Part shown: positions 1-64,000 of the stretch, one piece after another | Layout: each line of letters begins with the position of its first letter | Numbering within the stretch: position 1 is the stretch's first letter | Assembly (NCBI GenBank): GCA_038087875.1 | Contig: CM075995.1 | Coordinates: 6,326,001 to 6,390,000 of the forward strand | Length of the DNA: 64,000 nt | Origin: Malacoraja senta | Lineage: Eukaryota | Reading direction: 5' to 3' | Notes under the pieces: generated by a model | Told to the model about the DNA's origin: nothing | The model's input: only the letters and a program-made list of their open reading frames with translations | Database searches by the model: none | Position numbers and translations under genes: made by a program

Positions 1-135
1 CTTCCGGCACCGCTCCTGCTTTTAAAGATGACTCATAAATTTCAACCAGGGCTCCGGCAATTTCCTCTATAGTTTCCCACAGTGTCCTATCGGATATATC
101 TGATCAGGCCTTGGAGATTTGTCTACCTTCATACA
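1..135 (-). mobile_element. Degraded CR1 LINE ORF2 fragment (runs off window)
   Basis: Reverse complement resembles the VDKSPGPD..YP..L.E...EIAGAL..I..SSL..G.VPE segment of the CR1 copies at 8948-9565 and 20517-22889. Confidence 0.6.
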
Positions 136-384
136 CAATGTCAAAGATGTGCATTGTTCTAGTGAACATTTTCCAATCAGCAATCCATAATTGTTTCACT
201 GATCTGATTTTACTTAGCAAAATAAATAAAACCATAAAAATGTGGAAAATTACAATGGAAGGATTTTTTCCCGTCAGATCATGCAAAAAGCAATTTTAGG
301 TACAATCCATGGGTTACTACTAGCTGGCACCATGTATCTAATGATTGTATCAAATAATTGTCTAGGTAATCCTCTAAGTAATTG

Positions 385-660
385 AGGGCAGTACAGTGGC
401 ACAGCTATTAGAGACCTGGGTTCCATCCTGCCCTTGGGAGTTGCCTGTGTGAAGTTTGTACATCCTCCCTGTGATCGCATGGGTTTCCTTTGGGTGCTCA
501 AGTTTCCTCTCATATCCGAAAGACATGTAGGTTAATTGGCCACTAAATTGCTCCAAGTGTAGGGAGTGGATGAGAAAGTGGGATAATATTGAACTAGTGT
601 GAATAGGTGATTGTCGTTGGGCCAAAGGGTCTGTTTCCTTGCTGTATCTCTAAACTAAAT
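385..660 (+). mobile_element. tRNA-derived V-SINE (HE1-like), diverged
   Basis: V-domain-like core (gtgaagtttgtacat..gggtttcc..ggtgctc..aaagac..ggttaattggc) and 3' tail gggccaaagggtctgtttcc..ctgtatctctaaactaaa. Confidence 0.75.
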
Positions 661-2169
661 GGTCTCTGTACGAGAAAGCACTTTATATTCTAATAATTTA
701 ACGACCAAGAAAAATCGCAACATTTCATATTGTTCTTCGTGACCATTTTCTTGATTCACCATCAACTCCTCAGCCAGAAAATCTAATCCTCACTCTTCAG
801 AAGTTTGCAATGTATCAGGTTCCCGTATAACTATTGATTTTAGTGAAAGAGTCTCAGGATCTCAGTCACATCTTACTTTTATACAACTTCTGATTCTGGC
901 GTTATTCCTGATAAATTTTAGCATTATGATTTTCTGCAGGTTTAAAGACCTTTTTAAGATATTCAGAACTGCACCCAACTCCCAACCAATAGTTTGGATA
1001 GATCCATCCTTACCTCTCTTCCACAGTGGTCTAAAGCTAGATGATTTTAACAATTTAAATTCACTCTTCTAAATTGTATTAACTTGCATGCATTCATCTA
1101 TTCTACATACTTGTCAAGTTCCATTCATGAAGTATATAAACTGCCATCTTATGAGAAAAATTGAATCCTTTTGCCTTAGATTATAAATGTCATATCTGTA
1201 TTCATTCTGCTGGTTGCTTTATGTTACTCCCCAACCTCCCCCCATGAATATTTTGCAGTTTACAATATTTGCTCACCACATACTTTGTATCAAGCAATTC
1301 AATACATCTGTCCAAAGCATCTAGATATGGAGAACAAATCTGCTTCAGTACAGACTTCTACGGCATGCTACTTCCAATTCACCTCTATCCAAATTATATC
1401 TATTTGCTTTAATCTGCTTTCCTGTCCATCGATTTTCCATCTATGCCACAGCATCACGTATTTCTCACCCGATTTTCTTTCTAAAAAGAGGCCTCACACA
1501 ACAGGTCAACAAATTCATTCAGAGTCCAGTGACAATCCTAATCCATTCTCAAATATACTACAATGCCAAAACACCTTGTTCAACCATAAACATCAATCTT
1601 ATCCTCACATAACTAATTTTGCTTTGATATTTGCAGCTGCTCTATTGTTTTTAAACAGAATGATGGTCATGAGGTAATCAAACCTCTAAATATAATAAAT
1701 TAATTACAAATTATGGATTTCAATTGTTTGTCCAAAAGTAACATGAGGTGACAAATCAAGTTTTGTTATGGTAGTCAAAATTATTACATTTGTTTTCATA
1801 TTTCCAAAACAAATCAGACCCTGTAGCTTGAGACTCAATGAACATGGCTTTCACTTGGCAAGAGGATGATGGTAATTATTAATAATCATATTAAGTTTTT
1901 ATTCTGTTAATCACCATTTTAATGGCCTTAATATTCAATTAATATATAGTTGGAGCAGTTTCCTGTCTGAATGCTAATTCACAAAGAAAATCAGTCAGAA
2001 ATGTGACGATTGACACATTCTCTCTTCTTCACTGCCTTTTTAAGTAAAGAAGAGAGAATGCCTCCATCTGTATATTAATAACAGTGCCCATCATTGACAA
2101 ACTTATTTTTACATCAAAATCTGTCCATTATATACAACTGGAAACCAGAGAGACAATTCATGACATAAA

Positions 2170-2262
2170 AAAACAAAGTGCTGGAGTAACTCGGCCAGTC
2201 AGGCAGCATCCTTGGAGAACATGGATAGGTGACGTTTCGGGTCGAGACCCTGCTTCAGACAA
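2170..2262 (-). mobile_element. Short Penelope-type element with degenerate minimal hammerhead motif
   Basis: gctggagtaactc..gcagcatc..ggtgacgtttcgggtcgagaccctgcttcag; same family as 4070-4270. Confidence 0.65.
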
Positions 2263-4069
2263 ATTGTGACAATTTGTTTGCGGGGAAAAAGGAGAAAAGT
2301 CTCCTTTAAGTTAAAGAACAGGCAAATTAATAGCAAAGTTGGAAAAAGAACTTTGTATTAAAATAAAACCTTCCAGGTTGAAACATGTGATAGGACCCCT
2401 AAAATAGCTGATGGTGTGGGGGAGGAAGAACAGTATACACAAGTATATGCAATGACAATATGGTGCAATAAATTTCACATCTTACTTTAAATCTATTTCA
2501 TCTTTTAAGGTTTGTTGTGAGTGGGTTTCTGAAAAATCCTATTCAAATCATACTAAATATTTATCCCATCAACTCAAAAATGTCCTCACCATTGGTCATA
2601 ACTAACTTAAAGAAATACAATGCATGCCAGCTTTTTATGAGCTCAAAGTACGAAAACCTTTTATTCACAACATCCGTAACCTTCCTCACACATTTCTTGC
2701 TACTGCATGGATACATTTCCCTTTCAAAAGATGATTAATTTTTCTTCTTTCCATGAATCACCATTCCTGGTCTCTAGTAAAAATATAAAGCGCTGAAGTA
2801 GCTCAGTGGGTCAGACAGCATCTATGGAGGAAATGGACAGGTGACGTTCCGAGTTGGAACACATCAAAAGTCCCAACGTGAAATTTTGACTGTCCATTTC
2901 ATCCACCGATGTTGCCTGACCCAGCGAGTTAATCCAGAACGTTGTGTTTTGCTCAAGATTTCAGTATCGGCCTTGCCTTGTATTTCCATGCCAGATGTTT
3001 AGCTGCTTTAGAGATAATTCAGTTATGGAATGCTATTATTATTTTGTTAATTTGAACTATCTGCAAACAAAAATGAAGCCATCTAATCAATTGGCAAGTT
3101 TCCATGCAAACAATCTAATAACATGAGGTAGGCCAAACTAATCACCATAAAGTAATCTTCAAATACAGTGCCCTCCATAATGTTTGGGACAAGGAGCCAT
3201 AATTTATTTATTTGTCTCTGTACTCCACAATTTGAGATTTGTAATAGAAAAATTCACATGTAGTTAAAGTGCACTTTGTCAGATTTTATTAAAGGGTATT
3301 TTTATACATTATGGTTTCACCATGTTATTTATACATAGTCCCCCCATTTCACGGCACCATAATGTTTGGGACACATGCAGAGCTGCAAAGTTTTGTCAGA
3401 GCATTTCAGTATTGTAGTACCTGAAAATCAGTATTTTGCTGACGAAATCAGTATTTTTACGCGGTGTCATTTTGCTGAGAAAAAAAGTTTATGTGCGGTC
3501 ATACCCATGTAAGAGTACAAGAATGCATAACTTGTTTATTGTGTATATGTAATACAGTTTGTTGTGTATTATATGTTAGAGCTGCTTTCTTGCATCTCCC
3601 TCTCGCTCTCTCTCAGTGTTGGTTGCAGCCATCGTCTGCTTCATTAAGGGAAGCTGGTCGGTGATTGGTCGCAATGCTCGGAGACTGTGTCTGGTTGGCC
3701 GCCGAGTGACCAGCGCATTGTGTGATTGGACACAATGCCCCTGGAGACAGCAGCTGATTGGACGCGAGGAGACCAATTTGTTGATTGGACGGGAATTTTA
3801 AGGGAAGCTGGTCGGTGATTGGACGCAACCCCCTTAGAGACAGAGGATGATTGGACGCCAAATAATCGGGCACAAAAAATTGACAAATAGGAAAACAAAA
3901 AAAATTTGAATTCCTATTTAAATCAGAACAATATGCCTGATCTGCAGTTCCTTCCTATTGAAGAAGAACCCTGGCCCGAAACAACTCCTAATCCGTTCCG
4001 TCCACAGATGCCGCCTAGCCCACTGAGTTCCTCCAGCACTCTATTTTTTATTTAACTCTGAAAATGAAG

Positions 4070-4270
4070 ATAGACATAAAGCTGGAGCAACTCAGCAGGA
4101 CAGGCAGCAACTCTGGAGAAAAGGAATGGGTGACGTTTCGGGTCGAGACCCTTCTTCAGACTGAACTGAACTCTTGTCGGTGAGAGTACTTGTGATTGTC
4201 TGAAGAAGGGTTTCGACCCGAAACGCCACCCACTCCCTCTCCCCAGAGCCGCCGCTCGTCCCGCTGAGCC
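4070..4270. ncRNA. Inverted pair of Penelope-type minimal hammerhead ribozyme motifs
   Basis: Minus 4128-4162 reads AGU-CUGAAGA-AGGGUCUCGACCC-GAAA-CGUC-ACCC (intact core); the plus copy at 4200-4230 has GUC changed to GCC. Activity untested. Confidence 0.65.
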
Positions 4271-4464
4271 ACCCCAGCCCCCCGTGTCCACCTTCAACTC
4301 CAGAGCCAAACAAAAAACACAGAGTGTGGAGGAACTCAGCGGGCCAGGCGGCACCCGCGGAGGGAACGGACCAGGAGCCGCCCCGGGCCAGGGCTCCCCC
4401 CAACAGGAAGGAACCGCAGACGCAGCGGTCCTCCCAATACGCCAAATGATTCCGGGAATGCTGA

Positions 4465-4690
4465 GGCGAGAGAGGGAGCGAGAGGGCGAGGAGAGGGGGC
4501 GAGAGAAAGCGAGAGATGAGATGGGGAGCGGGAGAGAGCGCGCGAGAGAAAGAGGGAGGGAGAGAGCGAAAGAGAGACACAGCGAGAGAGGGAGAGAGAG
4601 CAAGGGATGGAGGGAGAGAGAGAGAGAGGTGAGAGGGAGGGAGAGGAAGGGAGAGAGAGAGAGAAAGCGAGAGCAAGAGACAGAGAGACC
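4465..4690. repeat. Purine-rich (GA)n-like low-complexity tract
   Basis: Direct inspection. Confidence 0.9.
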
Positions 4691-5549
4691 CCAACCCAAG
4701 CACCGTGGCAGACCAACGCCCACAAAAACAATTATCCAGAACTTGAAACCCAAAACACCAATAGATTTAATCGGTTACAATCCCCAGAGGTACAGCATGA
4801 CCCCCCACATCCCTGCATTTTCCAAGCAGCAAGATCGCAAGTCAACCCTACCGGGCCACGTATTGGCAAACGGCAAGGCAACGAAACAGGAAGTCGGGCT
4901 GATCCCGGCCGCTCCCACCTGCCCGCTGCACCTCGGTGTTACGATTATCTATGGTCAATTTTGCGTTGTTAAATATGGACTTTAAAAAAATCCGTATTTA
5001 ACAACGCAAAACCGTACATCCGTATTCTTATCGCATTTCCATACAAAATATGGAAAATCCGTACTACTTGGCAGCTCTGCACATGGCTTCACAGGTGTGA
5101 TGTCCATGAATCGCAGACTTCAAACAGTCATTGCATGCAAATAATATGCAACAAAATACTAAACATGACTACTTTCATTTACATGACATTGCTGTGTCCA
5201 AAACATTATGGTGCCCTAAAATGGGGGACTATGTATAAACATTGCAGTAGTTTCTACATGGTGAAACCAAAATGTATAAAAATGGCCTTTATTAAAATCT
5301 GACAATGTGCACTTCAATCCGCATGTGATTTTTTCTATTACAAATCTCAAATTGTGGAGTACAGAGGCAAATAAATAAATAATGAGTCTTTGTCCCAAAC
5401 ATTGTGGAGGGCACTGTAGATTCATAATTTGTATAAAACAAATTATATAACTTCTACAATACGCTTGCTACTTTTAAAATTCTTTCAAATCATCTGAGAT
5501 TGAAACCTATACAGTATTTTCCTATTAAGAATATAATAGTTTTTAGTAC

Positions 5550-5725
5550 CTCTGAGTTTATACAGTTCACCACTGGCAGCTTGAACTATAAACATGTGAG
5601 AAACTTCATCACTGGGAGAGATCACTGCACCAGACAAATGTAGAACTCCTCGTGGTTTCTGACCTTTACACTGCTCGTTTACAAAGTATTGCAGTACGCC
5701 CAGCTCACAGTTCAGAACAAAATAC
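5550..5725 (-). CDS. OSBPL10: Internal coding exon of oxysterol-binding protein-related protein (OSBPL10/OSBPL11 type), PH domain
   Basis: 176-nt exon between tttttgtgatgcag| and |gtacta; translates (R)[58 protein letters not shown](A), matching the ORP10/ORP11 PH domain as I recall it. It is missing from the ORF track. OSBPL10 versus OSBPL11 is uncertain. Confidence 0.88.
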
Positions 5726-7102
5726 CTGCATCACAAAAATATTTTGTGTTAACATTTACATCAGGAACTCATTTGCTAGAATCATGCATTACATTATACA
5801 CCACAAAAATATTTTCCCACATGTTACTCGACCGTGTATACATCCTACAGAGGCATGTAAAATATTTAAATTGTCAAAGGGTAAGGAATGCTCGTAAATG
5901 AGTAAAAAGAGATCAATTTATTCAAATAAAATTTTTCTAAGAAACCACAAACTCCTAAATTGTGCCACTCTCTTGGGCATGGAGCCCTCCACCTCCATGG
6001 AGCCCTCCAGGCTCAAGCGCGTTTTCACATTTGCTGATACCTAAATATCAGATAGCGATAAAATAACCAGATCTAGTAATAAGTGAGTTTTCAGATTTAG
6101 TCAAGGCTTGTGAAATATGGCTCAGATCTTCAATATTTGGTAGCTCTACAGTGAATTTTAAACGGAAAAGCAGACATCCTCCTCACTACAATAAATGTTT
6201 GTAAAGGATGGTTTTCAATAAATGGGGTGTGCAAATTTATGCAATGTTGAATTCTAATGCCAAATCTTATACCATATAAAGTACATCACCATAGCTGGTT
6301 GACCAATTCCTGTCCGAGTGCTTTACTCTAAATTCATACATTGCTATGTTGATTGCTTGTTTTCTGTTAAGAACTCATTTGAACCACTCAATAAATCTAT
6401 GTATATGATATACATATTCAAACTAAAAAACTTTTTTTTCCTGTTTGTTCCTACCTAGCTTTTCATTTAATATTTCATACCAAATGATTGTCATTTAATC
6501 AAAATCTTCTTGTCCCCTCCTATTTGATGTGACATCATCTTATGTTTATATTTTCATAAATTCGTTCCAATTCTCAACACAAATTTCAAAATATTGAATT
6601 TAGGGTACATATGAAGTAGAAACTTTTATTCTCAAGATAACAAAACTTCTCTTAATTCAGCAATGCATATAAAACTGTAGCTTTTAAGAAATTAATTATG
6701 AGGAAATATTATATAACAGAACCGCTCGGATAGTGACTTTTATATAAGCTAGGTAATTTGCAAGAGAAAAGCTTAAGGTTTTCAGAAACATATGTCTCCT
6801 AAAGAAATGATCAGCCATGATCACATCGAAGGGCCAAATAGCCTACTCCTGCACCTATTGTCTATTGAAATAAAGTACAAAGAAACACACAGGGAACGGA
6901 TGAATCAAAACATAGAAACGCTAATATGAACCTGCAAAGAATGGATTACTGAATAGGGCCTCTTCTTAGGCCAGAGGTCATCTGCTCTTTCTCTATGGCA
7001 CATTCTTGAGCTCTGAATGTGGCATAAAAATAAAGTGTTATGCTGAGTTCGAGACAGAATTCAAGGCTGAGAGATAATCGACTCTGTGGTTAGCTTTGGC
7101 TA

Positions 7103-8043
7103 TGTTAAATTATAATGAGGTTGAGATAAGGGATGGATGCTTGGAGAGGAAAAGAATCAGATTGATGGATATGTGACCTTCCTTCTGTTTATAGAAAGTC
7201 GAAGAAGCAGATGTACTTTTGAGGTAATGGTCTAAAGTTGTAAATTTATCTTTGTTCTGTAATATTTGTAAAAGGCCTTGCAGATGAGATCGGAAATCCA
7301 TCTCCCAGAGATAGCAGGAAAAGAGGATGCAAATTAGAATGAAGCTGTATCCTGGCACAAAACACATATCATCAATTGTTGACAGATTTACGACCCATGT
7401 ATGCTTGGAGTTGGGTGGTGTGTGTGGGTTTTGAATTTAACTTAGAAGCTGTGTAATTCGGCTAACTCATATAATTAATGTTTTAATACAAAGGTAATAG
7501 TATTTTAAACTGTGTAAAATTGTAGTGAAACCATTTATGAAATGTATTGTCTAAGTAGGGTTGTAAACATTAGACTTTGTTTAGATTTATAGAAATGTCT
7601 TTCTTCTTGGTATGGAAAGTGTGTTTTGTTTGTATGACTTGTGTGATCATTGTATTACATATGTATCTTATATTTTGAGGAGTGGTCTTTGATAATTGAG
7701 CCTACTGTGGTTTTGCTGTGTTGAAATAAAATAATTCTAAACAAAGTTAAACCACAGGCAAACGAAGGTTGTAAAATGAGGCCAGAGAAGGGGAGATCAT
7801 GTGACTGCTGTAAATCACCAGAAGGACTCATATGATTGGTTACTAGTTTGTCATACCCTCTGTATCTGAAATGTCTAATACCTATATAAAGCAATGAGTT
7901 TGTATCAAAAACACAAAAACTAGCTCTGTGTTGGAATGTTCAAAGAATTGTCTCAGTACTGAATAAAGAATCGATTTCAACAGCTACAAGCATTTGAGTC
8001 AAGTTTTCTTGACTTTAGATAGACAAAAGAACTCAGTTTAACA
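7103..8043 (+). mobile_element. Possible solo LTR (~940 bp)
   Basis: TGTTAAA...TTTAACA inverted termini, TATA-like cctatataaag (~7881) then AATAAA (~7963); no clean TSD. Confidence 0.4.
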
Positions 8044-8623
8044 ATTATACCATAACAGATTGATGGCATGTAAAAAAAAAACGAATTGGCGAATGTTCTA
8101 TTTATTTCATGCATTTGGAATAGCCGAGAACAAAAGTAGAGCCAACAAACCTATAAAATCTCAATTAAATACGATGTGCATAGAAAAACAACAGAAAGGC
8201 TGCAAATATAAATATATAATTGTCTGAAAAGAAAAAGTACTATTAGATTGAAGAAAAGAATCAACACCACTTTAAGAAACAATGGAGCGTCCAAGGTGTT
8301 TCACAAAGCAAAATGTTTCGTCATGAGAAATACTAAAAAATAATGATGCAAGGTAAACAGACTGGGGAAGGGTCTCAACCCGAATCGTCACCCATTCCTT
8401 CTCTCCAGAGATGATGCCTGTCCCGTTGAATTACTCTAGCATTTTGTGTCTATCTTCTTAATAGTCAGAAATTCTTGCCCACTATACTAGTCAAGTCAAA
8501 ACCACCTTTAAAAATTAACACAAGAGACTGCAGATGCTGGAGGAACTCAGCAGGACAGGTATCATATGTGGAAGGAATAGACAGGCGATATTTGAGATTG
8601 GGTCTGAAGAAGGATCCCAACCC

Positions 8624-10653
8624 TGTTCGGTTGAAAGGAAAGAGTAATAATTGGAAAGAGCCATGGTTTTCAAGGGAAATTGGACACGGTTCGGAAAGAG
8701 AGAGATCTACAATAATTATAGTGCAGCATGGAGTAAATGAGGTGCTTGAGGAGTATAAAGAATGTAAAAAGAATCTTAAGAAAGAAATTAGATAAGCTAA
8801 AAGATATGAGGTTGCTTTGGCAAGTAAGGTGAAAGTAAATCCAAAGGGTTTCTACAGCTATATTAATAGCAAAAGGATAACGAGGGATAAAATTGGTCCA
8901 TTAGAGAGTCAGAGTGGACAGCTATCTGCAGAGCCAAAAGAGATAAATTGAACAATTTATTTTCTTCGGTATTCACCAAGGAGAAGGATATTGAATTATG
9001 TGAGGTAAGGGAAACAAGTAGAGTAGCTATGGAAACTATGAGGATCAAAGAAGAGGAAGTACTGACACTTTTGAAAAATATAAAAGTGGATAAGTCTCCA
9101 GGTCCTAACAGGATATTCCCATGGACATTGAGGGAAGTTAGTGTAGAAATAGCAGGGGCAATGACAGAAATATTTCAAATGTCATTAGAAACGGGAATGG
9201 TGCCGGAGGATTGGCGTACTGCGCATGTTGTTCCATTGTTTAAAAAGGGTTCTAAGAGTAAACCTAGCAATTATAGACCTGTTAGTTTGACGTCAGTGGT
9301 GGGCAAATTAATGGAAAGGATACTTAGAGATAATATATATAAGCATCTGGATAAACAGGGTCTGATTAGGAACAGTCAACATGGATTTGTGCCTGGAACG
9401 TCATGTTGGATTAATCTTCTTGAATTTTTTGAAGAGGTTACTAGGGAAATTGATGAGGTAAAGCGGTGGATGTTGTCTATATGGACTTCAGTAAGGCCTT
9501 TGACAAGGTTCCACATGGAAGGCTGGTTAAGAAGGTTCAATTGTTGGGTATTAATGGTGGAGTAGCAAGATGGATTAAACAGTGGCTGAATGGGAGAGAC
9601 CAGAGTAATGGTGGATGGCTGTTTGTCAGGTTGGAGGCCGGTGACAAGTGGGGTGCCTCAGGGATCTGTGTTGGGTCCACTGTTGTTTGTCATATACATC
9701 AATGATCTGGATGATGGTGTGGTAAACTGGATTAGTAAGTATGCAGATTATACTAAGATAGGTGGTGTTGTGGATAATGAAGTAGATTTTCAAAGTCTAC
9801 AAAGAGATTTAGGCCATTTGGAAGAGTGGGCTGAAAGATGTCAGATGGAGTTTAAAGCTGATAAGTGTGAGGTGCTACATCTTGGCAGGACAAATCAAAA
9901 TAGGACGTACATGGTAAATGGTAGCGAATTGAGGAATGCAGTTGAACAGAGGGATCTAGGAATAACTGTTCATAGTTCCCTGAAGGTGGAATCTCATGTA
10001 GATAGGGTGGTAAAGAAAGCTTTTGGTGTGCTGACCTTTATAAATCAGAGCATTGAGTATAGAAGTTGGGATGTAATGTTAAAATTGTACAAGGCATTGG
10101 TGAGGCCAATTCTGGAGTATGGTGTACAATTTTGGTCGCCAAATTATAGGAAAGATGTCAACAAAATAAAGAGAGAACAGAGGAGATTTACTAGAATGTT
10201 GCCTGGGTTTCAGCACCTAAGTTCCAGAGAAAGGTTGAACAAATTTGGTCTTTATTCTTTGGAGCGCAGAAGGTTAATGGGGGACTTGATAGAGGTCTTT
10301 AAAATTATGAGAGGGATAGACAGAGTTGACGTGGATAAGCTTTTTCCATTGAGAGTAGGGAAGATTCAAACTAGAGGACATGATTTGAGAATTAAGGGAC
10401 AGACGTTTAGGGGTAACATGAGGGGGAACTTCTTTACTCAGAGAGCTGTGTGGAATAAGCTTCCAGTGGAAGTGGTGGAGGCAGGTTCGATTTTATCATT
10501 TAAAAATAAATTGGATAAGTATATGGACGGGAAAGGAATGGAGGGTTATGGTCTGAGTGCAGGTAGATGGGACTAGGTGAGAGTAAGTGTTCGGCACGGA
10601 CGAGAAGGGCCGAGATGGCCTGTTTCCGTGCTGTAATTGTTATATGGTTATAT
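8624..10653 (+). mobile_element. 5'-truncated CR1 LINE, frameshifted ORF2 (reverse transcriptase)
   Basis: ORFs 8948-9565, 9466-9705 and 9590-10576 carry KSPGP, NYRPVSLTS, DFSKAFDKVPH, GVPQGSVLGP and YADY (YADD-like); 3' tail ggcctgtttccgtgctgta..(ttatatgg). Inserted inside a hammerhead-type element. Confidence 0.95.
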
Positions 10654-11040
10654 GATACATCGACTGCTTATTCCCACCAGTCACTCTGCCTGACCTGCTC
10701 AGTTCCTCCAGCTCTTTGTGTTTTGTTTAAAATAAATGTGCTCTCTTCCTTCCCAAACCTTATTCCAAAAGCTCAATAAATTTCAAATTCTTGCAACTTT
10801 AATAGTTGAAAGAAATGCTGGATATTCTATAGTACTGGCACATCACAAACAGAAATCCCGCTTCCACATGAGTATTTTTGAGGTTCAAAAATATTGTTGT
10901 TTACAAAATATGAACTTAGTTTAGAGATACAGTGCGGAAACAGTGCCCACCAAGTCCGCACCGACCAGCGATCCCCGCACATTAATACTATCCTACACTA
11001 GGGATGATTCACACTTATACCAAGCCAATTAACCCACAAA

Positions 11041-38839: not shown

Positions 38840-40307
38840 ATATATTTTACTAAAAGTCTGATCTTGACCACTTCCTGTTGTTCTGTATATTGATTTTAGA
38901 AAAAATGCTGCCACTTACGGCTGTGATTTTTTGGCCATCTTACTCAGAGTCCCCCTCCGCTGCGCAGGACAATAGGATTTTTCCCATCAATGAAAAATAA
39001 GAGTTATTAGTGTTTAAAAAATGTTAAGATTCTCTCTCCTGAAGGCCACGCCCCTTCCGGAGGGACTATAAAACCCGGAAGTGTTGAGTGCCTCAGTCAG
39101 TCTCTGCAAGATGGGGGAGCGAGAGGGTCACGTCACGTCACGTCACGTCACGTCACGTCACGTCACGTCACGTCACGTCACGTCACGTCACGTCACGTCA
39201 CGTCACGTCACGTCACGTCACGTCACGTCACGTCACGTCACGTCACGTCACGTCACGTCACGTCACGTCACGTCACGTCACGTCACGTCACGTCACGTCT
39301 CTGAGTCTGAGCTGTGAATAACACTCAACACATGTCTACTAAACTGTGAGTGTTTTTACTGACCCTTAATGTGGTTTGAAAATATAGTTTGGAAATGCTA
39401 AAGCTGTGTTGCCTTTGGTTTGGAAATGGTAAAGCTGTGTTGCCTTTGGTTTGGAAATGCTAAAGCTGAGTTGCCTAATTAAAGTTGCCTTGCCTAATTA
39501 AAGTTGCCTTGGCTTCTATATAATTAAAAGTCTAATCTTGACCACTTCCTGTTTGCGCTTTATATTGACTTTAGACAAAATGCTACCACGTACGGCTGTG
39601 ATTTTTGGCCATCTTACTCGGAGTCCCCCTCCGCTCATCAGGTGCAAAGGAATTTTCCCATCGATGAAAAATAAAAGAGTTATCAGTGTTTTAAAAATGT
39701 TGAGATTCTCTCTTCTGTCAATCAGTGCCATGAAGGCCACGCCTGTTCTGGTGGGAGAGGGGGAGGGACTATAAAACCCAGAAGTGTGGGTGTGGCTCAG
39801 TCTCTGCAAGATGGAGGAGGGAGAGGTCATGACTCGCTGTCTTTAGTGGCCTTGCACCCTGCTTGAAATGGTATGAAACTGCACTTGAATTTGGTGGTAC
39901 ACAAAAATGCTGGAGAAACTCAGCGGGTGCAGCCTTGCACCCTGCTTGAAGTGGTAAGGAACTGCACTTGAATTTGGTGGACTTGCACCCTGCTTGAAAT
40001 GGCATTTCAAGGAATAGCCGTGAGTCAACTGCCAGCCCACCAGCTGTGAGCGAGTGAGCTGCCAGCACAACAGGCTTGAGTGACTGAGCCGCCAGCCCAA
40101 GAATCCACTCGGCGCACAATGTCCATACTAGCCCTCTGGAAACCAGTCCCTTCAGCCCACAACAGCTATACTAGCGCTCTAGAAAGCCCCCCCCCCCCCC
40201 CCCCCCCCCCACTGGCCACCAATATTGGAATTGGTGGAAAGATGGAATATTGCGTTGGGGACCGGCCCTCCTGTGTGATGCTGGGACCCAACGGGTCCCA
40301 CAGTCTA

Positions 40308-40308
<1 letters not shown>
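38840..40308 (+). mobile_element. Composite non-autonomous Helitron (two 5' ends, one 3' end)
   Basis: 5' modules at ~38840 and 39515 (TCTATATAATTAAAAGTC); 3' hairpin tgggacccaacgggtccca followed by CTAG|T at 40305-40309. Confidence 0.8.
39127..39299. repeat. Perfect (GTCAC)n pentanucleotide array, ~34 units
   Basis: Direct inspection. Confidence 0.98.

Positions 40309-40310
<2 letters not shown>

Positions 40311-40387
<77 letters not shown>
40311..40387. repeat. (TA)n microsatellite
   Basis: Direct inspection. Confidence 0.98.
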
Positions 40388-40388
<1 letters not shown>

Positions 40389-41207
40389 GAATTTCATTGT
40401 TGTATCTGGGACATGTGACAATAAAACACTTGTCTCTTGACTATTAAATTGAGTACAACCTCCAAATAAGCTCTGAACTACTGTACATAGACCCTGGGGG
40501 CATTGTTTTTGATTTTGCACTCGTATTGTTGGTTTGTATTTTATAGACTGAACTTTTTTGTTGTTTATTTTGGTGTTGACAGTGTACTATTTTAAAAATA
40601 TCAGTTGTGCTGCTGCAAGTAAGAATTTAATTGTTCCGTATTGGGACGAATTACAATAAAACTCTCCTGGCACATGGTCAATTACTTTCCTGGTTTTAGT
40701 TTAGTTTGTTATTGTCACATGTACCGAGGTAGAGTGAAAAGCTTTTTTGTTGCATGCAGAATCAACCGTTTACAATCAACCATCCACAGTGTACAGATAC
40801 AGGATAAAAGGGTAAGTCATTTAGTGCAAGATTAAAGTCTGGTAAAGTCTGATTAAAGATAGCTTAAAGGTCTCCAATGAGGTAGATGGGAGGTCAGGAC
40901 CGCTCTCTAGCTGGTGAGAGGACGGTTCAGTTGCCTGATAACAGCTGGGAGTCCTTGAATCTGCAATTTGCACACTTCTGCACCTCTTGCCTGATGGAGA
41001 GGGGAGTAGAGGGAGTGACCGGGGTGAGACTGGTCCTTGATTCTGCTGGAAAAATTATTCACTGTACCTCGGTACATGTGACAATAATAAACTAAGCTGA
41101 ACAAATTCCTAATATTCTGTAAAGCAGCAATTTTTGCTTTTCTTCATCATAGTTCTCACTGCCAACAGTTGTCAATCAAATCTTTTTTATATCTTAGTTA
41201 CATCTTG

Positions 41208-41497
41208 GGGGACATGGTAGTGTGGTAGAGTTGCTGCATCACATCGCCAGAGACCCGGGTTCGATCCTGACTGGGTGCTGTCTGTACAGAGTTTGTACCT
41301 TCTCCCCGTGACCACGTGGGTTTTCTCCTGGTGCTCTGGTTTCATCCACACGCCAAAGAAATACAGGTTTGTAAGTCAATTGGTTTCGGTAAAATTGTAA
41401 ATTGCCTCCAGAATGTAGGATAGTGCTAGTGTACTGGTCGGCACGGACCTGGTGGGCTGAAGGGCCTATTTCGGCGTTGTATCTCCCAAGTCTAAAG
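41208..41497 (+). mobile_element. V-SINE (HE1-like)
   Basis: ggttcgatcc B-box, V core, tail. Confidence 0.85.
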
Positions 41498-41919
41498 TTT
41501 TGTGAACTGCTGTTAGTTTATTAGAGATACAGTGTGGAACCCAGGTATAAGTGTCTAAAGCTAAATTTCTAAGAATGCATGCTGGCAGATATTTAAAAAT
41601 TAATATTCCACTGTCATTCTCTACACATCCATTCACCACTTACATTGTAGTTACAATTTGTGACTCATTTATCGTACTCTAAATATTTTATCCATAAATT
41701 TAGAACTATAAAACAGAACATTCACGTTGACGTTCGTAGTACAAGACATATTGTTCCATTTGCGACCAAGATTTACATTATGTCATTGTACTGTAAAATA
41801 ATCTTAGTTGTACAGCATGGAAACAGGCCCTTCGGCCCAGCTTGTCAATGCCAACCTAGATGCTCCATCTACACTAGTTCCATTTGCCTACTTTTGGCCC
41901 ATATCCTTCTAAACCTTGG

Positions 41920-42290
41920 ATACAAGGAACTGCAGATACTGGTTTACTAAGAATATTTACAAAGTGCTGGAGTAACTCGATGGGTCAGGCAGCATCTCTG
42001 GAGAACATGGATAGATGACTTATTCGAGTCTGAAGAAGGGTTCCCAATCGAAACATCACCCATCCACGTTCTTCAGACCCGCTGCCTGACCCGCTGAGAT
42101 ACTCCAGCACTCTGTGAAACTTCACCCAGTAACTCAGCCTGACCCGCTGAGTTACTCCAGCACTGTGAAATGTCACCCATCCACGTTCTCCAGAGATGCT
42201 GCCTGACCCGTTGAGATACTCCAGCACTCTGTGAAACTTCACCCATCCATGTTCTCCAGAGATGCTGCCTGACCCGCTGAGTTACTGATA
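41920..42290. mobile_element. Penelope-type hammerhead element with tandemly reiterated arm
   Basis: ctgaagaagggttcccaatcgaaacatc at ~42030-42057 followed by four ~50-66-bp units. Confidence 0.7.
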
Positions 42291-42419
42291 ACTTCGAGTC
42301 TTTTCTTTGAAACCTTTCCCATACATGGACATATTCAAATGTTTTTTAAATATTGTTATAGTACCTGACTAAACTACCTTCTCTGGCAGCTTGTTCCATA
42401 CACCCACCACCCTCTATGT

Positions 42420-43712
42420 GAGATGATGAGGGAAGGAGAGAGAGAGTGTGAGTGAGAGGGTGTGAGAAAGAGTGACTGACTGAGGTAGGAGGAAGATAGA
42501 AAAGGATGAGTGAGTGACAGAGGTGTGGGAAAGAGGATGAGAGGGAGTGAGTGAGGGTGTGAGCGAGAGAATGAGTGTGAGTGAGTGAGAGAGTGGGTTG
42601 GGTGAGCGAGTGAGTGTGAGATAAAAGAATGTGAGTGAGAGGAAGTGTGTGAGAAAGTGAATGTGAGGGTGTGTGTGAATGAAAGGCAATGATGGGTCTG
42701 GGGATGAGTGAGTGTGTGTGTCTGAGTGTGTGAGTGGATGAGGGAGATAGTGGGTGAGTGAGTGTGTGTCTGAGTGTGAGTGGATGAGGGAGATAGTGAG
42801 TGAGTGTGGGTGAGTGAGTGATAGTGTGTGAGTTAGAGAGTGTGTGAGATAAAGTATGTGAGAGGGTGTAAGAGTGATTAAGAGTGTGTGTGAGGGTGAA
42901 TGAGTGAGTGGGAGGGAGAGAGTCAGAGGGATGAAGAGAGATAGTGTGAGAGGGAGGTAGGGAGAGGGGGTGAGTGAGAGGAAAGAGGGGAGAGGGAGGG
43001 AGTGAGTGAGTTTGCGAGAGGGAGGGAGTGAGAGAGAAGTCTGTGAGAGGAGAGGGTGAGGTGGAAAGAAGGAGGGAGGCAGAGGTAATGAGAGGGAAGG
43101 AGTGAGTGAGTGACAGTGAGTGAGAGAGCGGGGGGAGAGGAAGAGGGGGAGAGGGAAGGAGAGAGAGGTGGGGGAGGAGAGAGTGAGGAGGAGAGGAGAA
43201 AGGAGAGGAGAAGGAGGAGAGAGGGAGAGAGAGGGAGAGAGAGGGAGAGGAGTGTGTCAGAGGGTGAGAAGGAGAGGGGAGAGGGAGGAGGAGGAGAGGA
43301 GAAGTGAGGGAGAGATAGGAGAGGAGAGAGGAGTGTGTATGAGAGGGCGAGAAGGAGAGAGGAGAGGGGGGAGAGAAATGAGAGGAGGAGAGAGGGAAGT
43401 GAGAGGGATGTGAGTAAGAGGGAGGAGAGAGGGGGAGGAGAGAGGGAAGTGAGGGAGAGAAAGGAGAGAGAAGAGGGAAGTGAGAGGGAGAAAAGATGAG
43501 GAGAGGTGAGGAGGGCGAGAGGGAGAGGGGAGAGGGGAGAGGGGGAGAGAAGAGAGAGGAGAGGAGGAGAGAGGGAAGTGAGTAAGAGGGAGGAGAGGGG
43601 AGGAGGAGAGAGGGAAGTGTGAGGAGAGAAAGGAGAGTAGAGGGAGGGAGGGGTGAATGGAGGGCGAGTGAGTGAGGGAGACAGTGAGAGAGCAGGAGAG
43701 TGAGTGGGTGAG
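42420..43712. repeat. 1.3-kb GT/GA-rich low-complexity tract upstream of the promoter
   Basis: Almost C-free on the plus strand. Confidence 0.95.
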
Positions 43713-43990
43713 TACCAGCTGCGGTTCAGGCGTTCCCCGGCAGAGGCAGTGTGGAGCCTGCGTGGCGCCGGGAGCGTCCTCGCGTGGCCATTTAAAGCGC
43801 GAGGGATGTGCTTGGAGCGAGTGTGAGCGAGCGAGCGAGCGAGTCAGCGAGAGAGAGAGAGCGCGAGCCGCTGCCGCCCGCCCGCCCGCCCGCCCGCCAG
43901 CCCGGCTAACCGGCGTGTGTGTGTGTGTGTGTGTGAATGTGGGAGACTCGGGCTGCTCTGCACTCTCAACGTGACCACATTATTTTGCCC
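43713..43990 (+). promoter_or_regulatory. CpG-rich promoter/TSS region of the JARID2-like gene
   Basis: Non-TE CpG-rich patch with TATA-like catttaaag, (GAGC)n and (GCCC)n, 0.6-0.85 kb upstream of the start codon; TSS not determinable. Confidence 0.6.
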
Positions 43991-43991
43991 C

Positions 43992-43992
<1 letters not shown>

Positions 43993-44048
<56 letters not shown>
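43993..44048. repeat. (CT)n microsatellite
   Basis: Direct inspection. Confidence 0.97.
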
Positions 44049-44052
<4 letters not shown>

Positions 44053-44515
44053 CCCCCTTCCCCTCCAATGCTTTATGCTTCTGATTCAAGATGTAACTAC
44101 AAATTTGTCCTTCATTGTTAAATTTAACTTGGGTCTAAATTTCTGTTCTCTGCTGAGGGGAGGGAAAGGTTATTTTTAATTTCTTTTTTTTTTTACCTCT
44201 CCCTTTTTCCAGTCACTGACTCGACGAGCTTTTTTTGTTTTGTTTTTTTCTTTGAAGGGGAGAGAGGGGAGGGGAAGAAGAGTTCTTTTGGGGGGTTTTT
44301 TCTGGAAGGAAAAAAAATTGAATTATTTATTTATTCTCTCTTTTCCTTCCCATCCCCAACTTCGGATTTTAATCTTTCTCTCTCTCTCACACACACACAC
44401 ACAAACACAACAACAACACAAAAAAGAGAGGAGGCAGCAAGGAGAGAAAGAGGGCGAGCTTTGTAAATACAGGGTTTCTTTTTTTAATCATCCCACCTCG
44501 AGGAGATTTGATTTA

Positions 44516-44563
44516 ATGTGGAATTTTCTCCTCTTCGCAAAGAAAATTGGAACAACAGAATGA
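44516..44563 (+). promoter_or_regulatory. Upstream ORF (MWNFLLFAKKIGTTE*) whose stop overlaps the main ATG (AUGA)
   Basis: ATG 44516-18, TGA 44561-63, main ATG 44560-62. Confidence 0.6.
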
Positions 44564-44604
44564 CCAGAGAAAGACCCAAGAGGAATATAATTCACAAAAG
44601 ATTA
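44560..44604 (+). CDS. JARID2: First coding exon of a JARID2 (Jumonji)-like gene
   Basis: MTRERPKRNIIHKRL followed by a perfect GTAAGT donor (phase 0). This matches the 15-codon JARID2 exon 1 (human MSKERPKRNIIQKKY, from memory). Ortholog versus paralog unresolved; exon 2 not in window. Confidence 0.85.
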
Positions 44605-46124
44605 GTAAGTGGCTTCAGAACTTGTTTCTTGTTCGAATGGTGTTTTAAATGTTTAAATCCCGAGGAGCTTTCGAGGGGCTGGTTTGGCTGTAACATATGT
44701 GTGGTTTAAAAAAATAAATAAAACGCAAGGCTTTCCTTTTTTTTGTCGCTTTTGTCATGGTTTTTTGAGGGAAAAGCTGTTTAATCCTACCTGGTTTGTG
44801 ATTATTATATCATTATTTGTTCCTTCTCCCTTAATTTTGTAGACACAATGATTTCCTTTCATGGGTTTGTCTGAATTTGAACACCTACACACAAAAAAAA
44901 AACCCTTTCCCTTTGGTTTTGGCTGCTCGGAAAGAGAGGATGTTTGGTTTTATATATATTTGTGGGTATATATATATATTTTGGTTGCATTGGATCGAGT
45001 TATTTAATGGTTTGAGCCGGCCTCTTGTGTTGCAAAGCTTCCTTGTGTGAAGGGGAAGAGGAGAGAGGGGGGGGGGGGGGAGTGCAATCAATCCCCTCTA
45101 CACGAATACTTGCCACTGACTACTAATTTTTTTTCGGCAGCCCGTCTAGCATTCCCCTTTTCCTAATTATTTTTTAATTCCTCCCCTCCCTTTAGCATTG
45201 TTTTTGGCTCCCCATTTTGGATCTTTCCACCGCCGCCGGTCGCTTCTGCTCGCGTTAATAATGGCAACCTGCATCGTCTTGTTGTTGAACTCTTATGCCT
45301 GAGCAGGTTTCTTCTCTCCCTCTCCCTCTTTCCCAAGCAGCTGGGCAGTTTTTTTTTACCCCCATCGTTTTCCCTCCACGCAATCCCCAATTTAATGCAG
45401 GCTTTTGTGCAAGTTGCCATTTTATTTCAGACGAGTTTTTTTTGTTTTGTTGTGTGTGTGTGTTTTTGGTGATTGCCACATGGTCACGCTGTAATCTGGT
45501 TGCAATGTTTGCATTTCATCCCCCCCCCCCCCACTCTTTCTCTCCCCCCCCTTTCCAAAACCTTTTCTTCAAAGAAAAGGTTACTGTCTGCAGTTGGCGG
45601 ATGTGGACGTGAATTATTCAGGGCCTGTAGGTAAATGGGGGAGATTGCAGTAGTTTAAAAGGCTTGAATTGCAGTTTGGTTTACAAAAAAGGGTCTAGGT
45701 TTCTCATGGGTGCTCGCAGTATTTTTTTTGGAGGAGAGGAGGTCTCTTGACTCGATTAAATAAATGATCACATTCGCTACAGATGATGATGGCACTTTAT
45801 TGTCTGACTTAACTCGGTTGCATGTAATGACTTCGATTGGGACCACAATGTTCCTAACCCCCTACCAACCTTGCCAAAGGAAAACTATTCTCTTCCCTCT
45901 CCCTAAATCACCCTGGGAGAGGTTTTTATTGTCCCATCTCCATAACTTGTCAAAATTGCTGATTGCATAGAAAGCAATCCATGTGCCACACGGAAACAAA
46001 CGACTTGCAAAAAATTTTTTTTTAAGACCAAACCGGGTGCATTTTAAAAGGAACATCTGACGCATTGCAGGGTTTGCTAAAAGTTTAAATGCCTATAAAT
46101 CCCCTACAAGGCAATATAGGTTGC

Positions 46125-47530
46125 TTGCATTTAATCCGTGGCAATTGCTTTAAAGAAGAGGCCTTGCAGGGGAGGAGTGGGGGGGAGGAAAGCGTACAAG
46201 GCAATAGGCTGCGTTTAGCTTGCGTTTAATCTCTTTGCAATTGCAATAAAGGAGAAGCCTTGAAGTTTTGAATGTGGTGCGAGTGCATGATTTTTTTTTC
46301 GCAAAAAGAAAAGCAAATCGGCACAAAGTTGGGGTGTCTTTGCAAAGGACCTGATCGCCTTGCTTTTTTCCTTCCCTTCCCTCTTATCTCCTCTCTCATG
46401 GTCATAGACCCTCTGCCTGGTTGCGCTGCGGGATGGCCGAGGCTGCCGCGGGCCCTTTTGCAACAAGTCGGCGCGAGGGGAAGAGGGGCTTACATTTTTT
46501 TTAAATTCTTGCATTTAATCTTTTTGCGATTGATGTGAAAAAGAAACCTTGTCACTAAACGAAAGGGGGGTTGAATTTGTTCGCTGTATGTTGCTGGGTG
46601 CATGTTTTTTTTTACAAAAAAAACAAATTGGCAGAAAGTTGGGTGTCTGCAATCGACATTATTTCCCCTCTCATCACCCTTGTGCCTGGATGCACTCATG
46701 CAGCGGGCCCTTTTGTAACAAGTCGACGCGAAGGGGGGGGGGGGGGGTCTCGCAGTTTTTGCATGTATTTTTTTATTGCTTGCATTTAATCCTTTGCAAT
46801 TTCTTTTAAGAAGAAAACTTGCAGCAAAGCGAAAGGGGAGAAGTTTTGAATATGGTGTTGGTGCATGATGTTTATTGCAAAACAAAGCAAATTGGCAGAC
46901 AAGTTGGTGCGTCTTTGCAATGGACCTGGTCGCCTTCTTTCCTTCCCTGTATCTGTTCCCTTTTCCCCAGCTTGCACCCGGCTCAAGGGGTTTGCATTTT
47001 TTTGCTTGCATCAAATCCTTTGCAAATAGACACAAAGTTGGAGTAATTTAGCGGGTCAGGCAGCATCTCTGGAGAGAAATTGGTGGCGTTTCGGGTTGAG
47101 ACCAGTTTTAATCCTTTGCAAAATGCTTTGGAGAAGAAACCTTGCAACAAAACGAAAGGGGATAAGTTTTGAATAAATTGCTGGTGCATGGTCTTTTTGG
47201 CAAATTGGCAGAAAACTTCTTGTCTTTCAAATGGACCTGGTGGCATTGCTTCCTTCCCTGTGTCTCCTCTCCTTGCCCCTAGCGCCTGGTTGCACCCGGC
47301 TCGAGGGTTTGCATTTTTTGTGCTTGCATTTAATCCTTTGCATATGCTTTGAAGAAGAAACCTTGCAACAAAACGAAAGGGGGCTTTAATGGGTAAACGT
47401 TACTGGTGCATGGACGCCAAAAAAAAGCAAACCGGCAGAAAAGTTCGTGTCTTTGCAATGGACCTGGTGGCCTTTCTTCCTTCCCTGCATCTCCTCTCCT
47501 CGGTTGTTGCCCTGCGGGATGCAACAAGTC
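46125..47530. repeat. Degenerate tandem repeat, ~220-290-bp units, in intron 1
   Basis: Recurring gcatttaatcctttgcaa..aacgaaagggg..gtgcatg..ggcagaaagtt..gtctttgcaa.ggacctgg..cttccttccctg at ~46127 (partial), 46222, 46511, 46782, 47008/47107 and 47326. Confidence 0.8.
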
Positions 47531-47559
47531 GGCTTGAGTGGAGGGGGGGGGGAGGGGAG

Positions 47560-47890
47560 AGACCTATGGAACGTTGTGTCGGCCGCAACGTCACCGCGGG
47601 TCCGGAACCTTGGGACACGAGGAGGAGAGTCGGCCCCCGTGACGTCACAATGGAGGGGGGCGGGGCTCGGCCGGCGGCGCGGCTCCCACGTGACCGCATT
47701 TTTAATTCACAAAAAGATAAATGTGGCCCAGATATATTTGCAGACACTCGCCGCGTCCTTGCACCGTTGCAAGCCCCCCTCCCCCGCTTTATTTACCCCC
47801 CACTCCCGCTAAGATCTGCCAAGCGTGACAAATGTCAACCCTAAAGATTTATTATGCAAAAATAACGCCTGTGCATTCCCAGAGGTGATT
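47560..47890. promoter_or_regulatory. Intronic CpG-rich enhancer/alternative promoter candidate
   Basis: Palindromic CRE GTGACGTCAC (47639-48), GC box GGGGCGGGGC (~47657-66), E-box CACGTG (47687-92), octamer-like ATGCAAA nearby. Confidence 0.6.
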
Positions 47891-47939
47891 TGTTTTTTCT
47901 CCATGCAGAGAGATTCGCATGCATTCTTTTCACAATTTA

Positions 47940-48075
47940 TTGAAATGCAATGATATGAAATGCATTGCACTGACACGCATTGCAATGAATTGCATTGGAC
48001 TGAAATTCAATGAAATGCATTGCACTGCAGTGAAACGCAATGCACTGAAATACAATGAAGTGCAATGTACTGCAT
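47940..48075. repeat. Degenerate (ATGCA/TGAAA)n pentamer repeat
   Basis: Direct inspection. Confidence 0.8.
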
Positions 48076-48327
48076 GACTAGTGGGTTTTGGGGAGGTAAG
48101 GTGAAGCACTGCATCCAGTTATCGCTGCATTCCCTTTTTTGTTTGCATAATTCCATAATGAAGCAGTTGCATTAAGCTTGCAGGTGGAATGACTGCATTT
48201 GCAAGGTATAAGATTTTGGCCTGCATCGCTGCTACCTGATGCATGTCGCCTAGAATTGCCCCCTCAGACATGCTTATACCTTGATGTCTGAATATGAAAA
48301 AAAAATATTTATAAATTATACCTTTAT

Positions 48328-48425
48328 AGTCTGAAGAAGGGTCTCGACCTGGAACGTCACCCGTTCCTTCTCTCCAGAGATGCTGCCTGTCCCACTGAGT
48401 TACTCCAGCATTTTGTGTCTATCTT
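48328..48425 (+). mobile_element. Penelope-type hammerhead element (GAAA mutated)
   Basis: ctgaagaagggtctcgacctggaacgtcacc..ctccagagatgctgcc. Confidence 0.7.
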
Positions 48426-48609
48426 GTACCTTCTGCTGACCTCGATGCTTCGCTATGTTTCCCCCCTTTTTGCCTGCTAGAGAAATGTAAATTATTGTAA
48501 ATGTATATCCATGGTCTCTTCTACAATAGCAGTTTGTTTCCTTTTTGAAGGAATCAAGGCATGTAATTGGGTTTCCATGTTTGTTGATATGAACACGCAT
48601 GGAAGGGCA

Positions 48610-49428
48610 TGTTTAGAAAGAAGCAGCACTGAAAGAGGCCCTTCGGCCCATACGGTCCGTGCCGACCAGCGATTACCCCGTACACTAGCGCACACGCACA
48701 CGCACACACACCAAAGCAGATTAACCTTCAAACCTGTACGTCTTTGGAGTGTGGGAGGAAACTGGGGCACCCAGAGAAAACACAACAAGGTCACGGGGAG
48801 AAAGTACAAACCGTACCGACAGCACCCGTAGTCAGGATTGAACCCTGATCTTTGGCGCAGCAAGGTTGCAACTCTACCGCTCTGCCACCAGTGTTGTGAT
48901 CCGGACATTGTCATTCCGTAATAGGATATGGGAGGATTGAATGGTTGTATGTAAAACCTGTGAAATTGAGTTTTTTTTTAAAATGTCGAAGTGTGAGGTC
49001 ATGTTCTTTGGTAAGAGGAATCAAAAGCAGGGTTGTCTAAATGGAGGGAGAGAGAGACTGCAAATATATATTCTAGTGCATGTATTGCAACATGTTAAGT
49101 AGGTTCAATGAGTTGTTAGTGCAAATAAAGTTTTTAGTTTATAGATACTGTGCGGAAACGATCCCTTCGTCCCAACGAGTCCGTGCCCCCACCAATCCCC
49201 GTGCACTAACACTATCCTACACACACTAAGCACAATTTACAATATTTACCGGCCAATTAACCTACAAACCTGTACGTCTTGAGTGTGGGAGGAAACCGCA
49301 GACCCCGGAGAAAACCCACGTGGGTCACAGGGAGAACGTACAATCTCCGTACAGACATCGCCCATAGACAGGATCTAACCTGAGTTCCTGGCACTGTAAG
49401 GCTGCAACTCTACTGCTGCGTTGCTGTT
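48610..49428 (-). mobile_element. Two V-SINE copies (48610-48890, 49133-49428) flanking an old CR1 scrap
   Basis: Reverse-complement SINE consensus. Confidence 0.8.
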
Positions 49429-49949
49429 TCCCTATTGTTTTGTAAGCACAGTATAGGTTTGTAAACACAGTACTCAATATATAACATAATAATCAAACAA
49501 ACAAAGAAATTCGAACAATAAAATAACTCGATATCGTTCAAAACAAAACCAATCCTAAGAACGGGTTACAGAATCCTATATAAAAGAGATCTACTGGGTA
49601 AATGTTCAAGATACTGAGGGGAGCTGGGAAGAAGCTGAAATTAAACCTGGTGGTCGCGGTTTTTGGGTACCTGTACCTTCTCCCTAACATTAGCAGTGAA
49701 TAAGAACATGGACAGATTTGAATCTTTGACATTGGGTGCACATTTCAGTGGTGGGGAGGTAAGTACGTGTGATGGTCCAAGCAATGCTTTTGTTTAATTT
49801 AGACCGAGTGCGGAAAGGTCATGTGATAGGAGCAGGGTGTGAAGAAGGGTCTTTTTTTTCCCTCTTCCCCTGTTATGTACTATGTTTACGTATTTACATA
49901 TTCTGTTGTGCTGCAGCAAGTAAGAATTTCATTGTCCCATCCGGAACAC

Positions 49950-50765
49950 TAGGGGTGCCGCATTGATGGCTGTCTGTCTGTTTTTCTATCTTTTTTTAAT
50001 TTTTAGTTTGTTTAAAAAGTAAGTTTTGGAGGATTTTTTTAGTATTTCTATGTGGGGAGGGGGGTAGGGTAAGGGGGAAACCGTTTCTCAGTCACTTCCT
50101 GGCGAGGATGTGACTATTTTCCGAGTTGCATCTTTCCCCCCCCCCCCCGCGGCCTACCAACTGGATTGGCACGGCATTTCCTGCCAGGGACCGGACCAAA
50201 GCTTCAGCAGCGGTGCAGCACTGGATACACCGCGGAGCAGGCGATGCCTTACCTGGATCGTCGTTTGAAGCTCCGGAGTGTTGGGCGTGCTGCTTCAAGA
50301 TCGCGGAGCTGTGGTTTGCAGAGCTTCCAGCGCGGGCGGCGCTGACTTCAACATCGCGGAGTCCTGGGATCCCTTTGCCAAGGGCCACCAGCGTGAATCT
50401 CCGCCCAGCTCGGCCTGTGGACTTCGGAAGCCGCGGTCTCCGATAGGAAGTGGCCGATTCGGAAGTCCATGCCGATGGGAATGTTCTCCTGTTCCGACGT
50501 CGGGGTTCCATCATCCGGCGAGCGGGCCTGAACATCGAGCCGCCCGTAGTGGCGACAGCGAGGGTTTAGGAGCCCCCCGACCACGGGTGAACAACAGAGG
50601 TGGATGACTGAACTTTGGTGCCTTCCCTCACTTTCATTCCGTTGTGTGGGGATGTCTATGTTAAAGACTATCGTGTTCTGTGCTCTTTTTTACTCGTATG
50701 GCTGTATGGTGACCACACATTTCACTGTACCAATTGGTACATGTGACAAATAAATGTCTCTTGTC
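49950..50765 (+). mobile_element. CpG-rich non-coding retroposon with Rex1-like 3' tail
   Basis: GC-rich body ending tttcactgtaccaattggtacatgtgacaaataaa, similar to the Rex1 3' ends in this window. Confidence 0.5.
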
Positions 50766-51889
50766 AATAAACACTCTTGACCCATGCCTTCTCTCCAGAG
50801 ATGCTGCCCGTCCCGCTGAGTTACTCCAGCATTTTGTGTTCATTGGCTCATCAAGTCTACTCTGCCATTCAATCGTGGCTGATCTATCTCTCCCTCCTAA
50901 CCCCATTCTCCTGCCTTCTCCCCCTGATACTCGTACTAATCAAGAATCTATCTACATCTGCCTTAATATTATCCATTGGCTGGGCCTCCAGGCCTTTCTG
51001 CCCACCGTGACCACGCCGACCATCGATCACCCTGTACCCTAATGCTATCCTACACACTAGAGGGACAATTTACAATCTTTATCAAAGCCAATTAACCTAC
51101 AAACCTGTATGCCTTTGGAGTGCGGGAGGAAACAGCAGATCCCGGAGAAAACCCACTCGGGTCACAGGGAGAACGTACAAACTCCGTACAGACAGGTTCC
51201 TGGCACTGTAACTCTACCGCTGCACTGCTGTGCCGCCATTATTGTTTTGTAAGCACACTATAGGTTTGTGAACACAGTACAGTATATAACATAATAATCA
51301 AACAAACAAAAAGAAATTCGATCAATAAAATAAGACCATATCGTGCAAAACAAAACAAAACGAAGTCCCTGGTGCAATCAACACAACTTGTAGTTCGAGG
51401 TTTAGTTGGTGTTTGTAGTGTTCAATAGGTGGGGGTCGGTGTTGACTCGGTGGGCCGAAGGACCTGTTTCCACTATCTCGAAACCAAACGGCCTTCTTCC
51501 AAAACTGCTTGCGTACGATAATGTCTAAACCTTTGTGTCGCTGAAAAACGTAGATGTGCTGCTCCTAGGTCATTCATATATGGAATTGTTAGGGTGACCA
51601 GTACACGTCCTTGTGCAATGTCCTGTCAATTTGTGTAGGAAGGAACTGCAGATGCTGGTTTAAACCGAAGATAGACACAAAATGCTGGAGTAACTCAGCG
51701 GGTCAGGAAGTATCTCTGGAGTAAAGGAATAGATGACTTTTTTGGGTCGAGACTCTTCTTCAGACCTGTCAATTTATATACCTGCTCCTATTCAATGCTC
51801 ATACTCTCTGACACTGCAACTCAGCCAGTTTCCTGGCCAGGTCAGTAGTTTGTCTTCCGTTCCACAGAACCTGGATCTCTGGCGTTGCA

Positions 51890-52570
51890 AGGCACTGGGC
51901 CTGTATTCGCTGGAATTTAGAAGAATGAGGGGGGACCCTCATTGAAACTTACCGAACAATGAAAGGCTTGGATAGATTAGATGTGGACAGGATGTATCCA
52001 CTAGTGGGAGTGTCTGGGATCAGAGGTGAAAGCCTCAGAATTAAACAACGTTCCTTTAGGAAGATGAGAAATTTATTTAGTCAGAGGGTGGTGAATCTGT
52101 GGAATTAAGTTTAAGTTCAAATTTATTTGTCACATGCACCATAAGGTGCAATGAAATGTACCATGCAGCGTTACAATTTAAAAAAGGACATAATACACAA
52201 CATAATTCAACACAGACATCCGCCACAACATTCTTCGCTGCGGTGGAAGGCGATACAGTTCAGACAGTCCTCCTCCCTTGTTCACCCATGGTCGGGGCCT
52301 TGACCCTCCTTAGTCATTGCTACAGATGGCCCAATGTTCAAGCCCTCTGGTCGGGATGGTCGGAAAGCCGACATCGGGATTAATTCCCACAGAAGGCTGT
52401 GGAGGCCAAGTCAATGGATGTTCCTAAGGCAGAGATAGATTCTCAATTAGGACAGTTGTTGGGGGTCACGGTGAAAAGGCAGGAGAATGGGGTTGAGAGG
52501 GAAAGATAAATCGGCCATGATTGAATGGCGTACACTTGATGGGCCAAATGGCCTAATTCTGCTCTTATGA
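51890..52570 (+). mobile_element. CR1 3' fragment split by a minus-strand short retroposon (~52106-52380)
   Basis: gtgaatctgtggaatt|...|aattcccacagaaggctgtggagg rejoins. Confidence 0.75.
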
Positions 52571-52647
52571 CATGAAAATTGTCTTCCATAAACACTTGTA
52601 CAACACAGTTGGTGCACTGAGTACTTAGCACCAAACCTCAAGAAGCA

Positions 52648-52905
52648 GTCTGAAGAAGGGTCTCGACACGAAACATCACCCGTGCCTCTCCAGAGATGCT
52701 GCCTGACCCGCTGAGATACTCCAGCATTTTGTGTGTACTTTCTCTCCAGAGATGCTGCCTGTCCCGCTGAGATACTCCAGCAATTTGTGTGTACTTTCTC
52801 TCCAGTGATGCTGCCTGTCCCGCTGAGATACTCCAGCATTTTGTGTCTACTTTCTCTCCAGAGATGCTGCCTGTCCCCGCTGAGTTCAGCTTTTTGTGTC
52901 TATCC
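52648..52905 (+). mobile_element. Penelope-type hammerhead element with four tandem ~56-bp arms
   Basis: ctgaagaagggtctcgacacgaaacatc followed by repeated ctccagagatgctgcctg..actccagc. Confidence 0.7.
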
Positions 52906-53597
52906 TCAAGAAGGATAATTTGTTCCTGGAAAGGGCATACATAGCGTTGGTTTGTCGGAATTTGTTAAACAAGTCAGAAAGATTCCGCAAATTAAAATCG
53001 CGCTTCCTGGGATTTGTAAGTGCAAGAAGCGATTCTCTTGAACATTAAGATATTAATGGGACCAACTGAGCAGATAAATAAACTATTCCTGCTTTTCAGA
53101 GAATTGTGTTAATTATACTTCTGTGAAAGTAATAAATGGGTGTGGGGCAAGGCAGATTAATGACGTTGTCTTGCATTAGATGCAATCTCGTTGCGCAATT
53201 GTCACTGGTGTGTTTGGGTTTAGTTTATTGTCACGTGTACCGAGGTACAGTGAAAAACTTTTGTTGCTAACCAGTCGCGTGGAAAGACCAGACATGATTG
53301 CAATCGAGCCATTTAGAGTGTACAGATACCTGATAGAGGGAATAACATTTAGTGCAAGGTGAAGTCCATCAAAGATAGTCCAAGGGTCTCCAATGGGACA
53401 GAAGGTAGTTCTAATGGGATACTGCTGGTGTACGGGTTGATCGCTGGTCGACACAGACTCAGTGGGCCGAAGGGTCTGAATCCACGCTGTATCTCGTCTA
53501 AAGGGTGCAGCTTGAGTGACTAATTATCCTCCTCTCCCAGTAGCAGGGTCTCGGTTCCCCCCCCCCCCCCCCCCGCCATCTCTTTCGAGCTTCAACA

Positions 53598-54110
53598 TAG
53601 GGAACCTCATTGAAACTTACAGAATAGTGAAAGGCCTGGGTAGATGATGTGGAGAGAATGTTTCTACTAGTGGGAGAGTCTAGGACTAGAGGGCACAGCC
53701 TCAGAATAAAAGGATGTACCTTTAGAAAGGAGAGGAGGAGTTTCCTTAGTCAGAGGTTGGTGAATAGAAACATAGGGTGCAGGAGTAGGCCATTTGGCCA
53801 TTCAAGCCAGCACCGCCATTCAATGTGATCATGGCTGATCATCCACAATCAGTACCCCGTTCCTGCCTTCTCCCCATATCCCTTGATTCCGCTAGCCCTA
53901 CGAGCTCTATCTAACTGTGGAATTCATTGCCACATGCGGCTGTGGAGGCCAAGTCGATGGATATTGTTATGGCGAAGGTAGACAGATTCTTGATTAGTAC
54001 GGGTGTCAGAGGTTATGGGGAGAAGGTAGGAGAATGGGGTTGAGAGGGAAAGACTGATGAGCTATGATTGAATGGCATAGACTTGATGGGCCAAATGGCC
54101 TAATTCTTTT
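53598..54110 (+). mobile_element. CR1 3' fragment with an opposite-strand CR1 tail nested at ~53764-53915
   Basis: ggtgaat|agaaacatag..ctaa|ctgtggaattc. Confidence 0.8.
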
Positions 54111-54574
54111 CCAATAAAGGTCTCTGAAGAAGGATCTGAACCCAAAATGTCACTCATTCCTTCTCTCCAGAGATGCTGCATGTCGCACTGAGTTACTCCA
54201 GCTTTTTGTGTATGTTTTAAACCTGCATCTGGAGTTCCTTCCTACACCTATAACTTATGAACTGGACTGTCGTCCATTGTTCCCCTCCCCCTTTCACCTA
54301 CATTCCTTCCTCAGGTTTCACAATACACACGTCTTCTATCCTCTCAATAGAAGACATTGTTAAAGCTGCACTATCATCTCTCGCAGATGCTAACTTTGTT
54401 TTTTCATCTCTGTCCAACATCTTCCTAAAACCCCCTTATCTGACGCATCTAACACTTGTCAGGCTTTGGCCAACCTCTCTTCCTGCTTTCTTCCTCTTTC
54501 CCCTGCCACGTTCAGTCTGAAGAAGTTTTCCACCCCAAAATATCACCCATATAAGCAAGGATGTGCAGTAAAAT

Positions 54575-57500
54575 ACTCGGGATCAATCTTGACTGCGGGT
54601 GCCGTTTGTACGGTCTCCCCGTGACCTGTGTGGGTTTTATCTGGGATCTCCGGTTTCCTTCCACACCCCAAAGACGTACAGGTTTGTAGGTTAATTGGCC
54701 TTGGTATATTTGTAAATTGTCCCTAGTGTGTGTAGGATAGTGTTAATGTGCGGGTCGGCGTGGACTTTTTTAGGCTGGAGGGCCTGTTTCTGACATGTAT
54801 CTTTAAACAAACTGATAATCCAGCATTTCTAGACTACTGGATGTTATTCATATTGATGACTCGACATGCTTAAATTTTGCTTTGTATGTTAAAAGATCCT
54901 ACACAGTATTGTTGTAAATTCTTCAGTGACCCCCTTTAGGTTTGAGGCAAACGAGAACCGGAACCGCTGTGCGTCTCGTGGGAGCCTGGGGAAACATTTA
55001 TCTGGTGAGCCAGAAACAGCACCATTAAGATTATTGATAGTCAGACAGTGAATTATTTGGAGAGAAAAAAAGGCACAAAGTGCTGGAGTAACTCAGCGTG
55101 CCAGCTTCTACAGTTCCTTGTAACCATAGTGAATTATTGGAGATTTACTATAATCCTGCACACTAGGCAGTACAGTGAAGGTTCTGTGTCTAAGGTGAGG
55201 TGGGAAAGAATTAATAGAAACCCAAGGGTTACCTTTTTCACACAAAGGGTGTATGGAACGAGCTGTCGGAGGAGGTAGTTGAGGCAGGTACTGTCAGAAC
55301 ATTGAAGAAACATTTAGACCGGTACATGGATCGGACAGGTTTGCAGGGATATGGTCCAAATGCTTGCGGGTGGGACTGGTGTAGCTGGGACATAAATGTT
55401 GGCCAGTGTAGGCGTTGGACCGAAGGGCCTGTTTCCACACTGTATCACTCTATGCCACTATCTACAGGGTGATCGCTAGTCCGCACGGACTTGGTGGGTC
55501 AAAGAGCCTGTTTCCACGTTGTATCTCTGAATTGAACGAAACAAGAACAGTGCAAAACTCTTCCGAATTCTCAGCGGCTACACATACATTCATTGGCGTT
55601 GTATTTGGTAGCGTTCACTGAGCCATCATTACACCAGGCACCCTTGCCACTCATGTGGCCTCCTGGGGCCAGTTTAGAGATACAGCACAGAAACAGGCCC
55701 TTCTTCGCACCGACCAGCGATCTCCGCACACTACCTACACACACTAGGGATAATTTTACATTTACATCAAGCCAATTGACCTACAAACCTGTACGTCTTG
55801 TAGTGTGGGAGGAAACCGGAGCACCCAGAGAAAACCCACGCAGGTCACGGGGAGAACGTACCTACTCTGTACAGACAGCACCTGTTGTCAAGATCGAACC
55901 CGGGTGGCTGTAAGGCAGCAACTCTATCGCTGCACCACTGTATTGGCCTGGGATCAGGCAACTGAACTATCCTATCACCACCTAGAGAGTAATCCGGACC
56001 TACCATCTACCTCATTGAAGACCCTCTGACTATCTTTAATCGGGCTTTACTGGACTTTATCTTGCACTAAATGTTCTACCCTTTATCATGTATCTGTACA
56101 CTGGAGGGCCCGATTATAATCATGTATAGTCTTTCTGCTGACAGGATAGCACGCAACATTGGTGCACGCGACAATAATAAACTAAACTAACATTTTAAGA
56201 ATATAGGAAAGAACTGCAGGTGATGGTTGAGACCAAAGATAGGCACAATATGCTGCAGTAACTCAGTGGGTCAGGCAGCATCCCTGGAGAAAAGAGATGG
56301 ATGATGTTTCGGGTTGGAACTCTTCTTCAGGCTGATAGATAGAGAATAGGAACCTTCTGCAGGAGAATGGAAAGGGAGGAAAAGATAGATCAGCCATCGA
56401 GTAGAATGGCCAAATTCTGCTCCTAGAACCTATGAGCTTGGGAAGAATGGTTCCAACCTGAAACGCCATTTAAAATTGTAAGAATGTGGGAATCCAGATT
56501 TATGGGGGTTTGGCATGTGTGGACTTGAAGCCAAGATTAGATCACCCTTGAATGTTGGATGATACTGCCTGATCTAAAGAATGGAGTGAATGTCGGGAAG
56601 GCTGCAGTGATTATTTAGCAGATATTCCTTGTGTGTGGCAATTGGGCGGCACGATGGTGCAGCGGTAGAGCTGCTGCCTCACAATGCCAGTGACCATGGT
56701 TTGATGCTGACCGCGGGTGCTGTCTGTACAGAGTTTGTACATTCTCCCCTTGACCTGCATGGGTTTTTTCCGGGATCTTCGGTTTCCTCCCACACTCCCA
56801 AGGACGTACAGGTTTGTAGGTCATTTGGCTTGGTATAAATGTAAAAATTGTCCCTAGTTTTTGTGTGTAGGATAGTGTTGGTGTGCGGGAATTGCTGGTC
56901 GGTGCCAACTCGGTGGACGGAAGTGCTTGTTTCAGCACTGTATCTCAAAATCTAAACCAAACCCAAATTCTATGCCATATTATCCTGACGTTTGCATCCG
57001 ATGCTTGTGGATTTGAGTTGGTGCCTGTGGGATTGTACACGGCAAAGTTTGTTGGGGAGGAGTGAAGGAGGGAAGTATACTTCGTTCATAATCCAAGAGA
57101 CATTTGGTAAAATTCAGTCAAAGCTTCCAGAATTCTTTAAGCCTTTAAGGGCGGCACAGTGGCGAAGCAGAGTTGCTGCCTTACAAGGCCATAGACCCGG
57201 GCTCCATCCTGACCCACGGGTGCTGTCTGTAGGGGAGTTTTGCATTCTCCCCGTGACCTATGTGGGTTTTCTCCGGGTGCTCTGGTTTCCTTCTACACTC
57301 CAAAGACGCACAGGTTTGTACCGAAGATAGATATACAATGTTGGTATAACTCAGCGGGACAGACAACATCTCTAGAGAAGAAATGGTTGATGTTTCATGT
57401 TGAGACCCTTCTTCAGTACAGGTTTATAGGTTGATTGGCTTCTGTACATTATCCCTAATGTGTAGGATAGAACAAGTGTATGGGGTAAAATTGTAAATTG

Positions 57501-58640
57501 TCCCTATTGTGTGTAGGAACGTGTTGGCATAAGGGGTGATCGCTGGTCAGCACGGACTCGGTGGCCCCGAAGGGCCTGTTACTGTGTTGTATATCTTAAA
57601 CTAAACTAAATTGCAACAAAGCCAGATAAACTTAGTAGACGATATAAAAGGAAATTAGCAGGTAGTAAATTCTAAAATCTTGCCAACCTGCAATTCTTGG
57701 AATTAGGAAGTGAAACGTGTTTTGAGATGATGTGATGACTCAAGATAAGTGCGGTTTTGACCTTGAGGCAGATATTTTTCTTAAAGGAAAATGAACTAGC
57801 TTTAGGTAGACACAAAATGCTGGAGTAACTCAGTGGGTGAAGCTTGAGCTCTGGAGAGGAATGAGCGACGTTTCGGGTCGAGACCCTTCTTCAGTCTGAA
57901 GAACGCGAAACATCACTTACCCATTTCCTCCATGACCGGGAACCCACCCGGAAGGCCCGGCTCGTCCACCCAGAGAGGAGAGACAGACCCGCCACCAGCA
58001 GCCCACTCCCCGGTCGAGGCCGGGCACTCCCTCCCGCAGGCAGTCTCCTGACCAACCCTCTGTCCCGGCTCCCTCCTCTCTGGGTTACTGGTCGTAGAGG
58101 AAATGGGCAGGTGATGTTTTTTTTAGTCAGGACCCTTCTGACCTCTTCCACAGATGCTGCCTGACCTGCTGAGTTCCTCCAGCACTTTGTGTTTTGCTCA
58201 AGATTGCAGCATATGCAATTCATTGTGTCTCAATATTCCAGCTGCTTTCTTTGGCACAGTATTCTGAAAATAGACTGTGTACTTTAACATCTCTTTGAGG
58301 AGAGTGGATTACGTGTAGGCAGATAAGAATTGAATGAGACTTAGTTTAGTTTAGAAATACAGTACGGAAACAGGCTCTTTGACCTATCATCCGCACCAAC
58401 TAGCGATCCCCACACATTAACACTATCCTACACACACTAGGGACAATATGCACATCAAGCCAATTAACTACACACCTGTATGTCTTTGGAGTATGGGAGG
58501 AAACCGAAGATCTCGGGGAAACCCCACGCGGTCATGGGAGAATGTACAAACTCAGTACAGAAGGCAGCAGTAGTCTGGATCAAACCCGGGTCTCTGGCGC
58601 TGTAAAGCAGCAAATCTACTGCTGTGCCACGGTGCCGCCT
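54575..58640. mobile_element. Cluster of V-SINEs (54575-54812+, 55670-55940-, 56644-56960+, 57148-57610+, 58340-58640-) with CR1/Rex1 tails and hammerhead elements
   Basis: SINE consensus matched by eye. Confidence 0.8.
57866..57915. ncRNA. Abutting inverted hammerhead motifs
   Basis: Minus 57866-57894 CUGAAGA-AGGGUCUCGACCC-GAAA-CGUC is intact; the plus partner CUGAAGAACGCGAAACAUC has a collapsed stem II. Confidence 0.6.
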
Positions 58641-58711
58641 ACCATAATCATCGTACTAGATTCTCTCTCCTCATGAGTTGAGTTGTGTTTAAGAAAATCA
58701 TTTTGCTGTTT

Positions 58712-59338
58712 CAATTTCAGTTATTGTCATGTGTATCGAGGTACAGTGCAAAGCTTTTGTTGCGTGCCAACCAGTCAGTGCAAAGACAACACATGATTAC
58801 AATCGAGCCGGCTTGTCCACAGTGTACAGATACAGTCCAAGGTAAAGCCAGCAAAGTCCGATCAAAGATAGTCCAAGGGGCACTGATGAAGTAGATAGTA
58901 GTTCAGCACTGCTCTCTAGTTGTTGATAGGATGGTTCAGTTGCCTGATAACAGCTGGGAAGAGATTGTCTCTGAACCTGGAGGTGAGAGTTTTCACACTT
59001 CTATACCTTTTGCCTGATGGGAGAGGGGAGAAGAGGGAGTGGCCAAGGGTGCAATTCGTCCTTGATTATGCTGCTGGCCTTGCCGGGGCAGCGTGAGGTA
59101 TAAATGGAGTCAATGGAAGGGCGGTTGGTTTGTGTGATGGTCTTGGGCTGAGCTCACAATTCTCTGCGATTTATTGCGGTCTTGGATAGAGCTGTTCCCA
59201 AACCAAGCTGCAATGCATCTCGATAAAATGTTTTTTCCGGCACATCTGTAGAAGTTTTTGAGAGTTGTTGGGGGGGGGGGGCTTCCTTAGATTTCTGAGG
59301 AAGTAGAGGCGTTGGTGTGCTTTCTTGGCCGTTGCTTT
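58712..59338 (-). mobile_element. Rex1/Babar-type LINE 3' fragment (second family)
   Basis: Homologous to 28622-29472; shorter copies at ~36108-36200/38090-38210, 40695-41095, 53218-53410 and 55955-56190. Confidence 0.8.
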
Positions 59339-59994
59339 GGGGTGATTGCTGGTCGATTGCTGGACTTGGTGGGCCGAAGGGCCTGTTTCCGTGCTGTATC
59401 TCTAACGTAAAGTGTAAAGTTCAGGACCTCTAATCCTGGCAACATCCACGGAAATCTTCTTTGCACCCTTTGGAAAAATATATTTGTGCAGTACAGTACC
59501 ATGTCATGGATATAATAATTGTGCAGTGGTGTAATCAGATAATTGCCCTGGGAATATAATGTCTTGTTTAGTCTCAATAGGAGCGAGATGTTTATGTGCA
59601 GTACCTTGCCTACCAAATCAGTCATCTCCTTAGTTGCTATACCATTCTACTCTGAACAAAGAAAGGCATGTCAGTGTGGAACATGTGGTTCTTGGGGGCT
59701 TTGGGATATAATGTTTATACTGTGTAGTAGATATAATGTTTATACTGTGTGTGTGTGCTTTATACTTGACTTAATGTAGACATTTCACTGTGGAAAGATT
59801 AGGGCAATATTATTGTCATGACTACACTTCAACAATATTCCATTGGTTTGTTAAATTGCTAAACACGTGAGAATATCTTGAGGTTGTGAAGAATGTTTTT
59901 TAGTTTTTAAAGATGCAGTGGGGAAACCAGCCCTTCGGCCCAACTTGCCCACGCTGACCAACATGCCCCATCTACACTTATCCTGGCACTAACT

Positions 59995-60262
59995 GGGGCA
60001 GTATGAGTGGCGCAGCGTAGAGTTTCTGCCTCATGACTACATGTGCTATCAGTGCGGAGGATGTACATTCTCCCCGTGAACTGAATTAGTTTTCTCCGGT
60101 TGCTCCGGTTTCCTCCCACACTCCAAAGACGTACATATTTATAAATTAATTGGCCTTGGAAAAATTGTAAATTGTCCATAGTGTGTAGGATAGTGCGAGT
60201 GTACGTTGTGATCGCTGGTCAGAGCGGACTCGAAGGGCCTGTTACCACTGTATCTCTAACAT
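59995..60262 (+). mobile_element. V-SINE (HE1-like)
   Basis: SINE consensus. Confidence 0.8.
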
Positions 60263-61279
60263 CTAATTGTACAATTATAAGTTCTAAGGAATTTGTAGTT
60301 GGCCATTGTGGAGAAACTTGAGTGTGATGTCAAATGGCATTTCAAAACATTATCTTTTACTGCAGTAAAATCGTCTGTGGAACTTTGAAGATGCAAAGCT
60401 GTGTTGTAAAATCTTGTAACTTAGATGGGAAATTTGCAATTAAACACAATCTTGTCTTCCATGTCAGCACCAGTGTGCATTGTGGAAGTGTGTGGATAGC
60501 TATTAAAGATGGAGATTCTGTTCTTGTGACACACTCCTCTCATTCCCTGTGCTAGGATTTTGGCAGCGGCTTTTGATAACCAAACCTGTTCATAAGTTCT
60601 AGGAGCAGAATTAGACCATTCGGCCCATCAAGTCTACTCCACCATACACTTCTGACACCCGTACCAATTAAGAATTTATCAATCTACACCTTAAAAATAT
60701 CCATTGACCTGGCCTCCACAGACGTCTGCAGTAATGAATTCCACAGATTCACCACCCTCTGACCAAAGAAATTCCTCATCATCTTACTAAAGGAACGTCC
60801 TTGAGAAGATCCAGAACTTGTCTCACTTGAGATAAATTAATGTGGCACACACATACTGGAGACCAGGCAGCCCAATTAATGACTTTGTGTGTAGGAAGAA
60901 ACTGCAGATGCTGGTTTACACTGAAGATAGTCTCAAAATGCTGGAATAACTCAGCGGGTCAGGCAGCATCTCTGGAGAGAAGGAATGGGTGACGTTTCCA
61001 GAGATGCCGAGTTATTCCAGTAGATTGTGTCCATCGTGTTTATTGTGTCTAAGCCTAATGGCTTTGTAGCTTGTTATCCCTCGTGTTCCTATTAAAGCTT
61101 CTCTTTCTCCACCCCCCCCCCCCCCCCCCCACTCTCACCTTCCACCTATGTCCTCTGGATCTCAATTTTCCCTTATTCTGGTAACCAGCTCTCCCCATCA
61201 GCTACAGAGAAAACAATCCAAGTTTGTCCAACATCACCTCATGGCTAAAAGTCAAACATCAAGAGTGTTGTATTGACCA

Positions 61280-61660
61280 AATTCATAGTCATTGAGTGAT
61301 AATACAGCGTGAAAATAGGTCCTTCGGCCCAACTGTCCCATCTGCACGGGTCCCATCTGCCTGCATTTGTTGCATCCATGTACCTGTCTAACATTGGGAT
61401 ACTCCCGGTCTCAACCACCTCCTCTGGCAGCTTGTTCCATACACCCACCACCCTTTGTGTGAAAACATTACCCCTCAGATTCCTATTAAATCATTTAATC
61501 TTCGCCTTAAACCTATGTCCACTGCTCTTCGATTCACCTACTCTGGCCAAGAGACTCTGTGCATCTACCTGATCTATTCCTATCATGATCTCGTACACCT
61601 CTATAAGATTACCCCACATCCTCCTGCGTTCCAAGGAATAGAGTCCCAGCCTACTCAACT
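61280..61660 (-). mobile_element. CR1 3' fragment
   Basis: LSRLGLYSLERRRMWGNLIEVY..VGVWNKLPEEVVE. Confidence 0.85.
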
Positions 61661-61741
61661 TTCCCCTTGGAGTTGCACCCACCTAGATTCCACCCCCCAG
61701 TACTTTCCTCTCTCTGGTTTCGCAATCCACCATTCTGAAGT

Positions 61742-61772
61742 CTGACGAAGGATTCCGACCCGAAACGTCACC
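61742..61772 (+). ncRNA. Minimal hammerhead motif (core intact, imperfect stem II)
   Basis: CUGACGA-AGGAUUCCGACCC-GAAA-CGUC-ACC. Confidence 0.5.
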
Positions 61773-61897
61773 TATTTCTCTGCCGCTGAGTTGCTCCAGC
61801 TTTTTAAGCCTGTCTTGCACCTTCATTTCTTGACTCTGACCTTTGTTCCAACCATTAATTGGTTTGAAGAAGGGGCGGCACAGTGGTGTAGTGTTAA

Positions 61898-62790
61898 TAG
61901 AAAACATAGAAACATAGAAAATAGGTGCAGGAGTAGGCCATTCAGCCCCTCGAGCCTGCACCGCCATTCAATATGATCATGGCTGGTCATCCAACTCAGT
62001 ATCCTGTACCTGCCTTCTCTCCATACCCCCTGATCCCTTTAGCCACAAGGGCCACATCTAACTCCCTCTTAAACATAGCCAATGAACTGGCCTCAACTAC
62101 CTTCTGTGGGAGAGAGTTCCACAGATTCAACAACTTGCAATATCCTGTATGTTATATGTCTGTCTCTCCCCCATTATCCACCAAGCACCAGGTGTGTGTT
62201 GTGTGTTCAATCCTGACTACGGGTGCTGTCTGTATGGAATTTGTAAGTTCTTTCCGTGACGTGCGTGGGTTTTCTCCGGGTGCTCCGGTTTCCTCCCGCA
62301 CTGAAGACGTGCAGGTTTGTAGATTAATTGGCTTCAGTAAAATTGTGAATTGTCCCTAGTGTGTGTAGGATAGTGCTAGTGTACGGGGTCATAGCTGGTC
62401 GGTGCCGCCTCAGTGGGCCGAAGGGCCTGCTTCCGCGCTGTATCTTAAGTGATTAGACAGGCTAGATGCAGGAAAAAATGTTCCCCATGTTGGGGGAGTC
62501 AGGACCAGGGGTCACAGTTTAAGAATAAGGGGTAGGCCATTCAGGAGTGAGATGAGGAAAAACGTTTTCACTTAGAGAATTGTGAATTTGTGGAATTCTC
62601 TGCCACAGAAGGCAGTGGAGGCTAATTCACTGGATGTATTCATGAGAGAGATTTGGCTCTGAGGGCTAACTGAATCAAGGGATATGGGGGGGGGAAGCAG
62701 GAATGGGGTACTGATTTTGGATGATCAGCCATGATCATATTGAATGGCAGTGCTGGCTCGAATGGCCTACTTTTTTCTATGTTTCTATCT
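61898..62790. mobile_element. Young CR1 tail (61898-62130, minus), V-SINE (62205-62445, plus) and CR1 tail (62450-62790, plus)
   Basis: Matches to other copies in the window. Confidence 0.85.
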
Positions 62791-63164
62791 CAAAGTCTAA
62801 AGGGTTCCGACCTGAAACGTCACGTATACAAGTTCTCGAGAAATGGTGTCTGACCTGAGTTACGCCAGCACTTTGTGTCCTTTTGTGTATTAGCCAGCAT
62901 TTGCAGTTCTATATTTCTGCATAGCAATGTTCTTATTTAGTTTTATTTTACATGGAATAACGTAATAGTTTGAAATGCACACCCTCCAAGCTGCAGGTGG
63001 GAGCAGAAGATTGATCAAAACTGACTGAACTTGCAAAGACTGAACATCTTGAGTTTATACTCCCTGTTTTGAATTTTCTACTCGTCAGTCATCTTATCAC
63101 ACTAATTTTTTCAAGCTGTTGGTGATGGTTGGATGTTTTTCCATGTGCACTTTATAAGAGGAGA

Positions 63165-63740
63165 TGTATGCATTATTTGAGGCTCTGTTAGGCGCTGGCA
63201 GGCTATATTTGGAATATTTTGGGCACCATATCTGAGGAAGGATGTGCTGGCTCTGGAGAGGGTCCAGAGGAGGTTTACAAGAATGATCCCAGGAATGAGT
63301 AGGTTAACATTTGATGAAAGTTTGTCGGCACTGGGGCTGTACTCACTGGAGTTTCGAAGAATGAGGGGGGGACCTCATTGAAATACAGAATAGTGAAAGG
63401 CTTGGATAGAGTGGATGTGGGGACGATGTTTCCACTAGTGGGAGGGTCTAGGACTAGAGGTCATAGTCTCATGGACGTTCTTTTACGAAGGAGATGAAAA
63501 GAAATTTCTCTAGTCAGAGGGTGGTGAATCTGTGGAATTCTTTGCCACAGAAGGCTGTGGCGGCAAAGTCAGTTGATATATTTAAGGCAGAGATAGATTG
63601 TTGATTAGTGCAGGTGTGAGAGGTTATGGGGAAAAGGCAGGAGAATGGGGTTAGGAGGGAGAGAGATCAGCCATGATTGAATGGCGGAGTAGACTTGATG
63701 GGCCGAATGACCTAATTCTACTATCACATATAACTTATGA
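63165..63740 (+). mobile_element. CR1 3' fragment
   Basis: WAPYLRKDVLALERVQRRFTRMIPGM..LGLYSLEFRRMRG. Confidence 0.88.
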
Positions 63741-63814
63741 TTAGCTTTGTGCAACGTGTGTATTTTGTGGCAGAAGTTTGACAGCCTTTGTGGTGTTTAT
63801 ACTATAAGGTCCTA

Positions 63815-64000
63815 GTCCACGGCGTCACAGCGGTAGAGCTGCTGCCTTAGTGCCAGAGACCCGGGTTCGATCCTGACTACAGGTGCTATCTGTACGGAGT
63901 TTGTACGTTCCCCACGTGACCTGCAAGATCGTTTTCTCCAAGATCTTCGGTTTCCTCCCACACTGCAAAGATGTACAGGTTTGTACGTCATTTGGCTTGG
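63815..64000 (+). mobile_element. V-SINE (runs off window)
   Basis: ggttcgatcc B-box and V core. Confidence 0.85.

Follow-up and report, generated by a model that had tools for sequence, protein, structure and literature searches.

A short upstream open reading frame ending on the JARID2 start codon in Malacoraja senta: likely conservation of its position in jawed vertebrates and a proposed role in leaky scanning

Introduction

The closest described relatives of the element reported here are the uORFs of the Hox genes, which are 7–21 codons long, have poor-context AUGs kept from fish to mammals, and make translation follow start-codon stringency, as related in the pertinent sections of PMC8892498. 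The uORF found immediately upstream of JARID2 in a 64,000-nucleotide stretch of Malacoraja senta DNA (hereafter the window) resembles those of Hoxa1, Hoxa9, Hoxa11 and EIF5 (Ivanov et al. 2022, PMC8892498) in being short (15 codons against 7–21), near the main AUG and equipped with a suboptimal uAUG, and like the three Hox elements it sits on a developmental regulator. As in that type, it is also AUG-started, out-of-frame and within the leader, and its uAUG is preceded by a pyrimidine at −3 and lacks a G at +4. Unlike the Hox and EIF5 uORFs, it has a stop codon that shares bases with the main AUG, and its leader of over 510 bases carries a start-stop element farther upstream.

Shared bases of the AUGA kind are also known from the TURBS systems of caliciviruses and influenza B, and from the cellular candidates SLAMF1 and GAD1 (PMC10275272, PMC5972666). 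According to the sections of these two reviews that treat the subject, a uORF that overlaps its main ORF is normally skipped through leaky scanning and does not permit re-initiation, since the 40S subunit needs distance to regain initiator tRNA, and viral coupling at AUGA or UAAUG requires a TURBS with a UGGGA motif. In contrast to the TURBS systems, the JARID2 region searched has neither the UGGGA motif 1 nor structure, and the frame that precedes the overlap is short, where theirs is a long ORF. A further likeness is offered by the ATF4 leader, as outlined in parts of PMC13338717, where a start-stop and a short uORF1 precede an overlapping uORF2; both leaders have a start-stop upstream of an out-of-frame overlapping uORF. 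In JARID2, however, the overlap is 4 bases rather than a long frame, no uORF1 equivalent in the leader was found to be conserved, and the start-stop lies 425 bases from a uATG that itself stands 44 bases before the main AUG.

The same gene also appears among the hyperconserved 5′ transcript leaders of PMC9456764 (Jarid2 row of Dataset S3), and leader elements are common to Malacoraja senta and mouse. That study tested promoter and IRES-like activity, and the passages and rows concerned make no mention of a uORF at −44. The −44 uORF of JARID2 was not found in the openly accessible literature searched, and among the papers listed only those on the start-stop appeared relevant. For JARID2, the six files of human translated-ORF tables consulted in PMC10032668 give two ORFs, both internal, and lack a uORF, with a high expression cut-off for the short-ORF set; the JARID2 sORFs of PMC4568590 are all non-leader among the files searched; JARID2 is listed in the background set only in the consulted part of PMC8892498; and eight files of PMC11685710 have no jarid2 row. 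Automated uORF lists would likely contain the JARID2 uORF if it is present in human.

JARID2 exon 1 in the window

The main frame, queried from a GTG at 44518, matched a single protein (P0001), with 100% identity over 29 residues. P0001 carries the JmjN (PF02375), ARID (PF01388), JmjC (PF02373) and C5HC2 zinc finger (PF02928) domains and, aligned over 1256 columns, shares 67% identity with mouse JARID2. Its cluster includes skate proteins named protein Jumonji, and shark and ray proteins have the same N-terminus as the JARID2 of the window. Taken together, the identity and domains of P0001, the Jumonji-named cluster, the N-terminus shared with sharks and rays and the likeness to mouse establish that the window contains exon 1 of elasmobranch JARID2, and the gene that the original prediction had called JARID2-like is JARID2.

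Protein matches and spliced contigs place the coding part of exon 1, 15 codons from the main ATG onward, at 44560..44604 on the + strand, and the splice donor of intron 1 at 44605..44610 (+), where contigs from two relatives (X17 and X19) depart from the window. Beyond 44604/5 both contigs continue as D-Y-D-D-G-I-P-W-S-E, the start of JARID2 exon 2, and the exon 1 of mouse JARID2 likewise has 45 coding bases by its coordinates. The elasmobranch N-terminus encoded at 44560–44604 is distinct, with 5 of 15 residues unlike the common bony-vertebrate form. The idea that this divergence marks a paralog was dropped, the shark and ray proteins with the same N-terminus being named protein Jumonji.

The in-frame GTG at 44518, two bases past the uATG, could conceivably begin a 14-residue N-terminal extension of JARID2 (44518–44559). 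Such a GTG-started extension is identical in nine Logan-called proteins, in which the start is the choice of the gene caller; it served here as a read-out of the leader and not as evidence for a longer JARID2.

The uORF and the leader that carries it

The uORF occupies 44516..44563 on the + strand, in frame +1 to the main ORF. Its ATG (44516–44518, at −44) opens a frame of 15 codons with the product MWNFLLFAKKIGTTE, and it ends on a TGA at 44561–44563 inside the main ATGA, such that in the GAATGA at 44558–44563 the uORF stop shares two bases with the JARID2 ATG (44560–44562). The 15-codon uORF with its stop on the main start, as predicted, can be read directly from the sequence of the window. 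From 44097 to the main start its ATG is the sole one; the context of this uATG is poor, with T at −3 and T at +4, and that of the JARID2 ATG is better, with A at both positions.

Within one sequence, this arrangement is unremarkable and no more than chance would give. When the last 60, 120 or 510 bases of the leader were put through 5000 dinucleotide shuffles, an ATG-started frame ran onto the fixed ATGA stop in 13–19%, and one of at least 15 codons did so in 5–8%. Because codon 2 of JARID2 starts with A, any open +1 frame must terminate at the ATGA; the overlap thus depends on the coding sequence and is partly a by-product of the A-initial codon 2. Residue 2 was S (243), T (34) or N (3) in all 280 JARID2 N-termini compared, residues that can all be encoded by a codon starting with A and never by one starting with G, and it was never G, A, V, D or E. 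The interest of the uORF comes from its conservation and not from its arrangement in a single sequence.

One spliced contig of X19 is colinear with the window over 44050–44605, and a contig of X17 extends 138 letters further 5′ of 44053; the RNA origin of these contigs is presumed, splicing is seen in them, and they do not map start sites. Since the X19 contig stays colinear between 44050 and the donor, the unspliced 5′ leader (44050..44559, +; X19 and X17 contigs) is at least 510 bases long and includes the uATG. The uATG therefore lies inside the transcribed JARID2 leader, and shorter forms of the leader may also occur. A G+C- and CpG-rich stretch at 43720..43910 (+) is, from its composition, the likely promoter region.

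Farther upstream in the leader lies a start-stop element, ATG TAA, at 44091..44096 (+); from it to the uATG is a distance of 425 bases, and to the main ATG one of 469. It is unchanged in four of four relatives, and the sequence around it (44085–44101) matches the mouse Jarid2 leader by eye in the 400 of 601 leader bases compared from Dataset S3 of PMC9456764. Human JARID2 has been named among start-stop genes in passages of 10.1101/2021.07.26.453809 and PMC13338717, and the element at 44091 extends this known start-stop to cartilaginous fish, with the mouse match made by eye. Two further uATGs (44068 and 44075) open frames at 44068..44179 (+) whose length is not conserved: all four relatives lack one base at 44107, which shifts the frames of both.

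Comparison with close relatives

Four relatives, from 24 listed runs, were compared with the window over 44050–44800; runs X20–X23, with a share of 0.05, do not enter the comparison. The ATG and the stop of the uORF are unchanged in all four, and the 48 bases show a single substitution, T to C at 44534 in X19, which turns F7 into L. No indels fall in these 48 bases among the rows listed for the four relatives, one 1-base insertion of X3 being unplaced. The uORF sits in a wider block, 44486..44604 (+), for which the contigs of the four relatives list a single substitution, at 44534, and no indel. The block begins 30 bases upstream of the uATG, and just 5′ of it, at 44474–44477, the relatives have four indels.

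Among the four relatives, neither the uORF nor the block around it stands out significantly from its flanks in conservation; the uORF has 1 change in 48 bases against 4 in 90 (P = 0.66) or 19 in 405 (P = 0.71), and close relatives for this reason do not settle whether the uORF is constrained. A long conserved upstream ORF was also considered, the uORF frame being open from 44180, and was rejected from the 1-, 2-, 3- and 4-base indels of the relatives at 44326–44477; this long frame is also without a Pfam match.

Position of the uORF in bony vertebrates

The evidence from bony vertebrates consists of main-frame protein read-throughs of the leader, found in gene models that start upstream, so that what is compared is residues and not codon letters. 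Among 400 proteins, 280 have the exon-1 N-terminus and 31 are extended; 15 non-elasmobranch proteins reach codon −15, and they fall into seven groups that are related rather than independent, with unnamed proteins given the taxon label of the named protein that they match best. For an ATG at −44, out of frame with JARID2, codon −15 has to encode N, H, Y or D, and codon −14 V, A, D, E or G; the window has N-V. The pair is H-E in mouse (P0295), a lizard (P0005) and a turtle-like protein (P0184), and H-V in the goby protein P0158 and in another percomorph cluster, made up of P0157 and seven further proteins.

In other words, an out-of-frame AUG is allowed at exactly −44 in five of the seven groups, at −46 in one and nowhere in one. 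Counted once each, six extensions offer 240 residue pairs, of which only 5 are compatible with such an AUG; four of those five lie at codon −15, while only 2–4 of 15 main-frame residues in the extensions match the window. P-F and H stand one codon apart between percomorphs and amniotes, yet the distance of the AUG stays at 15 codons. For the putative uAUG, the residues of all five extensions leave only U at −3 and only A or U at +4; an internal uORF stop is forced in none of the five, though possible. His may be CAC rather than CAT in each extension (50% a priori), and Ser2 may be TCN.

Two groups depart from this pattern. In a teleost type (P0140, P0185) the AUG is allowed only at −46, in the other frame; M-W-x-F-L-L-F-A is still allowed there, but the frame would not end on the ATGA. 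A galliform-like contig (P0135) has the last five residues alone in common and allows no ATG, and it may derive from another leader isoform without the uORF. Judging from what the residues permit, the uORF has likely been kept in position and in weak context across jawed vertebrates, whose split lies roughly 450 million years back. For the position and length of the uORF, the predicted jawed-vertebrate conservation appears to hold in the protein extensions of five of the seven bony groups; it fails in the teleost type with the AUG at −46 and in the bird-like contig with none. As a separate observation, the extensions of P0135 and P0184, both of sauropsid type, begin with M-R-x-E-S-x-I-T and differ in length by 19 residues.

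The uORF peptide

The original prediction also relied on the human JARID2 5′ UTR, which was presumed to hold an out-of-frame ATG with a frame of the same length, the same GAATGA overlap, F-A at positions 7–8 and a terminal E. The same length, F-A at 7–8 and E15 are indeed allowed in the three amniote extensions (mouse, lizard and turtle-like), and the two percomorph ones permit neither F-A at 7–8 nor E15. M1, L6 and T or I at position 13 are allowed in all five extensions; at positions 3, 9 and 14 the residue of the window is impossible in all five, and at residue 2 amniotes are forced to K or R where the window has W. Conservation of the peptide as a general trait accordingly fell away, with F7 replaced by L in a batoid relative, K or R against W at residue 2, and no F-A in percomorphs. 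On this comparison of permitted residues, the uORF peptide appears not to be conserved, and the pattern expected of a CPuORF, of conserved residues with synonymous changes favoured, is absent.

Leaky scanning and the rival explanations

A search for the known signals of coupled translation gave little. The + strand has no match to UGGGA from 43945 to 45837, RNA structure at 44480–44620 is no better than in shuffles (171 of 200 as good; z = 0.94), and 43500–47500 has no Rfam match. The JARID2 leader has the overlapping stop and start of such systems and lacks both TURBS motif 1 and structure.

The reading preferred here, to which we give a probability of roughly 0.6, is that the weak-context 15-codon uORF ending in the JARID2 start is an ancient leaky-scanning brake on JARID2 translation, of the Hox/eIF5 type. 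Most scanning 43S complexes would bypass the weak uAUG and initiate at JARID2. A minority would initiate at the uAUG and come to an end on the UGA overlapping the main AUG, where, with no distance in which to acquire a new initiator tRNA, they would be lost to JARID2. Output of JARID2 would thereby be capped and would track how stringently start codons are chosen, with high eIF1 giving more and high eIF5 less, and it would be the act of translation, not the peptide, that matters. Such a brake is preferred because of the bypass rule of the reviews, the absence of a TURBS or structure, and the closeness to the Hox uORFs. Of the two routes initially proposed, leaky scanning would thus be the likely one by analogy with the reviews and the Hox genes, and re-initiation is left without a TURBS motif or structure to call on.

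A rather unlikely but serious competitor holds that the AUG is a passenger, too weak for use and kept by some other constraint on the leader, such as promoter or enhancer DNA or an RNA-binding site, with the ATGA following from the A-initial codon 2. The chance expectation of 13–19% in a single sequence agrees with this, as does the fact that conservation in the four relatives begins 30 bases 5′ of the uATG and is not specific to the uORF. A constraint at the level of DNA could keep the AUG, since the mouse leader is hyperconserved and overlaps ENCODE promoter and enhancer marks, with most start-site reads internal, according to the entries consulted in PMC9456764; moreover, the translated ORFs seen in PMC10032668 include no entry for a JARID2 uORF. 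A passenger, however, would hardly account for an AUG-permitting residue pair that is nearly unique, with four of the five among 240 pairs at a single codon amid neighbouring residues that change, or for a 15-codon distance to the main AUG that survives the one-codon offset of P-F and H between percomorphs and amniotes.

It is very unlikely, in our estimation, that the uORF feeds JARID2 by coupled termination and re-initiation, its ribosomes sliding two bases forward onto the main AUG, possibly with DENR-MCTS1 or eIF2D supplying the initiator tRNA. The geometry would permit it, because the P site need move just two bases forward, and AUGA is a known stop/start arrangement (relevant sections of PMC10275272 and PMC5972666). 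The uORF is also short enough to retain initiation factors, at under the 30 codons mentioned in PMC5972666, its 15-codon length looks kept, and residue 2 never has a G-starting codon in the 280 N-termini. Nevertheless, the same + strand interval lacks UGGGA and the region lacks stable structure (z = 0.94), a weak uAUG context is odd for a feeder uORF, the overlap is broken in the teleost type with its AUG at −46, and re-initiation is doubted even for the comparable overlap of SLAMF1 in the section of PMC5972666 on it. Least credible of all is a conserved-peptide uORF whose 15 residues stall the ribosome or have a function of their own: M1, L6 and T/I13 are allowed in five of five extensions and F7, A8 and E15 in the three amniote ones, but the lone substitution among the four relatives is non-synonymous (F7 to L), positions 3, 9 and 14 are impossible in five of five, and residue 2 differs between amniotes and fish. 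A composite of several of these elements is quite unlikely as well, namely a predicted two-part sensor, kept since the origin of jawed vertebrates, in which the far start-stop would act as a gate ahead of the weak uORF, and ribosomes terminating on the uORF would drop off or slide two bases and restart.

Implications for JARID2 dosage

JARID2 recruits PRC2, and if jawed vertebrates have kept a repressive uORF on it, Polycomb dosage would be linked to start-codon stringency. Haploinsufficiency of JARID2 leads to a neurodevelopmental syndrome, as described in parts of PMC9651605 and PMC3675438. If the proposed brake is real, its 48 bases would provide a window for the interpretation of non-coding variants and a target for raising JARID2 from the intact allele. 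Should the two-part sensor prove true, Polycomb recruitment would be tunable by eIF1/eIF5, DENR-MCTS1 and stress, the locus would offer a cellular, TURBS-free case of termination and re-initiation at AUGA, and single-base changes from −44 to +4 would be candidate causes of, or remedies in, JARID2 haploinsufficiency.

Other features of the window

Several further features of the window were seen. Intron 1 of JARID2 contains a degenerate array at 46115–47550, made up of about 5–6 units of 220–385 bases that are 60–87% alike; Tandem Repeats Finder missed it, it has no Rfam match, and folding of three of its units is no stronger than that of shuffles. A CA-rich low-complexity tract of about 4 kb, at 23181–27221, shows extreme strand skew. 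Long LINE-type reverse transcriptase frames (RVT_1) occur on the − strand at 20517–22841 and 30457–32769, the latter also with an endonuclease domain, and both are ordinary repeats. An ORF of 200 codons at 18513–19115 (+) is without a Pfam match, and a short tandem array of ATGCA-rich units of 10–15 bases is found at 47941–48074.
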